Of a DNA stretch of 64,000 nt, positions 1-64,000 are shown in pieces. Position numbers and translations under genes: made by a program. The notes beneath the pieces were generated by a model. That model saw only the letters and a list, made by a program, of their open reading frames with translations, ran no database searches and had not been told where the DNA came from. How positions within the stretch are numbered: the stretch's first letter is position 1; each line of letters begins with the position of its first letter. The stretch lies in contig WGBD01000002.1 in the NCBI GenBank assembly GCA_015494465.1, positions 131,683 through 195,682 on the forward strand, given 5' to 3'. This DNA comes from Candidatus Omnitrophota bacterium (GTDB lineage Bacteria > Omnitrophota > Gorgyraeia > S143-82).

Positions 1-20
1 TATCCCGTCATCAAAATCCC

Positions 21-96
21 TGGTGGGCCCACGAGGACTCGAACCTCGAACCAACTGATTATGAGTCAGCTGCTCTGCCGATTGAGCTATGGGCCC
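21..96 (-). tRNA. tRNA-Met (anticodon CAT), elongator-type; tRNA-Ile2(CAT, lysidine) cannot be excluded
   Basis: The reverse complement folds as a canonical cloverleaf. Acceptor GGGCCCA/UGGGCCC, D-arm GCUC..GAGC, anticodon stem GCUGA/UCAGU with loop CUCAUAA, T-arm CGAGG-UUCGAGU-CCUCG, and an encoded CCA. G1-C72 is paired and the anticodon stem lacks 3 GC pairs, so it is not an initiator. Confidence 0.85.
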
Positions 97-142
97 GGTG
101 AACTCTAATTTTACTCAAAACCGCCTTCTATATCAAGCATTA

Positions 143-1303
143 TTACTTGCCCATCCCGATCCTTTGGGACATCTGGAAGAGCTTGCCTTCCGTCTGAATA
201 GAGGGGGCAATTATTATCTCGGTCAACTGCATCTCCCTTATGTTCCGTGCCCCCAGACTCCCCATAGAGGTCTTCAAGGCACCCACCAGGTTCTGGGAAC
301 CGTCGTCCACCCGGGCAGGACCGAAGAGTATCTCCTCAAGGCTTCCGCTTATGCCTACATATATCCTCGTCCCCCTAGGCAGGTTCTCGTGAGAGGTGGC
401 CATTCCCCAGTGATATCCCCTCCCTGGGGCCTCCTTTGCCCGGGCAAATGGGGATCCTATCATCACCGCATCCGCCCCGGATGCAAAGGCCTTACAGACA
501 TCCCCACCAGTGCGCATCCCACCGTCGGTGATGATGGGGACATACCTTCCGGTACGGCGATAGTAATAGTCCCTCGCAGCAGCGGTATCTATGGTAGCGG
601 TAACCTGGGGCACGCCTATACCTAGCACCCCCCGGGTGGTGCAGGCAGCACCCGGACCTATCCCCACCAGTATCGCGCTGGCGCCGACTTCCATTAGGGC
701 GAGTGCGGTCTTGTAGGTCACGCAGTTGCCTATTATCACCGGTATCTTCATCATCTTGCAGAACCTCTCAAGATCCACCGGTTTATAGGTAGAGGAGATG
801 TGCTTCACCGAGGTAACCGTGCCTTGGACCACGAATATGTCCGCACCTGCCTCCTCCGCTATGGGGCCAAACCTTTCCGCGTGCTGGGGAATACAACTGA
901 CCGCTGCTATGGCACCCTTTTCCTTTATCTCCTTTATGCGCTGGGCGATGAGGTTCTCCTTTATCGGCTCCCGATACATCTGCTGGATCAACTCGGTGGC
1001 CTCCTCGGGGGTGGCCTCGGCTATCTTGTCCAATATCTCGTCGGGATCGTGATAGCGGGTCTGGACTCCGTCCAGGTTGAGGACCGCCAGTCCCCCCAGC
1101 CTGCTCATCTCCACCGCAAACCGCACATTCACCACCCCGTCCATAGCCGAGGCTATGAAGGGGATCTTGAACTTGATGCCCCCCAATTCAAAGGAGACAT
1201 CTACATCCTCGGGGTTTATCGTGACCTCACCCGGGACCAACGCCACCTCGTCGAACCCATAACACCTTCTCGCCCGCCGACCTATACCAATCCACTCACC
1301 CAT
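143..1303 (-). CDS. IMP dehydrogenase/GMP reductase family protein (no CBS insert)
   Basis: 386 aa. Has an N-terminal '[10 protein letters not shown]' motif and a catalytic-loop motif '[11 protein letters not shown]', close to the IMPDH signature GIGPGSICTTR. TIM-barrel IMPDH-like throughout. Confidence 0.75.
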
Positions 1304-1404
1304 CGCAACCTCCCTGGTTAATGACGCGCAAAATTGTTTCTGAATTATACCATCAAAGGTTGCAGTATTTCAAAACCAAGTATTTCCATCCACCTAACTG
1401 ACAT

Positions 1405-4044
1405 CTAATCCTTCACGAATCCCTCCAACTCTGCGGTCTCCCTGCTCAGGAACCGGGCTTTGCGCAGTTCCCTACACTGTGGGGTGAGACAAAACCACCT
1501 GAAAGGTGGTCTTCCCGCCCAGAGTCCAAACCTATCTCCATCCGCAAAGCCAAATATGTCTCGGTTGCCCTTTTCCCAGACTATCCCATCCTCCCCGTTC
1601 AAGCGCGTGCGCCGAAACCAGACTTTACTATCCGGAAGATCCCGGGCGGAGACGAAGTTCGGGGACTCGTAGTCCACCTCCGCAACTCCATCTCCCTTGA
1701 GGACCACCTTGTAGCGGTAATTCCTCCTGAGGTCGGGAGGGACATCTATGTACTCCAGACCCAAGTCCCTTGCTAAGGAGGGATCTGCCTTGAGGAGCTG
1801 CAGGTACAGGTACAACTCCTCCCAGGGAGACAGATCTCTGCCCGGAAGCAAACTCATCCCCGCAACCTTCGCCGGTTTGGGCTGAAAGCGAAAGGCACCT
1901 ATCAACTGCCACAGCCCGGAACTGTCCTGCCGATAGACCCTGACCTCCAGCGGTGAATCCGGGATCTTCCCCCTGGGCAACGGCCACAACAGCCTGACAG
2001 ACGAGCCCTGCGGTTGGCACAACAGAAATCCAGCAGTGCCCACCACCTCTTCCCCCATAGCGGTCAGGCGAAAGAGGCCCACATCCACGACCGCTCTCCT
2101 GCCGGTATCGGTCTCAATCAGCATCAGGTCACCAAAGGCCATACGGGTGATGCCCGCCTTCCTTACCGACCGCTTTCCATCCTCCACCTCAATCCATACC
2201 CTATATTGCTGGTGAGAGGTAAACTCTACCTCCCTTCCCCAGAGCCGGAGTTTGTGCCGTCTTTCCCTCTTACGGAGGAAGGACAACCTCCCCCGCAGCG
2301 AATCCCCTATCTCCACCTGAAAGGTCATGTCCACTTCTCTTCCAGCAACCCGAACCAGCCCCCTCTCCAACTGCCAGTACCCAAGCGGATCCTCGGGTAG
2401 GGCAGATGTCCCGAAGATCCTCTCCAGCCAATCCCCGGGAAGGGCCACCCTGCCCAGGCCCTTGCAGAGACCCTCCCTGCACTCCAGACTTCCTCCGAGA
2501 TCCCTCCCCCTCAACTGTAGGGTCAATCCCTTCTCGGTAAATACACCCCTCACCCCGCAAGGGATCTTCAGGTTTGTTCCCCTACACATCACCATCATCC
2601 GCCCTTCCAAGGCCAGCCTTCCACCACCAGCGATTAGACGCAGACCGTCCAACCTGACCCCGATCCTCTCCTCTCTCCCCAGACAGAACGCCTCGCCCTC
2701 CCCATCCTTACCGACGAAGACCAATCGGCCTTTTCCCACAGACCAATCCCCGGATAACGCCTCCCCTCCCACCCGCAAGGACTTACCCTCCATCTGGGCA
2801 TAAGGGACAAGTTCTCCGTGTACCTCCACACCCACGGCCCGAACCTCTCCCGCCCGGTAAGTAAACTTCCCCCTGACGCCTAACTGCCTCAAGCCCCGCA
2901 ACCTTCCCTCCCAAAGGAGATCCACCACCTCGCCGTCAAACTTGGCCTGCCTCATCTTCAGGTCCAATCCCTGCCAGCGCACTCGCCTATTCACCTCGAA
3001 GGGATCCGAGAATATGCGCCCGTCCCTCACCCGAACCTGCACCGACCTGCTGAGCCTTACCCTTTCCCCCCCTACTCTCACCTCTGCATCTCCTTCCAAA
3101 GTCCCCTCCACGGTCTCTCCGCTAATGTTAAGGCTCCCCTCCTCTACGGACAGGCCCAGGTCCCTTATGTACCCCGAATCGATGTCTACTACCAAGTCCC
3201 CATCCTCAAGGCAAAGATTACCCCGAAGGACACCACCTATACCCTCGAAGAACAAGACCACCTTGGCCTTAAAGGAATCCACCTTCAGGCCCTTAAACCC
3301 CAACTCCACCTCCTCTATCCTCATCCTGCCCTCAGGAAGCGGTATCTCCTTCTTTTCCGCAAACAGGTAGACCCCCCGCTTCCCCGGGACGAGGTTCTCC
3401 AGCCGGAGGATCACCTCCTTCCCTGCCAGTCTTATCCCCAACTCCCCATCGACTGGATCCATAGAGACGGTCCTCCCTATCCGCAGACGGGTCTTGAGGA
3501 AACGCCAGGAAATCGGTCCCCGAGAGCGCTCTTTCCTTCCTCCAAGGCGAACGCTTACACTCACCTGCCCGAAAGAAAACAGGGGAACCTGCCCGTCGAG
3601 GTCAACCGCCTCTTCTCGTGAGGTAGTGCTTACATCCAGTCCTAGTATCAACCTCGCCTTAACGACTGGGACCTCCAGATCCAGACTTCCGTTAAACACA
3701 TCTATTCGGACGCTATCTATAAGGAGTTCCGCGGACGGGGATAACTGGATCCGGATGGGACGAAGCAGGTAAAAGGCCTTAGCAACGGCGAATTCCCCTC
3801 TTCCCAGACGATACAGGCACAACCCCTCGGGCCTGAAGACCTTTTCTCCAAAGACGGTGGGCAGACAGAGGGCCTCCACTACGGAGACGACCTCACCCTG
3901 CTCCCACAAGGTCACCGGAGAATAGACCACACCCTTACCAAGGGGAAAGGATGCGGGAAACGGATAAAAAAAGGGCCCTGCAAACGCAGGGCCGGAGACA
4001 AACGAACCTATTATCAGAAACAGGGAGGCCAACCTCAAGACCAC
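1405..4044 (-). CDS. large secreted protein of unknown function (signal peptide; possibly AsmA/TamB-like envelope protein)
   Basis: 879 aa continuous ORF. The N-terminus is a hydrophobic signal peptide (LASLFLIIGSFVSGPAFA). The remainder is a repetitive Gly/Arg/Val-rich beta-type sequence. No family could be assigned by eye. Confidence 0.45.
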   Translation of the reverse strand: MVLRLASLFLIIGSFVSGPAFAGPFFYPFPASFPLGKGVVYSPVTLWEQGEVVSVVEALCLPTVFGEKVFRPEGLCLYRLGRGEFAVAKAFYLLRPIRIQLSPSAELLIDSVRIDVFNGSLDLEVPVVKARLILGLDVSTTSREEAVDLDGQVPLFSFGQVSVSVRLGGRKERSRGPISWRFLKTRLRIGRTVSMDPVDGELGIRLAGKEVILRLENLVPGKRGVYLFAEKKEIPLPEGRMRIEEVELGFKGLKVDSFKAKVVLFFEGIGGVLRGNLCLEDGDLVVDIDSGYIRDLGLSVEEGSLNISGETVEGTLEGDAEVRVGGERVRLSRSVQVRVRDGRIFSDPFEVNRRVRWQGLDLKMRQAKFDGEVVDLLWEGRLRGLRQLGVRGKFTYRAGEVRAVGVEVHGELVPYAQMEGKSLRVGGEALSGDWSVGKGRLVFVGKDGEGEAFCLGREERIGVRLDGLRLIAGGGRLALEGRMMVMCRGTNLKIPCGVRGVFTEKGLTLQLRGRDLGGSLECREGLCKGLGRVALPGDWLERIFGTSALPEDPLGYWQLERGLVRVAGREVDMTFQVEIGDSLRGRLSFLRKRERRHKLRLWGREVEFTSHQQYRVWIEVEDGKRSVRKAGITRMAFGDLMLIETDTGRRAVVDVGLFRLTAMGEEVVGTAGFLLCQPQGSSVRLLWPLPRGKIPDSPLEVRVYRQDSSGLWQLIGAFRFQPKPAKVAGMSLLPGRDLSPWEELYLYLQLLKADPSLARDLGLEYIDVPPDLRRNYRYKVVLKGDGVAEVDYESPNFVSARDLPDSKVWFRRTRLNGEDGIVWEKGNRDIFGFADGDRFGLWAGRPPFRWFCLTPQCRELRKARFLSRETAELEGFVKD

Positions 4045-4047
4045 GAA

Positions 4048-4401
4048 CTAATCTTGTCGTTCCTTTATCTTCGCAGCCTTACCGACTTTATCTCTTATGT
4101 AATACAACTTTGCCCGACGGACCTTTCCTTTTCTCTTGACCTTTATGTACTCCACATTAGGAGAGTGGATGGGGAAGGTAATCTCTACGCCTTCTCCGTG
4201 AGTGGTGCGACGGATCGTGACCGTTTCCCGCACCGATCCACCCTGTCGGGCGATAACCAATCCCTCTATGTTCTGTATCCGGGTCTTGTCTCCTTCGGTT
4301 ATCCTGTAACCAACCACTATGGTATCACCCGGACGGAACTCAGGCAGGTCCTTCTTGACCTGCTCCTGCTCCAGAGTCCTTATGTAATCAACGGTTACCA
4401 T
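4048..4401 (-). CDS. rplS: 50S ribosomal protein L19
   Basis: 117 aa. 'DYIRTLEQEQVKKDLPEFRPGDTIVV...RIQNIEGLVIARQGG' is the typical L19 sequence. Confidence 0.9.
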   Translation of the reverse strand: MVTVDYIRTLEQEQVKKDLPEFRPGDTIVVGYRITEGDKTRIQNIEGLVIARQGGSVRETVTIRRTTHGEGVEITFPIHSPNVEYIKVKRKGKVRRAKLYYIRDKVGKAAKIKERQD

Positions 4402-5128
4402 CTCTTATCCTCCTTTCCCACAGATCAGGTCTGACCCGTCTGGTCCTCTCTTCTGCCATCTTCCTGCGCCACTGCGCAACCAAGGCGTGATTACCGCTCA
4501 ACAGCGCAGGAGGCACGCTCAATCCCCGAAACCGCTCAGGCCGGGTGTAATGAGGGTACTCCAGCAAACCCTCTGAAAAGCTTTCCTCCTCCAGACTCCT
4601 TTCATCGCCCAAGACCCCTGGCAGAAGCCTCACCACTGCATCCAATACCGCCATCGCAGGGACCTCGCCTCCAGTCAATACATAATCACCTATGGAAATC
4701 TCCTCGTCAACCAAGGCAGAGACGACCCGTTCGTCTATCCCCTCGTAGTGCCCGCAGACGAGCACGAGGTGCTCTTTACCGGCCAGTTCCCTTGCCTTTT
4801 CCTGATCGAATCGCCTGCCCCCCGGAGAAAGGTTTATCACCCACGAAGAGGGGCTCTTCACCTGCTCTATCGCGGAAAAAAGGGGCTCGGGCCTTATCAC
4901 CATTCCCGGGCCTCCCCCAAAAGGGGGGGCGTCTACCTTGTACTGCTTGCTCCGGGAGAAGTCCCGTATGTCCCACACATTGATCCGCACCGCCCCTACC
5001 CGCTGGGCCTTCTCCAGCATAGAGACGGATAGAAATCCCTCAAATACGACCGGAAACAGGGTAAATATGTCAATGAACAGTCTTCGAGGGCTCAAACTAT
5101 TGGGAACTACCCTCACCCTTGGAGGCAA
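4388..5128 (-). CDS. trmD: tRNA (guanine37-N1)-methyltransferase TrmD
   Basis: 'RLFIDIFTLFPVVFEG', 'VLVCGHYEGIDERV' and 'YVLTGGEVPAMAVLDAVVRLLPG' are TrmD/SPOUT knot motifs. The true start is probably an alternative codon near 5080-5095, because the ORF-track start overlaps rpsP. Confidence 0.8.
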   Translation of the reverse strand: MPPRVRVVPNSLSPRRLFIDIFTLFPVVFEGFLSVSMLEKAQRVGAVRINVWDIRDFSRSKQYKVDAPPFGGGPGMVIRPEPLFSAIEQVKSPSSWVINLSPGGRRFDQEKARELAGKEHLVLVCGHYEGIDERVVSALVDEEISIGDYVLTGGEVPAMAVLDAVVRLLPGVLGDERSLEEESFSEGLLEYPHYTRPERFRGLSVPPALLSGNHALVAQWRRKMAEERTRRVRPDLWERRIRDGNR

Positions 5129-5384
5129 CCTCTGCCTTCTTGAGCTTTCGGGCCTTCTTTATCAGGCTCTTGACCGTATCCGTGGGCTGGGCACCCTTCT
5201 TGATCCAGTCCTCTATCCGGTCCAACTTCAGGTCAAAAAAGACCGGTTTCTTAGAAGGATCGTAATAGCCCAGCACCTCAAGGACCCTGCCTTCTCTACC
5301 CTCGCGGGCATCGCAGGCCACTATCAGGAAGTGATAACGATGCTTTACCGGCTTGCCAGGTTTCCTCAACCTTATCCTAACCAT
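5097..5384 (-). CDS. rpsP: 30S ribosomal protein S16
   Basis: 95 aa. 'MVRIRLRKPGKPVKHRYHFLIVACDAREGREGRVLEVLGYYDP' is the typical S16 sequence. Confidence 0.9.
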   Translation of the reverse strand: MVRIRLRKPGKPVKHRYHFLIVACDAREGREGRVLEVLGYYDPSKKPVFFDLKLDRIEDWIKKGAQPTDTVKSLIKKARKLKKAEVASKGEGSSQ

Positions 5385-5392
5385 CCTGCCTC

Positions 5393-6832
5393 CTACCTCC
5401 CTATGGATTCCGCAAACCTCACCGCCAAGATCTGGGCCCGTGCCTTATTCTGGGTCTCCAGGTACTCCAATTCGGGCACGGAGTCCGCTACTAAGCCCGC
5501 ACCCGCCTGTATGTAAGACTTGCCATTATAAAACACAATCGTCCTGATTGCAATACAAAGATCCATGTCCCCTTTGAAGTCCATATAGCCCACCGCACCC
5601 GCGTATATCCCCCGAGGGATGGGTTCCAATTCCTCTATTATCTCCATCGCCCTTATCTTCGGGGCGCCGGAGACCGTCCCCGCAGGGAAGGTGGCAGAGA
5701 GGACATCTATTGCGTCCTTACCAGCCCGCAACTGACCGTAGACCCGGGAGACGATGTGCATCACATGGGAGTAGTTCTCCACCTGCATAAAGTCCTTTAC
5801 CTTCACCGTCCCCGGGACGCACACCCGTCCCAGATCGTTTCTCCCCAGATCAACCAGCATAACATGCTCGGCCCGTTCCTTCTCGTCCCCAAGGAGTTCC
5901 TCCGCCAGACGGGCGTCCTCCTCCGCATCCCGTCCCCTACGCCTGGTTCCTGCTATAGGATGGGTCTCCACTCGGCCACCGCTGACCCGAACCAACATCT
6001 CGGGAGAAGAACCCACGAGGTGCAGTCTGTACTTCGGCAGGGAGAGGTAAAACATGTAAGGCGAGGGATTGAGTATCCTCAGGACCCGATACACATCAAA
6101 CGGTGAGGCGCTGGTCGTGAGTTCAAACCTCTGGGAGAGGACCACCTGTATGATCTCCCCGTCCCTTATGTAGGCCTTTGCCTTCTCCACCGCATCCATA
6201 AACCTCCTGCGGGAGAAACTGGACCTCACCCCCTTGAACTCACCCCGCACCTTCTTGCGGATCCGCCTTAGCTCCTCCCAGTCTATAGGCGAAAGGGTTC
6301 TGGCGGTCCTCCCCACCCCGGCAACCAAGGCCTCCAACTTCCGCCGGGCAGAGTCGTAGCTCTCTTCCAGGCGCCTTTTGTCTAACCCCGCGGTCGGCAC
6401 CCAGACCACAAACCTCACCCTCTGCTCTCGGTGATCGAACGCGGTCTGCACCCGAGGGAGGAAGAAGTAGACCTCCGGGAACTGGCTCTGGGCCTTTAAC
6501 TTCACCGGCTCAAAGAAGCGCACCACATCGTAGGCGACATACCCCACGAGGCCCAATTCCAGAGGATAGGCACCGTCCATGGGCGCAGGTTGCACCGATG
6601 CCAGGGCCCGCCTGAGGGCAGGGCGGGGATCCTCTCCAGAGATCACCACCTCCAACATGGGATCGGTTCCCAGAAAAGAATACCGGGCGATACCCTCCCC
6701 CTGCTCCACCGACTCAAATAGATAAGAAGGCCTGTTGCCTCTCCTGGCCAGTGAGAGAAAGACCTCTACCGGGGTGAAGATGTCCGAGGATACATCCTGC
6801 CAGACCGGAACGAAATTATGCCTGCGGGCCAA
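5393..6832 (-). CDS. chorismate-utilising enzyme, anthranilate synthase component I / aminodeoxychorismate synthase family
   Basis: 479 aa. '[14 protein letters not shown]', '[23 protein letters not shown]' and '[18 protein letters not shown]' are TrpE/PabB motifs. No trpG or trpD is adjacent, so the TrpE versus PabB assignment is unresolved. Confidence 0.8.
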
Positions 6833-6883
6833 AGAGAGAAATCTGGATCTAGAGATAATAGATCTCTGGGTAGGAATAATCCA

Positions 6884-7447
6884 TCACTCCTTCCTGGTCA
6901 AGACCGAGATAAGGACCTTCACCGTGCTGTTGCGATAATCCCAGCTGTCCGGGATGATCGTGATGGATTCTATTTTACACACATACTTGCTGTTTTCAAG
7001 GGCGGAGATAAAGCGACCCAAGTCGTGATACCCTCCTGTACCTATGAAGAGTATCTGGGAGAAGCTCAGGTTGCGGAGCTTTCTGTCTTTGACTGGCACG
7101 GACTCCTTTGGAACTATCTGCTTCAGCTCCAGCCCGCTGTCCTTGGCCATGTTGGCGATGTCCTCCATGAGGAACGGCAGGTCAAACTCCGGCACGATCC
7201 GCTCTTCTATGGCGGATATCTTGTCTTTGAGTCTCTTTATGTAGACCAAGAGCTCCTCGTCCTTGACCTTGGCCCGGCTCTGTTTCAACCGGTTGTATAT
7301 CCTGTGGAACTTCTCGCTCTTTTCGGAGTAACTGGTCCACAAAGGTTGGACCACGAGGAAGTAATTAGCCACCGCAATGACCGCCCCCAGGGCCAAGGAC
7401 AGGCCCAGGACCTTTGCAGTATCGGGATCGATCGCCTTCATACTCAT
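6884..7447 (-). CDS. pilO: type IV pilus assembly protein PilO
   Basis: 187 aa. N-terminal TM helix, coiled coil, then a C-terminal alpha/beta domain. The start overlaps the pilN stop by ATGA. Position in the pilMNO order supports the call. Confidence 0.65.
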   Translation of the reverse strand: MSMKAIDPDTAKVLGLSLALGAVIAVANYFLVVQPLWTSYSEKSEKFHRIYNRLKQSRAKVKDEELLVYIKRLKDKISAIEERIVPEFDLPFLMEDIANMAKDSGLELKQIVPKESVPVKDRKLRNLSFSQILFIGTGGYHDLGRFISALENSKYVCKIESITIIPDSWDYRNSTVKVLISVLTRKE

Positions 7448-8010
7448 TTCTTCTCCGCCAGTGTAAAGACAAGATAAAAGTCCTGCACCTCAGTCGACCC
7501 TATCTTCCTCTGGGTGATGCGCTTGCTAGTCACCGACTTGAAGGACTTCGATATCACCTCGTGCTGGTTCAGGCAGGAGATAAACCTACCCGTAAGACCC
7601 CTTCCCCCTTCCTTGCTGTAAAAGGAGCCCTGTATCACGAGGGTACCCTCCGCCTTATCCATGTCGAACTTGGTAAACCAGCCGGTCTGGGGCAGGCAGT
7701 CGCTTATCACATTCATCACCTCACCCCAGGATACCTTCCTCTTTACCAGCTTCTGGTACTTCCTGAGCCGATCCTCCAACTTCCTCTGCTGTTCCCTCTG
7801 GGGGTAGAGGGTCTTCTCCTTGTTGGTTATCATCTTGATGTCTGCATCCCGCCACATCACCATGATCAACAATACCAGGTCCAGGGCCAAACTCAATACG
7901 AGGAACAAGAGGGGTAAACTGAAGAAGTTGAAGGTAAGCCAAACCGGCAGGCGCACCGTCTTGACCGCGCGCAGTTCTTCAGGTAAGAGGTTGAGTTTTA
8001 TAACTCTCAT
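7444..8010 (-). CDS. pilN: type IV pilus assembly protein PilN
   Basis: 'IKLNLLPEELR' is the PilN N-terminal motif, followed by a TM helix. The internal ATG at 8010 overlaps the pilM stop (ATGA). The ORF track extends the ORF to 8031. Confidence 0.65.
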   Translation of the reverse strand: MRVIKLNLLPEELRAVKTVRLPVWLTFNFFSLPLLFLVLSLALDLVLLIMVMWRDADIKMITNKEKTLYPQREQQRKLEDRLRKYQKLVKRKVSWGEVMNVISDCLPQTGWFTKFDMDKAEGTLVIQGSFYSKEGGRGLTGRFISCLNQHEVISKSFKSVTSKRITQRKIGSTEVQDFYLVFTLAEKK

Positions 8011-9005
8011 ACTATCGTCGCTCCCAAACAAGCGTGGATCATGTCCTGCCTAAACTCCAGGGAATTCTTATCTATGCCCTTACCTATCTCAAACCTCTCC
8101 AACGCAGACCAACCCAGCACCGGTACACCGACGGACTTCTCCAGGTACTCCCGCAGGCCTGGGGTCCTGCTACCCCCACCGCTGATGAATATCTTTGAGA
8201 CCTTACCTAAGGACTGATGCCCGGTGTACTCCATAGAGACCTTTATCTCCTCCGCAAAGCGATAGAAGATCGGCTCCAGGGCGCTCTTGACCTCTGCCTC
8301 CCGCTCCCCAGGATTGCACTTTATTAGTTCCGCCTCTTCGCCGTTGAGGTGGAGAACATCCTCCAAGTGTTCGGTGAACAGATCCCCACCTATGTTTATC
8401 TCCCGGATAACGAACGGGATCCCTTGAGAGACCACGACGAATTCCGTGAAACTGGCACCCACATCCAGGAGCACCACCGTCTTAGAAGGATCGTCTAGTC
8501 TCATAAAGTTAAAGAGGTTAACCAAACAAAGCCCGGCTAACTCTGCAGAGGTCAGTCCAAATCCCGCATCGAGGAAAGGGGCTACCAACTCCTCGATAGC
8601 AGATCTCCTCACCCCAGCCAAGGCCACTAAGGTCTCGGTATCTCTCTCTTCCAAGACCTTGAAGTCCACCACCCTTTCCTCCGGAGGGAAGGGCACATAC
8701 ACCTCTTCCTCGTAGCGGATGGCCTTCTCCAACTCCACCTCGTCCATCCTAGGCAAATCGAGTAACCTGTAGATGGACTGTATCCCGTGGATCACCAGCA
8801 CGATCTGGGAACGCTTGGTATCCAACTTAGGTTGGACCTTGGCGAGAAACTCCTTCAGCTGATCCTGCCCGGAGAGCTTCTCGTAAAAGAAGGCCTCAAT
8901 GATCGGTGCTCGCTTTGCCCCGCGATTCTTGACCTGGGCCACCTTAATGCTCTTGCCGCTGGGGTCTATAGATATGATACGCTTGTCCCTCGAGAAAAAC
9001 GGCAA
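8007..9005 (-). CDS. pilM: type IV pilus assembly ATPase-fold protein PilM
   Basis: 332 aa actin-like fold. Motifs: 'IISIDPSGKSIKVAQV', 'VLLDVGASFTEFVVV' and 'ISGGGSRTPGLREYL'. Confidence 0.8.
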   Translation of the reverse strand: MPFFSRDKRIISIDPSGKSIKVAQVKNRGAKRAPIIEAFFYEKLSGQDQLKEFLAKVQPKLDTKRSQIVLVIHGIQSIYRLLDLPRMDEVELEKAIRYEEEVYVPFPPEERVVDFKVLEERDTETLVALAGVRRSAIEELVAPFLDAGFGLTSAELAGLCLVNLFNFMRLDDPSKTVVLLDVGASFTEFVVVSQGIPFVIREINIGGDLFTEHLEDVLHLNGEEAELIKCNPGEREAEVKSALEPIFYRFAEEIKVSMEYTGHQSLGKVSKIFISGGGSRTPGLREYLEKSVGVPVLGWSALERFEIGKGIDKNSLEFRQDMIHACLGATIV

Positions 9006-9017
9006 ATTCGCGCCCCC

Positions 9018-9848
9018 CTATTTCGTTCTGATTGCCACCTGAAAAACATACTGCGAAGAATCCAGCTCGTATCTAACTCGTATTTTATCATCATCCCGAT
9101 AAAAATTCAAAGAGGAAATCCCAGACACCAAAGACCTAGCAGTCCCAGCAGGCCTCTTGACGAAGATCGTCTCGCCATTGAGGTATATCTCCCAGGGGGA
9201 ATTGGAAAATTCCCTGTCCCCAGAAACCGAATCACAGGTGTAAAACCTTACCAGGCTACCGTCGCTGGAGATCTCTATGGCGTGACTGTCGTCCTCGCAG
9301 GCATCCAGCAGATAACGATAGATCGCGAGGTTGACCCGCTTACTGCGTTCCAGACGGGAGAGCCTGTCCTCAACCGCACGGTATATCGGAGAGATCACTC
9401 TCATAAGGCTTCCGGTCATAAGGACCACTACCGTAAATATCGATATAGCTATTAGCAATTCGACGACGGTGAATCCCTTGCTTAGGTTCTTTAACCCCTT
9501 CAGATAACCCAAGGCCATCAACAGACCCACGCCCAGGAGGAAAAGGACGCCCAACATCAAACGAAGTCTCAAAGACACCTGCGAAGGAGAGGCAGTAGTA
9601 TCCTGCGCATTTGCCCGTTGAGAGGTTTCCTTCCTTTCCCGGAGATTCTCCCGTCGAGGGGAGGGGGTTAGCTTGTAAGAGTGCCTACCTATACGCACTA
9701 CCCGCCTCTTCTCCGAAGGCCCTTCTACCTTAGTCTTTGGCTTCAAGAGACTGCGCTCCTTCACCGCCTTGTCCTGGGGCACGAATCCCAGGCAGAGTAC
9801 TGCCGATACCAAACAAGAGGCCAGGACTAGAGCTCTTTCCACGACCAT
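9018..9848 (-). CDS. minor pilin / pseudopilin (FimT/PilW-like) with prepilin N-methylation motif
   Basis: Class III signal motif 'KG|FTVVELLIAISIF' at residues 124-137 of the ORF. An internal start at 9518 (MALGYLKGLKNLSKG) would give a normal short leader. The upstream 110 codons are Lys/Arg-rich with a hydrophobic N-terminus. Confidence 0.6.
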   Translation of the reverse strand: MVVERALVLASCLVSAVLCLGFVPQDKAVKERSLLKPKTKVEGPSEKRRVVRIGRHSYKLTPSPRRENLRERKETSQRANAQDTTASPSQVSLRLRLMLGVLFLLGVGLLMALGYLKGLKNLSKGFTVVELLIAISIFTVVVLMTGSLMRVISPIYRAVEDRLSRLERSKRVNLAIYRYLLDACEDDSHAIEISSDGSLVRFYTCDSVSGDREFSNSPWEIYLNGETIFVKRPAGTARSLVSGISSLNFYRDDDKIRVRYELDSSQYVFQVAIRTK

Positions 9849-11521
9849 ATCCTTGGCAAATCCAGGTCCCTGGGGAGGTAAAACTTGTCCCTAAACCTCT
9901 CGTCCTTAACCCGGACATCGTAATTCATGATTATGTGTCCGGAAAAGATAATCGCCTCGTCCCTAGCCACTATCCCTCCGTTAAAGGTTATCGCCCCCAC
10001 CCTGCCCGCTATGGCGTGGTTGGTGTAGATGAAGGCGTCAATCTGGGTGATCTGACTGTAGCTGTCCGCAATCTGACGGACGGTAGAGTCCTTAAAACTG
10101 GACTCGTAGTACCTACGGTTGGACCCGTCCTCCTTCTTGCCTCCATCGTAGTCGGTGTAGTCACCGTCGAACCAAGGGTTGCCATCCGCATCGAAATAAC
10201 TAACATAACCATTGCTGGCGTCCGTGCTATCCACCTTATAGGGGGAGGTGAAATAAGGACTCAGATAATACTTGGGGTAATCCCAAGAGGAATCGGTATA
10301 GTCTCCGATTATCACATTCCCCTTGGCAGCCAGACCTAAGAAGTCCTTACTCGCGTTGGCGGTATCTGTGTCTGCCGGGGAGTAGTCGGGTTTTGGCCAG
10401 GAGGGGGGATCCACATACTCCACATTCCCCAGGATGTGCACATTCCTCCCCGCGTAGATGACCCCCTGCCCCTTCACCTTCCCCTTTATCAAGACGTCGC
10501 CCGTTACCACAACCGGTCCGTTTATCTCTATCGGATTGGCGTCCGTGCCCACCAATATCAGGTTACCGTCGTAAACGCCGTTTATAACGGTGCTTCCTCC
10601 TATCTTTAGGGTCCCACCTTTGGTGGTGGCCACCGTCTTGTAGAACCCCAGGTCTCCTAGATAAGGCATGTTTACCGGGGTCTGGTGGGCATAGTGTTGA
10701 GAATCCCCGTCGTAGCCCGAGAGATAGGTGTAGGTGTCCAGCACCCCGTTCCCGTTGAGGTCCTCACCGGGATCTAGCACCCCGTTTCCGTTCGTATCCT
10801 CACTGGGGGCGGAGGGGTTCCCAGGTCTGGCCCGGGCAGGGGCAGTGGAATAGTAGGTCGAGAGGTCGTCCCAGCGGTTCGTCCCGCTTATGTCCCCGTT
10901 GCTCCCCAGCTCAGGGTCCACCCCCGCGTAGACATCGCCGTTGACCTTTGGATCGTACTTCAGAGAGAAGTCCCCGTTAGAGCGGACATCCCCATTTGCA
11001 GTGATAGAATACCCCCAGAACCAACCGTAGTTGTTTATAAAGTAGGCGTAGTCGAAGACCTCGGAGCGGGCTAGACCGTAGCGGATACCCACCTCCAAGG
11101 TCACCGTCATGTTCTCCACCCTTCCCACCGACCTCAGGACCACCAGCCTACCCACATCCTCGTCCAAGGGCTCTACCCGCTCCAGAGTAACCTCGTAAGA
11201 GCCCTCTCCCACGGTACCTGATACCGGGAATGCGTATTGTCCCGTCCCATTGGCAACATCGTCAAACCAAGTAAAACTGGAATCCGTCCAGGCCCCGGAG
11301 GCACCGTAAAAGTGTTCCATGAAACCGTTGTAGAGCTCGGTCTTCACCCGCTCTATCCCTGCCTGGGCGCAGTACAAGGCCTTGGTGTGGAGTCGCTGAT
11401 AGGTGCTGGTGATGTTGGAGCCGATCACCCTCACCGACATAACCGCTAGCATCCCCATGAAGAATACCATCAACGCATAGGAGGTGATCAACATGAAACC
11501 GTCCCGGGCCCCGATCCGCAT
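9827..11521 (-). CDS. PilX-like pilus-associated protein with Asp-rich calcium-binding-type repeats
   Basis: 564 aa. The N-terminus (hydrophobic segment plus 'AQAGIERVKTEL') resembles the PilX_N domain. A central region 'DTNGNGVLDPGEDLNGNGVLD' resembles thrombospondin type 3 or EF-hand-like Ca-binding repeats. Confidence 0.55.
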   Translation of the reverse strand: MRIGARDGFMLITSYALMVFFMGMLAVMSVRVIGSNITSTYQRLHTKALYCAQAGIERVKTELYNGFMEHFYGASGAWTDSSFTWFDDVANGTGQYAFPVSGTVGEGSYEVTLERVEPLDEDVGRLVVLRSVGRVENMTVTLEVGIRYGLARSEVFDYAYFINNYGWFWGYSITANGDVRSNGDFSLKYDPKVNGDVYAGVDPELGSNGDISGTNRWDDLSTYYSTAPARARPGNPSAPSEDTNGNGVLDPGEDLNGNGVLDTYTYLSGYDGDSQHYAHQTPVNMPYLGDLGFYKTVATTKGGTLKIGGSTVINGVYDGNLILVGTDANPIEINGPVVVTGDVLIKGKVKGQGVIYAGRNVHILGNVEYVDPPSWPKPDYSPADTDTANASKDFLGLAAKGNVIIGDYTDSSWDYPKYYLSPYFTSPYKVDSTDASNGYVSYFDADGNPWFDGDYTDYDGGKKEDGSNRRYYESSFKDSTVRQIADSYSQITQIDAFIYTNHAIAGRVGAITFNGGIVARDEAIIFSGHIIMNYDVRVKDERFRDKFYLPRDLDLPRIWSWKEL

Positions 11522-11528
11522 AGTACCG

Positions 11529-12002
11529 CTACCTCCCTATCTGGGAGAATATCGTTGCCAGTCGATAACTCATAGGCCTACCCCTCACCGTCCAGGTCAG
11601 GGTAAGCTCTACCTCCATCACCGCCTTGGTGAGGTGGGGATGGGCGAATCCTGACCACACATAACCGTCGGCGTAGGTGTAGGACCACTGATTGGCGTAA
11701 CCGTTCTTCTCTTCGTCGTAGACCAAAGGGAAGTCCACCTGCACTTGGAGGTTATCCAACCCCCGCCCGTACCCGTTGCTCACGACCCAGTTGCCCCAGT
11801 CCCTGGTCCTTATATCCTCCAAGGGCGAGTCCGCCATCTCCTCCAAGATCGTTTCCGCCAAGTGGACGGCCTGATTCTTCTTCGCCTGGTAGGAGACATC
11901 TAGGACCTGATAGGTGATCAAACCTAACAGGCCTACGACCGCTATCCCCAGCACGAAGACCGCAACGCTCAACTCCACTAGGCTCAGCCCAGTCCTGTCC
12001 AT
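11529..12002 (-). CDS. PilV-like minor pilin (prepilin N-terminal motif)
   Basis: The internal ATG at 12002 gives 'MDRTG|LSLVELSVAVFVLGIAV'. It is preceded by GGAGGGGAG, the same Shine-Dalgarno context as pilA. The ORF track extends the ORF to 12062. Confidence 0.65.
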   Translation of the reverse strand: MDRTGLSLVELSVAVFVLGIAVVGLLGLITYQVLDVSYQAKKNQAVHLAETILEEMADSPLEDIRTRDWGNWVVSNGYGRGLDNLQVQVDFPLVYDEEKNGYANQWSYTYADGYVWSGFAHPHLTKAVMEVELTLTWTVRGRPMSYRLATIFSQIGR

Positions 12003-12008
12003 CTCCCC

Positions 12009-12047
12009 TCCAAAGAAGCGCGAGGGCGGTTCCCCACCGCCCTCGCG
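12009..12047 (-). terminator. intergenic hairpin between pilA and pilV (candidate partial terminator/attenuator)
   Basis: On the minus strand, GCGCGAGGGCGG-UGGGGAA-CCGCCCUCGCG forms a perfect 9-11 bp GC-rich stem. It is followed by CUUCUUUGG. Confidence 0.4.
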
Positions 12048-12086
12048 TCGTACTGCACCCAAAGAAGGCCAAATCAGGCTAAGAGA

Positions 12087-12533
12087 CTATATTCTCTCCC
12101 AACCACCGTTATCACAGGTACCGTTGTAAGCGGTCTGCCAGAGATCACCTCCAGTAAGGGCCTTGTAGCACTTGCTCCCAAAGCGCTCGTTCTTGGGCGT
12201 GGCCAGTATGTTGTAACTGTCGGTGCTGATGGAGACCACATTGATGGTGTAGTGCTGAGATCTCAACTCGATACTGCTACCTGCGTTAGAATACCTGCTG
12301 GGCAATAGGTCGTGATTGGCCAAGGTGCTTAACGGATTGGTGTTCGGATACTCGTCCTCCCTTATGAAGTAGGTCTCCAAGGCGGTGGCTATGGTGCGGA
12401 GCTCTCCCAGCGCGGACTTCTCGTTGGCTGCCTTCCTACTACCCACCATGTTGGGTATGGCCACAGCGATGAGGATTGCGATGATCGCAACCACGATCAT
12501 CATCTCGATCAGCGTGAAACCTCTTCTGTCCAT
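12087..12533 (-). CDS. pilA: type IVa major pilin
   Basis: 'MDRRG|FTLIEMMIVVAIIAILIAVAIPN' is a canonical prepilin leader with Phe1 and Glu5. 148 aa with C-terminal cysteines. GAGGAGGGGAGAG lies directly upstream of the ATG at 12533. The ORF track extends the ORF to 12566. Confidence 0.8.
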   Translation of the reverse strand: MDRRGFTLIEMMIVVAIIAILIAVAIPNMVGSRKAANEKSALGELRTIATALETYFIREDEYPNTNPLSTLANHDLLPSRYSNAGSSIELRSQHYTINVVSISTDSYNILATPKNERFGSKCYKALTGGDLWQTAYNGTCDNGGWERI

Positions 12534-12625
12534 CTCTCCCCTCCTCTTTTTAAGGATAAAGCCCAAGAGTGGTTCTTAACCCAAGCCCTCTGCCGACCTC
12601 CGGAGTCCTTTCACCTCCTTTCCGG

Positions 12626-12660
12626 GCAACAAAAAAACCTGTCCAGCTACGCCAGACAGG
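12626..12660 (-). terminator. intrinsic terminator (expression platform of the pilA leader)
   Basis: Minus strand: ACCUGUC-UGGCGUAGCUG-GACAGGU followed by UUUUUUU. It lies about 90 nt upstream of the pilA start codon. Confidence 0.7.
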
Positions 12661-12666
12661 TTTACC

Positions 12667-12771
12667 CCATCGACCGGCAGCTGGCTGTCCGGACCTCTCT
12701 CCCCCCTTCAGGGCCGAGGCCTTGGGACCCTATAGCTTTGCGCCCCCGCATTCCTGCGGGTTTGCCTTTAT
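12667..12771 (-). ncRNA. c-di-GMP-I (GEMM)-like riboswitch aptamer in the pilA 5' leader
   Basis: Minus-strand RNA: AUAAAGGCAAACC-CGCA-GGAA-UGCG-GGGGCGCAAAGC-UAUAGGGUCC ... GGACAGCC...CCGGUCGAUGG. It aligns with the Vc2 GEMM core: GGGCAAACC-AUUC-GAAA-GAGU-GGGACGCAAAGCC ... CCGAUGG. P1 is capped by a GNRA tetraloop. Confidence 0.5.
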
Positions 12772-12828
12772 CGGTCCAAAATTCAGACTCCAATCCAGCC
12801 AAAGAGCAGTCAATCTCACCCGATTCAA

Positions 12829-12856
12829 AGTATAGTCTATCAATCCTGCCTGTCAA
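12829..12856 (-). promoter_or_regulatory. near-consensus sigma70 promoter (TTGACA-N16-TATACT) driving the pilA leader
   Basis: Minus strand: TTGACAggcaggattgatagacTATACT. It sits just downstream of the porin terminator and about 55 nt upstream of the GEMM-like element. Confidence 0.5.
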
Positions 12857-12869
12857 CTCTCCCCCCCTC

Positions 12870-12908
12870 AAAGAAAAGAAGGGGAGGCGTGCGCAAACAC
12901 ACCTCCCC
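12870..12908 (-). terminator. intrinsic terminator of the porin gene
   Basis: Minus strand: GGGGAGGUGUG-UUUGCG-CACGCCUCCCC followed by UUCUUUUCUUU. It begins about 13 nt after the porin stop codon. Confidence 0.7.
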
Positions 12909-12921
12909 AACACAGCCGACC

Positions 12922-14145
12922 TTAGAAGTTGACGGTCATGCTGCCGAGGACTTCAAGGGCGGTATCGTCCTTCTCGTAGCAGTCACCCGGCCAGAACGCA
13001 GCGACCGTCAGACCGAACTGGACATCGGAGGTGTAATCCCAAGTGAGATACACATCCAGCTCGTTTCCGAGGTCGTCGTCCTTGTCCACGGAACCGTAAG
13101 CAACATCCTCGTCGGCCCAGAAGTGATAGAAGTCAGCGGACAGGGTGACATCCTCCATCACATCCACCGCACCGCTGAGCTTCAGGGCAAGGATGTTGCT
13201 GTCGAAGTCCACTATCTCACCGATGTCCTGATCGTTGTAAGGGGCATACCAGGCCTCGTAATCCCCAGCGGAAGGATCCTTATCACCGCTCCTGTAGAGG
13301 ACTGCCAGACCGACGCTGGCGTTCTTCTCCGCATCCACCACATAGTTGAGGCTGGCGTCTATCGCCATGGCATCGTAATCGTTCTCACCGTAGTCACCGA
13401 AGAGGTAAGCCACCTCCAAGGCACCGGTGAGCCCTTCCATGATCTCGCCGGTCACCCGACCGCCGATGTACTGACGGGCATCGTCGTTGTTGGCCTCAAC
13501 ATCAGTCCCATCGTAGACATAGTAGAGCTCGATTGCAGCGCCCTTGAGGTCGAAGTTGGTGTCCACGACATAGATGTCGCCTTCACGGCTGTCGGTCAGC
13601 CCCCTGGGACGCAGGTAACCGACCTCTACATTGCCGTTGTCCAAGGCGTAATCCACCACGATCCCGTCGAAGGCGGCCTTCTTGTTCAGGTCCTTGAAGG
13701 TCAGGTTGGAAGCGCTGTCAGGGGTCCCGTCGCCGAGGATCAGCTGGGATCCGAGCTCGTACTTCCAGAACCCTGCCTTCAGGGACACCGGAGCGTAAAG
13801 GAACTCCTTCAACTCCGCATAAGCAGCAGCTGCGTAGACATTGTCCACAGCGTTGCCACCGAACTCCCTCTCGTCCCTGAGGAGGACGGTGGTGGAGACA
13901 TTGTCGGTCAGGTCCGCCTGGACCTTTAACTCGGTGGTGGTCATGAAGATGTCACCTGCCTCGTCGGCAGCATCCTCGTCGTAACCAGCACTGCTGGGCG
14001 CCTGTCCCTGCACGACATAGGCGTTACGATAGACGCCCTTTACCTCTAACTTACCGGAAACCTTTACATTCTGCACCTCGGCATAGGCACCTGCGGCCCA
14101 GAGCGCGACGAGTGCAGAGAGCATTAATATGCTGTACTTGCGCAT
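12922..14145 (-). CDS. outer-membrane beta-barrel porin-like protein
   Basis: 407 aa. Signal peptide 'MRKYSILMLSALVALWAAGAYA'. Alternating amphipathic strands rich in Asp, Tyr and Gly. C-terminal Phe ('...MTVNF'). GGAGG Shine-Dalgarno sequence and flanking strong terminators suggest high expression. Confidence 0.6.
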   Translation of the reverse strand: MRKYSILMLSALVALWAAGAYAEVQNVKVSGKLEVKGVYRNAYVVQGQAPSSAGYDEDAADEAGDIFMTTTELKVQADLTDNVSTTVLLRDEREFGGNAVDNVYAAAAYAELKEFLYAPVSLKAGFWKYELGSQLILGDGTPDSASNLTFKDLNKKAAFDGIVVDYALDNGNVEVGYLRPRGLTDSREGDIYVVDTNFDLKGAAIELYYVYDGTDVEANNDDARQYIGGRVTGEIMEGLTGALEVAYLFGDYGENDYDAMAIDASLNYVVDAEKNASVGLAVLYRSGDKDPSAGDYEAWYAPYNDQDIGEIVDFDSNILALKLSGAVDVMEDVTLSADFYHFWADEDVAYGSVDKDDDLGNELDVYLTWDYTSDVQFGLTVAAFWPGDCYEKDDTALEVLGSMTVNF

Positions 14146-14210
14146 ATCTTACCTCCTCTATGTTCAAAATCTTAGGCTCTCCACCTAAGACTTTATATCC
14201 CTACACCCCT

Positions 14211-14282
14211 CCAGATAATCCCCAAGCCTTCTTGTTCTTTTTCCTCACCTCCTTTCCAGGCCGTGATTTAGATTATCTGGGG
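14211..14282 (-). promoter_or_regulatory. 10-bp inverted repeat CCAGATAATC / GATTATCTGG in the porin upstream region
   Basis: Perfect dyad at 14211-14220 and 14271-14280, 50 bp apart, within 140 bp upstream of the porin ATG. A possible TTGACA -35 sits at 14368-14373. Confidence 0.3.
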
Positions 14283-14382
14283 TGTTGTTAAGAACTGCAA
14301 GCCAACAGACACATAAAGAGCGCCACCTTTACGAGTGCAGTAATATTCTGCCAGATATCCCTTCGGATGTCAATCCATAAAA

Positions 14383-15156
14383 TCAGTCCTCCGTCCTGGG
14401 TTCTATCGTCAATTGAACCGGATGCCTTACTACCTGTTCGCAGTAATCCCGCCTGCACCGGATCTTGGCAACGCTCAAGAGCCTTTTTCCTTCGGTCCTG
14501 CGATATCGATCTAGGCCATAATACGCCAAGTGGGTATAGGGCAAGGTCACCCGGAAGTAATCGTTAGGATCACACCTTAAGATGAGGTACAAGGCCCTCC
14601 CTGTCCCCATAACCCTGCATACGCTTCCCTCCACAGCACGGGCACTATCTCGCCACTTCCTCGCCTCTTCAGGAGGGATTATCCCAGGATATCTCCACAG
14701 GCCCCTTTTTGACTCCATAGCCTGCCTCTGGGCCTTGGCCAACAACCCAACATATTTCTCATTTGGCGGGATCACGAACACATAAGCCAGACCTTCCTTC
14801 AAGAGCGCGGTATTCACCATCTCTTTCCCCACCCAGACATAGGCAAGGAGCCGGCCGTACTTGTCCCTGACTACCTCGTCGTACTCCAATTTGATTTTCT
14901 TGCCCCCAACCAGTTGCTCGTTATACCTGTGGGCCTCCCGGGCCCAAGGTTGAGGGGTGGGATAGATCTCGGGGGTATCTATTCCGAGGTACCTGACCTT
15001 CTCCCCACTGTCCAGCACGATAGTATCTCCGTCTACTACATATCTGACCACTGCGGTCTTGGGGAGGCGGGAACAACCCGCAAGGAGAACAACTACCAGA
15101 AAAACCCCAATGGGCAAACGGAAGGGCCTACACGCCTTTCTTGAAGACCCTTGCAT
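14383..15156 (-). CDS. thermonuclease (staphylococcal nuclease/SNase-like) lipoprotein
   Basis: Lipobox 'LLAGCS'. 'VVRYVVDGDTIVLDSGEKVRYLGIDTPE' and 'NTALLKEGLAYV' are SNase-fold motifs. Confidence 0.8.
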   Translation of the reverse strand: MQGSSRKACRPFRLPIGVFLVVVLLAGCSRLPKTAVVRYVVDGDTIVLDSGEKVRYLGIDTPEIYPTPQPWAREAHRYNEQLVGGKKIKLEYDEVVRDKYGRLLAYVWVGKEMVNTALLKEGLAYVFVIPPNEKYVGLLAKAQRQAMESKRGLWRYPGIIPPEEARKWRDSARAVEGSVCRVMGTGRALYLILRCDPNDYFRVTLPYTHLAYYGLDRYRRTEGKRLLSVAKIRCRRDYCEQVVRHPVQLTIEPRTED

Positions 15157-15222
15157 AGCAAAATACCATCAATCCGATTATCAGTGCCCAGGAGATGCCC
15201 ATAAAAATCCAACCGTAGAGAG

Positions 15223-15510
15223 TCATTTCTCCATCACCACCTCGCACAGGACATCGTCTACGACGAACCTGACCCTATTCGCCTCAGCGGATATGACCCT
15301 GACTCTAGCCAGATCGGAGTCCCGTTCCTCCAGCTCCTTCACATCCACCGTTGGGCGGGATCCTTTCCTCATCACCACCCTTACCTTCAGGCTATAACGA
15401 TCCTTTTCTCTCACCAGGGGCCTGAAGATGTCCCTGGCGAGAGCGGTTATTCCCCAGATCAGAGCGAACAGAAAGACCAGTGATGGTAGGGGAAGAAACC
15501 GCTTCTTCAT
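15223..15510 (-). CDS. hypothetical small membrane-anchored protein
   Basis: 95 aa. An N-terminal hydrophobic segment followed by a charged beta-rich region. Stop-start overlap with the upstream gene. Confidence 0.35.
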   Translation of the reverse strand: MKKRFLPLPSLVFLFALIWGITALARDIFRPLVREKDRYSLKVRVVMRKGSRPTVDVKELEERDSDLARVRVISAEANRVRFVVDDVLCEVVMEK

Positions 15511-16127
15511 CTCCCTAACCCCTCTGAATAAGGCTTGTAGCGGAAGATTACCTCCATGTCCAGCATTACCCTCTCCTTCCCCGCCTGCTCAGACCAATGG
15601 ACCTCCAGCCGTCTCAGCCTGTAGACCACCGTATCTCCAAGCACTGCAAAGAAGTCGTCCAGCTTGTCGTAGTCCAAGTAGGCCTTTATCTGAACCGGTA
15701 CCATGAGAAACTTCACCCGGTTGACCTCCTGCTCGTAGGGGTGGCCTATCTTCAGAAAGACATCGTAGACCCCTATCTCGTGAAACAAGGACACTAAGGT
15801 GTCGAATACCTTACCGTTCACATAGGGAGTCTTCAGGGTGAGGTAGCTGTTGACCAGGCCTCTTATCTTAAGGTACTCTTTCATCCTCTGGCGTATGCTC
15901 CTGGCCAGGGAGTTGGTCTCTATCCAAAGCCTCTTCTGGGTTTCGTAGACCTTTGAGGCCTTCACCAGAGTCCCTATCCCTGGGACCACAGCCCAGATCG
16001 CAAAGAGGCCAAGGACTATCCAGGCGCTAATCTTAAGGGCCTTGAATAGCCTCTTTGCCCAGACCGGATCCAAGCCAGTGACCAGGTCATCCCATATGTA
16101 GATCAACCGGGACAAAGACAAAAACAT
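15507..16127 (-). CDS. hypothetical bitopic membrane protein (PilO/GspM-like architecture)
   Basis: 206 aa. One TM helix, then a helical region and an alpha/beta domain. Architecture only; no motif-level assignment. Confidence 0.4.
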   Translation of the reverse strand: MFLSLSRLIYIWDDLVTGLDPVWAKRLFKALKISAWIVLGLFAIWAVVPGIGTLVKASKVYETQKRLWIETNSLARSIRQRMKEYLKIRGLVNSYLTLKTPYVNGKVFDTLVSLFHEIGVYDVFLKIGHPYEQEVNRVKFLMVPVQIKAYLDYDKLDDFFAVLGDTVVYRLRRLEVHWSEQAGKERVMLDMEVIFRYKPYSEGLGR

Positions 16128-16680
16128 AGGAGACGATCCCCTCTCTGGGATTGACTTCCAACCCCTCCAAGCGGATGGTGTTTATGTACTTCCCCAATTC
16201 GCTCTTCGTCAGATCTTTCTTCATGGAAAGAAGGGTCTGATTGAGAAGGTTTTTATCCCCCCTCATCAATCCCTTTCCTATCACCCACAGGGTGTAAGTG
16301 CCGCTCTTCGTCTTATTCCACCTAACCGCGCTTATCCAAAAGGTCTCTGGTAAGTGCTCTTCCAAAAAGGGCCAGAGATGCCTCCACATCTTGCCGTAGC
16401 GGGCCTTTCGCAAAAAGGAGTAATATCGCATCCAGTAATCCCACTTCTCCTCTAGACTGACGGAGAGGGATTCCAGAAATGATTCCCTGGATGCCAAAAT
16501 CCTGCAGATCCTCTCCCGCCTTGCAACATCCCTGGCAGGGGCTATCACCGTGGCGTAGAGAAAGGCCATTACGCAGAGAGAAAGCAAGAGCAAGATACTC
16601 ACATCCTTGCCGTAGGAGGCAAATCGCTTTGTATTTAAGTGATAGCGAGAGAAGTTGGCCACTTTCATAGCGCGCCCCAA
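16087..16680 (-). CDS. hypothetical bitopic membrane protein (PilN/GspL-like architecture)
   Basis: 197 aa. Short basic N-terminus, a TM helix (ILLLLSLCVMAFLYATVIA), then a soluble domain. Confidence 0.4.
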   Translation of the reverse strand: MGRAMKVANFSRYHLNTKRFASYGKDVSILLLLSLCVMAFLYATVIAPARDVARRERICRILASRESFLESLSVSLEEKWDYWMRYYSFLRKARYGKMWRHLWPFLEEHLPETFWISAVRWNKTKSGTYTLWVIGKGLMRGDKNLLNQTLLSMKKDLTKSELGKYINTIRLEGLEVNPREGIVSYVFVFVPVDLHMG

Positions 16681-16692
16681 GTTACTAGAAGA

Positions 16693-17298
16693 TTATACCA
16701 CAGGATTGACCACCTCCACACGACGACCTTTGTGAATAACGGATACCTCTACCTCGTCGCCACTATTTAACGGACCTATCCCTGGAGGGGTGCCGGTGGC
16801 TATTACATCCCCCTCCTCTAAGGTCATCACCCGAGAGATAAAGCTCACCAGATAGGGGATTGAGAAGATCATGTTCGCACTGGAATCTCTCTGTCTCAAT
16901 CGTCCGTTCACCCTGGTCTCCACCTCTATAGGCTGGCTGAGGTCGAAGTCCTCTATTAACTCGTCAGATATTGGGCAGAAGGTATCGTAGGACTTGGCTC
17001 GGGTCCACTGTCCATCTCGTCTCTGGACATCCCTTGCGGTCACATCGTTTAGGGCGGTGATGCCCCGTATTACCTTTGGAACCTCCTCCTCCGAGATCGC
17101 CTTGCACCGCTTACCTATCACCACTGCTATCTCCCCTTCGTAATCAACCCGTCCTACCTCCTCGGGTAAGACGATGGGGTCTCCAGGGCCGATCACAGCC
17201 GTGGAGGGTTTTAAAAAGATGATGGGATACTCCGGGAGATCCATCCCGAGCTCTCGGGCGTGATTGATGTAATTGAGACCGGTCAATACCACCTTCAT
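16693..17298 (-). CDS. fumarylacetoacetate hydrolase (FAH) family protein
   Basis: 201 aa. 'IFLKPSTAV.GPGDPIVLP', 'DYEGEIAVVIGK' and 'GDVIATGTPPGIG' are FAH-fold motifs. Confidence 0.85.
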   Translation of the reverse strand: MKVVLTGLNYINHARELGMDLPEYPIIFLKPSTAVIGPGDPIVLPEEVGRVDYEGEIAVVIGKRCKAISEEEVPKVIRGITALNDVTARDVQRRDGQWTRAKSYDTFCPISDELIEDFDLSQPIEVETRVNGRLRQRDSSANMIFSIPYLVSFISRVMTLEEGDVIATGTPPGIGPLNSGDEVEVSVIHKGRRVEVVNPVV

Positions 17299-17302
17299 CT
17301 GC

Positions 17303-17965
17303 CTATACTGGTTTCAAGAAGAGGAATATCAAAGAGTGGACCTCTTCCCCAGTCCTAACTACCAGGGCCTTCACATACAACATCCGACTGTGCTTGCTCA
17401 CCGGTAGGGCCACATCGCAGGCGATCTCCTCGGGAACCACATCCGAGGAATAGATGAGGCGCTTGAACCAGGTGCTGAAGACCTCGTTGTCCGGGAGGTT
17501 GAGGATACCGGATAGTTTGTACTCGTCTTGATCCACCTCAAACAGGCGCTGGGCCTCGGGGTTCAACCGGAAGAAGTCCCTCTCGGTGTCTATCCATATC
17601 ACCGGCTCCTTTACCTCCCTGAGGAGCAGGTTCAGGGCCCGATAATAGAGCAGAACCCTTGACTGCCTCAGCTTCTCAAATTCACCGGTGCGCTTTATGG
17701 CCCCCGCCAGTTGGGCCAACAACGCGCCCAATGGTCCCTTTTCTACTTGGGGAACGGACACCCCAAAGTCCCCCTCCCGAAGGTCCTTCACCAGCTCCTT
17801 CAACTTGGAATAGAACCTCAGCAACCTGATCAGGAAATACGACTCTAGCGCTACCAATACGATTGCCAAGGGGATCAACCAGTAAAGCCCACAAAACCAG
17901 CCAAGTACACCCGACAGGAGGCTTGCAACCAACGCAACCGCGAATAGGAGCAGGACGGGGTTCAT
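17303..17965 (-). CDS. membrane sensor-like protein (2 TM + HAMP-like linker + small sensor domain, no output domain)
   Basis: 220 aa. Two N-terminal TM helices, then 'LKELVKDLREGDFGVSVP...GPLGALLAQLAGAIK', which has HAMP-like periodicity. Confidence 0.45.
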   Translation of the reverse strand: MNPVLLLFAVALVASLLSGVLGWFCGLYWLIPLAIVLVALESYFLIRLLRFYSKLKELVKDLREGDFGVSVPQVEKGPLGALLAQLAGAIKRTGEFEKLRQSRVLLYYRALNLLLREVKEPVIWIDTERDFFRLNPEAQRLFEVDQDEYKLSGILNLPDNEVFSTWFKRLIYSSDVVPEEIACDVALPVSKHSRMLYVKALVVRTGEEVHSLIFLFLKPV

Positions 17966-17981
17966 AGGATGTCCTTCCCTC

Positions 17982-18665
17982 TTACTGGGAAAAGTTCCGT
18001 ATGCTCTCGTCTGTTCCCACTACTATCAACACATCTCCTTCTTCCAGAACATCGTCGGCCTTGGGCATGTCGTTTATGATCTCCCGATAGGTCCGTTCCC
18101 CAGACTCGGTTATCTCCGGAAGGCGCTTCTTGATAGCGATGATGTTTATGTGATACTTGTTGCGCAGTTGGAGTTCCTTTATCGTCTTGCCGACGAACTT
18201 CTCCGGGACCTTTACCTCCGCGAGGCTGTGGCCTGAGGCAAGGGGTATGTGCTTCTCTATGTGCGAACTCACCATACTGTTGGCGACCATGACCCCCATC
18301 TCCTCTTCCAAGTTTATTATCCTGCTCACCTCCATGTACTTGAGTATCTGGGCCTGCAGGTCGTCCATCGCCCGGGCCAATATGTTGGAAACACCCAGTT
18401 TCTTGAGGACGCTGATGGTCAGGAGATTCGCCTCCACATTGTCGCCTATACAGACTATGGCAGCGTCAACATTGTCTACACCCAAGGACTTAAGGGCCTT
18501 CTCGTCAGTGGAGTCCACTACCACCGCAACTGAGACATAGTCCTTTATGTCCTCAACCTTATCCCTATCCACATCCAGGGCTATCACTTCCACGCCCTTG
18601 TCGCTCAAGGTACGGGCGATGGTGGAACCGAACCTTCCCAGACCAATAACCGCTATCTGTCTCAC
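17982..18665 (-). CDS. trkA: Trk/Ktr potassium uptake NAD-binding subunit (TrkA-N + TrkA-C)
   Basis: 'IAVIGLGRFGSTIARTL' is a Rossmann motif. A C-terminal TrkA-C domain is present. Adjacent to trkH. Confidence 0.85.
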   Translation of the reverse strand: MRQIAVIGLGRFGSTIARTLSDKGVEVIALDVDRDKVEDIKDYVSVAVVVDSTDEKALKSLGVDNVDAAIVCIGDNVEANLLTISVLKKLGVSNILARAMDDLQAQILKYMEVSRIINLEEEMGVMVANSMVSSHIEKHIPLASGHSLAEVKVPEKFVGKTIKELQLRNKYHINIIAIKKRLPEITESGERTYREIINDMPKADDVLEEGDVLIVVGTDESIRNFSQ

Positions 18666-19648
18666 GGCACCGGCACCTCGTCAAGTATCCTGGATATGAT
18701 CGCCTCTGGGGTCAACCCCTCTGCCTCCGCCTCGTAACCCAGGATTATCCTGTGGCGAAGGACATCTGGGGCTATCAATTTTACATCCTCCGGGACGACA
18801 AATCCCCGCCCGTGAACGAAGGCAACTGCCTTTGCCCCTATCGTCAAGTATATGCTTGCCCGAGGAGAGGCCCCGTAGGTGATCATTCCCTTGAGGGAAT
18901 CCATACGATAGAGCTCCGGGTGTCTGGTGGCGTCCACCAGATCCACGATGTATCTCTTTACCTTCTCGTCTATGTAGACCTGTCGGACAACCTTCTGAAT
19001 CACGATAACCTCTGCGGGGGTGAGGACCTTTTCTGGCCTGGGTATCTCCCATGCGCTCATCCTCTCTAGGATGAGAAGCTCCTCTTCTTTGGAGGGATAA
19101 CTCACATTCAACTTGAACATGAACCTGTCTACCTGGGCCTCAGGCAAGGGGTAAGTGCCTTCCTGCTCTATAGGGTTCTGGGTGGCCAAGACTATAAAGG
19201 GCTCGGGCAGGCTGTAAGTCTCCTCTCCAATCGTCACCTGACGCTCTTGCATGGCCTCCAAGAGGGCGCTCTGCACCTTTGCCGGGGCCCGGTTTACCTC
19301 GTCCGCCAGGACCACATTGGCAAAGACCGGCCCCTTCTTGGTAACGAACTCCCCCTTCTCCGGATTGTAAATCAGGGTCCCTACGATGTCCGCGGGCAAG
19401 AGGTCGGGGGTAAACTGAATCCTCTGGAAACTGCAATCCAGGACTTCCGCAAGCGTCTTCACCAATAGGGTCTTGGCCAATCCAGGCACGCCCTCTATCA
19501 ACACATGGCCGTTGGATATAAGGGCGATCAAGACCTTCGTAATCAACTCCTTCTGTCCGACTATAACCCGGGATATCTCTCTCTCCAAGGCCCTAAGGGC
19601 AGTAGACTGTTTGTTTATTATCTCCGTCAATTCCTTTAGATCTGCCAT
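18662..19648 (-). CDS. MoxR-family AAA+ ATPase
   Basis: 'VIVGQKELITKVLIALISNGHVLIEGVPGLAKT' and 'LLADEVNRAPAKVQSALLEAMQERQVTI' are the MoxR/RavA signature motifs. Confidence 0.85.
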   Translation of the reverse strand: MADLKELTEIINKQSTALRALEREISRVIVGQKELITKVLIALISNGHVLIEGVPGLAKTLLVKTLAEVLDCSFQRIQFTPDLLPADIVGTLIYNPEKGEFVTKKGPVFANVVLADEVNRAPAKVQSALLEAMQERQVTIGEETYSLPEPFIVLATQNPIEQEGTYPLPEAQVDRFMFKLNVSYPSKEEELLILERMSAWEIPRPEKVLTPAEVIVIQKVVRQVYIDEKVKRYIVDLVDATRHPELYRMDSLKGMITYGASPRASIYLTIGAKAVAFVHGRGFVVPEDVKLIAPDVLRHRIILGYEAEAEGLTPEAIISRILDEVPVP

Positions 19649-19705
19649 CGTCTTCTCCTCGGTTAAAGGCTCCCGTTAACAGAACAGACCATTATACCAC
19701 ATCTA

Positions 19706-21058
19706 TTACCCCACCATCATCCGACCCGAGGCGAATCGCAGTTTGGCCTTCTTGTCCTTGCGCACAAAGGCCAAGGCTATCGTGAGTGGCCCCAACCTAC
19801 CTATCAACATCAGTAGGCTTAGGACAAGCTTGCCTGCTCGGCTCAGGCTCGGGGTGATGCCGGTGCTCAGTCCCACCGTCCCGAATGCAGAGACAGCCTC
19901 GAAAAAGAGACGATCCAAACCAAATCTTGGATCGCTAAGAGAGAGAAAAAATGTGCCTAAAAACAGCATCGTCAAGCCGAACAGGAAGATGGTCCAGGCC
20001 TTGTGCACCACATCCGCAACCAGCGTCCTGCCAAAGACCACCACGTCTTGATGGCCTCTGAGGTACCTCACCGCGGATAGAACCAGAACGGAAAAGGTGG
20101 TCACCTTTATCCCCCCTCCCGTAGAACCGGACGACGCCCCCACGAACATAAGAAACATCAAAAGCCACTTCCCAGCAAGGCTGATGTTCCCTATCTCCAG
20201 ACTGTTAAACCCCGCAGTCCTCGCGTTGACAGACTGGAACATGGCGGATAGGATCCTCTCTTTAAGAGGAAGGGCGGAAAGCATGGTCCTTTCGGTCATC
20301 ATCAATCCGAACGCTCCTACTAGGAACAAGAGCAGATAAGTCACCAGGACTACCTTCGACTGCAATCTAAGTCTCCTACTTTGCCTGCTAAAAACCGCAA
20401 AGAGGTCTTGCAAAACCACGAAACCCAATCCCCCACAGACTATCAACACGGTCATAACCACATTAACGAAGGCATCCCCCCTCCAGCGCGTAAAGCTGTC
20501 GGAAAAGAGGGAAAAACCGGCGTTACAAAATGCGGAGACGGAGTGAAATAGACCGTAATAAAGCGATCTAATCCCAAATCCCTGACGCATCGCCCAGTAG
20601 GCAGAGAGCAAGAACACCCCGATGGCCTCTAAGGCAAAGGTCGCCTTAAAGATGAACCCAATAGAGGACTTAAGCTCCCTTATGCTCTCCTGGTCCATGA
20701 GCTGCCCCAATGCTACCATCTGATGGGACCTTACCTGTCTACCCATACTCACCAAGAGAGAGGCAGAGAAGGTCATTATCCCTAGGGCACCCAGTTGGAT
20801 CAAGGTGAGGATGACGAGCTGGCCCATTAAGGTAAAGTCCTTACCGGTATCCAGGACGACCAGTCCGGTGACGCAGACGGCAGAGGTAGCGGTGAAAAGG
20901 GCATTCACGAACCCCAGCCTGGTGTGGGCCATACCTGGTAACGAAAGGAGAAGAGTCCCCCCGCTGATCAACAACAAGAAGGTCAACAATAAGAAGAGCT
21001 CAGGGCGAGAATAAAGCCTGATTATTATGCGCTCGATAACCGGCCACCTATACATCAC
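19706..21058 (-). CDS. trkH: TrkH/KtrB family potassium transporter
   Basis: 450 aa polytopic membrane protein. 'SSGSTGGGIKVTTFSVL' is a selectivity-filter-like motif. Confidence 0.85.
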   Translation of the reverse strand: MMYRWPVIERIIIRLYSRPELFLLLTFLLLISGGTLLLSLPGMAHTRLGFVNALFTATSAVCVTGLVVLDTGKDFTLMGQLVILTLIQLGALGIMTFSASLLVSMGRQVRSHQMVALGQLMDQESIRELKSSIGFIFKATFALEAIGVFLLSAYWAMRQGFGIRSLYYGLFHSVSAFCNAGFSLFSDSFTRWRGDAFVNVVMTVLIVCGGLGFVVLQDLFAVFSRQSRRLRLQSKVVLVTYLLLFLVGAFGLMMTERTMLSALPLKERILSAMFQSVNARTAGFNSLEIGNISLAGKWLLMFLMFVGASSGSTGGGIKVTTFSVLVLSAVRYLRGHQDVVVFGRTLVADVVHKAWTIFLFGLTMLFLGTFFLSLSDPRFGLDRLFFEAVSAFGTVGLSTGITPSLSRAGKLVLSLLMLIGRLGPLTIALAFVRKDKKAKLRFASGRMMVG

Positions 21059-22145
21059 GCAAGAGCTCTTGGACTATCCTCCCGGCCACATCCCCAGAAG
21101 GCAGGGATCGAAACCCCTCTTTCAGCTGGGCTAGACGGTCCGGATCCCTCTTCAGCTCTAAGACCTTTCTGGCCAGATCCAGGCTATCACCAGCGGACAA
21201 GGCCACATTGGAAGAAATCAAGAAGTCTCTGTTTCCCTCCTCTTGACCTGGAATAGGATCGACCAGTATCATGGGGACCCGCTTGACGATGGCCTCCGAG
21301 ACAACCAATCCCCCTGGTTTGGTGATCAGGAGATCCGCAGCGCTCATAACCAAGTCCATCTCGTCGATCATCCCGTAGACCTTCAGCCCCTCAGCTATAT
21401 CCTGAAGAGGTTCGAGTTCCTTCCGCAACCTTACATTTTTCCCACAACCAACGATAATCTGCACCTCCCGCATCAATATCTTTACCGCATCTATCACCAT
21501 GTTGGGCCGTATTGCATTGGCTAGGATCAGGATGGTAAACTCGTCTTTCAACCCTAATTGGGCCAAGACCGACTCCCGGGGCAAGGTCCGTAGAAAGGCA
21601 GAAGGAACGGGTATCCCGCTCACGCTGACCTTCTCCTTTTCCACCCCCATTTCTACCAGTTCCCCCAATGCACTCTCACACCCAACGAAGTACTTATCCA
21701 CCCCGCTCGACACCCAAAACCTGTGAACCACATAGTCAGTTACTACGCAGACCAATCTACACCTGCACCCGGTCTTGGTCTTGTATCGAGAAAGTACATC
21801 GTTGGCCATGAAGTGGGTGCTCACTATGAGCTCCGGCTGGGTGGCAGTGAGATACTCCTCCAGGCGAGCGGTTACCAAGGCGTTGAGAAGGGAATGCCAG
21901 GAACTGATCAATATCCCCTTGGGATGGTTTGATAAATCAAATGCAAGTCGCCAGAGCCACTTCGCCCGGTTTACCACCCATTGATATCCGTCTCTATAGA
22001 GGGTCCTGAACCAGGATGGGGTGAAGTCGAGGATGTCCAAGAGGGCTACATCCGATCGGCCCGCGTTGATAAAGGACTCGTACAAAGCCTGCCCCGCACG
22101 GCGGTGCCCATTTCCAGCGGAGGCATAGAGGATCAAAATGGACAT
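21048..22145 (-). CDS. GT28-family glycosyltransferase (MGDG synthase / diacylglycerol glucosyltransferase-like)
   Basis: 'ILILYASAGNGHRRAGQAL' at the N-terminus. C-terminal 'LITKPGGLVVSEAI' is typical of MurG/MGDG-synthase-like enzymes. Confidence 0.7.
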   Translation of the reverse strand: MSILILYASAGNGHRRAGQALYESFINAGRSDVALLDILDFTPSWFRTLYRDGYQWVVNRAKWLWRLAFDLSNHPKGILISSWHSLLNALVTARLEEYLTATQPELIVSTHFMANDVLSRYKTKTGCRCRLVCVVTDYVVHRFWVSSGVDKYFVGCESALGELVEMGVEKEKVSVSGIPVPSAFLRTLPRESVLAQLGLKDEFTILILANAIRPNMVIDAVKILMREVQIIVGCGKNVRLRKELEPLQDIAEGLKVYGMIDEMDLVMSAADLLITKPGGLVVSEAIVKRVPMILVDPIPGQEEGNRDFLISSNVALSAGDSLDLARKVLELKRDPDRLAQLKEGFRSLPSGDVAGRIVQELLRDV

Positions 22146-22160
22146 CTCTGGATGCCAAGG

Positions 22161-22475
22161 CTACAAGACGAACTTCTCTGCCATGTAACCTATCACCGGT
22201 AAGGACTTGTACTCCCCGGTCATGGCGTTGATCAGGCCAAAGACCACCGCCAGACCAAACACGAGCCTACCCAGGACTAGCAAGAATAGGCCCAACACCG
22301 GGAGGACCGACAAGGCCCAGACCAGAACCTCCAGCACGAATAAGACCAGCCCTTGTTTCGCGTGGAAGCGGATGAACTCGTCGTCCTTGGCCTTAAACAC
22401 CGACCACAGACTCAACGGCCCCAGGTAGGCCAACATTGCCCAGGCCTTTGATTCCAGACTCACCAAGTTTTCCAT
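22161..22475 (-). CDS. DUF4870-like small membrane protein
   Basis: 'AYLGPLSLWSVFKAKDDEFIRFHAKQGLVLFVLE' followed by two TM helices. The internal start avoids overlap with the upstream gene. Confidence 0.5.
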   Translation of the reverse strand: MENLVSLESKAWAMLAYLGPLSLWSVFKAKDDEFIRFHAKQGLVLFVLEVLVWALSVLPVLGLFLLVLGRLVFGLAVVFGLINAMTGEYKSLPVIGYMAEKFVL

Positions 22476-22497
22476 ACTCAAGACCTCCTTTAAGGCT

Positions 22498-23598
22498 TTA
22501 TCCCACATTCAACAGGGAATCCAGCTCCCCGTAAGGGTTCTTCTCCTTCATCGGGTTGTTGGGATCGTCCATCCACTTGCCGTCCACCACGAACCTGTAC
22601 CGGTACCGTCCAGGCGGTAAGGCCATGCTCTTTACCCAAACCCCATTCCTCTTCTCGAGCTTGGAATCCTCCCCTATCCTCCAACCGTTGAAATCACCAG
22701 CGATGTACACCTCCTTCACATTAGGATCGGGGAATATGAACTCCACCATCCTCAACGGCATGTCCCGCCCCATCTCCTTGGAAGGCGCAGAAGGGGACTG
22801 GGGTTTCCAGCCCTTGTCCAAGGGTTCCGGGGCCTCCAGATAAGATAGAAGCTCCCGGGCAAGGCTGAGGTAATCCTTTGCTCCCCGGCAGTACTTGTCG
22901 TAATACAGGGCAGGCTTACCGTGACTGGCAGATTCGCGGAGTTTGACATTGATGTGGATTATCGTCTTGCAGACCTTGTCACCAAATCTTTCCTTTATGG
23001 CATCCTGTACATAATAAGAGTACTGGAGTCGGGAATCAAACATCGTCATAAGTATACGGTAGTCCACATTGTGGTTGAGTCTCTCTCTCACCAGATTTAT
23101 GATGTCCAGGAGCTGATTCACACCGTTGAAGGAGAAGAAGCTCATCTCCAGAGGTATGAGAACCTCGTTAGCAGAGCGCAGGGCATTTATAGTGAGGAAT
23201 CCTAGATTCGGAGGGCAGTCTATCAAAACATAATCGTATTGTCCCTTCATCTGGCTCAAGGCAGACCAAAGCCTGGTTTCCCTGCCTATCTCGTCAGAAA
23301 GCTCCTGCTCCAGGGTACTCAAGAGTATGGAAGAAGGGACCAGGAATAGGTTCTCCGATACCTGCTGAACGACGGAGTCGAGGTCCTTTTTCTGCTGACT
23401 CAACGAGGAAAGGACATCGTAAATAGAGAACTCTATCTTATCAGGATCAAATCCCAAGCCACTGGTAGCGTGGGCCTGGGGATCGAAGTCTATCACTAGC
23501 ACTTTCTTCCCTAGGTAAGCCAAGGACGCGGATAGATTCACTGTGGTGGTGGTCTTACCGCAACCGCCTTTTTGATTGGCAACAGCTATCACATACAT
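22498..23598 (-). CDS. ParA/Soj-type ATPase fused to C-terminal CBM48 / AMPK-beta glycogen-binding domain
   Basis: Deviant Walker A 'KGGCGKTT', 'IDFDPQAHAT' and Walker B 'LIDCPPNLG' place the N-terminal ~260 aa in the ParA family. After a Pro/Ser linker, 'KEVYIAGDFNGW...GRYRYRFVVDGKWMDDPNNP' matches the AMPK-beta GBD/CBM48 signature. Confidence 0.8.
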   Translation of the reverse strand: MYVIAVANQKGGCGKTTTTVNLSASLAYLGKKVLVIDFDPQAHATSGLGFDPDKIEFSIYDVLSSLSQQKKDLDSVVQQVSENLFLVPSSILLSTLEQELSDEIGRETRLWSALSQMKGQYDYVLIDCPPNLGFLTINALRSANEVLIPLEMSFFSFNGVNQLLDIINLVRERLNHNVDYRILMTMFDSRLQYSYYVQDAIKERFGDKVCKTIIHINVKLRESASHGKPALYYDKYCRGAKDYLSLARELLSYLEAPEPLDKGWKPQSPSAPSKEMGRDMPLRMVEFIFPDPNVKEVYIAGDFNGWRIGEDSKLEKRNGVWVKSMALPPGRYRYRFVVDGKWMDDPNNPMKEKNPYGELDSLLNVG

Positions 23599-23635
23599 CT
23601 CTGCCCCCCTGTCTTTGTTGAAGAAGCCCCCCTAA

Positions 23636-24271
23636 TCAAGTGCCCTTTACGAAGCGTATGTTATCGACATATAACACGCCTTTCGGCGTCGACGCATTCC
23701 ACTTGTCGACCACGAAGCCTATCTGCTTTACATCACTCCAGCTAGTTATGCCCGAGACCTCTTTCAGAGGTATTACCACATCTTTCCACCGCGTGCCCAA
23801 AGAGGGGACACCCACCTCTCCGACCTCTCTGAACTGATTTACGAATTCTATCCTTATACTGTGGTTCTCGCCCTTGGAGAACCGTGCCCTAAAGGCCAAG
23901 GCCTCGTAATCGGACACATCGGCGCCTTTTATATTCACATAATAGGTCAACACCGATCCTGCCTTAGGATCGGAAAAGTCGAATCCAATGGAGATTGGAC
24001 CGGACCCGCTGTTTATCATAAGCTCGCTGTGGGCCTCCAATCCAGGGGTAACAGGACCACGGAAGAGTGCCCCCGACCTCCAGCCTACCAGCAATATCAC
24101 CAGCAGAAAGGCATTTGCTACTAAGAGAGGCAGATTGAGATTTATAGTACGCATCCCCCCTACGGAAACCCCTGAGTGTTTCACCTCTTTGCCCTCTCCG
24201 GTTGAAAAGTAGGTCCTGGCGAGTATATCCGCCACCCTCTTGTTCGCCATTACATTCTTCTTATAACACAC
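23636..24271 (-). CDS. hypothetical membrane-anchored protein with C-terminal beta-sandwich (CBM/CIA30-like) domain
   Basis: Basic N-terminus (MANKRVADILAR), one TM helix, then a ~150 aa beta-rich domain ending 'GVLYVDNIRFV'. Co-oriented and directly upstream of the ParA-CBM48 gene. Confidence 0.45.
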   Translation of the reverse strand: MCYKKNVMANKRVADILARTYFSTGEGKEVKHSGVSVGGMRTINLNLPLLVANAFLLVILLVGWRSGALFRGPVTPGLEAHSELMINSGSGPISIGFDFSDPKAGSVLTYYVNIKGADVSDYEALAFRARFSKGENHSIRIEFVNQFREVGEVGVPSLGTRWKDVVIPLKEVSGITSWSDVKQIGFVVDKWNASTPKGVLYVDNIRFVKGT

Positions 24272-24278
24272 AAACTAT

Positions 24279-26198
24279 CTAACCGTCAATGGGTAGCGGA
24301 TTTAATTCGCGATATCCGTCGCGAGGTAGCTCCTCTATGAAGGAACTGCGCCGGGCAAAGTAGCCTCCGAAGCGATAATCAAAACTCATTGTAGGTGCGG
24401 TAATTAAGAGGTGCCTCTTGGCCCGGGTAAGGGCAACATAAAAGAGCCGTCTCTCCTCTTCTATACCGTTTTCCTCCCGGAAACTCTTGGAATGGGGGAA
24501 CTGCCCATCCACCACCCCCATCACGAACACCACCTCCCATTCCAATCCCTTCGCCTGATGCACCGTCGAAAGGACTACCGCATCCGAAGACTCCTTCTGA
24601 GGCCTTTTGAAGCTCTCACTTAGACCTATGTCCGAAAACAGCGACTCCAGGTCCCTGTAGCCCTTCAAGAATTCTAAGAGATAGATGAGGTCTTCCTGCC
24701 GGGAGGTGTAATCTTCAAAGTTCTCTCGCAGGTAGTCCCAGTATCCGCTGTCTAGTATCAACTTACAGGCCTCGTAGGCGGAGAGGCCCTGTATCGCAGA
24801 AAAGATGTAACCTATCCTTTCCCAAGCGCTTTTCACCTTCGTGCCCCAGCGCCCCTCCAGTTCACCTAGGTTGGAGAGATCTACATCCCTGAGGATGAGG
24901 TACAACCGTTTGGCGGTCTGGGGGCCTATCCCCGGGTACATACACAGGATCCTCTGCCAAGCCATGTGATCCTTGGGATTGTACAAGACCCGCAGGTAGG
25001 CAAGGACATCCTTTATGTGGGCCTGTTCGAAGAACCTCATTCCCCCGCGCATTACATAGTCTATACCTCTATGGGCCAGAGCTAGTTCCAGCTTTGCGGA
25101 GTGATAAGTAGTGCGGAACAGGACTGCTATCTGCGACGGAGGAACCCCCTCGTCCAAGAAAAATTCTATCTGCTGGGCTATGAAGGCGGATTCCTCCTCC
25201 ACCGAGGAGAACCTGGCCACTATGGGGAGTTCACCGCCACCCTGCACTGCCTTTAACCTCTTTTGATAACCACGAAAGTTATTCTCTATGCTGGAGTTGG
25301 CCAGATAAAGGACCTCCGGCGTGGAACGATAGTTAGTATTGAGAAAGAAGACCCTTGCAGACGGGTGCCTGTCGGTAAACTCCAGTATGTTCTCTACGCT
25401 CGCCCCGCGAAACGAATATATGCTTTGGGCATCGTCACCTACCACCAACAGGTTTTTATGCTTGGAGGCTAGGATCTCCACCAACCTCGCCTGCAATCTG
25501 CTGGTGTCCTGATATTCGTCGACGAGAACATAGCGGAACTTTTGGGAGTAGTACTCCCGCACATCGGAATGCTCGTTTAGGAGGCGATAGGCCATCACCA
25601 AGAGGTCGTCGAAGTCCAGGACATCTGCCTCCCGCTTTCTCTTGTTGTATTCGTCGAACACATGCCCTATCAAAAAGAAGTGGTCTGCGTATTCGGAAAA
25701 CCGCTCCCTTAACAGGTCCTCCCATGGACGCATGGTATTAAGAGCCAAACCACGAAGGTAAGAGAAGAAGCCGGGCGAAGGAAAGGACTTCCTCAACTCC
25801 TGAGACACGACATCCCTTATCACTTGAGAGAACAGGGCCCGGGCGTCTTCCTCGTCGACGATAAGGTAATTCTGGGGCACGCCCAAACGGGGTGAGAACT
25901 TGCGCAGGATGCGATTGCAGATGTGGTGAAAGGTTCCACCCCAGATGCCATCTAGGGGCCTTCCCAATAGGCGCTCCACGCGGGAAAGCATCTCCCGCGA
26001 GGCCTTGATGGTGAAGGTCACCAACAGTATCTCGTCGGCACGGACGCCTTGGTCGAGGAGGTAGGCCACTCGATAGACGAGGGTGCGGGTCTTACCGCTC
26101 CCTGCCCCGGCAAGTACCAGACAATACCCGTCTCCTTCGCTTACCACCCGATACTGCTCGGGATTCAGCTCCTTGCGATAATCTATAGATGTGTTCAC
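24279..26198 (-). CDS. UvrD/PcrA/Rep-family ATP-dependent DNA helicase
   Basis: 639 aa. 'LVLAGAGSGKTRTLVYRVAYLL' is the Walker A motif. 'VLVDEYQDTS', 'YRSTPEVL' and 'VHQAKGLEWEVVFV' are SF1 helicase motifs. Confidence 0.85.
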   Translation of the reverse strand: MNTSIDYRKELNPEQYRVVSEGDGYCLVLAGAGSGKTRTLVYRVAYLLDQGVRADEILLVTFTIKASREMLSRVERLLGRPLDGIWGGTFHHICNRILRKFSPRLGVPQNYLIVDEEDARALFSQVIRDVVSQELRKSFPSPGFFSYLRGLALNTMRPWEDLLRERFSEYADHFFLIGHVFDEYNKRKREADVLDFDDLLVMAYRLLNEHSDVREYYSQKFRYVLVDEYQDTSRLQARLVEILASKHKNLLVVGDDAQSIYSFRGASVENILEFTDRHPSARVFFLNTNYRSTPEVLYLANSSIENNFRGYQKRLKAVQGGGELPIVARFSSVEEESAFIAQQIEFFLDEGVPPSQIAVLFRTTYHSAKLELALAHRGIDYVMRGGMRFFEQAHIKDVLAYLRVLYNPKDHMAWQRILCMYPGIGPQTAKRLYLILRDVDLSNLGELEGRWGTKVKSAWERIGYIFSAIQGLSAYEACKLILDSGYWDYLRENFEDYTSRQEDLIYLLEFLKGYRDLESLFSDIGLSESFKRPQKESSDAVVLSTVHQAKGLEWEVVFVMGVVDGQFPHSKSFREENGIEEERRLFYVALTRAKRHLLITAPTMSFDYRFGGYFARRSSFIEELPRDGYRELNPLPIDG

Positions 26199-26227
26199 TG
26201 GTTAACATCCTCTCGGCGATCGCTTGC

Positions 26228-26320
26228 TGGCGGAGAGGGTGGGATTCGAACCCACGAGCCCGCTCGTCGCAGGCTGCCGGTTTTCAAGACCGGTGCGTTC
26301 ATCCGCTCCGCCACCTCTCC
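26228..26320 (-). tRNA. tRNA-Ser (anticodon TGA)
   Basis: Reverse complement: GGAGAGG acceptor, 3-bp D-stem, anticodon stem CCGGU/ACCGG with loop CUUGAAA, a long variable arm, T-arm UGGGU-UCGAAUC-CCACC, encoded CCA. Confidence 0.85.
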
Positions 26321-26348
26321 GGGGAATATTATATTCACAGGGATATCT

Positions 26349-26816
26349 CTATGGCAATCGCAAAAGGACCACCACCTGGGCCATCACCCCGGAGACGAAG
26401 AGCCCTTCGCTCGTCTTGGCCTTCAGCGAGATCCTTGATTCCTCTACGCCGAGATCCCGGGATAGGTTTGTACGGATCTTAGACTTGTAAAGGGACAATT
26501 TGGGGCTATCCAAGACGACGGTGATGTCCAGATTGACTATCTCAAATTCGCCGACCCGGGTTGTCATCTCCCTGTAGAGATCTACTCCCCTTGCCCCTTC
26601 ATATCTCTTCTCTCCGGGCGGAAACAACTCACCTATGTCGCCCTTGCCAAGGGCACCGAGGATCGCATCTATCAGGGCGTGATAGACGACATCCCCGTCG
26701 GAGTGGGCAACCACCTTTGGTCCCTCGGGTATAGGCACACCTCCCAAGACCAGATCCCTGTCCCCACCGAAGCGATGGAGGTCAAATCCCAGTCCTACCC
26801 GCAGATCAGTTCCCAT
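26349..26816 (-). CDS. ispF: 2-C-methyl-D-erythritol 2,4-cyclodiphosphate synthase
   Basis: 'RVGLGFDLHRF...GGV', 'GHSDGDVVYHALIDAILGA' and 'IVNLDITVVLDSPKL' are IspF motifs. Confidence 0.9.
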   Translation of the reverse strand: MGTDLRVGLGFDLHRFGGDRDLVLGGVPIPEGPKVVAHSDGDVVYHALIDAILGALGKGDIGELFPPGEKRYEGARGVDLYREMTTRVGEFEIVNLDITVVLDSPKLSLYKSKIRTNLSRDLGVEESRISLKAKTSEGLFVSGVMAQVVVLLRLP

Positions 26817-28084
26817 CAGTACTTCATCTTGGCCAGGTTATCCAGAAACTCCTTGTTGCTGCGCGTCTTGCGAAGCCGGTCTATAAGAAGTTCCATCGCC
26901 TCTGCCGGTGGCAGGTCGTTCAGGACCTTCCTCAGTATCCATATCTTCTGGAGCTGGTCCTGAGGCACCAACAGCTCCTCCCGGCGGGTGTTGGACCTGC
27001 GGATGTCTATGGCCGGGTATATCCTCCTCTGAAAGAGATTCCTGTCCAACTGCAATTCCATGTTGCCCGTACCCTTAAACTCCTCAAAGATGACCTCGTC
27101 CATCTTACTACCGGTATCTATCAGGGCGGTGGCTATTATCGTCAGACTCCCGCCTTCCTCTACCGCCCTCGCAGCCCCGAAGAACCGCTTTGGCTTGTGC
27201 AGGGCGTTGGCATCCACACCACCCGAGAGTATCTTCCCGCTGTGGGGCACGACCGTGTTGTAGGCCCTTGCCAGACGGGTGATGCTGTCGAGGAGGATCA
27301 CCACATCCTTTTTGTGCTCTACCAGCCTCTTGGCCTTCTCCAGCACCATCTCCGCGACCTGCACATGGCGCTCTGCAGGCTCGTCGAAGGTGGAGCTTAT
27401 CACCTCACCCCGCACCATCCTCTGCATCTCGGTCACCTCTTCCGGACGCTCGTCTATCAACAGGACGATCATGTACACCTCAGGCTGGTTCCTCATTATG
27501 CTGTTGGCTATCTTCTGCAGGATCACCGTCTTTCCACTGTAGGGAGGCGCCACGATGAGGGCCCTCTGCCCCTTACCGATAGGGGTAAGCAGATCTATCA
27601 CTCGGGTCTCTATCTCATCGGGGCCGGTCTCCAGTATAAACCTCTCGTGGGGGTATAAGGGGGTGAGGTTGTCAAAGAGGGTGCGATCCTTTATCTTCTC
27701 GGGATTCTCGAAGTTTACCGCCTCCACCTTCAGGAGGGCAAAGTACTTCTCCCCCTCCTTGGGCGGACGGATCTGTCCGCTCACCGTATCGCCGGTGCGC
27801 AGATCAAACCTGCGTATCTGAGATGGAGATACATATATGTCGTCCGGGGAGGGCAGGTAATTGTACTTCGGTGAACGCAGGAAACCAAACCCGTCGGGAA
27901 GCACTTCCAAGACCCCTTCCCCGAACATCAGCCCGTTCTTTTGGGCCTGATGTTCCAGTATCTTAAATATCAATTCCTGCTTCCGCAGGCCACTGACGCC
28001 GGATATGCCCATCTCCTTGGCTATCTTTACCAGGTCCTGCACCTTTTTATTTTTCAGGGTTTCAACATCCATCTTTTCTACCAT
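26816..28084 (-). CDS. rho: transcription termination factor Rho
   Basis: N-terminal Rho_N domain, CSD-like RNA-binding domain, '[17 protein letters not shown]' Walker A, and a RecA-like ATPase domain. Confidence 0.9.
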
Positions 28085-28646
28085 AACCGCTTTTACCTCC
28101 CTTCAATAATCGTTCCCAAACCTCTCTTACCTGTCTCTCCAGCCTGACAAGATCACCACTGTTGTCCAATACGAAATCCGCCCTCTTCTCCGCATCTCCA
28201 CTAAACAGGGCGTCCCTGCGACGAAAATCCTCTTCGTTCATTCCCCTCCGGAGGGCCCGGCCAAGCCTTACCTCTTCCGGTGCGGTAACCACTATCACCG
28301 CATCCATCTCCTTATCCCATCCCGCCTCGTAAAGAAGGGGAACCTCCCACACATTGGGTTTATCTGGCTCCTCTCTGGAGCGCATTACCTCCAATACGCG
28401 AGGATAAAGGTAATCACAGTATCGCCTGCGCAATTGAGGATCGGAAAACAGCCTATCCGCTATCTTCGCCTTATCAGGAAGTCTATCCTCTCCCAATATC
28501 TCCGCTACCCTTCTCTGGACCTCCGGGTCGGATAACAGCTCGTGCACCACCGCATCACTGACTATCACATTCGCCCCAAGCCTTTCCAATATCCTGGCAA
28601 CGGTGCTCTTACCTGAGGCGATCCTTCCGGTGAGACCAATCCTCAT
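28062..28646 (-). CDS. coaE: dephospho-CoA kinase
   Basis: '[20 protein letters not shown]' is the P-loop motif. 194 aa. Confidence 0.85.
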
Positions 28647-28647
28647 C

Positions 28648-29994
28648 TTACTTGCTTGCTTCCAACCAATCCCTTCCTATCCTAACATCCACCTCGAGGG
28701 GCACGCTGAGCCTTACCGCTTCCGTCATCGCACTAACGATCAAGGCTCTCAATTCTTCCAACTCCTCCGGGTGGACATCGAACAATAACTCGTCGTGTAT
28801 CTGCAAGATCATTCGGCTACGATAGCCCTTCATCCGCCGATGGAGATTCAACATCGCAATCTTCATTATCTCCGCTGCGCTGCCCTGTATTACGGTGTTC
28901 ACCGCTGCTCGTTCTCCAAAGGATCGCCTAACCCTATTCTTGCTCCTCAACTCCGGCACATACCGCCGGTGCCCAAACATCGTCTCTACCCATCCCCTTT
29001 TGCGGGCATCGGCAAGGGTATCGGAGATGAACCTCTTTACCCCAGGGTACATCTGAAAGTATCTGTCGATAAAATCCTTGGCCACCCCGTGGGTTAAGTC
29101 CACATCCTCTGCCAAGCCTTGAGGCGTGATCCCGTAAACTATGCCGAAGTTCACCCGCTTGGCGATGTCCCTCTCCTTGGGCCCCACATCCTCTCTTGAG
29201 ATGCCAAAGAGCAGACCCGCTGTTGAAGTATGGATGTCTTCGCCTCGCTCAAATGCAGATATCAACCCGGGGTCCTGCGAGAGATGGGCAAGGACCCTCA
29301 ACTCTATCTGAGAATAATCAGCGCTTAATATGTACCCTCCGGGAAACCGAGAGATAAAGGCAGATCTGATCTGCCGGCCCCACAAACTTCGAATCGGGAT
29401 TGTCTGGAGATTTGGCTCTACCGCAGTTATTCGCCCAGTCTGGGTACTTACCAAGGAAAACTTCGTATAGATTTTACCATCTTCTCGCACCGCTGACAAC
29501 AGGGGAATGATGTAGGAATTCAAGACCTTCGTCAACTCCCGATAATCCAAGAGATGTTCCACTACCGGATGCAGACCTACCAACTTCCGCAGGGTCTTCT
29601 CACTGGTGGAGGGATGGGTCTTGGCCCGCTTTATCACCGGCAATCCCAGTTTCTCGTATAGGACAAAGGCGATTTGGCGAGGAGAATTCAGGTTTACTCT
29701 GACCGGGAGAAGGTCTTCTATCTTCCTCTCCAGGTCATCCACTGCATCCTGCACCTCCTCCTGCAAGTCCTCCAATCGCTCCCTATCTACCTTGAGCCCT
29801 GCGGACTCCATATCCTTTAGCACATCTAAAAGAGGTAAGTCGATATCCAACAGGGCCATACGCTGACCTGGAGATAAAGAAGCAAAAACCTTTTCTGGAT
29901 CCTGCCAGGAGGAGAGGTCTCTTCCCGAGACGAAATAAAGGAGGTCTAGGGGGATCTTTTTACCTTCGAACTCAAAAAATTCCGCTCTCTCCAT
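28648..29994 (-). CDS. polA: DNA polymerase I, polymerase (family A palm/fingers/thumb) portion
   Basis: 'YRELTKVLNSYIIPL', 'LSADYSQIELRVLAHLS', 'RDIAKRVNFGIVYGI' and 'QIHDELLFDV' are the A, B and C family-A polymerase motifs. Only ~100 aa precede the polymerase core. Confidence 0.8.
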   Translation of the reverse strand: MERAEFFEFEGKKIPLDLLYFVSGRDLSSWQDPEKVFASLSPGQRMALLDIDLPLLDVLKDMESAGLKVDRERLEDLQEEVQDAVDDLERKIEDLLPVRVNLNSPRQIAFVLYEKLGLPVIKRAKTHPSTSEKTLRKLVGLHPVVEHLLDYRELTKVLNSYIIPLLSAVREDGKIYTKFSLVSTQTGRITAVEPNLQTIPIRSLWGRQIRSAFISRFPGGYILSADYSQIELRVLAHLSQDPGLISAFERGEDIHTSTAGLLFGISREDVGPKERDIAKRVNFGIVYGITPQGLAEDVDLTHGVAKDFIDRYFQMYPGVKRFISDTLADARKRGWVETMFGHRRYVPELRSKNRVRRSFGERAAVNTVIQGSAAEIMKIAMLNLHRRMKGYRSRMILQIHDELLFDVHPEELEELRALIVSAMTEAVRLSVPLEVDVRIGRDWLEASK

Positions 29995-30856
29995 CGATCC
30001 TCTCTGGAAACTGGCGCTTAAGAAAGGACCTAAAACCTAATCTCTGGTAGAAAATATACAGACTATCATCGGGGGTCTTCTTTAAGGGCACGAGTCCTAC
30101 CGAAATCGACAGATCCGTCTTTACCTTTACCAACTCAAGATTCCTGTAGACCAGATCCCGGCTCTCCTCCAAGGCCTTTCGCAACCGCTCCGGAAGGGAA
30201 CCGAGATTAGCGTATATTCCGTCTATGGTCCCGTACTCTCTCAATAGCTTCACCGCGGTCTTTTTGCCGATACCTGGTACGCCCGGAATGTTGTCAGAAG
30301 TGTCACCCAACATAGCAAGGTAGTCCGGGATCTGTGCCGGCCTCACCCCGACCTTCTCCAGCACCTTGACCTCGTCCAGGACCTCCAATTTCCCGTTCTT
30401 ATAGTCGCAGAAATAGACCCCCTCCCCTACCAATTGCAGGAGATCCTTATCCGAACTGACTATGTAGAAGTCAAGGGAATTCTTTTCCCGTCGAAGCGAG
30501 GAAACGATCGAACCTATAAGGTCGTCCGCCTCGTATCCTGCAAGCCTGAGCGTACCAACATCGCAGGCGGACAAAAACTCCTCTATCAAGGGCAACTGGG
30601 AATAGAACTCGTCGGGCATAGTTACCCTATTGGCCTTGTACTCAGTATATACCTCCTCCCTGAAGGTGGGCTCCTTTGAATCCAGACAGGCAACTCCATA
30701 ATCCGGATCGAGATCTCCTATCAATCTCCAGAACATGTTCACGAATCCGTAGACCGCATTCGTCGGTTGCCCGTTCGGCCCAGACATAAAGGGAAGCGCA
30801 TAGTAGGCCCGATATGCGAGAGAGGAGACATCCAGGAGTAAAACCTTACTCTTCAC
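29972..30856 (-). CDS. DNA polymerase I 5'-3' exonuclease (FEN-like) domain as a separate ORF
   Basis: 'LLLDVSSLAYRAYYAL', 'YEADDLIGSI' and 'VSSDKDLLQLV' are 5'-nuclease motifs, and a helix-3-turn-helix is present. The ORF overlaps the polymerase ORF by 23 nt in a different frame. Confidence 0.8.
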   Translation of the reverse strand: MKSKVLLLDVSSLAYRAYYALPFMSGPNGQPTNAVYGFVNMFWRLIGDLDPDYGVACLDSKEPTFREEVYTEYKANRVTMPDEFYSQLPLIEEFLSACDVGTLRLAGYEADDLIGSIVSSLRREKNSLDFYIVSSDKDLLQLVGEGVYFCDYKNGKLEVLDEVKVLEKVGVRPAQIPDYLAMLGDTSDNIPGVPGIGKKTAVKLLREYGTIDGIYANLGSLPERLRKALEESRDLVYRNLELVKVKTDLSISVGLVPLKKTPDDSLYIFYQRLGFRSFLKRQFPERIDGESGIF

Positions 30857-31670
30857 GGGAGGCCTGTTGGGTAAGCAACTCCTTTAACTGTTCCCTGCCG
30901 ATTTGTTTGTACCCTATGGAGATAAAATACAATGGCCTGCGCAGTTGGCTCATCAAAGAATCTAGAGGGGCATAACCTCCTTTATAACCAATTTGCTGGA
31001 TAGATCTTTCTATTTCTTGGATCTTACTCGCAATTTTGTGAAAATTACCATTAGTAGGCCTCTTTACATATTCCGCTACCGCATTCAACAGTTCTATCCG
31101 CTGACACTTTAAAGACTCCTTGATCCGATCTTCTACCTCCCAACTCTGCCATCTTTCCCCTAAGAGATCAATAAGTAGGCTGAAGCATCTCTCCTTGTCC
31201 TCGCCATGGGATTCCTCGTAGAGTTGACGGAGGGTATCCAGTTGCCCCCGGATGTCCCCTCTCTTAAGATGTATCTGATAAAGAAGATCCAAGGCAGGAA
31301 GGCGCCTTTTCGGATTTGATCTAATTACCTTCTCGAGGATAGACTCTGCGGTATCGTATCGTCCCAGACCGAAATAGGCCCTGGCCAATACCCACAACAA
31401 TTCGGAATCGTTCGGACTTAGGATGAGCCCCTTATTGACCGCACCGATGGCAGACTCGAAGTCCCCTAGCTCACAATAGCGCTCCGCCTCTTTGAGATAC
31501 TCCCGGGCAAAGCCCTTCTTGGGTCCCTCTAGGGCCTTGGAGAGTTCTTCTTCCCATTCCTGGACCAGTTTTTTAAGCTCAACACCGCTCGTTTGTGCCC
31601 TAATAGGCAAAGCCGAGAAGAGAATACAGATAAAGGCCCCTACCCCCAAAAACAACACCCACCTATTCAT
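30846..31670 (-). CDS. secreted TPR-repeat protein
   Basis: Signal peptide 'MNRWVLFLGVGAFICILFSALPIRA', followed by TPR-like repeats (LARAYFGLGRYDTAESILEKVI...). Confidence 0.5.
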   Translation of the reverse strand: MNRWVLFLGVGAFICILFSALPIRAQTSGVELKKLVQEWEEELSKALEGPKKGFAREYLKEAERYCELGDFESAIGAVNKGLILSPNDSELLWVLARAYFGLGRYDTAESILEKVIRSNPKRRLPALDLLYQIHLKRGDIRGQLDTLRQLYEESHGEDKERCFSLLIDLLGERWQSWEVEDRIKESLKCQRIELLNAVAEYVKRPTNGNFHKIASKIQEIERSIQQIGYKGGYAPLDSLMSQLRRPLYFISIGYKQIGREQLKELLTQQASREE

Positions 31671-32110
31671 ATCTGGATCTCTATAATCCAATTCCCACCG
31701 CTCTCTTTGTACTCCACTTTTACTTGTTCAAACTCCTCCACAGCGGATGAAGATAGCACAAAACAGTTATCACCGTCCAGCTTCAACCCTGCACATCCTC
31801 CCCCAGTGACAGTGGACGATATCTTCACTGGAATATTATAGACACAGGTATATCGCTTACCAGGTGTTACCTCTTGCCACCCCTGAGCATAATACAAGGA
31901 AGAATAACCTGCTCCTCCCTTATATCTGCCTTTGCTGATGTCGTAGTGGGCCAGGTGCAAAGCGGAAAGGAGAAGGTCCTCCTTCATAACCGTAGCCATC
32001 CTCTGGATCTGAAACGCCTCTTGGAGGGTGTACATGTAAGTCGCCATTATCGTCAGAAAGATGAGGGTGAACATCAACAACACAAACCAGGTAAATCCTT
32101 TCCTATTCAA
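31667..32110 (-). CDS. hypothetical pilin-like protein (KGFT N-terminus lacking Glu5)
   Basis: 'MNRKGFTWFVLLMFTLIFLTIMA' resembles a class III signal sequence but has no Glu at position +5. Cys-containing beta-type C-terminus. Confidence 0.4.
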   Translation of the reverse strand: MNRKGFTWFVLLMFTLIFLTIMATYMYTLQEAFQIQRMATVMKEDLLLSALHLAHYDISKGRYKGGAGYSSLYYAQGWQEVTPGKRYTCVYNIPVKISSTVTGGGCAGLKLDGDNCFVLSSSAVEEFEQVKVEYKESGGNWIIEIQI

Positions 32111-33578
32111 TCTTCCCTTCCTCCTTTAGGACTTCGCAAAGCGCAGAGAAAACTTTCGGATCGTACCTCTTATCAACCCACCGACCTATCTCCTCCAAGG
32201 CCTCCTTTATGGACATGGCCTTACGGTAAGGCCGATCGCTGGTGAGGGCGTCAAACACATCTGCTACGCACAATATCCTAGCCTCTATAGAGATCTCGTT
32301 TCCCTTCAATCCGTCGGGATAACCCGAACCATCCAACCACTCGTGGTGATGCCTCACCGCATCGCAGAGTCTTCTTAAGGACCGCACGGGTCTTAAGATA
32401 CCTTCTCCTATTACTGGATGCTTATTCATTATCTCCCTTTCCTCAGCGGTCAGAGGACCAGGTTTGTGGAGTATCTCGTCGCTTATCCCTATTTTACCTA
32501 TGTCGTGCATGTCCGCAGCATCCCTAACGATCGATATCTGCTCTTCGGACAGATTCATCTTCCTGGCTATCTTCTCCGCATACTCCGAGACCCTTTTGCT
32601 GTGACCACGACTGTACGGATCCTTGGCCTCAACTGCTATGGCTAAAGCGGAAAGGGTCTCCATGTAGGTCTTCTCCACATCCTCGTTAAGTCTGAGGTTT
32701 TCCAGGGCTACCGCAGTCTGGGTGCCGATGTTGTTTAGTATCAAGAGATCGTCGTCGGTGAAGTTCTCACCCGAGTACTTATCCTCAACCGAAAGGACGC
32801 CCAACAACCGATCCTTGAAGAGCAACGGGACGCATACGATCGTTGGATCCTCTTCGTCTGCAGAAAACACATGGCCTCTGCTAGCTGGGCGTCTGGGAAG
32901 ACACATCGCCTTCTTCTCCAGGGCAACCCACCCCTCTATCCCCTTGCCTATTGGTACTCTGCGCGCCCCTATCTCACTCTTGCGTCCACCTGATATGAAC
33001 TTTACATACAATTCCTGTTTCTCCTCGTCCACTAACCAAAGCCTAGCAACCCGCGCGTCCAGTGCCTGGGCTATCGTGTTGACCATCAGCTCCAAGAACC
33101 CATCTATAGTCGAAGACCCAGCCAATCCTTCGCCTATCTTCATAAGCACCTCTTCCAACAGCTTCTTAGAGGCCTTTAGCTTCTCCATACTCTTCTCCAA
33201 CTCGTCCACCAGGTCGTTAAGCCCTTTGGCCATCTCCCCTATCTCGTCCCTAGAATCCACATTGAGTCTGTAGTGGAGGTCCCCGGAGAGTATCCTCCTC
33301 ATCCCCGAGACTATGTACAATATGTTGCGGACCCAACGCTTGAGCAAAAAGTAGCCTGTAAGCGATAGGGCCAGAAGCATTAGGTAGAGAAGGGCCACCT
33401 GAGGGGAATAGAGTTTATCCGGGACATATCGATAGAAGATCCAATAGATCACCACGAAAGGGACGAAGGAGATAGCAAAATAGATGGTTATTATCTTCCT
33501 TTGCAGGCTTTGCCCCTCTATAGAAAGCTCAAGCGCGGTGAGATCTACCGGCTTCTTTCTGGACCTTCGTCTGCTCAT
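32103..33578 (-). CDS. HD-GYP-domain c-di-GMP phosphodiesterase with TM, HAMP and GAF domains
   Basis: TM region, then a HAMP domain (GEMAKGLNDLVDELE). GAF-like middle region. 'HDIGKIGI' and 'HHEWLDGSGYPDGL' are the HD-GYP motifs. Confidence 0.8.
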   Translation of the reverse strand: MSRRRSRKKPVDLTALELSIEGQSLQRKIITIYFAISFVPFVVIYWIFYRYVPDKLYSPQVALLYLMLLALSLTGYFLLKRWVRNILYIVSGMRRILSGDLHYRLNVDSRDEIGEMAKGLNDLVDELEKSMEKLKASKKLLEEVLMKIGEGLAGSSTIDGFLELMVNTIAQALDARVARLWLVDEEKQELYVKFISGGRKSEIGARRVPIGKGIEGWVALEKKAMCLPRRPASRGHVFSADEEDPTIVCVPLLFKDRLLGVLSVEDKYSGENFTDDDLLILNNIGTQTAVALENLRLNEDVEKTYMETLSALAIAVEAKDPYSRGHSKRVSEYAEKIARKMNLSEEQISIVRDAADMHDIGKIGISDEILHKPGPLTAEEREIMNKHPVIGEGILRPVRSLRRLCDAVRHHHEWLDGSGYPDGLKGNEISIEARILCVADVFDALTSDRPYRKAMSIKEALEEIGRWVDKRYDPKVFSALCEVLKEEGKIE

Positions 33579-34054
33579 CCCGCACCTTTGTCCAGGGCTA
33601 TAGTGCCGGTGCGCGCCATGTCCTCTATCCCGACGGCCTTTAGCTCTTCTAGGGCAGACTCCACGAACTCTTCCTCTCCAACCACTTGAAGTATAACAGA
33701 ATCCCCTACTATGTCAGTAATCTCTAGGTGGAATTTATCAATGATGGAATCCACCTTCTCCCGATTGTCTTCCCCGTATCTCACCTTGACCAGCACTAGG
33801 TCCCGTTCCACATATCTGCCTGGGGCAAGATCCTTCACCTCTATAACATCTATGAGCTTTCCTAGTTGCCTCTTGACCTGATTTATAATGCGATCGTCCC
33901 CGTGGACCACCACGGTCATACGAGAAAACCTCGGATCGTCCGTCTCTCCCACTGCCAGAGAGTCGATGTTATATCCCCTGGCGCTAAAAAGCCCGGCAAT
34001 CCTCGCCAGCACCCCAAACTTGTTCTCCACCAGCACCGATATCACATGCCTCAT
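33575..34054 (-). CDS. ilvH: acetolactate synthase small (regulatory) subunit
   Basis: 'MRHVISVLVENKFGVLARIAGLFSARGYNIDSLAV' is an ACT domain. Directly follows ilvB. Confidence 0.85.
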   Translation of the reverse strand: MRHVISVLVENKFGVLARIAGLFSARGYNIDSLAVGETDDPRFSRMTVVVHGDDRIINQVKRQLGKLIDVIEVKDLAPGRYVERDLVLVKVRYGEDNREKVDSIIDKFHLEITDIVGDSVILQVVGEEEFVESALEELKAVGIEDMARTGTIALDKGAG

Positions 34055-34055
34055 C

Positions 34056-35729
34056 TCAGGCCATCCCCATTATCATCTTGTTTATCGTCTCCCCTGCCGG
34101 AACCATAGGAAAGACATTCTCCTCCGGTTCCACCACGAAATCCATCAAGACCACCCCCGGTGTCTCCAATGCCTCCTTTATAGCCGGGACGACATCCTCC
34201 TTTCGGGTAACTCGCAATCCCTTTGCCCCGTAAGCCTCCGCCAGTTTCACGAAGTCGGGACTGCGTATGGGAGTGGCGGAATAGCGCCTTCTATAAAAAA
34301 GTTCCTGCCACTGGCGGACCATCCCCAGATAACTGTTGTTCAGGATGGCCACCTTCACATCTATGCCGTTCTCCACCGCGGTCATGAGCTCCTGTATGTT
34401 CATCTGTATGGAACCGTCACCTGCGATGTCTATGACCACCCTATCAGGACGGCCTACCTTGGCCCCTATGGCAGCAGGCAAACCGAAGCCCATGGTCCCC
34501 AACCCTCCGCTAGAGATAAACTGCCTAGGATACTTGTAGCGATAGTACTGGGCTGCCCACATCTGGTTCTGTCCCACTTCAGTGGTGATTATGGCCTCAC
34601 CATTCGTCAGCTCCGAAAGCTTCTCCACCACATATTGGGGTTTTATCACATTGGGATCGTCTTTATACCTCAACGGGAACTTTCTCTTCCACTCCTCTAT
34701 TTGTTCCAGCCAGGCAGAGGTATCCGGCTTCTCCACTACCTTCAATAGCTCTTGGAGGACGATCTTGGCATCTCCAACTATCTCCAGATCCACGGGGATG
34801 TTCTTGCTTATTGAAGAAGGATCTATGTCTATGTGTATGACCTTTGCGTAGGGAGCAAAGGTGTCCAATCTTCCGGTTACCCGGTCGTCAAACCTTGCAC
34901 CAACCGCTATTATGAGATCTGCCTCCATCACCGCGTGATTCGCATAACCCGTGCCGTGCATACCCAACATCCCCAGAGACAGTGGATCGTCCGTCGGGAA
35001 CACCCCTAACGCCATCAAGGTGGTGGTAACCGGTATCTGGCACCTGTGGGCAAGTTCCCGCACCTCTTCGGCAGCAGATGCGGTTACCACTCCCCCACCT
35101 ACATACAATACCGGCCTTTTTGCCTGGGCTATCATCAGGGCAGCCTGTTTTATATGGGCGGGATGGGGATGGGTAACGACCTTATAACCGGGCAGATCCA
35201 CGCTTTCAGGCCACTCGAACTCCGCTTCCTGTAGCTGGACATCTACGGGCAGGTCTATCAAGACCGGACCCGGTCGTCCGGTAGAGGCGATGTAAAAGGC
35301 CTCCTTGATCACCCTAGGAAGCTCCTTTGCACTCTTCACCAGGTAATTGTGCTTGGTAATCGGTCGGGTTATCCCCGTGACATCTGCCTCCTGAAAGGCG
35401 TCGTTCCCTATAAGACTGGTCTTTACCTGTCCGGTGATGGCCACCAGGGGTATAGAATCCATGTACGCAGTCGCTATACCCGTAACCAGATTCGTCGCTC
35501 CCGGCCCGGATGTGGCTATGCACACCCCGACCTTGCCGGTGGCCCGGGCATAGCCGTCCGCAGCGTGGGCTGCTCCCTGCTCGTGCCGGGTCAATATGAA
35601 CTTTAGCGGGGCATCGTAAAGGACATCAAATGTGGGCAAGACCGCCCCGCCCGGATAGCCAAAGATGTACTCCACACCCTCCCTCTGGAGGGCCTCCACC
35701 AGGATCTGGGCACCCTTCATCTTGGGCAC
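34056..35729 (-). CDS. ilvB: acetolactate synthase large subunit
   Basis: 557 aa ThDP enzyme. 'GYPGGAVLP' and '[15 protein letters not shown]' motifs. Confidence 0.9.
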
Positions 35730-36907
35730 TACTTATCCTCCAGCACCGCTATTCCGGGCAACTCCTTACCCTCCAAGAACTCCAGAGAGGCACCGCCACC
35801 AGTGGAGATGTGGGTCATCTTGTCCTCCAAACCAAACTTGGCGATCATCGCTGCGGTGTCGCCTCCACCGATGATTTTTACCGCGGAGGTCTGGGCAAGA
35901 CACTCGGCTACCTTTCTGCTCCCCTCGTCAAACGGAGGCACCTCAAAGACGCCCAAGGGCCCGTTCCAGACCACCGTCTTGGCGGACTTGACCACATCGC
36001 AGAAGATCTCCACGCTCTTGGGACCGATGTCCAGACCCATCCATCCCTCTTCTATCTCTTCGACCACCTTGGTCTCTACACCCTCTTTTAGCTCCTTGGC
36101 CACCACATGATCCACGGGCAAGTATATCTTCACACCTTTCTCCTCTGCCTTTGCCAGTATCTCCTTGGCGACGTCCACCTTGTCCGCCTCTAGCTTGGAA
36201 GAGCCTATCGCTTTGCCTTGGGCCTTAAGGAAGGTGTAGGCCATCCCTCCACCTATTATCAAGGCGTCTACCTTGGTGAGGAGGTTCTCTATCACCATTA
36301 TCTTATCCGAGACCTTTGCCCCTCCTAGTATGGCCACGAATGGTCTTTCCGGATTCTCCAGGGCTCCACCGAGATACTTTATCTCCTTCTCCAAAAGGAA
36401 CCCTGCCACTGCGGGCAGGTACTTGGCCACTCCTACGGTGGAGGCGTGGGCCCTGTGGACGGTACCGAAGGCATCGCTGACATAGATGTCCCCTAGCTCC
36501 GCCAAGCTCTTAGCGAACTCGGGATCATTCTTTTCTTCTTCGGGATGGAAGCGAAGGTTCTCGAGTAGGATAACCCTTTCGGAGGCATTTTCTATCGCCT
36601 GCTTGACCTCATCCCCAACGCAATCGTTGAGCTTAAGGACCTTCTCCCCCAAGAGCTCCTCCAGCCTGCGAGCTACTGGATCCAGACGCAGTTCCTCCTT
36701 GACCTGGCCCTTGGGCCTGCCCAGGTGGCTCATTAGGACCACCTTCTTGGCGCCATTCTCCAACGCATACTTTATCGTCGGCAAGGCTGACCTTATCCGT
36801 CTGTCGTCGGTGATGTTCCTGTTCTCGTCCAGAGGGACATTGAAGTCAACCCGAATCAAGACCACCTTATCCTTGAGGTCGACATCTTTTATAGTCTTCT
36901 TGGCCAT
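35729..36907 (-). CDS. pgk: phosphoglycerate kinase
   Basis: '[12 protein letters not shown]', '[16 protein letters not shown]' and 'MSHLGRPKG' motifs. Confidence 0.9.
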
Positions 36908-36986
36908 AACAACCTCCTTTGTCCAACGCGAGGCCCCAGGTCATAAACTTGGATATCGGAGGTATGATACCACAAAGGGTACAAAT

Positions 36987-37991
36987 TTACCAGATGACAT
37001 CTCTCAGGCGCTTGGCCCCAAGCTCCGGGGTGGTAGGAACCACATAGAAACCAGACCCCCACTCGAAACCGGCCACCCTGGATATCCGAGGCATTATCTC
37101 TACGTGCCAGTGGTAATAATCGTACATCCCCTTGAGTGGAGCCACATGGATCACGAAGTTGTACGGGGGATTGTGCAATAATAGCTTAAGCCGAATTAGG
37201 GCGTCCTTCAGGGCCTTAGCCAACTCCATGGCCTGGTCGTCACTCATCTCTCTGAAATCGCAACAGTGATACTTTGGCATAATCCACATCTCGAAGGGGA
37301 ATCTGGAACTAAAAGGACAAAAGGTGATAAAGAAGGGGTTCTCGTAGACTACCCGTTCCCTTTCCTCCTTCTCTTGTCGCCACATGTCGCAGAATATACA
37401 CCGCTCCCGATACTCGTAATAGGCCTTCGACCCTTCCAGCTCCTCTTTCACATTCTTGGGTATCAAGGGCATGGCTATCAACTGAGAGTGATCGTGTTCG
37501 ATAGAGGCCCCAGCGATGGCACCAAAGTTCTTGAAGATCAAGATGTACTCGAACCTCGGATCCTGACTCAAGTCGTTCATCCTGGACCTATAGGCCTTTA
37601 TCACCTCGAACACCTCTTCAAAAGAAAGATCCGCTAGGGTCTTGAAATGATCAGGCGTCTCAATCACCACCTCGTGGGCACCTATACCGTTTGCTATGTC
37701 GTAAAGCCCTATCGGCCTGCTCTCTAGGTCCCCTTCTATCACCAAGGCGGGGAACTTGTTGGGAACCACCCTAACCTGCCAACCCGGACCGTTGGCCTCA
37801 CCACCGTTTGGCCTATAGGCGTATACCTCCGGTGGGGTGGCTGATTCCTTTCCTGGACAGAAAAAGCACTTTTCGGGATGCCTTTTCTCTACTGGAGGAT
37901 AGAGCTGATGGAACTGATCTACATCCAAGGGCTCTTCACTGGTAACTATCACCCACCTACCAACTATTGGATCTCGTCTAAATTCCGTCAT
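36987..37991 (-). CDS. GalT-like HIT-family nucleotidyltransferase (galactose-1-P uridylyltransferase / ADP-glucose phosphorylase-like), intact active site
   Basis: 'CFFCPGKE' zinc motif, 'FKNFGAIAGASIEHDHSQLIA' (HxHxQ motif), and a second half-barrel with 'HWHVEI'. Confidence 0.75.
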   Translation of the reverse strand: MTEFRRDPIVGRWVIVTSEEPLDVDQFHQLYPPVEKRHPEKCFFCPGKESATPPEVYAYRPNGGEANGPGWQVRVVPNKFPALVIEGDLESRPIGLYDIANGIGAHEVVIETPDHFKTLADLSFEEVFEVIKAYRSRMNDLSQDPRFEYILIFKNFGAIAGASIEHDHSQLIAMPLIPKNVKEELEGSKAYYEYRERCIFCDMWRQEKEERERVVYENPFFITFCPFSSRFPFEMWIMPKYHCCDFREMSDDQAMELAKALKDALIRLKLLLHNPPYNFVIHVAPLKGMYDYYHWHVEIMPRISRVAGFEWGSGFYVVPTTPELGAKRLRDVIW

Positions 37992-39010
37992 ACCTCAACC
38001 TCTATGGATCTCAAAAACTCGGCCGAATCCTCGGGAAGCATCGGATTAATGTAAAATCCCGTACCCCATTCGAATCCTGCTATCCTGGTCAATTGAGGGA
38101 TTATCTCTATGTGCCAGTGGAAGTCCTCCTCCAGCGTTATCCAGTATCCAGGCCTGTGTTTCTTTCTAAATGGCGCGGTAAAGAAGACCCAACTATACGG
38201 CGGGTCGTTGAGACCTATTTTTATCTTCAACAGCACCCGTTTTAGCATCTCCGAAAGAGGACGAAATTCCCCTGGATCGAGTTTGTAGAAGTCACAGAGA
38301 TGCCTTTTAGGTAATATCCAAGTCTCAAAAGGAAACCTACTGGCAAAGGCAGAAATGGCAATAAACGCCTCGTTCTCAGCCACTATTCTTACCTTTTGCT
38401 CCTTCTCTTGACGGATGATGTCACAAAAGATGCATCGCTCGTGATAGTTGTAATACCTACGGGCCCCGGTAAGCTTTTCCTTTACCCGCTTGGGATTTAC
38501 GGGCAAGGCTATTATGTTGGACCGGCTGTGGAATATGTTCCCTCTCTGGCGCTCACCTTCGTAGTTCTTGTATATCAGCGCATACCTTAGTCGCTCGTCC
38601 TGCTCTAGGTCTCGAATGCGCAATGCGTAAACGGATAAGACCTTATCTATCGTCTCTAAAGGCAGATCAGCGATGTTCAAGACATGCTCGGGTGTCTCCA
38701 ATACCAATTCGTGGGCACCTATCCCGTTCATTACATCGTATATACCGTGGGCCCGACGATCGATCTCTCCCTCTATTTGCAATAAACGATTCTTCCTCGG
38801 AGTCACCAAGACATGCCACCGTTCGGGATTGGAAGAATCGCGAAGGGAAAAGATCTCTGGATAATCCTCTTTGTGGGCACAGAATTCGCACTCTCCTTCG
38901 GTGGATTTATCATTCTGAGAAAGGACAAAGACATCCCTCGGGCGTTTAGACCTCTCGGTGCTTATTATGACCCACCGACCTACGACAGGATCCTTGCGAA
39001 GTTCAGGCAT
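37988..39010 (-). CDS. GalT-like HIT-family paralog with degenerate catalytic motif
   Basis: Same fold markers ('CEFCAHKE', 'HWHIEI', 'RIAGFEWGTGFY'). The catalytic loop reads 'IFHSRSNIIA' (H-S-R-S-N) instead of HxHxQ. Confidence 0.7.
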   Translation of the reverse strand: MPELRKDPVVGRWVIISTERSKRPRDVFVLSQNDKSTEGECEFCAHKEDYPEIFSLRDSSNPERWHVLVTPRKNRLLQIEGEIDRRAHGIYDVMNGIGAHELVLETPEHVLNIADLPLETIDKVLSVYALRIRDLEQDERLRYALIYKNYEGERQRGNIFHSRSNIIALPVNPKRVKEKLTGARRYYNYHERCIFCDIIRQEKEQKVRIVAENEAFIAISAFASRFPFETWILPKRHLCDFYKLDPGEFRPLSEMLKRVLLKIKIGLNDPPYSWVFFTAPFRKKHRPGYWITLEEDFHWHIEIIPQLTRIAGFEWGTGFYINPMLPEDSAEFLRSIEVEV

Positions 39011-39056
39011 GCAACCCCCTTTTAGCGCCCCTTTACTAACTTGCTCTAATTATACC

Positions 39057-40955
39057 CTACGCAATCTCCCATCGTAAAGGATTAAATTCTCTCCCGTGTC
39101 CGTCGTAGAACTTGGAAAAGAACTCGTAAAAGTGCAACCTCAGGGTCTGGATGGCCACCAAAACCGCTTCCAACACTATAACTCCAATGTTTCCAAACAG
39201 CAGTACTAGGCCGTCGAGATGGCCCCACTTGAGTAGATCCGCCAAGACGAACACCGCAATCATAAGGGCTGCGTGGTTTATAGCAAAGGCAGCCAACCGA
39301 ACGAAAGAGACCGTATTGGAGAATAATCCGATTACCGTCTCCATCAATCCAGCAATGAGCCCCTCAATCCCGTGATTCAATAACCGCGTTCCGATAACGA
39401 ATAGCCCCAACGGCCCAACGAGTGCCAAGACGCGCACCCAAACAGGCAACCCTGGCATTAACGAAAGTATCATGCCGGCATAGATCAACATGGAGACGAT
39501 TCCCCACTCACCGAACATCGCCTCCTTTATCTCGCCAAGCCTCACCTTCCTAAACACCGAAAGCCCCATTCCCAAAAACAGATACGCTATACCCACCAAT
39601 ACGGAAACGATCATCACCGGAATCGGATCCTCTATAGGGGATACCCAAAGAGGACGAATAATGTCTTCCCTTCCAAAGATACTCCCGAACAACCATCCCC
39701 AGGCCATGGCGCTTAAGCCCGAATACATCATTATCGGCCCGAAGACCTTCCGTCTCATCAACCATCCCAAAATGGCCAAGACCAACCCGTGCCCCACATC
39801 TGCAAACATCATTCCGTACATAAAAACGAAGCCTATCGACACTATCAACACCGGATTGACCTCATCGAATCCTGGATATCCGTACATCTTTACCACTTCA
39901 AAGAACGGCGATAATTCCTTAGGCAAACTATAGCTTGCCGGGATGTCCTTCTTCTCCAAAGGGACCTCGTTATCGTCTATCCACTCCAAGCAAAACAGCT
40001 CTTCCGCCTCTCGACGCAACAGCTCCTCAACCTGAGGTTTGTCCTCCTGCCTCACCCAGAAATTGAAAACCACCAGACTACTAGCCGACCTGCTCTTGGC
40101 CAAGGCGGTGACCAATTTTTTCTCCAAGGCCAACAGCTTTGCCAAATTAGAGAGCAACCCCTGGAATGTCTTCTTTTTCTCCCTCAAAAGGCCGTTGAGT
40201 TCACTGATCTCTTCCCTAGCCTCCCAAAGAGCAAACTCAAGGTCGTCTATTAATTCACTGATGTGTTCCGTCCTGCTTATGTTGGAAAGATCTACCTCTA
40301 AAAAATTCCCAGCCTTCAGAGAGGCAGATATCTTCTTCGCGTATTCTGGCGACGATAGGAGAAAGATCCCTACCCTCTCTCTAGAGATGTGGGTCCACTC
40401 TATAACCGCAGGGATGTCTTCCATCGAATCGAAAAGGAGAGGGAGGTTAGTCCTAGGCAGGCTCCCTACCCACCAGGAAACCAATTCTGGATTGAGCTCT
40501 GCCAGGTAATCCAGTCCCGAGTGAAGCAGAATCGACAAAAACCAGCTTATCTGCATCGTCTCGAAGATGAATTGCTTTCTCCTCTCGATAAGCATCACCA
40601 CCTCGGTGATGTTGGCCTCTATCTTATCTAGATCTGATGAGATCCGCTTGGATATCTCTGAAGGAACCACCGAGATTTCTCCTACAAATCGATAAAGGCC
40701 TCCCTCCCTAAGCCGAGCAGGGGAAAGATCCAGTATCCTGCAAATGGCCTCTATCCTTGATTCGAGGAGCTCGAGTCGGGACAGCTCCTCTCTAAACTCG
40801 AACTTGTAGGGCAGATCCAGAGGAAGGATGTCAAACTTATCTTCTATGTGTACTGCACCTGCGGAGAGCACCGCATCCATGAAATCTGGGATCTTATCCT
40901 CCAAGATCAGGATCCTACCCAGTGCCACCTTATCTGCCAAGAACGGATTTTTCAC
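39057..40955 (-). CDS. V/A-type ATPase subunit I (a, 116 kDa homolog)
   Basis: 632 aa. N-terminal cytoplasmic coiled-coil half, then a C-terminal polytopic membrane half with 'SFVRLAAFAINHAALM', which carries the conserved arginine helix. Confidence 0.8.
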   Translation of the reverse strand: MKNPFLADKVALGRILILEDKIPDFMDAVLSAGAVHIEDKFDILPLDLPYKFEFREELSRLELLESRIEAICRILDLSPARLREGGLYRFVGEISVVPSEISKRISSDLDKIEANITEVVMLIERRKQFIFETMQISWFLSILLHSGLDYLAELNPELVSWWVGSLPRTNLPLLFDSMEDIPAVIEWTHISRERVGIFLLSSPEYAKKISASLKAGNFLEVDLSNISRTEHISELIDDLEFALWEAREEISELNGLLREKKKTFQGLLSNLAKLLALEKKLVTALAKSRSASSLVVFNFWVRQEDKPQVEELLRREAEELFCLEWIDDNEVPLEKKDIPASYSLPKELSPFFEVVKMYGYPGFDEVNPVLIVSIGFVFMYGMMFADVGHGLVLAILGWLMRRKVFGPIMMYSGLSAMAWGWLFGSIFGREDIIRPLWVSPIEDPIPVMIVSVLVGIAYLFLGMGLSVFRKVRLGEIKEAMFGEWGIVSMLIYAGMILSLMPGLPVWVRVLALVGPLGLFVIGTRLLNHGIEGLIAGLMETVIGLFSNTVSFVRLAAFAINHAALMIAVFVLADLLKWGHLDGLVLLFGNIGVIVLEAVLVAIQTLRLHFYEFFSKFYDGHGREFNPLRWEIA

Positions 40956-41955
40956 CTAACTCAACCTCCCCTGTCCTCATAAAGCTATCGTACAACAGAG
41001 AAGCACACCTCTCTATAGCCATCTCCTGATAAAATATCCAGGCAACGATCCCTGACAGAGAACCAGGCTTTAGCCGTAGAGAATTCTTCCACAGGAATTC
41101 CATTAATCCCGCTCGTAAGGCCTGCTTGATCTCCTCTAGATCTCCGGTGTCCTCTCTAACCTGCAGAGAGAGGGACTTGGACAGTACCTCTTTCAATCTC
41201 CCAACGAACTCTTCTACCCGTTCTACCGCAAACAATCCGATAATCTTATCGGCAGAGATACTCGGAAGGGGCAGGACAAGATAATAGAAGATCTCCTCCT
41301 TGCTCATCTTATACACGAAGTGCATGCGCATACCCCAAATCACATCGTGCACGAACAAGACATACTCTACCATACGGAGCAGATCTCGATCTCGCACCTC
41401 CTCCACTAACTTCAACAGGGATTGATAATACTCGTCCTCTAAGACGGTATCCAAAAAGAACAGATCCCCTTTTTCCTTGTAATTCCGATAGGTGTGCATG
41501 AGAAAGGGGAAGATCTTCGTCCCACTAAAGGCCAATAGCATGTCCTTGTCGACGAAGCTCTCCCGGTCCACTAAAAATGCGTACTTGTCAAACAAGGGGG
41601 TCTCGGGAAAGACGAACTGTGCCACATCTCGATCGTGTTTGGAGAAGTGAAGGGCAAGTAGGATCTTGAGATTGTATATGTCGTACTTGTAGAGGAAGTA
41701 CTCAAAGAGCTCTGACTCTTTCCCCGGTAGATAGAACCGGAAATTCCTTACCTTGGCCAAGAGCCTCTCTTTCAATCCCCGCTCCACCATTCGGGGTAGG
41801 CTTTCCGCCTCCGCGGGCAGCATCCCCCTAGAGGAAAGGTAGGCCACCATCTGCTCGTATTCGGATATCTCCTCTAGTTTCTTCAGGTCCGAAGGCAGAA
41901 AAAAATCGCTCCGCAGGGCGTTTAACTTCCCGTAGAGAACACCGTACTGGGGCAT
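40930..41955 (-). CDS. V/A-type ATPase subunit C (V0 d homolog)
   Basis: 341 aa all-helical protein. 'YGVLYGKLNALRSDFF' at the N-terminus is typical of A/V-type C(d) subunits. Confidence 0.7.
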   Translation of the reverse strand: MPQYGVLYGKLNALRSDFFLPSDLKKLEEISEYEQMVAYLSSRGMLPAEAESLPRMVERGLKERLLAKVRNFRFYLPGKESELFEYFLYKYDIYNLKILLALHFSKHDRDVAQFVFPETPLFDKYAFLVDRESFVDKDMLLAFSGTKIFPFLMHTYRNYKEKGDLFFLDTVLEDEYYQSLLKLVEEVRDRDLLRMVEYVLFVHDVIWGMRMHFVYKMSKEEIFYYLVLPLPSISADKIIGLFAVERVEEFVGRLKEVLSKSLSLQVREDTGDLEEIKQALRAGLMEFLWKNSLRLKPGSLSGIVAWIFYQEMAIERCASLLYDSFMRTGEVELGEKSVLGR

Positions 41956-42272
41956 CAGATCCTCTCCGCAAGCCAGTTGGCCAGCTCTTGGGCCAATCTA
42001 TCTTTGGCAGAGTCGTAAATCTGCTTCAGCCTCTCGACATCTCCGCGATGCTTTGTGAAAAACTCCTTCTCGAACCTCTCCAATTCCTCTAACAACTGGG
42101 CCCGTTGGCTATCTATCTGCTTCAGAAACTCGGCCTTACCTTGCTCCAGATACCTCTTCGCCTCCAATTGGGCCTGTTTCTTTATCTCCTCTGCCTCCAG
42201 TTGGGCCCGATTGAGGCGGAGCTGTTGCTCCTTCTCCAGGGCTAGGACCTCCCTTAGCTTCTCCTCCAGCAT
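41955..42272 (-). CDS. V/A-type ATPase peripheral-stalk subunit G/H-like coiled-coil protein
   Basis: ~105 aa from the internal ATG. Pure coiled coil, Glu/Lys/Gln-rich (MLEEKLREVLALEKEQQ...). Sits immediately upstream of the C(d) and I(a) genes. The ORF-track start at 42404 would overlap the DUF4340 gene. Confidence 0.5.
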   Translation of the reverse strand: MLEEKLREVLALEKEQQLRLNRAQLEAEEIKKQAQLEAKRYLEQGKAEFLKQIDSQRAQLLEELERFEKEFFTKHRGDVERLKQIYDSAKDRLAQELANWLAERI

Positions 42273-42816
42273 CCTTCTCCTCCCTCTTTTGCCACTGGTC
42301 GAGTCTATCCAATCTAAAAAGATAGATGTAGTCGATGATACCAACCGTATCTCCCACCTTGGCATACCTGGCCCGGTTATAGGGTACATCCTCCCCGAAG
42401 TCAATGCGCAAGGTTTTACCGTTGGAGAACTCCAGCTTTATCCAATCTCCCCGCCCTATCTTGTATTCTTCGCGGAACGGCAATGTACGAGAAAACCTTG
42501 CCCCAAGGACATCCAGAAGAAAACCGGTCACCATCTCTTCATTCGCCGGTTTACAACTATTTCCCTCCAAGATACACCAATGCGAATTCCTTTTCTCCAA
42601 ATAGAGGGACTTGCCCTTCCAGTTTATCTCTATCCTATCGACTCGCTTCAGGAGGGCAAGCGATCCCTTCCTCGCCCACAAGCGTCCCAATCCACAGCGG
42701 ATCAGGCTATCCTTGGCCAACCACTGATAGTGGGCGTCGAACCACACCAGGGCAAAGACGACTATCAAGAGGAAGAACAAGGTAGCGTTCCTCATCTCTT
42801 TCTCCTGCGTATCCAA
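42136..42816 (-). CDS. DUF4340-like protein (commonly paired with GldG-type ABC auxiliary proteins)
   Basis: N-terminal TM helix, then a beta-rich domain. The C-terminal ~45 aa form a Gly/Pro/Glu low-complexity tail that overlaps the start of the G/H-like gene. Confidence 0.5.
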   Translation of the reverse strand: MDTQEKEMRNATLFFLLIVVFALVWFDAHYQWLAKDSLIRCGLGRLWARKGSLALLKRVDRIEINWKGKSLYLEKRNSHWCILEGNSCKPANEEMVTGFLLDVLGARFSRTLPFREEYKIGRGDWIKLEFSNGKTLRIDFGEDVPYNRARYAKVGDTVGIIDYIYLFRLDRLDQWQKREEKDAGGEAKGGPSPGEGATAPPQSGPTGGRGDKETGPIGGEEVSGAR

Positions 42817-44921
42817 ACCACCACTGCCCCGACGAGCAAGGGAATTAGGGGAAGAACGACCAGACTTATTCCGGCTAAGGCCTGCATCGTCTTAGCGGGG
42901 AGGGTCAACTTGACCAGCTTAATCTCTTTGGGAGGCAAGGAGATCCTCTCCTCTTCCCTCAACAACCAGTCCACAATAGAAAGGAGAAAGGCCTCGTTGT
43001 CCAGATTCCTTATGTTGACCGTAGTGGCGAAGTCGGAATCCGCCAATACCACCACCCTGGAATCTCCTAGCGTACCAGCCACCGCCAAAACAACCGGCCC
43101 CTTCTTATCCTTGCCTTCGTCGTACTTAAACCTATGCTGTCTCCAATCCCTTTCGATCCAGGAGGCAGGAGAGGACAAGGCAAGCTTGTCCCACTCCGTT
43201 GAGGTGCCCGCCTTCTCATCTTTCCCTTCTGAGACTTCAAGCCCGCAGGCCCCAGAGAAGAGCACAGCGGATCCAATAATCGGTTTGGTAATCGGATGGA
43301 CCCCGAAAAAGGTCACGAAGAGGTTGGCTGGGGACACTACGCTCATCCCGGGATCCACCACCAGATCCGGGTCTACCTCTATACCAAACCTCTCCCTCAT
43401 CCAATCCACGATCCCTTGCGGAACCCCCGGGTCCAGAAGGACCAACAAGGGTTTCCCGGCCTTCAAGACCTTCTCCTCTATTACCTCTTTTTCCTCCTCC
43501 AAGAGGTCAGTCTTAGGGGAGTCGAGTATCAACAGCGAACCCGTCTGCCCCTTGAGGGAAACGATCGGTCTCTGTTCTACCTCGTATCCCTGGCTCTTGA
43601 GTATCTGAACGACCTCTGCCAAGCCTCGTCCAGGTGTAGCGGAAGAGACCTTTTTCTCGCCGTGTCCAGAGGAGAAGACCAAAAGGGGTTTCCCGCTCTT
43701 CCACAGTTCCAGAACAGCAGAGGTAATCAGGGATTCCGCCTTAAACCCTGCTGGCCTCGGAGGCTCACCCCGCATCACCGGGGAATAATCCATCTCTATC
43801 AGGTCTCGAGAGGATATTACCTTGTGCTTGGGCCCGCTTATCACGATAATGGAATCGACGGGATTGAACTTAAACTTATCGAACAACTCCTTGACCAATA
43901 ACAGGTCTCGTTCGGGATCCACGATGTGGACCTTTATGTGAGGATTCGCGCTGGCGTAATCCTCTAGCAGGTTCTTGGTCCAATCGTAGACTCGACTGGT
44001 AGGCGTCAAGACCATGTAGATATCCACATCTTTGTCCAAGTCGGATAGCAAGACCTTGGACCTCTCCGATAGCCTGTAGAAGCCCTGACCAGAGAAGTCC
44101 CACTTCTTGTGATGCCTAAAGGAGATCACATTTAGTCCCGACAAGATACCCACCACCAACAAGAAGGTGATCAAGTTGGTGAATCGGTCCTTGCGCTCTA
44201 ATACCAGCCAAGCGAGCATCAGAAACAAGATGGTCAATGATAAAAAGTACACCACCGCACTGGTATCTATCACCCCAGCAGAGAAGTTCCTCTGGAACTG
44301 CTCTAACACGCTTAAATACTCCAACACCGGTCGGGCCCTGCCCACGATCAGCTGGGAGAAGACCCCTACGGTAAAGATCACTATGGTGATTACGAAAGAC
44401 AGAAAGGCACTCACCACCTGATTGGCAGAGACGGAAGAGGCGAACAGCCCCACCGCAGAAAAGAGGAAGTTTAGCAACACGACCCCCAAAAAGGCCACAC
44501 CCACCGCAGGCCAATGGAGGGGGAGTTTACCCCCCAACAGCAACAGATACACCACCGTAGAGAGCCAGAAGAGGAGCAAAATTATGTTCACCGAAAGGAA
44601 CTTCCCCAACAGGAAGTCCAACTTCGAGAGGGGCGTGGTAAACAGAGGCTCAAACATCCCCAAGCGTCTTTCCTCGCTGACACTGCGCATGGTAATGAGG
44701 GGAAGCAGGATCATCACCAATAGCCAAAAGTAGATCGTGCCCCCAAAGAATATCTCCACTGGCTCTATCTCAACCCCTCCCACGGGGGTGTTCAAGACCA
44801 TTAGGATCTGGACGAAGGCCCAAGAATTAAAGAAGAAGAACATCGCCCACAACGCGTAGACCAAGGGGCTGGAGAAGTACACCAAAAGGTCTTTAACCGC
44901 AACCGCCCATACCCGTCTCAT
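42792..44921 (-). CDS. ABC-2 type permease fused to GldG-like auxiliary domain
   Basis: The N-terminal half has six TM helices (ABC-2/GldF-like). The C-terminal half is a large soluble domain ending in a TM helix (GldG-like). The internal ATG at 44921 overlaps the stop of the ATPase gene (ATGA). Confidence 0.65.
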   Translation of the reverse strand: MRRVWAVAVKDLLVYFSSPLVYALWAMFFFFNSWAFVQILMVLNTPVGGVEIEPVEIFFGGTIYFWLLVMILLPLITMRSVSEERRLGMFEPLFTTPLSKLDFLLGKFLSVNIILLLFWLSTVVYLLLLGGKLPLHWPAVGVAFLGVVLLNFLFSAVGLFASSVSANQVVSAFLSFVITIVIFTVGVFSQLIVGRARPVLEYLSVLEQFQRNFSAGVIDTSAVVYFLSLTILFLMLAWLVLERKDRFTNLITFLLVVGILSGLNVISFRHHKKWDFSGQGFYRLSERSKVLLSDLDKDVDIYMVLTPTSRVYDWTKNLLEDYASANPHIKVHIVDPERDLLLVKELFDKFKFNPVDSIIVISGPKHKVISSRDLIEMDYSPVMRGEPPRPAGFKAESLITSAVLELWKSGKPLLVFSSGHGEKKVSSATPGRGLAEVVQILKSQGYEVEQRPIVSLKGQTGSLLILDSPKTDLLEEEKEVIEEKVLKAGKPLLVLLDPGVPQGIVDWMRERFGIEVDPDLVVDPGMSVVSPANLFVTFFGVHPITKPIIGSAVLFSGACGLEVSEGKDEKAGTSTEWDKLALSSPASWIERDWRQHRFKYDEGKDKKGPVVLAVAGTLGDSRVVVLADSDFATTVNIRNLDNEAFLLSIVDWLLREEERISLPPKEIKLVKLTLPAKTMQALAGISLVVLPLIPLLVGAVVVWIRRRKR

Positions 44922-45850
44922 CTCCCTTCCTCCTGGGTAAGCGAGAGGAATACCCGTTCTAGAGAGGTGCGTTCCCAGTCTACTTTCCGCAGATCTAAAC
45001 CCTGCGAACAACAGGCCCTCACTATCTGGTTACGGATGTCACCCTCTCCAGAGACCAGGGCCCTGTACCAGCCGTCCTTCAAGACCTCTAGACTGAAGTC
45101 TAGACTGACCGATCCCAGGCACTCCCTAATGGCGCCTTCCTCTCCCTTTATCTCGACCTCCACCTTTCGTCCCTCACCAAGCAGGTCCTCTTTACCTCCC
45201 TGAGCCACTATCCTACCCCTATCTATTATTACCACCCTATCGCAGACCGCTTCCACTTCCGTGAGTATGTGGGAAGAAAACAGGATCGTGTGCTCCTCTC
45301 TCAGTTCCCTCAGGACCTGCCTGAACCTGACCGTTTGGTTTGGATCCAGACCGATGGTAGGCTCGTCCAATAACAACACTGGGGGATTGCCCAACAGGGC
45401 GTCAGCAAAACCTAACCTCTGGCGGTACCCCTTGGACAGCCCTGCTATCAACCTCTCCGCTACATCCTCTATAAAGGCGAGGGAAACTACCCTATCTATC
45501 TCCTTCTTCACCTCTCGGGAAGGAACTCCCTTGATACCCGCTCTAAAGGCGAGGTATTCCCTCACCGTCAGCTCCGGGTAGAATGGCAAGACCTCTGGCA
45601 TGTAGCCTATCCTCGCCTTTGCCCGCGCAGGATCCTTGGTAACGCTTATCCCCTCGACCTCCACATCCCCCTGATCTGGAGAAAGATAGCCGGTTATTAT
45701 CCGGATGGTCGTGGTCTTGCCCGCCCCATTAGGCCCCAATAGACCCAGGATCTCCCCTCTGTAGACTGAAAAAGAGACGCCGTCTAGTGCGACCAAACCA
45801 CCAGGATAGACCTTTCTCAAAGACAGTACATCTAGTGAGGGAGTACGCAT
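44918..45850 (-). CDS. ABC transporter ATP-binding protein (GldA-like)
   Basis: 'GLLGPNGAGKTTT' Walker A motif, 'LSKGYRQRLGFA' signature motif, 'LLLDEPTIGLD' Walker B motif. Confidence 0.85.
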   Translation of the reverse strand: MRTPSLDVLSLRKVYPGGLVALDGVSFSVYRGEILGLLGPNGAGKTTTIRIITGYLSPDQGDVEVEGISVTKDPARAKARIGYMPEVLPFYPELTVREYLAFRAGIKGVPSREVKKEIDRVVSLAFIEDVAERLIAGLSKGYRQRLGFADALLGNPPVLLLDEPTIGLDPNQTVRFRQVLRELREEHTILFSSHILTEVEAVCDRVVIIDRGRIVAQGGKEDLLGEGRKVEVEIKGEEGAIRECLGSVSLDFSLEVLKDGWYRALVSGEGDIRNQIVRACCSQGLDLRKVDWERTSLERVFLSLTQEEGR

Positions 45851-45865
45851 AATAGGCCCTCCCTT

Positions 45866-46360
45866 TTAGGATCCCAACATCCGCTTAAGTTTGTACATAA
45901 TCCTGGGAAGGGAATATCCGTAATCGACCACATAACCGTCGGGATCTATTACGAATATCGTAGGCACACCCATTACCCCATACACACTGCCAATCGTGCC
46001 CTTCGGATCCACCCCAACCGGGAAGGTTATACCCAATGCCTTAATATAGGCCTTCACTGCGGAGGGAGGATCACCCAAAGCGACTGCGCAGAACCGCACC
46101 TTATCAGAATATTCCTTGGAGTAGGCCTCCATCTCCCGCATCGCGGTCCGGCAATGTGGGCACCAGGTGGTCCAGAACAGTAGTACAGTAAACTTATCGC
46201 TCTTGCCCCCGATCGTACACACGGACCCTTGGCTAGTCAGGCACTGGAGGTTAAACTGCGGGGCCTTTAGACTTGGGTCCTTCTCCCGTCCCATGCCCAA
46301 CGGTATCATCAGCGCCATTCCAAGACACAACAAACCGACATATCTCAGGATCTTTCTCAC
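45866..46360 (-). CDS. TlpA/ResA-like periplasmic thiol-disulfide oxidoreductase
   Basis: Signal peptide, then 'VLLFWTTWCPHCRTAM', the thioredoxin CxxC motif. Confidence 0.8.
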   Translation of the reverse strand: MRKILRYVGLLCLGMALMIPLGMGREKDPSLKAPQFNLQCLTSQGSVCTIGGKSDKFTVLLFWTTWCPHCRTAMREMEAYSKEYSDKVRFCAVALGDPPSAVKAYIKALGITFPVGVDPKGTIGSVYGVMGVPTIFVIDPDGYVVDYGYSLPRIMYKLKRMLGS

Positions 46361-47016
46361 AGCATCCTCCCCGCTTTAAACACGAAGTACACCCCCAATC
46401 CAAATAACATCCAGGCAAACAGAGCATACAGTGCGGACATCCACCGCCCTGGTCTGGGCCTTACCTTGAATATTCCCACCAATATCCCGACGACGAGATA
46501 GACCAAACCCATGCCCGAGGCGAATAAGAACAGATAAAGTCCCCCGAGAAGGGGCCCTATCTCGTGTCCTGCTATGTAGGTAAGTATCGTGAAGACCATA
46601 GGTGAGGTACAAGCAGTTGCCATTATTCCTGCACCCGCACCCAAAATTAGGGAACCCAGAAAGGTCAATTCCTCCTCTATTTTTTGAGAAAAGGAGACCG
46701 ACGGTATCTGTATCACCTTCCAATAGTGCAACGCCCCAAGGAAACAGACGATCCCTAACAGCAAATAAACATAGGGGTTTCCTGCCCACTGCCAGAGGGC
46801 CTTACTGGCCACGCCGGCCAAAAGGCCGAGCGAGGTATACACCCCAACTAGTCCCAGGTAGAAGCCAAAAGAATAAAAGATCGTCTCCCGCCAGTTCTGG
46901 GCACTAGTACCGATGTAACCAATGACCAGCGGCATAACCGGATAAACACAAGGGGTAAGACTCGCCAAGATTCCCGCCCCCACACAGGATATAGCTAATT
47001 GCCAACTCCCCGACAT
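46357..47016 (-). CDS. ccdA: cytochrome c-type biogenesis protein CcdA (DsbD membrane domain)
   Basis: 'LASLTPCVYPVMPLVIGYIG' and a second Cys-containing TM helix 'ATACTSPM'. Confidence 0.85.
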   Translation of the reverse strand: MSGSWQLAISCVGAGILASLTPCVYPVMPLVIGYIGTSAQNWRETIFYSFGFYLGLVGVYTSLGLLAGVASKALWQWAGNPYVYLLLGIVCFLGALHYWKVIQIPSVSFSQKIEEELTFLGSLILGAGAGIMATACTSPMVFTILTYIAGHEIGPLLGGLYLFLFASGMGLVYLVVGILVGIFKVRPRPGRWMSALYALFAWMLFGLGVYFVFKAGRML

Positions 47017-47020
47017 AAGG

Positions 47021-48619
47021 TCAACCCCTTCGTCGGCGATCCTTTATCAGCTTGTATTCTACGCTGTCCACCAGCGCTTGCCAAGAGGCCTCGATGATGT
47101 TCTCAGAAACGCCTATAGTGGTCCAAGATTCCTCTGCGTCTTGGGATTGGATTAGGACCCGCACCTTGGCAGCAGTTCCTTCGCTGCCGTCCAACACCCT
47201 CACCTTAAAGTCGGTGAGGTGCATAGAGTCCAGTTCGGGATAGAACTTCACCAAGGCCTTCCTCAAGGCGTAGTCAAGGGCATTCACCGGACCATCACCC
47301 TCCGCTACCGTATACTCCACCTGGTCGTCGACCCTTATCTTCACCGTGGCCTCGGTGAGGACCTCTCCGGTATCCCGCTTCTCAACTATCACCCGAAAGC
47401 CCAACAAGTCGAAAAAGCCTCTCTCCTGCTTTACCTCCTTGTACAGGAGGACCTTGAACGAGGCCTCCGCCACCTCAAAGTGGTATCCCTCGTACTCCAG
47501 TTTCTGGAGTAAAGACATAACCCTCTGGGCCTCAGGGGACTTACGATCCAGATTTATCTCCATCTCCTTGGCCCGCATGGCTAGAGAGGACCTTCCTGCG
47601 AGTTCTGACACGAGAATCCGCCTCTCGTTGCCCACCAGAGATGGGTCTATGTGCTCGTAAGTGCGGGGATTCTTCATCACCGCGTTGATGTGGACTCCGC
47701 CCTTGTGGGCAAAGGCGCTCCTGCCCACGAAGGGATGGTTGTTGGGCAACTGCATGTTGCACACCTCGGCCACGAAGTGGGCCACCTCGGTAAGTTTCCT
47801 GAGCATCTCCGGGCTGATGGTAGAGGTCTTCATCTTGCTGCCCAATATACCGATGATGGTGGTCAGATCCGCATTCCCACAGCGCTCCCCGTAGCCGTTC
47901 ATCGTGCCCTGCACCTGCACTGCACCACACTCCACCGCAATGATAGAGTTGGCCACTGCAACCCCGCAGTCGTTGTGGGCGTGCATCCCCAGAGGCGCGG
48001 ATATCCTCTTCTTGACCTCCTCCATTATCGCCTTTACCTCCGAAGGCAATGTCCCACCGTTGGTATCGCATAAGACCAGAACCTCCGCCCCTGCATCCCT
48101 TGCCACCTCAAGGGTCTTCAGGGCATATTCCGGATTGTCCTTGAAACCGTCAAAGAAGTGCTCCGCATCGTAAAATACCCTCAGGCCCCTCTCGATCAGA
48201 TAGCGAATAGAGTCCTCTATCATCTTGAGGTTCTCGTCAAGATCTATCCCGAAGACATCCCGCACATGCAGGTCCCAGGTCTTACCGAAGATGGTAACTA
48301 TCTCCACCCCTGACTCTATCAGGGCATTCAGGTTCTTGTCTTCTTCCGGCCGACTATCCGCCCGACGGGTGGAACCGAAGGCAACGATCTTTGCGTTTTT
48401 GAGAGGCAGCCCCTTTGCCTTCCTGAAGAACTCCATGTCCTTAGGGTTGGAACCGGGCCATCCGCCTTCTATAAAGTGTACGCCCAACTCGTCCAACTTC
48501 TGGGCGATGCGCAGTTTATCGTCCACGGAAAAGGATATCCCTTCGCTCTGCGACCCGTCCCGCAGGGTCGTATCGTACAGCTCAACCCGATAGGTCTCCA
48601 TCTCAATCACACTCCTCAA
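47021..48619 (-). CDS. citramalate synthase / 2-isopropylmalate synthase family enzyme
   Basis: '[16 protein letters not shown]' DRE-TIM motif, '[13 protein letters not shown]', and a C-terminal LeuA-dimer regulatory domain. 532 aa, CimA-like. Confidence 0.8.
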
Positions 48620-48693
48620 AACAACGCAATAAGGATAACATTATATACCCACCTGCGGATTTTAACTACAGGAAATGCGGTTGCAAAAGGAGT

Positions 48694-49554
48694 TTAACCC
48701 AGCAACCGGCGAAAGGCCTCGGGTATGGCCTCGATTATGTCCCGGGCAATCAGCCCAACCACCGTCTTGCTCTCTCTGGCAATGTCGCCCGCCATACCGT
48801 GCAGGTAAACCCCTGCGCAGGCTGCCAGGAACGGATCCGGAATCAAGGAAACGAAGGCAGATACCACCCCCAACAGGACATCCCCTGCCCCTGCGGTGGC
48901 CATCCCCGGATTCCCCGTGGAATTCACGAACACCCGCCCCTGAGGATCCGCGACCACCGTATTGGCACCCTTCAAGACCACCGTGCAGTTCCACTTCTTC
49001 GCGCACTGCAAGGCATATCCCTGCCGGTCCTTTTTTATCTCGTCCATCGGCACATTAACGAGATTGGAAAACTCCCCCATGTGGGGTGTAATTATCGTCC
49101 CAGAGAACATAAACTCTTGCCCCTTCAACAGGCGCAGGGCATCCGCATCCAAGACCACCTTCAACCTACGCGACTGGGCGGAGGAGAGGATGTACTCCAA
49201 CCCCTCCTTTACCTCCCAAGAGAGCCCTATCCCCGGACCGATCCCCACAGAGGTAAGGCGGGAGAAGTCTATCCGATCCGGCACCTCTTTTAGGTTCGGC
49301 ACCTCCTCGAATACCGCCTCCGGCACCAAGACCGAACAGGCGGAAATTACCTCCGGATAAGAGGCCAAGATCACCTTGCCAACCCCACTGCGGATGGCAG
49401 AGTAGGTGCACAAGCAGGCACAACCCCGGGCAGAGCGGGACCCGGATACCACGAGGATCGTTCCGTAGTCTCCCTTGTGCGAATCCGGAGCCCTCTTCCC
49501 CAAGGCCTTTAGGGCACCTATTACCTCTTGAGCGAGATCGGGATTACTATTCAT
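48694..49554 (-). CDS. ADP-dependent NAD(P)H-hydrate dehydratase (YjeF C-terminal family)
   Basis: 'GDYGTILVVSGSRSARGCA' and 'GNPGMATAGAGDVLLGVV' are motifs of the YjeF_C carbohydrate-kinase-like fold. Confidence 0.8.
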   Translation of the reverse strand: MNSNPDLAQEVIGALKALGKRAPDSHKGDYGTILVVSGSRSARGCACLCTYSAIRSGVGKVILASYPEVISACSVLVPEAVFEEVPNLKEVPDRIDFSRLTSVGIGPGIGLSWEVKEGLEYILSSAQSRRLKVVLDADALRLLKGQEFMFSGTIITPHMGEFSNLVNVPMDEIKKDRQGYALQCAKKWNCTVVLKGANTVVADPQGRVFVNSTGNPGMATAGAGDVLLGVVSAFVSLIPDPFLAACAGVYLHGMAGDIARESKTVVGLIARDIIEAIPEAFRRLLG

Positions 49555-50359
49555 CCGTGTCCTCTATTACCTGTGGCCTCTCCTCCGGAGCATCCTCCTC
49601 GCCTAAACTACGCCTATAGAAGAGATACACCGACGTCATTCCTACCAACCCAATGCCACCTGCAAAGAGAGAAAACACTAACTTCTGCAACACCCCATAG
49701 AGTGGCCCCAGAGGATAGAATATAAACGAAACACCCACCACCAAGACTCCGCCCACTATTCCCAGTATCAGCAGCAATATGACTATACACAAATATGTCC
49801 AGAAATGCTCGCCGGTTATCCTCCAACTCTCTTTAAACGACTCCACTAATCCTCTCTCATTAAGCAAAAAAGCAAACAATGCAAGACCAAACAATCTAAA
49901 AACCACATACATTTCTATCAACACCGCCCCAATAAAAACAAGCGCTACCAAAATCGGTCCTGCAACTGGAATCAATCTGGCAATACCTCCAACTATGCCT
50001 CCTGCGAATACAACTATCAGAGTAAGAACAAACATTACAAGCCATAGTACTATAACGAACAATACCATCCAAAGGTACTTCCTAAAAGCAAAAGATAGTA
50101 TTCCGCCAATGGAATCTGAGGTCTCCTCCAACAAATCCTCCGCAATCTTAAGTGAGGCAAGAGCAGCAAACCAATCCAATAACAAGGATATAAATCTCCA
50201 ACCCGGTGCAGGCACATTTAGTGGCGGCAATATCAACGAACTCACCCAATATACCAACACCACCACCCAAAAGGTCTTCACCAGCCAACCGAATCCTCGC
50301 GAGACGGCAGCGAAGGCATCTTTTACTATGGCTATACACGAAAGCGACTTCTCCTGCAT
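49547..50359 (-). CDS. hypothetical polytopic membrane protein
   Basis: 270 aa with about 6 predicted TM helices and an acidic C-terminal tail. Confidence 0.45.
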   Translation of the reverse strand: MQEKSLSCIAIVKDAFAAVSRGFGWLVKTFWVVVLVYWVSSLILPPLNVPAPGWRFISLLLDWFAALASLKIAEDLLEETSDSIGGILSFAFRKYLWMVLFVIVLWLVMFVLTLIVVFAGGIVGGIARLIPVAGPILVALVFIGAVLIEMYVVFRLFGLALFAFLLNERGLVESFKESWRITGEHFWTYLCIVILLLILGIVGGVLVVGVSFIFYPLGPLYGVLQKLVFSLFAGGIGLVGMTSVYLFYRRSLGEEDAPEERPQVIEDTDE

Positions 50360-50386
50360 ATTCCCCCCTTCTCAACTCCTTTTTAA

Positions 50387-51652
50387 CTACACATCCTTAA
50401 ACACAACCTTACCCCGCCTCATGGTCAACAGGACCTTGCCCCTAAGGCTTTTACCGAGAAAAGGCGAATTCTTACCCTTAGAGAGGAGAGTATCCTCCCT
50501 CACCTGCCAACTCGCATTGGGATCCACGACCACCAGATCCGCAACCGAGCCCTCCTCTACATCCACCGGATCCATCCCCAATATCCTTCTCGGATTATCA
50601 CAACATAGCCTCTTAACATCTTCCCAAGTGAGGATCCCCTCCAGAACAAAACGGTCTATCATGGACGAAAGCCAGGTCTCCAGGCCCACTACCCCGAAAG
50701 GAGCCAGTTCAAACTCCACCTCTTTCTCCCAAGCGGTGTGGGGGGCGTGATCGGTCGCTACGCAGTCTATCTTACCCGACTTTATTGCCCTCATCAATGC
50801 CTTTCTGTCGGACTCCTTTCGCAAGGGCGGATTCATCTTGAAGTTAGGGTCATACCCACTTATCGCCTCCTCGTTAAAGATCAGATGATGCGGTGTCACC
50901 TCGGCAGTGACGAGGCCGGGATAAAACCTCTTGTATCGTGAGAGTATCTCTACCGAGCGCGCCAAGGATACATGGCATATGTGCACCCGGGCCCCGACAT
51001 AGGTGGCTATCTCCAGGTCCCTCAACAGGCCTATGGTCTCGCTTATCTCCGGGATGCCCCGCAGGCCCAGTTTAAGAGATATTAGACCTTCGTTCATACT
51101 GCCGCGATCGGAAAGTCGGGCATCCTCGCAGTGGAGCATAACCAACAGGCCCACCGATCGGGCGTACTCCAAGGCATAACGCATAAGTCTGCTATCCCTT
51201 ACCGCCAGACCGTCCTCAGAGACCGCCACCGCACCCGCCTGTCTCAATCCCGCCATCTCGGTGAGGGTCTCCCCCTTCTGCCCTACGGTGATGGAGGCAA
51301 CTGGGAGCAGGTCTATCAATCCGATCCTCTGGGCCTCTTCCCGCAGACCCCTCACCACCGCGGGGTTATCCACTACCGGGTTGGTATTGGGCATAGTGCA
51401 GACCGCAGTGACCCCACCGTGGACCGCAGCCAGAGAGAAGGTCCTAAGAGTCTCCTTCTCGTCACCTCCCGGCTGACGGCTGTGGGCGTGCAGGTCCACC
51501 AGGGAAGGCAGGATAACCGACCCATCCAGATCGTAGACCTCGTCCGCGCTCTCCTTTATAGAGGAGGCAATGCGCGCGATCCTTCCACCTTCCACGAGGA
51601 GGTCCCGCTTCTCCCTCCCCTCTATGTGTATACCCTTTAGGAGGATCCTCAT
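50387..51652 (-). CDS. pyrC: dihydroorotase
   Basis: '[12 protein letters not shown]', '[10 protein letters not shown]', 421 aa amidohydrolase. Follows pyrB. Confidence 0.85.
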
Positions 51653-52575
51653 CTCCTCAACACCGTGCTCACCAGATACAACACCGCCATCCTCACCGCA
51701 ACGCCGTTGGTAACCTGCTCCAGTATCACCGAGTTCTCCCCGTCCACGCCCGCAGGCACCATCTCTACACCCCGATTCACCGGTCCCGGATGCATAAGTA
51801 TCACCTTGGTAGCCAATCTCTTCAACCTCTCCTCGGTCAACCCGTACAACCGGTGATACTCCCGCAGAGAGGGAAACAATCCCGCCTCCTGGCGCTCCCT
51901 CTGGATCCTCAGGAACATCAAGACATCCTTTCCCTTCATCGCCTCGTCGAGATCGGTGTACACCTTGACCACCTTTTCTATCCCCCGCGGGAGCAGGCTC
52001 ACCGGCCCGCAGACCGAGACATCCGCACCCATCTTGGTCAATCCCCAGATGTTGCTGCGCGCCACTCGGGAGTGGAGGATGTCCCCCACTATCAACACCT
52101 TTATGCCCTCCAAGGTCCCGAGGCGCTCTCTTATGGTAAACATGTCCAAAAGGGCCTGGGTGGGGTGTTCGTTCATGCCGTCGCCGGCATTTATCACCCC
52201 GACATCGGGCAGGCGACTCGCCAAAAGATGACAGGCACCGGCAAGGGAGTGCCTGAGGACTATTATGTCGCAGACGAGCGCCCGGAGGTTCTTGGCGGTG
52301 TCCAGCAGGGTCTCTCCCTTCACCACACTGCTGGAGGAGGCGGAGACATTTACCATGTCCGCACTCAGGCGCTTTCCTGCCAACTCAAACGATACCCGGG
52401 TCCGGGTGGAGGGCTCAAAGAATAGGTTGGCAATGGTCCAACCCCGCAGGGTAGGTACCTTCTTCACCTCCCGGAAGAGGACCTCCTTAAAAGAGGCCGC
52501 GGTCTCCAAAATCAGACCTATCTCCTCCCGGCTCAGACCCTTCAGACCTACGAGGTCCTTTCTCTTCCAGACCAT
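51649..52575 (-). CDS. pyrB: aspartate carbamoyltransferase catalytic subunit
   Basis: '[18 protein letters not shown]', 'HPTQALLD' and 'HPGP' motifs. Confidence 0.9.
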
Positions 52576-53102
52576 TAGCGAACAACCACCCTATCCTTAC
52601 CGTCCACCTCTTTCAACTCCACATAAACCCGTCTATCCTTGGGATCCACCTCTACGCCCACGAAGTCCGCACAGATCGGCATCTCCCGCCCCGGTCTCTG
52701 CACCAGGACCATCATCTTCACGAAGGCAGGTCTGCCCACATCTATTATCGCAGAGAGGGCAGCACGCGCGGTCCTGCCGGTAAACAAGACATCGTCCACC
52801 AGCAGGACCCCCTTATCGGTCACATTGGGAAGGTTAGTTCGCCTGACCTGAGGCAGGTCAAACCTGCGCACGAAGTCGTCGCGATAGAGGTTGATGTCTA
52901 TCTCGCCTACTGGAAGAGACATCCCCGTCCTGCGCTTTATCCACCTTTGAATCCTATGGGCAAGGTAGACCCCCCGGGTATATATCCCGATCAGTACGAC
53001 ATCTGAGAGAGGGAACCCTTCTGACAATAGAGGCTGGCACAGGCGGGACTCGAGCGCCCGGCGAAAACCCGACGGATCCAATATCACCTTCTCTCTACCC
53101 AT
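52575..53102 (-). CDS. pyrR: pyrimidine operon regulator / uracil phosphoribosyltransferase PyrR
   Basis: '[18 protein letters not shown]' PRPP-binding motif. 175 aa. Sits upstream of pyrB. Confidence 0.85.
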
Positions 53103-53148
53103 TAGGCCCTAATATGGTATCACAAAAGCGATCCCTTTACCAAGATCT

Positions 53149-54186
53149 CTAACGATTCCTCTCTGCCCCCTTCCATATCCCTGGAATCTTTTCTCCGCAC
53201 ACCGGACAACGCCCGTTGCGGATCTTGTTAAAGACTATCGTGTAGCCTATCCTCTTTATCAACAGGGTCCCGCACTTCGGGCAATAGGTGCTCTCCCACT
53301 TGTGCCCGGGTACATTGCCTATGTAGACGAACTTCAATCCGCACCGGTGGGCGATATCAACGCACCTCTCTAAGGTGGATATAGGCGTGGGAGGGACTCG
53401 GGTCAACTCGTGATGGGGATAAAACCGAGAGAAGTGCAAAGGCACATCCGGACCCAGGTTCTCCACTATCCACCTGCACATCTCCTCCACAGGCTCGGGG
53501 GAATCGTTGAAGCCGGGGATGACGAGGTTGGTTATCTCCAGCCATGTCCCGGACTCCTTGATTATCTTAAGGGTCCGAAGGACCGGCGCCAACGAGGCCA
53601 TAAGACCCATTCGGTTGTAGAACTCCTCGGTAAAACCTTTCAGATCCACATTTACCGCATCTATGTAGGGAAGAAGCGCCCGCAAGGGCTCGGGATTTAT
53701 GTAGCCACAGGTATGCATTGCGTTGAACAGGCCCTTTGCCTTGGCCAATTTGGCTATGTCAAACATGTACTCGTAGAATATCGTCGGCTCAGTATAGGTG
53801 TAGACCACCCAATCCGTACGATACTGCTTTGCCAGAGAAACCACTTCCTCCGGGGACAAGATAAATCCAAACACCTCATCCGGTCGCACCTGAGAAATCT
53901 GCCAGTTCTGGCAGAAAAGACAACGCATGTTGCATCCTGCTACCGCAATGGAAAAGGCGGGACTGCCCGGCCAGACATGGAAGAAGGGCTTCTTCTCGAT
54001 AGGATCTATGTGAACCGCTACCGGATTGCCGTAGCCATAGGTCACCAGTTCACCATTGCGATTCTCCCTAACCCCGCATATTCCCCGCTGACCAGGTCTC
54101 AGGACGCACTTTCTCGGGCAGAGCAGACACTGGACCATAGAATCCTCGGGGAGTTTCTGCCAATACTTGGCAGGATGAGGTGAGAC
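53149..54186 (-). CDS. AmmeMemoRadiSam-type radical SAM enzyme (PflA-like activase family)
   Basis: 'AKYWQKLPEDSMVQCLLCPRKCVLRPGQRGICGVREN' is the family-specific N-terminal Cys motif. 'CNMRCLFCQNW' is the CxxxCxxC radical SAM motif. The ORF-track N-terminal extension (to 54330) is a translated terminator hairpin and is excluded here. Confidence 0.7.
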   Translation of the reverse strand, partial: VSPHPAKYWQKLPEDSMVQCLLCPRKCVLRPGQRGICGVRENRNGELVTYGYGNPVAVHIDPIEKKPFFHVWPGSPAFSIAVAGCNMRCLFCQNWQISQVRPDEVFGFILSPEEVVSLAKQYRTDWVVYTYTEPTIFYEYMFDIAKLAKAKGLFNAMHTCGYINPEPLRALLPYIDAVNVDLKGFTEEFYNRMGLMASLAPVLRTLKIIKESGTWLEITNLVIPGFNDSPEPVEEMCRWIVENLGPDVPLHFSRFYPHHELTRVPPTPISTLERCVDIAHRCGLKFVYIGNVPGHKWESTYCPKCGTLLIKRIGYTIVFNKIRNGRCPVCGEKIPGIWKGAERNR

Positions 54187-54240
54187 CTTTTTCGGCTCCT
54201 GACAATGGACGAACTTGGGCAAGAGCAAAAGGATTAAGGA

Positions 54241-54275
54241 GAAAAGAAAAACGGGCAAGGCCAAAAGCCTTGCCC
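54241..54275 (-). terminator. intrinsic terminator of the lysine-rich protein gene
   Basis: Minus strand: GGGCAAGGC-UUUUG-GCCUUGCCC followed by GUUUUUCUUUUC. It begins 30 nt after the stop codon at 54305. Confidence 0.6.
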
Positions 54276-54304
54276 GCAGTATTCCCATCCTGACGAGACG
54301 GATG

Positions 54305-54505
54305 TTACTTCTTGCTCTTCTTAGAGGCACTCTTCTTTGCGGTGGTCTTCTTTGTCGTGGACTTCTTGGCGGCAGACTTCTTTACAGTGCTCTTCCTGGT
54401 CCCGCACTTCTTTGCGGTGCTCTTCTTGGCAGTGGACTTTTTCGCAGTCGTTTTCTTGGCAGTGGCTTTTTTGGTCGTCTTCTTCGCGGTCTTCTTCGTC
54501 GCCAT
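54305..54505 (-). CDS. histone H1-like / lysine-rich DNA-binding protein
   Basis: 66 aa, about 40 percent Lys, built of 'AKKT/AKKS' repeats. AGAGGGGGGUGAG lies 4-5 nt upstream of the ATG. Followed by a clean terminator. Confidence 0.6.
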   Translation of the reverse strand: MATKKTAKKTTKKATAKKTTAKKSTAKKSTAKKCGTRKSTVKKSAAKKSTTKKTTAKKSASKKSKK

Positions 54506-54700
54506 ATCTCACCCCCCTCTTTAAGGACCAAAAACCAAAAACACCTGTCGTTATTAGACTAACATACATAGAAGAGGGTATCAAGAAATTTTATTAAAAC
54601 GGCTACCTAACTGGTGATTTATCGACGAAAAAATGCACGATTCAAAATCAGAAAATCTTCAGACGGGAACAGGGGGTAAGCGTGGTCATCGTTTGAAATC

Positions 54701-54772
54701 TTGCCCCGCCTGGATTCGAACCAGGACTACTTGATCCAGAGTCAAGCGTGCTACCAGTTGCACCACGGGGCA
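54701..54772 (-). tRNA. tRNA-Gln (anticodon CTG), CCA not encoded
   Basis: Reverse complement: UGCCCCG acceptor, D-arm GUGC-AACUGGUA-GCAC, anticodon stem CUUGA/UCAAG with loop CUCUGGA, T-arm CCUGG-UUCGAAU-CCAGG, discriminator A. Confidence 0.85.
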
Positions 54773-54824
54773 ATCCGGGAGATATATTTTATCACAAAAA
54801 GCGATTTCCACCAGTGGAACTTTA

Positions 54825-55340
54825 TCAATACACTATCAGACTGTGCACGGTGTAGTCTTTCAGCCTATCCCTGCCGTTGAGGAAAGAGAGTTCCACCAGA
54901 AACAGAAGAGAACTGACCTGACCCCCCAACTTCTTCACCAACTCTATTACCGCAAGGGAGGTCCCCCCAGTGGCGAGAAGGTCGTCCACTATCACCACCT
55001 TTGCCCCGGGTTCAAAGGCATCTTCGTGTATCTCCAAGAGGTCTACTCCGTACTCCAACTCGTACTCCACCTTGTGCGTCTTGTAGGGGAGTTTGCCCTT
55101 TTTCCTCACCGGAACGAATCCGGTCTTCAGTTTGTAGGCAAGCGGGGCACCGAATATAAATCCCCGCGACTCCACCGCCACTATTACATCCGGAGCCTCG
55201 CCTGCAATTTTATCCGCGAGGAGGTCTATCGTTTCGGAAAAGGCCTCCCTGTGCCCTAACAACGGGGTGATGTCCTTGAAGATGATCCCTTCCTTAGGAA
55301 AGTTGGGTACATCCCTTATAAACGACTTCAGGTCTCTCAT
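54825..55340 (-). CDS. apt: adenine phosphoribosyltransferase
   Basis: 'VPNFPKEGIIFKDITPLL', 'VVAVESRGFIFGAPLA' and 'VVIVDDLLATGGT' motifs. Confidence 0.9.
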   Translation of the reverse strand: MRDLKSFIRDVPNFPKEGIIFKDITPLLGHREAFSETIDLLADKIAGEAPDVIVAVESRGFIFGAPLAYKLKTGFVPVRKKGKLPYKTHKVEYELEYGVDLLEIHEDAFEPGAKVVIVDDLLATGGTSLAVIELVKKLGGQVSSLLFLVELSFLNGRDRLKDYTVHSLIVY

Positions 55341-55493
55341 GACTCCCCTCCCGTTAAGACTGTACCGCCCACCAGATCAGTGCCAGAGAACAGCCTATCA
55401 CAAACAGGTAATAGTCGTAGAAGTAAAAGAAGTCCAGTATCCGCTCCCACCAGGTGTACTCAAACTCCACCTCTTCGTCTGAGGTGACAGGGC

Positions 55494-56666
55494 TTACTTC
55501 AGGCTCTTTTCCCAATTCCTCCATCTCTCCAATCCCTTCTTTATCTCCTCCTCCGAGGTGGCAAAACTCACCCTCACCCATCCCTCCGCCCCGAATGCGG
55601 ACCCGGGGATCACGCCCACCTTGGTCTCGTCCAACAGGCGCTGGGCAAAGGTCATACTGTCCAACCCGGTCCTGGATATGTTCACGAAGGCGTAAAAGGT
55701 CCCCTTGGGCGGAAAGAGGTCCGCAGTCTCTATCCCCGCGAACAACTCCTTCACCAATCCTGCCCGTTTCTTATAGGTCTCCCGCATTCTCCTCTCCCAA
55801 TCCGCACCTTCCCTTAGGGCGACGATGGAGGCGTACTGGCTGATGCTGGTGGGATTGGATGTGGAATGGGACTGCAGGGCCCCTGCCAGTTTTATAACCC
55901 TTTCGTCTCCCGCACAGAAACCGATCCGCCAACCGGTCATAGAATAGGCCTTGGAGACCCCGTTGACGGTGATGGTGCGGGAATAAGCGTCCTCGCTTAG
56001 GCTAGCAAATGAGATGTGCTCTCCTTCAAAGGTAAGGACATCGTATATCTCGTCGCTTATCACCCACAGGTCGTATTCCTCACAGATCTTGCCTATCTCC
56101 TCCAACCTCCGGGCATCGTATACGGTACCGGTGGGGTTGCTGGGATAGTTCAGGATGAGGACCTTTGCCCTAGGATGGCCCTTCAGGGTATCTGCAAGGG
56201 CTCCGGGATCCAGGCAAAAGTCGTCCTCCCTTCTCGTTTCCACGAAGATGGGCACCCCACCTGCCAGTTTGACCATCTCGGGATAACTCACCCAATAAGG
56301 GGACGGTATCACCACCTCATCTCCCGGATCCACCAATACCTGAAGGATGTTGTAAATACTGTGCTTTGCCCCACAGGAGATAAGGACCTGCTCCGGGCAA
56401 TACTTCACCCCATTCACCCTCTCAAACCTCTCCACCACCGCCTTTTTGAGTTCCGCCATGCCCGAGGCGGGGGTGTAGCGAGTAAGGCCCTTCCTTATCG
56501 CCTCTATCCCCGCCTCGCAGACGAAGTCCGGAGTGGGAAGATCCGGCTCTCCTGCGGCGAAGTTCACCACATCCTCGCCTTCTGCCCGCAACGACTTCAC
56601 CTTGGCGGTAATCGCCAGAGTAGTGGAAGGGGATATGTTCTTTGCCCGAGAAGAGACCTCTTTCAT
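55494..56666 (-). CDS. class I pyridoxal-phosphate aminotransferase (aspartate/aromatic type)
   Basis: 'NFAAGEPDLPTP', 'YPSNPTGTVY' and 'GVSKAYSMTGWRIGF' (PLP-lysine motif). Confidence 0.85.
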   Translation of the reverse strand: MKEVSSRAKNISPSTTLAITAKVKSLRAEGEDVVNFAAGEPDLPTPDFVCEAGIEAIRKGLTRYTPASGMAELKKAVVERFERVNGVKYCPEQVLISCGAKHSIYNILQVLVDPGDEVVIPSPYWVSYPEMVKLAGGVPIFVETRREDDFCLDPGALADTLKGHPRAKVLILNYPSNPTGTVYDARRLEEIGKICEEYDLWVISDEIYDVLTFEGEHISFASLSEDAYSRTITVNGVSKAYSMTGWRIGFCAGDERVIKLAGALQSHSTSNPTSISQYASIVALREGADWERRMRETYKKRAGLVKELFAGIETADLFPPKGTFYAFVNISRTGLDSMTFAQRLLDETKVGVIPGSAFGAEGWVRVSFATSEEEIKKGLERWRNWEKSLK

Positions 56667-56677
56667 ATGTCTACCTC

Positions 56678-57475
56678 CTACAGCATCGCCTGTTCCATAA
56701 ACCGCTTCAGGGAATAATATATGTTCCCCTGCCTCATAAAGTACTCGCCAACCAGGACCGCGTCCACCTTCAACTGCTTTAAGAGAGGGAGGACCTCAGC
56801 GGAGATCCCGCTCTCCGCGACCCGGATCTTCTCCTCCGGGATCTGGGGGATCAACCTGCTGAAGGTGTTTATGTCCACCGTCAGGGTGTGCAGATCACGG
56901 GAGTTCACCCCTATTATCTCCGCGTCAAAGGCCATAGCCCTGTCGAGGTCCCTTTGATCGTGCACCTCAAAGAGGACATCGCAGTGCAGATCGCTTGCTG
57001 TCTCTACGATCCTAATGACCTCCTCGTCCTCCAACATCGCCACTATCAACAGGACCGCATCCGCACCCATTGCCCGGGCCAATCGCACCTGATACGCATC
57101 GACGAAGAAGTCCTTACACAACAGGGGCACCTCCACGAAGTCCCGTATGCGCCTCAAGTACTCAAAACTCCCCTTGAAGTGCCGGTGATCGGTGAGTACG
57201 GATATCGCATCCGCGCCTCCACCCTGATACTCCAAGGCCACATCCACCGGATCCCTCTTGTGGGCATCCGCTATCGCACCCCGGGAGGGAGATGCGTACT
57301 TCACCTCCGCTATGACCGAGATGCGGCTGCCGTGCCTTAGGGCGTGCTTGAAGTTGTAGAACTTCCTCCTCTGCAGGAGCATGTGCTTTACCTGACTGGG
57401 AGGGTACTTGACCTTCAACTCCTCTATCTCCGCTAACTTCTCTTTCTTTATCGTCTTAAGGAAATCCCTTCTCAC
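56678..57475 (-). CDS. trpC: indole-3-glycerol phosphate synthase
   Basis: 'ISVIAEVKYASPSRG' and 'ILLIVAMLEDEE' motifs, TIM barrel. A GTG at 57475 is the best start; the ORF track runs to 57613 through the purH 3' end. Confidence 0.8.
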   Translation of the reverse strand: MRRDFLKTIKKEKLAEIEELKVKYPPSQVKHMLLQRRKFYNFKHALRHGSRISVIAEVKYASPSRGAIADAHKRDPVDVALEYQGGGADAISVLTDHRHFKGSFEYLRRIRDFVEVPLLCKDFFVDAYQVRLARAMGADAVLLIVAMLEDEEVIRIVETASDLHCDVLFEVHDQRDLDRAMAFDAEIIGVNSRDLHTLTVDINTFSRLIPQIPEEKIRVAESGISAEVLPLLKQLKVDAVLVGEYFMRQGNIYYSLKRFMEQAML

Positions 57476-57483
57476 GGCCCTCC

Positions 57484-59013
57484 TCAATGTAAAAAGTGTC
57501 TCGACCTCGTGAACACCAGTGCAATCCCATACCGGTTGCAGGCCTCTATCACCTCGGGGTCTGCCTTGGACCCTGCGGGCTGGACGATGGCCCTTATCCC
57601 CGCCTCCGCGCACAATTCCACATTGTCAGTCTTGGGAAAGAAGGCATCGCTGGCAAGGACCGCGCCCTTGGCCCTTTCCCCTGCCTTATCCAGGGCAATC
57701 CTCACCGCGTCCACCCTGCTCATCTGCCCAGCCCCCACCCCGAGGACCTGCCCTCTCTTCGCGACCACTATCGCGTTGGACCGCACGAACCTTACCGCCC
57801 AGAAGGCAAAGAGAAGATCCTCCATCTGGGCCTTGGTGGGACGCCTCCTGCCCACCACCTCCAAATCCTCAATACCTTCCTTCAAGGCATCTCTCTCTTG
57901 GAGGAGGAATCCGTTAAAGGCCGGCCTGATGTGGGGTCCCGAGGTAAACCGCTTCACTCTCACCACCCGCAGGTTCTTCTTTTGACGAAACCACTCCAGT
58001 GCCCCCTTGGTAAACCCGGGGGCAACTACGCACTCCCGAAATCCGCTTCTGACTATCTCCTTCGCACAGGCCTCGTCTATTACCGCATTCACCCCGATTA
58101 TACCGCCGAAGGAAGACAACGGATCGCCTGCGTAGGCCCGACGATAGGCCTGGGCCGGGCTGTCGCCGATTGCCAGACCGCAGGGGTTGCCGTGCTTTAC
58201 TACCGTGGCGCATATTCGGGGTGAGAAAAACCTGACGATATCCCACGCAGAAGAGAGATCCATAATGTTGTTGTAGGACAGTTCCTTGCCCTGCAGTTTC
58301 TCAAACACCGGCCTCTCACCAAACGGCACACAGAATTTAGCGGACTGATGGGGATTCTCCCCGTACCTCAGGTCAAGGACCGCCTCCAGCCCCAGAGCAG
58401 GTTCGTCTTCCAGAGAAAGCCTATCCTTAAACATGGCCTGAGCTATCCAGAGGTCGTATCTAGCAGTTAGGTGAAAGACCTTCCCCGCCATCCGCCGACG
58501 GAAGGAAAGGCTGGTTGCCCCCTCGTGTCTGTCCAATTCCCGTCTCAAGAGCCTGTAATCGGAAATGTCGGATACGACGGTGACCCAGCGAAAGTTCTTT
58601 GCCCCTGCCCTCAGCATCGCGGGGCCTCCGATGTCTATGAACTCAACGAGGTCCTTCTCCCCCGACTTGAAGGCCTCCCGGAAGGGATAGAGGTTGACCA
58701 CCACCAGATCTATAGGATGGGCGCCCACCCGCCGAAGGTCCTCGGCGTCAGCGGTATTGTCCCGGCGGGACAACAGCCCCGCATGGATAATCGGATGCAG
58801 GGTCTTTACCCTGCCGGAGAGGATCTCCGGAGAAGAGGTGACCTCACTGACATCGCAGACCCTAACCCCCAACTCCCGCAGGCGCCGGGCGGTGTTCCCG
58901 GTGGAGATCACCTCTACATCGTAGGCGCGGAGGGTATCGGCCAGTTCCTCCAATCCCGTCTTGTCCCAGACGCTCACCAAGGCCCTTGATATCTTGACCA
59001 GATCGCCCTTCAT
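57484..59013 (-). CDS. purH: bifunctional AICAR transformylase / IMP cyclohydrolase
   Basis: 'ALVSVWDKTGLEELA' (MGS-like N-terminal domain), 'VVNLYPF', C-terminal AICARFT domain. The ATG at 59013 overlaps the thrC stop. Confidence 0.9.
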   Translation of the reverse strand: MKGDLVKISRALVSVWDKTGLEELADTLRAYDVEVISTGNTARRLRELGVRVCDVSEVTSSPEILSGRVKTLHPIIHAGLLSRRDNTADAEDLRRVGAHPIDLVVVNLYPFREAFKSGEKDLVEFIDIGGPAMLRAGAKNFRWVTVVSDISDYRLLRRELDRHEGATSLSFRRRMAGKVFHLTARYDLWIAQAMFKDRLSLEDEPALGLEAVLDLRYGENPHQSAKFCVPFGERPVFEKLQGKELSYNNIMDLSSAWDIVRFFSPRICATVVKHGNPCGLAIGDSPAQAYRRAYAGDPLSSFGGIIGVNAVIDEACAKEIVRSGFRECVVAPGFTKGALEWFRQKKNLRVVRVKRFTSGPHIRPAFNGFLLQERDALKEGIEDLEVVGRRRPTKAQMEDLLFAFWAVRFVRSNAIVVAKRGQVLGVGAGQMSRVDAVRIALDKAGERAKGAVLASDAFFPKTDNVELCAEAGIRAIVQPAGSKADPEVIEACNRYGIALVFTRSRHFLH

Positions 59014-60086
59014 ATCCGTTTGCCAAAGATCGCCTTCACCAAGGCGGACTTGTCCACCGGATAGGTCCTCTTGCTGGGCTTTACGACCGCCACCGCCCGA
59101 TCGGGGTCCTTTAGGCCGTGTCCGGTGAGTATGCACACGATTACGAACGGTCTTTTTATCTTTGCGAAGTAGCCCTCTTTTGCCTTCTTGAGAATCCCCG
59201 CCACTGAGGCCGCGGAGGCTGGTTCAGCAAAGATCCCCACTTCCCTGGCCATCAGTTTATAGGCCGAGATTATCTCCCTATCCGTCACCACATCTATGAG
59301 ACCTCTGGATTCCTTCACCGCGTTAACCGCGCCCTGCCAACTGGCGGGATTGCCTATCTTTATCGCGGTAGCGATGGTGCGGGGGTGTTTTATCGGTCTG
59401 CCCTTGACTATCGGTGCCGCCCCGCTGGCCTGAAAGCCCAGCATCTTGGGAAGGCGGGAGACGAATCCCCGCTCTTTATATTCCTTGTACCCCTTCCAAT
59501 ATGCGGTGATGTTCCCCGCATTGCCCACCGGGATGGCGTGGAAGTCCGGCACCCTTCCCAGTTGACGGCATATCTCTATCGCGCCGGTCTTCTGTCCCTC
59601 TATACGATAGGGGTTTATGGAATTCACCAATTCTATGGGATACTCCTGAGAGATCTCCCGCACTAGCCTCAATGCGTCGTCGAAGTTGCCCTCTATAGGG
59701 AGGACTTGGGCACCGTGGATCAGGGCCTGAGACAGCTTCCCGTAGGCAATGTTACCGGCGGGGATCACCACCACCGACTTTATCCCTGCCCTTGCAGCGT
59801 AGGCGGCGGCAGCAGCGGAGGTATTCCCGGTAGAGGCACAGATCACCGCCTTGGCACCTGCCTCCACCGCCTTGGACACCGCAACGGTCATACCCCGGTC
59901 CTTGAACGAGCCGGTAGGATTCATGCCCTCGAACTTGAGATACACCTGGGCATAGGGGCTTATCCTCTCGGCGATCTTGGGGGCCGGGATAAGCGGGGTA
60001 TTACCCTCCAGGAGGGTGACGATCGGCGTCTTCCGGCTGACCGGGAGAAAGTCCCAGTACTCCTTTATCACACCTCTCCAGGCCAT
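59010..60086 (-). CDS. thrC: threonine synthase
   Basis: 'FEGMNPTGSFKDRGMT' PLP-lysine motif. 358 aa. Confidence 0.9.
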   Translation of the reverse strand: MAWRGVIKEYWDFLPVSRKTPIVTLLEGNTPLIPAPKIAERISPYAQVYLKFEGMNPTGSFKDRGMTVAVSKAVEAGAKAVICASTGNTSAAAAAYAARAGIKSVVVIPAGNIAYGKLSQALIHGAQVLPIEGNFDDALRLVREISQEYPIELVNSINPYRIEGQKTGAIEICRQLGRVPDFHAIPVGNAGNITAYWKGYKEYKERGFVSRLPKMLGFQASGAAPIVKGRPIKHPRTIATAIKIGNPASWQGAVNAVKESRGLIDVVTDREIISAYKLMAREVGIFAEPASAASVAGILKKAKEGYFAKIKRPFVIVCILTGHGLKDPDRAVAVVKPSKRTYPVDKSALVKAIFGKRI

Positions 60087-60100
60087 ATTCCAACCCCTTT

Positions 60101-61384
60101 TTACAGGTCCACTATCCTTATCAGGACCGGCTCCCTCTTCACCACATCCAAGGCGGATATCTCCTCAAGGGCCTTGCGCATCTTCCCTTCGTCCACCTCA
60201 TGGGTTATCAATATCAGCGGAACCGTGTTGTTGCGCCCCTTCGCCCGTTCGGTCTGCTGAACCGAGGCGATACTCACCGAATGTGCCCCTAAGACCCCAG
60301 AGATCTTAGCCAAGACTCCCGGTTTGTCCACCACCGTAAGCCTCAGGTAATAACGCGACTCCACCCCAGCCAACCTCGGCGAGAAGTCCACCGCAGACCG
60401 TACCTGCGGACCTCCCCACAGCCTGCGCCGGCCTGCGTCCACTATGTCGCTGACCACCGCGCTGGCGGTAGGAAACCTGCCCGCGCCCCGACCGTAGAAC
60501 ATCATATCCCCTGCAGAGTCGCTCTTCACATAGAGGGCGTTGAAGACCCCGTCCACACTGGCGAGTAGGTGCTCTTCCGGGACCAGGGCAGGGTGCACTC
60601 TTATGTCCAGACCCTCCCTGCGCTGTTCTGCCACTGCCAACAACTTTATCCTATAGCCCATCTCCCCGGCGTAAAGCAGGTCCAACAGTTCCACCCGGGT
60701 AATGCCCTCCGTGGGTATCTTATCGGGATGCACATACTTGCCAAAGGATATCAGGGCGAGGAGGGATACCTTGTGGGCGGAATCTATCCCCTCCACATCC
60801 AGACTAGGATCCTTCTCTGCATAGCCCAACTCCTGGGCCTGCCTTAGGACCGCGTCGAACTCCATAGCGGAGTCGAACATGGAGGTCAGTATGTAATTGC
60901 AGGTGCCGTTCACTATCCCGTAAAGCCCGTGTATGCGGTTCACCACCAAGGCCTCGCGGATACCCTTTATCACCGGTATCGCCCCGCACACCGAGGCCTC
61001 GAAGAAGAGGTTCTCCCCCAGCCTTCCGATAGAGAATATCTCTTCCGCATACTCCGACACGAGGGCCTTGTTGGCGGTGACGACTATCTTTCCATTTTTC
61101 AGGGCGGAGAGCACTATATCCTTTGCCACCTTCGTCCCGCCGACCAGTTCCACGACTATGTCTACCCGGGGATCGCCCACCACCTTCTTCCAGTCCTTGG
61201 TGGTTATCTCCCCGGGGACCTTACCGATCCCCCTGTCCCGGGAGAAATCCCGGTCGCAGAGGCTAAGCAACCGGATGTCCATCCCGGTACGCGAAGCCAG
61301 CAGTCTCCTACGGCTAAGCAACAACTTGACCACGCCCGCACCGATGGTGCCAAATCCAATCACTCCAACCCCTACCGATCTCAC
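60101..61384 (-). CDS. hom: homoserine dehydrogenase (with C-terminal ACT domain)
   Basis: 'VGVIGFGTIGAGVV', 'ITANKALV', C-terminal ACT domain. Confidence 0.9.
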   Translation of the reverse strand: MRSVGVGVIGFGTIGAGVVKLLLSRRRLLASRTGMDIRLLSLCDRDFSRDRGIGKVPGEITTKDWKKVVGDPRVDIVVELVGGTKVAKDIVLSALKNGKIVVTANKALVSEYAEEIFSIGRLGENLFFEASVCGAIPVIKGIREALVVNRIHGLYGIVNGTCNYILTSMFDSAMEFDAVLRQAQELGYAEKDPSLDVEGIDSAHKVSLLALISFGKYVHPDKIPTEGITRVELLDLLYAGEMGYRIKLLAVAEQRREGLDIRVHPALVPEEHLLASVDGVFNALYVKSDSAGDMMFYGRGAGRFPTASAVVSDIVDAGRRRLWGGPQVRSAVDFSPRLAGVESRYYLRLTVVDKPGVLAKISGVLGAHSVSIASVQQTERAKGRNNTVPLILITHEVDEGKMRKALEEISALDVVKREPVLIRIVDL

Positions 61385-61962
61385 CTCGTCTGTCCTCCTG
61401 TCAATTCCTCCTCCAGGAGCTCCGCCAGTATGTGAAGGCAGACCTCGTGGACCTCCTGTATCCGGGGCGTGCTCTCCGAAGGCACCTTTATACAGGCATC
61501 GCTCAAGGCCTCCAACTCCGAAGGCCTGCCTCCTATGAGGCTTACCACCTTCAACCCTTTCTCCTTGGCGAGTCGCCCCGCTCGAATCACATTGGCAGAG
61601 GATCCAGAGGTGGATATCCCGACGAAGACATCCCCGTCCTCTCCCAAGGCCTCGACCTCGCGCTCAAAGACGGTCTCGTAGCCGAGGTCGTTGGCGCAGG
61701 CGGTCAGGACAGCCGGGTTCACTCCCAAGGCAATGCAGGGCAGGGCGGAGCGGTTTTTACGAAACCTCACCACCAACTCCCCACAGAAGTGCTGGGCATC
61801 GGAACAACTCCCACCGTTCCCGCAGATAAGGACCTTTTTCCCCGATCTTAAGGCCTCAGACAGCAGAGAAAAGGCCTTCTGGAGATCGGGAAGGCAGCAG
61901 TCCAGAAACCTCTGTTTGACCGCTATAGACTCCTCTAAGAGAGATCTGATCTTATCTTCCAT
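61381..61962 (-). CDS. gmhA: SIS-domain phosphoheptose isomerase
   Basis: 'VLICGNGGSCSDAQHF' and 'VFVGISTSGSSANV' motifs. 193 aa. Confidence 0.8.
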   Translation of the reverse strand: MEDKIRSLLEESIAVKQRFLDCCLPDLQKAFSLLSEALRSGKKVLICGNGGSCSDAQHFCGELVVRFRKNRSALPCIALGVNPAVLTACANDLGYETVFEREVEALGEDGDVFVGISTSGSSANVIRAGRLAKEKGLKVVSLIGGRPSELEALSDACIKVPSESTPRIQEVHEVCLHILAELLEEELTGGQTR

Positions 61963-61964
61963 GC

Positions 61965-62591
61965 CTACACATCCATGTTCCTAAAGGGAATGGGGACCTC
62001 TTCCTCGTTTACCTCTTGACCGCGCGGTTTCTTTGGTTCGGAGACCTTTATCACCTTCACCCTGACCTTCACCGGTGCGGAGATACCTATGATCTCTCTT
62101 ATCCTCTCAGATACGAGATCCTGGATCCTCTCGCTTATCTCCTTCAGGTGGACATTTGGTTTCATCACCACCCGCACATCCACCACCAAGGCCTTGCCCA
62201 GCATATACGAATCCTGACGGATCTCCAAGATCTCTTTGATCTCCTTGCCCACCTCCTTTACGATGTTCTCCACCGGGGAATGGAGGGAGATCATTATCTC
62301 CCCCGAAGGGGTCTTGAACTTCACCGTCTTGTCCCTATGGGGGCCTCCAAAACTCAGTCCCCACAACAGGAAGGTCAGGCCCAAAAGCCCAACTCCCGTC
62401 CAAAACACATACGAGAGGTAGGTAGGATTGCTATACAGCAGGTCTATACCGTTCCTCACCACTTCCTGGGGTATCCCTATGTATTCCCCCAGACCAATCG
62501 CCTCCGCCCCTACCATCATTAACAACAGGGCCACGAATATAGTCAACGCACTGTACACGAACACCGCAAACAGGGCACCAAAGTTCCGCAT
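61965..62591 (-). CDS. membrane protein with C-terminal Asp23/Gls24-like domain
   Basis: Three N-terminal TM helices, then 'IVKEVGKEIKEILEIRQDSYMLGKALVVDVRVV..VKVRVKV', which matches the Asp23 pattern. Confidence 0.5.
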   Translation of the reverse strand: MRNFGALFAVFVYSALTIFVALLLMMVGAEAIGLGEYIGIPQEVVRNGIDLLYSNPTYLSYVFWTGVGLLGLTFLLWGLSFGGPHRDKTVKFKTPSGEIMISLHSPVENIVKEVGKEIKEILEIRQDSYMLGKALVVDVRVVMKPNVHLKEISERIQDLVSERIREIIGISAPVKVRVKVIKVSEPKKPRGQEVNEEEVPIPFRNMDV

Positions 62592-62609
62592 ACCCCACCC
62601 CCTTTGATT

Positions 62610-63974
62610 TTACACGCACTCCATCAGTCTCTCGTCTATGTAGTTGGTCGAGTACCGCCCCAAAGCAAAGGCGGGATCGCCCATTATCATCTCGTGCAGA
62701 GGGATCAATGTCTTCACAGGATAGATCACGAACTCCCCCAAGGCCCTAGCCATGATGGTAATGGCCTCGTCTCTGGTCTTCCCGTAAGAGATCACCTTGG
62801 CCAACAGGGAGTCGTAAAAGGGAGGCACCTCGTAGCCACCGTATATGTGGGTATCCACCCTAATCCCCCTCCCGCCAGGGATGTAAAGGTATTCAATCCG
62901 GCCTGGTGAAGGACGAAAGTTGTTCTCCCAGTCCTCTGCGTTTATCCTACACTCTATTGCGTGTCCGTTGATACGGATGTCCCTCTGCCTGTATCTTAGC
63001 CTTTCACCGGATGCCATGCGGATCTGCTCTTTTATCAGGTCGATCCCGGTTATCATCTCTGTGACCGGGTGTTCCACCTGGATGCGGGTATTCATCTCTA
63101 TGAAGTAGAAGTTCCCCTCCTCGTCCATCAGGAACTCCATGGTCCCCACATTGGTATACCCTACTGCCTTAGCGCCCTTTACCGCCAATTCCCCCAGCCT
63201 CTCCCTCTGCTTCTGAGAGAGCACGGGAGAAGGGGCTTCCTCTACGAGTTTTTGATGTTTCCTCTGTATAGTGCAGTCCCTTTCCCAAAGGTGGACAACA
63301 TTGCCGTACTTGTCCGCCAATATCTGGACCTCTATGTGGCGGGGATTGGCTATGAACTTCTCGATGTAGAGTCCACCGTCTCCAAAGGCCGCCTCTGCCT
63401 CCCTCTGGGCGGTTATAAACTCGTTGCGGAGGGACATGTCGTTGTGGCAGACCCTCATCCCCTTTCCCCCCCCACCCGCAGAGGCCTTTATCATCACCGG
63501 ATAGCCGATACGCCGAGCGATCTCTACCGCCTCTTCGGGGCTGTTAACCTTACCATCGCTACCCGGTATGACCGGTAAACCCGCCTTCTTCATCAGCTCT
63601 CTGGCCCTGACCTTGTCCCCCATCATGGATATGTTCTCCGGGCTAGGGCCGATAAATGTGATGTTGCAGGAGCGACAGACCTCTGCAAAGCGGGCGTTTT
63701 CCGCGAGGAATCCGTAACCGGGATGGATTGCGTCCACATCTGCAACCTCGGCAGCGCTTATAATCGCAGGGATGTTGAGGTAGCTGTCCTTGCTAGGCCC
63801 TGGGCCTATGCAGATGGCATCGTCCGCTAGGGAGACATGCACGCAGTTTTCGTCTGCCTTGGAATAGACTGCCACCGGAGATATGCCCAACTCCCTACAG
63901 GCGCGGATGATCCGCACCGCTATCTCGCCTCGATTGGCTATCAGGATCCTGGAAAACATCTGCGCCTCGCTCAC
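62610..63974 (-). CDS. accC: acetyl-CoA carboxylase biotin carboxylase subunit
   Basis: '[20 protein letters not shown]', ATP-grasp domain, '[14 protein letters not shown]'. The likely start is the internal ATG at 63959. Confidence 0.9.
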
Positions 63975-64000
63975 TCGGGTCTGATCAGGAACAGGACCTG
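63971..64000 (-). CDS. 3' end of upstream gene, probably biotin carboxyl carrier protein (partial)
   Basis: The frame ending '...QVLFLIRPE*' resembles a BCCP C-terminus. The stop overlaps the accC GTG (GTGA). Only 10 codons are in the window. Confidence 0.3.

Follow-up and report, generated by a model that had tools for sequence, protein, structure and literature searches.

A c-di-GMP-I (GEMM-I) riboswitch very probably lies in the leader of a type IV pilin operon within a 64-kb stretch of Omnitrophota DNA (the whole stretch analysed, referred to below as the window), and the arrangement of its aptamer with a downstream intrinsic terminator and a competing antiterminator predicts that c-di-GMP probably causes termination, i.e. 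that the element acts as a transcriptional OFF switch of the operon. The aptamer is an ordinary member of a well-known RNA family and not a new kind of element. A promoter, a GEMM-I-like aptamer and a terminator upstream of the pilin gene had been proposed before in a reading of the DNA made from its letters alone (the sequence-only reading), and every element listed there was found at its given place on the minus strand in the region 12626-12860.

Organization of the pilin leader

At its 5' side, the pilin leader unit is bounded by the intrinsic terminator of a porin (12908..12881, minus strand), the Alginate_exp-type gene of which lies upstream of the leader at 12922..14145. All leader and pilus-operon features described below are on the minus strand. 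The aptamer has the position of a 5' regulatory element, as promoter, aptamer, antiterminator/terminator and pilin gene follow each other in this order, which is kept in the orthologues. The sigma-70-type promoter at 12856..12829, proposed as near-consensus, consists of the -35 box TTGACA (12856..12851), a spacer of 16 nt and the -10 box TATACT (12834..12829), and matches the consensus at 11/12 positions. A simple scan of 3 kb gave four promoter-like sites compared to 1.4 expected, and this site in the porin-to-pilin interval was the only one of 11/12 quality; an equivalent -35/-10 pair is present at a conserved position in the orthologous leaders. Transcription would start near 12822. The spacing between promoter and element, given as about 55 nt in the sequence-only reading, amounts to ~52 nt from the -10 box to helix P1 of the aptamer. 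Likewise, the strong terminator that had been placed ~90 nt before the pilA Shine-Dalgarno sequence consists of 13 bp and a U7 tract, with ~85-90 nt between the U-tract and the Shine-Dalgarno sequence and ~100 nt between the terminator and the prepilin gene.

In an alignment of the orthologous leaders, promoter, aptamer, terminator and three short blocks are conserved, and the intervening sequence is scrambled. The first block, UGCUCUUUG (12808..12800; UGYUCUUUG in the orthologues), is located between the start site and the aptamer; a partner for it was sought in the aptamer core and in a small 5' hairpin, with no consistent pairing or structure. The second, a perfect Shine-Dalgarno-like AAGGAGGUGA (12620..12611), directly follows the terminator, has no conserved ORF behind it, and was rejected as the start of a leader peptide because neither start codon nor frame is conserved. 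The third, GGCUUUAUC (12563..12555), is found upstream of the pilA ribosome-binding site; its long-range pairing with the aptamer sequence GAUAAAG was rejected, since in one orthologue (L210) the aptamer partner is altered with no compensating change. TGGCTTTAT was also discarded as a sigma-54 promoter, the GG-N10-GC spacing being wrong on inspection.

Identity and structure of the aptamer

The whole window was scanned with Rfam at gathering thresholds, which returned three tRNAs and one riboswitch match. This match extends over the full model RF03167 at 12775..12672, with 61.0 bits compared to a gathering score of 59 (E = 6.1e-12); a second member of clan CL00126 also passes its own gathering score, and a permissive rescan of the leader region produced nothing else meaningful. 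The covariance-model search suggested in the sequence-only reading is thus significant, and the P2 helix found is compatible with GEMM. With regard to the models named for that search, RF01051 and RF01786, the c-di-GMP-I clan was correctly anticipated, but the top model is RF03167 and not RF01051.

Taking Rfam, RNAalifold and covariation together, the aptamer spans 12776..12672. It is closed by P1, in which GACCG (12776..12772) pairs with CGGUC (12676..12672). The first hairpin (12765..12740) reads GC / AAA / CCCGCA-GGAA-UGCGGG / GGC / GC and is thus composed of two base pairs (P1a, GC/GC), a 3-nt internal loop and the 6 bp of P1b (12760..12745) with a GNRA cap. It is followed by the AAA linker (12739..12737), invariant in seven orthologues, and by P2, formed by AGCU..GGGUCC (12737..12725) and GGAC-AG-CC-AGCU (12690..12679), the loop of which carries an extra hairpin of ~30 nt (12721..12692). 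A CCYAAG motif resembling one half of the 11-nt receptor is conserved among the orthologues. The GEMM motif has been defined by a hairpin of 2 bp, a 3-nt loop and 6 bp with a GNRA cap, an inter-hairpin linker described as 'virtually always AAA', and P2 (PMC1950547), and all of these features are present in the window aptamer. Two details of the sequence-only reading were corrected by this structure. The GNRA-capped hairpin had been drawn with the right type of cap, here GGAA, but with a 4-bp stem in place of the actual 6 bp, and the likeness of CGAUGG to the 3' end of the Vibrio aptamer Vc2 turned out to be coincidental, since P1 closes via GACCG and CGGUC.

Ligand pocket and assignment to RF03167

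For the ligand pocket we used the ligand-contact positions G20, A47 and C92, with the numbering and roles that they have in the Vc2 structures. Alignment to the Rfam models places a G at the G20 equivalent (12766), an A at the A47 equivalent (12739, the first A of the AAA linker, in the alignments to both RF03167 and RF01051) and a C at the C92 equivalent (12677, between P2 and the P1 3' strand), all three of which are invariant among the seven aligned orthologues. Relatives selective for c-GAMP (GEMM-Ib) have an A at the G20 position; this A20 of c-GAMP switches was reportedly described by Kellenberger and by Nelson in 2015. As judged from these alignments, the triad is the canonical c-di-GMP signature, and neither the 'GGC' one nor that of the c-GAMP switches.

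The fact that RF03167 tops the clan could also be read as the sign of an altered-ligand variant, either 'c-di-GMP-I-GGC' or a c-GAMP-type GEMM-Ib, which senses something other than c-di-GMP, and the G found at position 43 instead of the consensus A in most orthologues (GGGGCGC) would fit such a variant. We consider this very improbable on the basis of the pocket itself. The consensus lines of RF03167, GGGACGCGAAgCc (ACGCGAAgCc), and RF01051, gGACGCAAAgCc (ACGCAAAgCc), differ at the base aligned to A47, and from these two lines we presume that 'GGC', a variant reportedly defined by Weinberg 2017, refers to a G at this position. The window reads GCGCAAAGCU and has an A there, as do all orthologues. 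Similarly, at the G20 position neither the window nor any orthologue has the A that goes with c-GAMP, the base being G throughout. In addition, we scanned 20 metagenomic loci, chosen by a pattern that required A47, with Rfam: 16/24 aptamers in these loci were assigned to RF03167 at 59-77 bits and, therefore, the label does not discriminate. The RF03167 model includes the outer P1 helix, which is absent from the RF01051 model, and this probably explains why RF03167 scores higher. We thus regard the label 'GGC variant' as misleading for the window aptamer and the RF03167 match as a model cross-hit, judging by the bases at the pocket positions. For annotation, this means that clan competition in Rfam tags canonical A47 aptamers as 'GGC variant'.

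Conservation of the leader in orthologous loci

Orthologues were gathered via the pilin protein, which yielded nine full-length sequences with 96-50% identity; the nearest pilin locus among species-representative genomes belongs to an Omnitrophota metagenome-assembled genome (L002). The Rho protein encoded in the window likewise shows 79-83% identity to proteins that carry the name Candidatus Omnitrophota. The aptamer was detected at 60.6-65.4 bits in 8/8 orthologous loci with enough upstream DNA (L002, L202, L203, L204, L205, L206, L208 and L210), which together with the covariance-model match in the window bears out the GEMM-I-like aptamer of the sequence-only reading. Promoter, aptamer and terminator are kept in all eight of these loci. 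Two short contigs begin inside the aptamer and contain its 3' parts only.

Structure statistics were calculated on an alignment of seven of the eight leaders. Aptamer and terminator together comprise 46 pairs, for which 98.1% of the cells are paired, and seven pairs in P1, P1b, P2 and the P2-loop hairpin show double (compensatory) changes. None of 500 shuffles matched this pairing and number of double changes, and slid registers were 34-52% paired. RNAalifold recovered P1, P1a, P1b, P2 and the terminator unprompted. P1 (5 bp) and P2 (10 bp) are both 100% paired, with A-U to G-C changes in the former and one double change in the latter; in the first hairpin, two pairs show compensatory changes and the tetraloop is either GGAA or GAAA. 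The terminator helix is 97.8% paired with one-sided changes, and its loop varies in length and sequence.

These data bear on whether the element could be a decaying or non-regulating relic, with the hairpin at 12663..12631 being a constitutive attenuator or pilA being driven by an unrecognised downstream promoter. There is precedent in C. difficile, where 4/12 class I riboswitches are non-functional (PMC6366702), and GGCUUUAUC near pilA could be a promoter or a protein-binding site. Aptamer, terminator and the complementarity required for the antiterminator, however, persist while pilin identity drops to 50% and the flanking leader is scrambled, compensatory changes preserve the helices, and a simple promoter scan found no sigma-70-like site downstream of the terminator. 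A relic is, accordingly, quite improbable in our view, and we retain a functional c-di-GMP-I riboswitch as the preferred interpretation.

An ORF of 67-83 amino acids is called across the conserved stretch in the window (12913..12662) and in six of the orthologous loci (L202, L203, L204, L205, L206 and L208), so that the conservation might in principle reflect a small protein. In the frame anchored on the aptamer, however, L206 contains in-frame stops; the frame switches between orthologues past the indel in the P2 loop (VRTASCRS versus GPDSQLPV), the N-terminal parts are unrelated, and conservation tracks RNA helices and not codons. A coding function is hardly credible on these grounds, and the public gene call over the leader is, by this pattern of conservation, to be considered spurious. 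This is a second point for annotation, namely that gene callers lay a spurious ORF over the riboswitch.

With regard to the distribution of this arrangement, a metagenome scan with the subfamily pattern gave 120 diverse GEMM-I loci, among which there was no close relative of the window leader. A model termed R1, which recovered an aptamer in 60/60 positive-control loci, detected a GEMM-I aptamer in 0/79 pilin-homologue loci of other lineages. Within that sample, the association of aptamer and pilin is therefore clade-specific.

Terminator, antiterminator and predicted sign of regulation

The intrinsic terminator (12663..12631) has the sequence AAACCUGUCUGGC-GUA-GCUGGACAGGUUU and consists of a 13-bp stem (12663..12635) with a 3-nt loop and the U7 tract (12637..12631); the terminated transcript would have a length of ~190 nt. 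The P1 3' strand (12676..12672) and the terminator 5' arm (starting at 12663) are separated by a gap of 8-11 nt and do not overlap, so that one RNA can contain the folded aptamer and the terminator at the same time. Both are excluded by a predicted antiterminator hairpin at 12684..12643, which is incompatible with P1, P2 and the terminator. Its 5' side consists of CCAGCUGC (12684..12677; the P2 3' strand, a G and C92) and GUCGAUGGG (12674..12666; the P1 3' strand and the linker), and its 3' side of CCUGUC (12660..12655), GGC (12653..12651) and GUAGCUGG (12650..12643). The sequence-only reading had suggested manual folding for mutual exclusivity of the aptamer 3' strand and the terminator 5' strand, and the result is this antiterminator built from the 3' strands of the aptamer.

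The two folds compete thermodynamically. For nascent prefixes that end at 12645-12639, the antiterminator has the lowest energy of all folds. An equivalent hairpin is found in 7/7 aligned leaders and, as long as the distal 3' arm is absent, it is favoured in all seven, by 6.1-13.9 kcal/mol, over the ligand-free aptamer when the latter is enforced. Ligand affinities in the pM-nM range, as known for Vc2, together with tertiary contacts could plausibly offset such an energy gap. Once the terminator is complete, the terminated fold has the lowest energy overall, in the ligand-free state as well, these energies being nearest-neighbour values that include neither tertiary structure nor kinetics.

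The sequences of the linkers vary by lineage and yet remain complementary to the invariant terminator 5' arm. In four lineages, a proportion of 0.008-0.046 of the linker shuffles did as well, as against 0.14 for L210 and 0.32 for the window itself, the last not being significant; when the six independent lineages were combined by hand with Fisher's method, the result was ~5e-4. The helices of the ligand-free state (P1-5'/P2-5', P2-3'/3' arm and P1-3'/5' arm) are 90-100% paired across the orthologues, with one-sided changes only apart from one double change, and the antiterminator strands are almost invariant, i.e. conserved without true compensatory covariation. The invariant G-U wobbles atop the terminator stem fit such a dual pairing constraint. 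A simpler antiterminator in which CCGGACAG (12692..12685) pairs with CUGUCUGG (12659..12652) could form as well, but came out lowest in energy for L202 alone and was therefore not preferred; it would have the same OFF sign.

The resulting model is as follows. Transcription would begin at the sigma-70 promoter, near 12822, and c-di-GMP binding to the nascent aptamer (12776..12672) via the pocket G20/A47/C92 would lock P1 and P2. The terminator 5' arm would then remain free, the 13-bp/U7 terminator (12663..12631) could form, and the ~190-nt transcript would be released before pilA. In the ligand-free state, the P2 and P1 3' strands plus the linker (12684..12666) would instead pair with the 5' arm of the terminator and with the uppermost part of its 3' arm (12660..12643), and this antiterminator would let the polymerase continue into pilA, the minor-pilin genes and pilMNO. 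The OFF logic follows from the separation of aptamer and terminator and from the fact that the terminator has a single conserved competitor, which is made of 3' strands of the aptamer itself; ligand binding and regulatory sign are inferred. The gating of pilA by terminator/antiterminator switching had been proposed in the sequence-only reading and agrees with the competition between a conserved terminator and a conserved antiterminator; the direction was absent from that reading.

The OFF sign is the less expected one, as high c-di-GMP usually promotes adhesion-related pili. The general tendency of c-di-GMP to favour adhesive pili would rather fit an ON switch with the same aptamer, or an effect chiefly on translation or on the stability of the mRNA, maybe via the blocks after the terminator, of which AAGGAGGUGA and GGCUUUAUC are conserved between terminator and pilA. 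Class I aptamers can indeed be ON switches (Bc2) or act without termination (Vc1, Vc2) (PMC6366702), and many GEMM terminators overlap P2, which is an ON arrangement (PMC1950547). In the window, however, the terminator overlaps neither P1 nor P2 and is compatible with the bound aptamer, the one conserved structure that competes with it is built from aptamer 3' strands and hence points to OFF, and no fold was found in which ligand binding blocks the terminator. An ON switch or a mainly post-transcriptional mode of action is therefore unlikely, and termination upon c-di-GMP binding remains the sign that we favour; all seven functional class I switches of C. difficile are also transcriptional OFF switches (PMC6366702).

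The pilin operon and c-di-GMP-related genes in the window

The gene downstream of the leader, pilA, has a Shine-Dalgarno sequence GAGGAGG (12546..12540) and extends from the ATG at 12533 to the stop at 12087 (12533..12087). It encodes a prepilin of 148 amino acids (MDRRG|FTLIEM...), whose N-terminus MDRRG|FTLIEMMIVVAIIAIL combines a class III signal peptide, cleavable at G|F, with E5 and a hydrophobic helix; the Pfam matches are N_methyl (1.1e-9) and ComP_DUS (1.8e-6). From its position and size, the protein is presumably the major subunit. A terminator-like hairpin (12047..12019) follows pilA, and the region 12062..6884 probably represents the rest of the pilA operon. It contains a prepilin-like gene (12002..11529), a gene for a 564-residue protein with no Pfam match (11521..9827), a second prepilin-like gene (9848..9018), PilM (9005..8007), an ORF in the position of PilN (8031..7444) and PilO (7447..6884), and the gene order is the same in the orthologous loci.

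The sequence-only reading had also tied an HD-GYP phosphodiesterase to the riboswitch. The ORF (33578..32103) is genuine and encodes HAMP, GAF and HD-GYP domains in this order, the HD and HHEWLDGSGYP motifs being intact, but it lies 20 kb off among housekeeping genes, which does not bear out a specific tie. The link is generic, in that the gene only indicates that the organism metabolises c-di-GMP. No GGDEF, EAL or PilZ gene was found in the 64-kb window, in which the other large ORFs scanned were housekeeping or transport genes or had no Pfam match.

Significance and comparison with known systems

Compared to the sequence-only reading, the refinements are the canonical ligand signature despite the variant label and the predicted OFF sign. 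They leave the knowledge of the c-di-GMP-I class itself unchanged and add an instance that is well conserved and located in an unusual phylum. To our knowledge, Omnitrophota have no cultured free-living representatives. They are nanobacteria that may attach to host cells by their type IVa pili, and these pili have been proposed as a basis of a predatory or symbiotic lifestyle. The element is, in this context, a concrete and testable c-di-GMP input to type IV pilus expression in Omnitrophota and, if the reading is true, would for the first time connect a trait of host interaction in this uncultivated phylum with a second messenger through a cis-regulatory element. As a tentative idea, which we hold to be about evenly balanced but leaning to the doubtful side, the pilin operon may be wired opposite to the textbook, with a class I switch turning it off at high c-di-GMP, pili made at low c-di-GMP and used for searching or twitching motility, and a second layer of control residing in AAGGAGGUGA and GGCUUUAUC. 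In the main genomic survey of Omnitrophota, type IVa pili are singled out as a trait of host interaction, and riboswitches and c-di-GMP are both unmentioned (PMC10066038).

An association of GEMM RNAs with pili has been known since their discovery by Weinberg 2007, who reported them upstream of pilM, pilO, pilQ and pili-assembly genes in Geobacter and others (PMC1950547). The window shares the RNA family and the pilus association with these Geobacter-type GEMMs, and differs in that its element lies directly before the pilin gene and in another phylum. The RF03167 candidates resemble the window aptamer in architecture including the outer P1, except that their defining G at position 47 is an A in the window. 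For several of the Geobacter GEMM RNAs, c-GAMP was later established as the ligand, sensed via A20, the position occupied by G20 in the window. Vc2 (upstream of a tfoX-like gene of V. cholerae), the structural reference for RF01051, has the same core, consisting of GGCAAACC, the GNRA hairpin, GGGRCGC, AAA, P2 and the closing P1, and both RNAs carry G, A and C at G20, A47 and C92. In P2, the window differs from Vc2 by the receptor-like CCCAAG motif and the inserted hairpin. Vc2 does not act by termination (PMC6366702), unlike what we predict for the window.

The closest parallel in expression platform is Cd1 (Cdi-1-3) of the C. difficile flgB operon, in which, as in the window, a GEMM-I aptamer precedes an intrinsic terminator and c-di-GMP raises the terminated product, i.e. 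the switch is OFF (PMC6366702). The layout of Cd1, with separate aptamer and terminator and an antiterminator formed from aptamer 3' strands, is the one predicted here. Cd1 controls flagella in a Firmicute, whereas the predicted switch of the window precedes a type IV pilin operon in Omnitrophota and has the extra ~30-nt hairpin in the P2 loop. The one validated pilin riboswitch is Cdi-2-4 at C. difficile pilA1, which shares with the window the ligand c-di-GMP, control by a terminator, and a major pilin gene with partial read-through into pilus genes (PMC6366702). Cdi-2-4, however, has a class II fold and is an ON switch, as opposed to the class I fold and predicted OFF sign of the window element. 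The sign being opposite to that at C. difficile pilA1, it must be read for each expression platform individually.

Genomic surroundings of the pilA leader

In most of the orthologous pilin loci, the gene for the Alginate_exp porin 5' of the leader is syntenic, as judged from the flanks of L202, L203, L205, L206, L208 and L210. A rhodanese gene is inserted between porin and leader in L205 and L208, and in L210 a divergent dCache-HAMP-MCP chemoreceptor gene lies upstream of the leader instead of the porin gene. Public gene calls place an ORF of 67-83 aa across the leader itself, both in the window (12662..12913, minus strand) and in the orthologues (L202, 1531-1764; L203, 1604-1837; L204, 187-420; L205, 2010-2249; L206, 1417-1623; L208, 2639-2842). 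This ORF was rejected as a gene because stops and frame changes occur among the orthologues.

Downstream of pilA and ahead of the following prepilin-like gene, we found a 12-bp hairpin (12019..12047, minus strand) that is rich in GC and has a weak U-tract. It resembles a partial terminator such as would make pilin transcript more abundant than transcript of the genes behind it. The pilin cluster also encodes a 564-aa protein (9827..11521, minus strand) kept in all orthologous loci, and an 879-aa ORF (1405..4044, minus strand) is located farther downstream; neither of the two has a Pfam match. In the leader alignment, L202 and L204 appear identical over their 400-nt leaders, while the respective pilins share 96% and 81% identity with the window pilin. 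Judging by this pair of loci, the sequence coding for the pilin seems to be diversifying or recombining far more rapidly than the leader in front of it. Elsewhere, the window contains a 90-nt tRNA whose variable arm is long (26231..26320, minus strand; 60.3 bits) and two ordinary tRNAs (24..96 and 54701..54772).

Rfam assignment of GEMM-I aptamers

Under Rfam clan competition, many aptamers with the canonical ligand-contact base A47 (Vc2 numbering) are assigned to the variant family 'c-di-GMP-I-GGC' (RF03167); this was the outcome for 16 of 24 aptamers in metagenomic loci (within L087-L189) that had been chosen for this base. Automatic annotation would therefore mislabel these aptamers. The outer P1 helix is part of the RF03167 model and absent from the c-di-GMP-I model RF01051. 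On five metagenome contigs (L089, L104, L156, L160 and L181), unrelated GEMM-I aptamers lie directly 5' of prepilin-type genes, and several metagenomic loci, e.g. L117, L122, L146, L185 and L189, carry tandem aptamers.

Conserved short blocks in the leader

All seven leaders keep UGYUCUUUG (12800..12808, minus strand) after the inferred start site and ahead of the aptamer; in several, it could form a small hairpin with an AGAG-rich stretch downstream, and no consistent structure was found across the seven. The block GGCUUUAU(C) (12555..12563, minus strand), located 10-45 nt 5' of the pilA ribosome-binding site in all orthologues, is complementary to GAUAAAG of the aptamer; the two do not covary, and the pairing is broken in L210. 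The block was rejected as a sigma-54 or sigma-70 promoter, as it matches neither.

Directly 3' of the terminator, all orthologues keep a perfect Shine-Dalgarno-like AAGGAGGUGA, inside CCCGGAAAGGAGGUGA (12611..12620, minus strand), with no start codon or ORF conserved behind it across the orthologues. This element would be carried by read-through transcripts only. It is similar to GAAAGGAGG, the mRNA stabiliser STAB-SD of B. thuringiensis cryIIIA.

Follow-up and report, generated by a model that had tools for sequence, protein, structure and literature searches.

A ParA-type ATPase with its own CBM48 domain and a paired membrane protein suggest an undescribed system organising storage-sugar granules in bacterial cells

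The window analyzed here is the whole 64,000-nt stretch of Candidatus Omnitrophota DNA at positions 131,683-195,682 of contig WGBD01000002.1 (assembly GCA_015494465.1), and all coordinates below are window positions. On its minus strand lies a gene (hereafter ParA-CBM48) for a ParA-type ATPase that ends in a CBM48 domain, with a gene for a membrane protein (hereafter the partner) upstream. These two genes had been singled out in an earlier reading of the sequence alone (the original prediction), and their presence was confirmed; what had been seen as one gene pair is a module conserved across the phylum, with the fusion also present in other phyla, which goes beyond the earlier claim. The features of the locus are as follows:

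23636..24250, minus strand: partner gene, 204 aa from the ATG at 24250 (ORF extendable to a GTG at 24271)
24206..24250, minus strand: basic amphipathic N-terminal helix of the partner, residues 1-15 (MANKRVADILARTYF), with helix predicted at 4-15
24074..24133, minus strand: single TM helix of the partner, residues 40-59, predicted N-in/C-out
23648..24025, minus strand: beta-jelly-roll sandwich of the partner, residues 76-201, CBM-like and predicted extracytoplasmic
22843..23598, minus strand: ParA/Soj-type ATPase domain, residues 1-252
22753..22842, minus strand: Pro/Ser/Lys-rich disordered linker, residues 253-282
22501..22752, minus strand: C-terminal CBM48/AMPK1_CBM beta-sandwich, residues 283-366 (stop codon 22498-22500)
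22161..22475, minus strand: small polytopic membrane protein, 104 aa, PF09685 DUF4870 (MamF_MmsF in newer Pfam)

The complete ParA core of the original prediction was borne out by a Pfam AAA_31 profile match (E = 5e-59) with all catalytic residues present. The deviant Walker A motif KGGCGKTT (residues 10-17) supplies the signature lysine K10 together with K15, and these residues, D37, D39 and the Walker B aspartate D127 are invariant across 121 aligned relatives. The residues required for ATP-dependent sandwich dimerisation and for partner-stimulated ATPase activity are thus in place. Residue 219, Lys or Arg in 121/121 relatives, falls at the R/K position of the NV[RK]L motif of Soj, which is needed there for non-specific DNA binding, making K219 a candidate DNA-binding residue; K235, R238 and K241 are invariant in the relatives. 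The protein has no terminal amphipathic helix of the MinD membrane-targeting kind, its C-terminus being the CBM. The AlphaFold model has pLDDT values of mostly 80-96 across residues 1-252, and Foldseek placed it in the ParA/Soj fold (against a Soj model: E = 1.8e-27; target-normalised TM: 0.89), with chromosomal Soj/ParA proteins as the top matches (9a6n_A, 46% identity; 8ray, 41%; 6iub, 41%; 2bek, 38-39%). The ATPase was matched to 8ray by phmmer at E = 4e-55 and is 49% identical to Selenomonas Soj. It shares with the chromosomal Soj/ParA proteins of B. subtilis, T. thermophilus and H. pylori the fold, 38-46% identity over the entire ATPase, the signature lysine of the deviant Walker A motif, the Walker A' and B aspartates and the basic residue at the K219 position.

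The flexible linker that had been read between the two domains is modelled as disordered (pLDDT < 50 at residues 254-280) and varies more across the family than any other segment (entropy of 3.0 bits; 34-52 aa between residues 250 and 292); in distant relatives it spans 8-361 aa and is acidic or Ala/Pro-rich, without an additional domain. The fusion is retained in 362 genome stretches and in 135 of the best 150 representatives at 50% identity, and its persistence despite such differences in linker length argues for selection on tethering itself, not on linker sequence. A survey of relatives had been proposed as a check on the original prediction, and both the fusion and the upstream partner were found to be kept.

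The C-terminal domain was assigned to PF16561 (52.7 bits; cut-off: 26.8) and retains the sugar-binding residues, in agreement with the CBM48 identity proposed earlier. PF02922 falls below threshold in the window protein (17.4 vs 22.4 bits), is recorded for most relatives and passes the threshold in those with long linkers. The closest solved matches were the CBMs of AMPK beta2 (4y0g, E = 2e-10) and beta1 (1z0m/1z0n, E of about 3e-9), followed by pullulanase (5ot1) and SEX4 (3nme/4pyh), with neopullulanase also among the nearest relatives. The fold was called from these sequence matches and predicted secondary structure (confident beta-strands through residues 283-365), the top 50 full-length Foldseek matches all being to the ATPase. 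Likeness to the AMPK beta CBM and to the CBM48 of SEX4 and pullulanases thus extends to a full-domain sequence match and a beta-sandwich fold, whereas the domain here is carried on a P-loop positioning ATPase instead of a kinase scaffold, phosphatase or glycoside hydrolase. W306 and W342 are present in 121/121 relatives, residue 335 is Arg in 120 and Lys in 1, and residue 360 is Asp in 97 and Asn in 24. We equate these positions with W100, W133, K126 and N150 of AMPK beta1, with roles as in the beta1 CBM-cyclodextrin structure. The sugar platform of two stacking tryptophans and polar contacts is therefore present, with the aligned residues reading W, W, R and D/N (K126 replaced by Arg, and N150 by Asp in most members), and the domain is a candidate binder of alpha-1,4/alpha-1,6 glucan.

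A partner orthologue lies directly upstream of ParA-CBM48 on the same strand in 78 of the 79 loci with room for it (median gap: 21 nt), so that the co-oriented neighbour with a basic N-terminal peptide, noted earlier in one locus, recurs across the family. Searching with the single partner sequence returned only 8 close relatives; a five-sequence alignment extended these to a family of at least 1,056 members, every one of them a hypothetical protein without a Pfam domain, and the window partner founds this unannotated Omnitrophota protein family. Across 127 sequences, the N-terminal consensus MxKKEIYEHLAxIYLD hardly varies (columns M1, K3, K4, A11, Y14 and others are invariant or nearly so), and the residues 1-15 given above are invariant within the window clade; the helix is a candidate ParA-interacting or ATPase-activating peptide. 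The one TM helix of the original prediction is recovered at residues 40-59 (family median hydropathy: 2.16 over 19 aa). Before the helix the median count of Lys plus Arg is 7, compared with 1 after it, and 121/127 sequences are biased to the N side; the flanks of the window protein itself are charge-balanced (2 vs 2), so its N-in topology is taken from the family. The outward-facing CBM/CIA30-like sandwich that had been proposed for the partner has a jelly-roll fold and is predicted to be extracytoplasmic. No Pfam match was obtained for the window protein at E ≤ 0.01, and sub-threshold matches to CBM_17_28, CBM_11 or Agarase_CBM occurred in only 5-8 of the 127 family members. Identity to the CBM11/CBM30/CBM8 and CIA30 sandwiches is 14-16%, with no Pfam threshold reached, and unlike these the partner domain is anchored by a TM helix at its N-terminal side, preceded in turn by the conserved peptide in the cytoplasm.

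The DUF4870 gene begins 22 nt downstream of ParA-CBM48 behind an AAGGAGG ribosome-binding site, and of 81 loci with room, 47 have the family at +1, among them 8 of the 12 without a GH57 neighbor; it is a frequent third member of the module. The newer name of PF09685 could be read as a magnetosome link, which we rejected: the match only just passes its threshold (26.9 bits; cut-off: 25), the protein is a generic DUF4870 that accompanies the module across the Omnitrophota loci sampled (47 of 81), and no other mam genes were found in the window. Two genes upstream, a GH57 gene is present in 47/59 informative relatives; it was first expected to encode a glycogen branching enzyme, an assignment dropped because the closest relative of solved structure is a GH57 amylopullulanase (alignment from residue 1, no leader). 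Taken with the glycogen synthesis that Omnitrophota MAGs are reported to encode (PMC8542988), this neighbor gives independent support for an alpha-glucan link. The GH57 linkage lies inside a long syntenic block with housekeeping genes (PPDK, a sigma factor and a PRTase) and may be synteny inertia; it was lost in the window's own clade, and no glg genes were found among the window proteins. Many loci have a gene for an AlgE-like (Alginate_exp) outer-membrane barrel three genes upstream, a GT28 glycolipid synthase gene follows the module in the window, and about 10 loci have genes for Wza, Wzz and a BY-kinase a few positions downstream. Downstream "ParA-family" ORFs in 9 loci were considered as canonical Soj and rejected, being BY-kinase-like and located beside Wzz and Wza genes. 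Where loci are rearranged, the porin and EPS genes are lost or displaced and the three-gene core stays together.

In all, 362 ParA-CBM48 matches were obtained, against about 705 species representatives of Omnitrophota in GTDB R232 (preprint 10.64898/2026.06.07.730766), and the module is thus close to a core feature. The fusion was also found in Nitrospirota and Leptospirillia, and a crude NJ tree sets the fused ATPases, including the members from these two groups, apart from canonical Soj, which fits a specialised paralogue. The original prediction had noted that ParB is missing, and this holds on a wider scale: no window protein has a ParBc domain, and no ORF with a ParB box was found in 1.15 Mb (the window plus 85 related loci, each reaching 10 kb to both sides of the gene), a single match to the ParB-box regular expression being spurious and located in a 71-aa ORF. 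The adjacent parB/spo0J gene of ParABS systems is accordingly missing from these loci, and ParB, Soj and partitioning go unmentioned in two phylum-wide Omnitrophota papers. On the closed V. archaeovorus chromosome, the gene is located at about 987 kb of 1,974 kb.

The ParA-CBM48 protein and its paired membrane protein together suggest an undescribed system that organises storage-sugar granules in bacterial cells. Its core would be a ParA ATPase derived from Soj, equipped through a flexible linker with an alpha-glucan-binding domain of its own and encoded in a conserved, co-transcribed module, a reading to which we give slightly less than an even chance. In the mechanism that we propose, an ATP-bound ParA dimer would sit on the nucleoid with its two tethered CBM48 domains holding cytoplasmic glycogen or alpha-glucan particles; granules so held would be spread over the nucleoid and inherited with it. 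From the inner membrane, the conserved basic helix of the partner would reach the ATPase and stimulate ATP hydrolysis and release, and such stimulation from the membrane side would set up a gradient from periphery to interior, or a turnover cycle. A connection between this cycle and the envelope may be provided by the DUF4870 protein and the partner's outer CBM-like domain. As a whole, this chain of nucleoid-bound dimer, CBM48-held cargo and membrane regulator, drawn from sequence features, falls just short of an even bet. All structural statements of the original prediction hold; granule positioning or segregation, the function it gave them, is an interpretation.

In concept, the proposed system resembles McdA-McdB, which positions carboxysomes, and the analogous PpfA-TlpT and PomXYZ systems, where a ParA-type ATPase organises non-DNA metabolic cytoplasmic cargo. 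As in the McdAB type, a partner protein is encoded alongside the ATPase and starts with a conserved peptide of positive charge. McdA is only 22-23% identical to the ATPase, and in contrast to McdAB and ParABS, cargo recognition would lie within the ATPase itself and the regulator off the cargo: in place of the separate, cargo-borne adaptor of McdAB there is a predicted bitopic inner-membrane protein (TM at 40-59; N-in in 121/127 sequences). Several points stand against the granule reading. Most Omnitrophota are reported to be ultra-small cells (PMC10066038), in which a need for active positioning is not obvious. A membrane-anchored putative activator whose CBM-like domain is predicted to lie outside the cytoplasm fits poorly with the cargo-borne activator of a Brownian ratchet. 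Further, the GH57 linkage is possibly inertial and gone from the window clade, the window lacks glg genes, and the ATPase resembles canonical Soj as closely as true orthologues usually do.

ParA/MinD ATPases are general positioning machines of bacteria, with cargos that include DNA, carboxysomes, chemoreceptor arrays, flagella, the divisome and conjugation machinery. To our knowledge, there is so far no understanding of how bacterial glycogen granules are placed and inherited. The words glycogen, carbohydrate and granule are absent from a 2024 review of the ParA/MinD family, and we found no published description of a ParA-CBM48 fusion, in line with the original prediction. A ParA with a built-in alpha-glucan-binding domain makes the placement question directly testable on a small, soluble and easily expressed protein, and would show a new design principle in which the motor carries the cargo-recognition domain and the regulator sits on the membrane. 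A bolder version, somewhat unlikely in our judgement, would make this the first ParA/MinD system for polysaccharide granule cargo, with binding fused in cis, a regulator peptide presented from the inner membrane and an outer partner domain that reads envelope or external glycan; if true, it would link cell surface, nucleoid and carbon reserve across the envelope, throughout Omnitrophota and also in Nitrospirota and Leptospirillia. The system is near-core to a phylum that is uncultivated and poorly understood, with ultra-small and possibly predatory members, and it brings with it a protein family of more than 1,000 members hitherto without annotation.

Among other explanations, the CBM48-like domain could be a protein-protein module or bind a ligand other than storage glycogen, with the module positioning another cargo, such as a membrane complex of the partner and the DUF4870 protein. 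In its favor, AMPK-beta uses its CBM for regulatory contacts with proteins too, two of the polar positions that touch sugar (K126 and, in most members, N150) are altered relative to AMPK, and no alpha-glucan gene lies near the module in the window clade. We nevertheless consider this unlikely, given that neither stacking tryptophan varies, the substitutions are conservative (with Asn at the N150 position in 24/121), the nearest solved relatives (AMPK-beta, pullulanase, neopullulanase and SEX4) are all alpha-glucan binders and most relatives have the GH57 neighbor.

The close likeness of the ATPase to Soj (46-49% identity, with the best structural matches all chromosomal Soj/ParA) raises another explanation: the gene could be the lineage's own chromosomal ParA/Soj, moved away from parB, with the CBM48 as an AMPK-beta-like sensor or anchor linking segregation or replication control to the glycogen reserve. 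Its near-core distribution (362 matches against about 705 species representatives) and the lack of a second Soj in any locus examined (10 kb to each side) are consistent with this. We judge it quite improbable, however, because no adjacent parB was found in the window or the 85 loci, the V. archaeovorus gene does not occupy the usual ori-proximal parAB site if numbering starts at the origin, and the fused clade stands apart from canonical Soj in the crude tree and spans Nitrospirota and Leptospirillia, which are expected to have canonical ParAB as well. The disordered linker and CBM48 are also additions to the Soj plan, and the invariant partner is a bitopic membrane protein in place of the parS-binding, DNA-binding CTPase ParB.

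BcsQ, a ParA/MinD-family ATPase tied to polysaccharide and membrane partners, offers a further model, that of an organiser for envelope polysaccharide machinery: a membrane complex for the synthesis, export or import of alpha-glucan would be placed or regulated by the ATPase, the CBM48 holding the cytoplasmic polymer and the outer CBM-like domain of the partner the periplasmic one. Membrane proteins are the products of two of the three core genes, the partner has a CBM-like sandwich of predicted extracytoplasmic location, the Pfam CBP_BcsQ cut-off is passed (46 bits vs 21.3), and the AlgE-like barrel, GT28, Wza, Wzz and BY-kinase genes described above would suit such a role. However, the module has no consistent neighbor coding for a synthase, a transporter or a secretion protein, and the porin and EPS genes drop out on rearrangement of the locus where the three-gene core holds; the NCBIfam BcsQ equivalog TIGR03371 scores far below its cut-off (78.3 vs 157.85 bits), and the model shares only 22-24% identity with solved BcsQ chains, compared with 38-46% for Soj. 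BcsQ lacks a CBM, no ParA-CBM48 locus examined has bcs genes, and the ATPase keeps the Soj-type basic residue and lacks a membrane-targeting helix, which together make a BcsQ-like organiser a poor prospect. Lastly, an assembly or gene-calling artefact joining a ParA gene to a separate CBM48 gene has nothing in its favor and is refuted by the unbroken reading frame in the window, an identical protein on three independent contigs and hundreds of full-length orthologues from independent assemblies, one closed genome among them.

Pfam assigned residues 1-250 of the product to AAA_31 (E 5e-59), CbiA and further ParA/MinD-type models, and residues 293-365 to AMPK1_CBM (PF16561; 52.7 bits, cut-off 26.8). 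For the sister model CBM_48 this protein scored below threshold, and NCBIfam returned ParA-type models only, each below its equivalog cut-off. The last 80 residues aligned end to end with the solved carbohydrate-binding modules of AMPK beta2 and beta1 (E 2e-10 to 3e-9), and also with the CBM48 of pullulanase, neopullulanase and the starch phosphatase SEX4. The description in the original prediction, a ParA ATPase core with a CBM48 at its C-terminus, is therefore accurate. The AlphaFold model (mean pLDDT 81) comprises a confident ParA fold (residues 1-252), a disordered segment (254-280) and a confident beta-sandwich (283-365). Candidatus Epulopiscium viviparus encodes a 1,812-aa hypothetical protein (P0248) in which a CBM48-like module closely related to this one is repeated 18 times in tandem, and a 1,409-aa protein (P0386) carries 7 copies.

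Across 121 relatives, K10, K15, D37, D39 and D127 were invariant, and K219, aligned to the Arg/Lys of the Soj 'NV[RK]L' motif, was K or R in all; in Soj this position is needed for non-specific DNA binding. W306 and W342 (aligned to AMPK beta1 W100 and W133) were likewise invariant; the K126 position was Arg in 120 relatives, with Lys in the remaining one, and the N150 position was Asp in 97 relatives and Asn in the other 24. These four AMPK beta1 residues contact sugar in the AMPK-cyclodextrin structure. The linker was by far the most variable segment. Conservation of the catalytic and CBM residues, together with a retained tether, indicates selection for an active Soj-like ATPase and an intact glucan-binding platform that stay physically connected.

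All sizeable genes of the window lie on the minus strand, with GC of ~53% and negative GC skew throughout, as a co-directional housekeeping chromosome. The co-oriented upstream ORF proposed for the membrane partner proved real:

22498-23598 (-): ParA-CBM48 ORF, 366 aa
likely start ATG 24250 (-): partner ORF, MANKRV..., 204 aa

The partner ATG lies 28 nt past the uvrD stop, 37 nt separate the partner stop from the ParA-CBM48 start, and 22 nt separate the ParA-CBM48 stop from the start of a DUF4870 membrane protein (104 aa), which is preceded by a perfect AAGGAGG. Family profile searches of the 64-kb window found no ParB, as had been claimed, no second ParA/MinD and no glg genes. A GT28/MGDG-synthase-like glycosyltransferase gene (21048-22145 (-); its best NCBIfam match, below cut-off, is diglucosyl-diacylglycerol synthase) begins 15 nt past the end of the DUF4870 gene, an adjacency found among the loci only in the window and L008.

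The usual Omnitrophota order is an Alginate_exp-type barrel, GH57, partner, ParA-CBM48, (DUF4870) and a Lys-rich protein of ~134 aa. GH57 was present in 47 of the 59 loci with sufficient upstream sequence. In the window clade (the window and loci L005-L009) this block is rearranged: in the window, uvrD stands before the partner, the porin orthologue is now at 12922-14145, and GH57 and the Lys-rich gene are absent throughout the 64 kb. Partner, ParA-CBM48 and DUF4870 remain joined, and we take them as the functional core. Pairing of partner and ParA-CBM48 genes was obligatory in the sampled relatives, so the upstream neighbour is retained. The ~134-aa protein, at +1/+2 in 61 of 78 loci (e.g. 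L003:11452-11892), combines an N-terminal tail that is rich in Lys/Ala and resembles histone H1 with a small beta-barrel at the C-terminus, which weakly matches EF-Tu domain 2; the protein may be nucleoid-associated. In about ten loci (among them L010, L017, L023, L030, L039, L044, L046 and L071) a polysaccharide-export cluster (Poly_export/Wza, Wzz-GNVR, an AAA_22 ExeA-like ATPase and a 262-aa BY-kinase-like P-loop protein) follows the module at a distance of 3-9 genes on its downstream side.

ParA/MinD ATPases attach to their matrix as ATP-bound dimers, and many touch the N-terminal region of a partner, a contact that leads to hydrolysis and release; ParA-like members contact DNA through a positively charged C-terminal surface (PMC11407121). 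Alongside the direct observations (domain identities, functional-residue conservation, tether, obligatory pairing, no ParB nearby), we propose that an ATP dimer of ParA-CBM48 would bind the nucleoid and hold glycogen particles through its two tethered CBM48 modules, so that granules would be kept on the nucleoid, spread across it and inherited with it, and that the partner's cytoplasmic N-terminal helix would control turnover from the membrane. We hold this reading tentatively, at somewhat less than an even chance. The classical ratchet has its activator on the cargo, whereas here the activator would not be on the cargo.

That the CBM has a ligand other than storage glycogen is unlikely. The best solved relative of the GH57 protein is a GH57 amylopullulanase (E about 1e-81), an enzyme cleaving alpha-1,4 and alpha-1,6 bonds (PMC12106739); the alignment begins at residue 1, so the protein lacks a leader and is presumably cytoplasmic. 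This neighbour gives limited support to an alpha-glucan context, limited because housekeeping genes, among them PPDK and a sigma factor, sit in the same block, and the linkage may be partly inherited synteny.

We give a still smaller chance to the lineage's own Soj having gained a reserve-sensing domain. Among solved structures, chromosomal Soj/ParA proteins are nearest to the ATPase: Soj model 9a6n_A shares 46% identity with it, 8ray ParA and H. pylori Soj 41%, T. thermophilus Soj 38-39%, and McdA only 22-23%. A crude, quick NJ distance tree of ATPase domains separated the canonical Soj-like sequences, Selenomonas Soj with its neighbours, from the fused ATPases; the few sequences within the fused group that lack a CBM were nearest to fused ones, consistent with secondary loss or fragmentary gene calls. 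A BcsQ-like role in organising an envelope polysaccharide machine is just as improbable; it is suggested by the module's two membrane proteins and the partner's predicted outward-facing CBM-like domain, and identity to BcsQ is 22-24%.

A gene-merging artefact, with virtually no probability, was rejected on finding the exact protein on three independent contigs and full-length relatives widely spread. As predicted, relatives keep the fusion: in the database, each of the 120 closest relatives, at 52-97% identity, has ~360 aa and PF16561, those named being 'AAA family ATPase' or 'chromosome partitioning protein' of Candidatus Omnitrophota. When the C-terminal half (ATPase end, linker and CBM) was used to probe a collection of GTDB species representatives, 362 stretches were confirmed, against 705 Omnitrophota species representatives counted for that GTDB release (preprint 10.64898/2026.06.07.730766); the gene is therefore close to core in the phylum. 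The best 80 of the 362 loci are titled Omnitrophota/Omnitrophica or 'uncultured Planctomycetales/Planctomycetia' (17 third-party MAGs); the closed Ca. Velamenicoccus archaeovorus LiM genome is among them. On that 1,974,201-bp chromosome (L078, NZ_CP019384.1: 977056-997520) the gene lies at ~987 kb, nearly half-way round the record, and, if numbering starts at the origin, near the terminus and not at the usual ori-proximal parAB site. When 1.84 billion 50%-identity representatives were searched exhaustively, 135 of the 150 best matches had the ParA-then-CBM order, their linkers ranging in length from 8 to 361 aa. Long-linker fusions were named Nitrospirota and Leptospirillia; Pfam confirmed AAA_31 and a C-terminal AMPK1_CBM in them and recognised nothing inside their acidic or Ala/Pro-rich linkers.

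Full-text searches, a 2024 ParA/MinD family review and phylum-wide Omnitrophota papers describe neither a ParA-CBM48 protein, as had been supposed, nor a ParA acting on glycogen, nor the partner family; the sequences are already public, under generic names. We rate the system as a putative positioning ATPase of the ParA/MinD kind that carries a polysaccharide-binding module as a fusion and is encoded beside a new membrane partner.

Other window genes are ordinary (rho, ispF, coaE, pol I, ilvBN, pgk, V-ATPase subunits, pyrimidine, purine and amino-acid biosynthesis genes, a type IV pilus cluster). An 879-aa ORF (1405-4044 (-)) had no Pfam match at E <=0.01. A c-di-GMP-I-GGC riboswitch (RF03167; 12672-12775 (-); 61 bits against a gathering score of 59) lies immediately 5' of a type IV pilin gene (12087-12566 (-); N_methyl and ComP_DUS) of the pilus cluster, which also holds PilM, PilO, more N_methyl proteins and a 564-aa ORF without family match. 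DNA polymerase I is seemingly split between 28648-29994 (-) and 29972-30856 (-), overlapping by 23 nt, into a 448-aa ORF matching the DNA_pol_A polymerase domain only and a 294-aa 5'-3' exonuclease ORF; a 3'-5' exonuclease domain was not detected in these ORFs, and the split could be natural or a frameshift. Tandem overlapping GalT/HIT-superfamily genes (36987-37991 (-) and 37988-39010 (-); GalP_UDP_transf, DUF4921) adjoin the V-type ATPase subunit genes.
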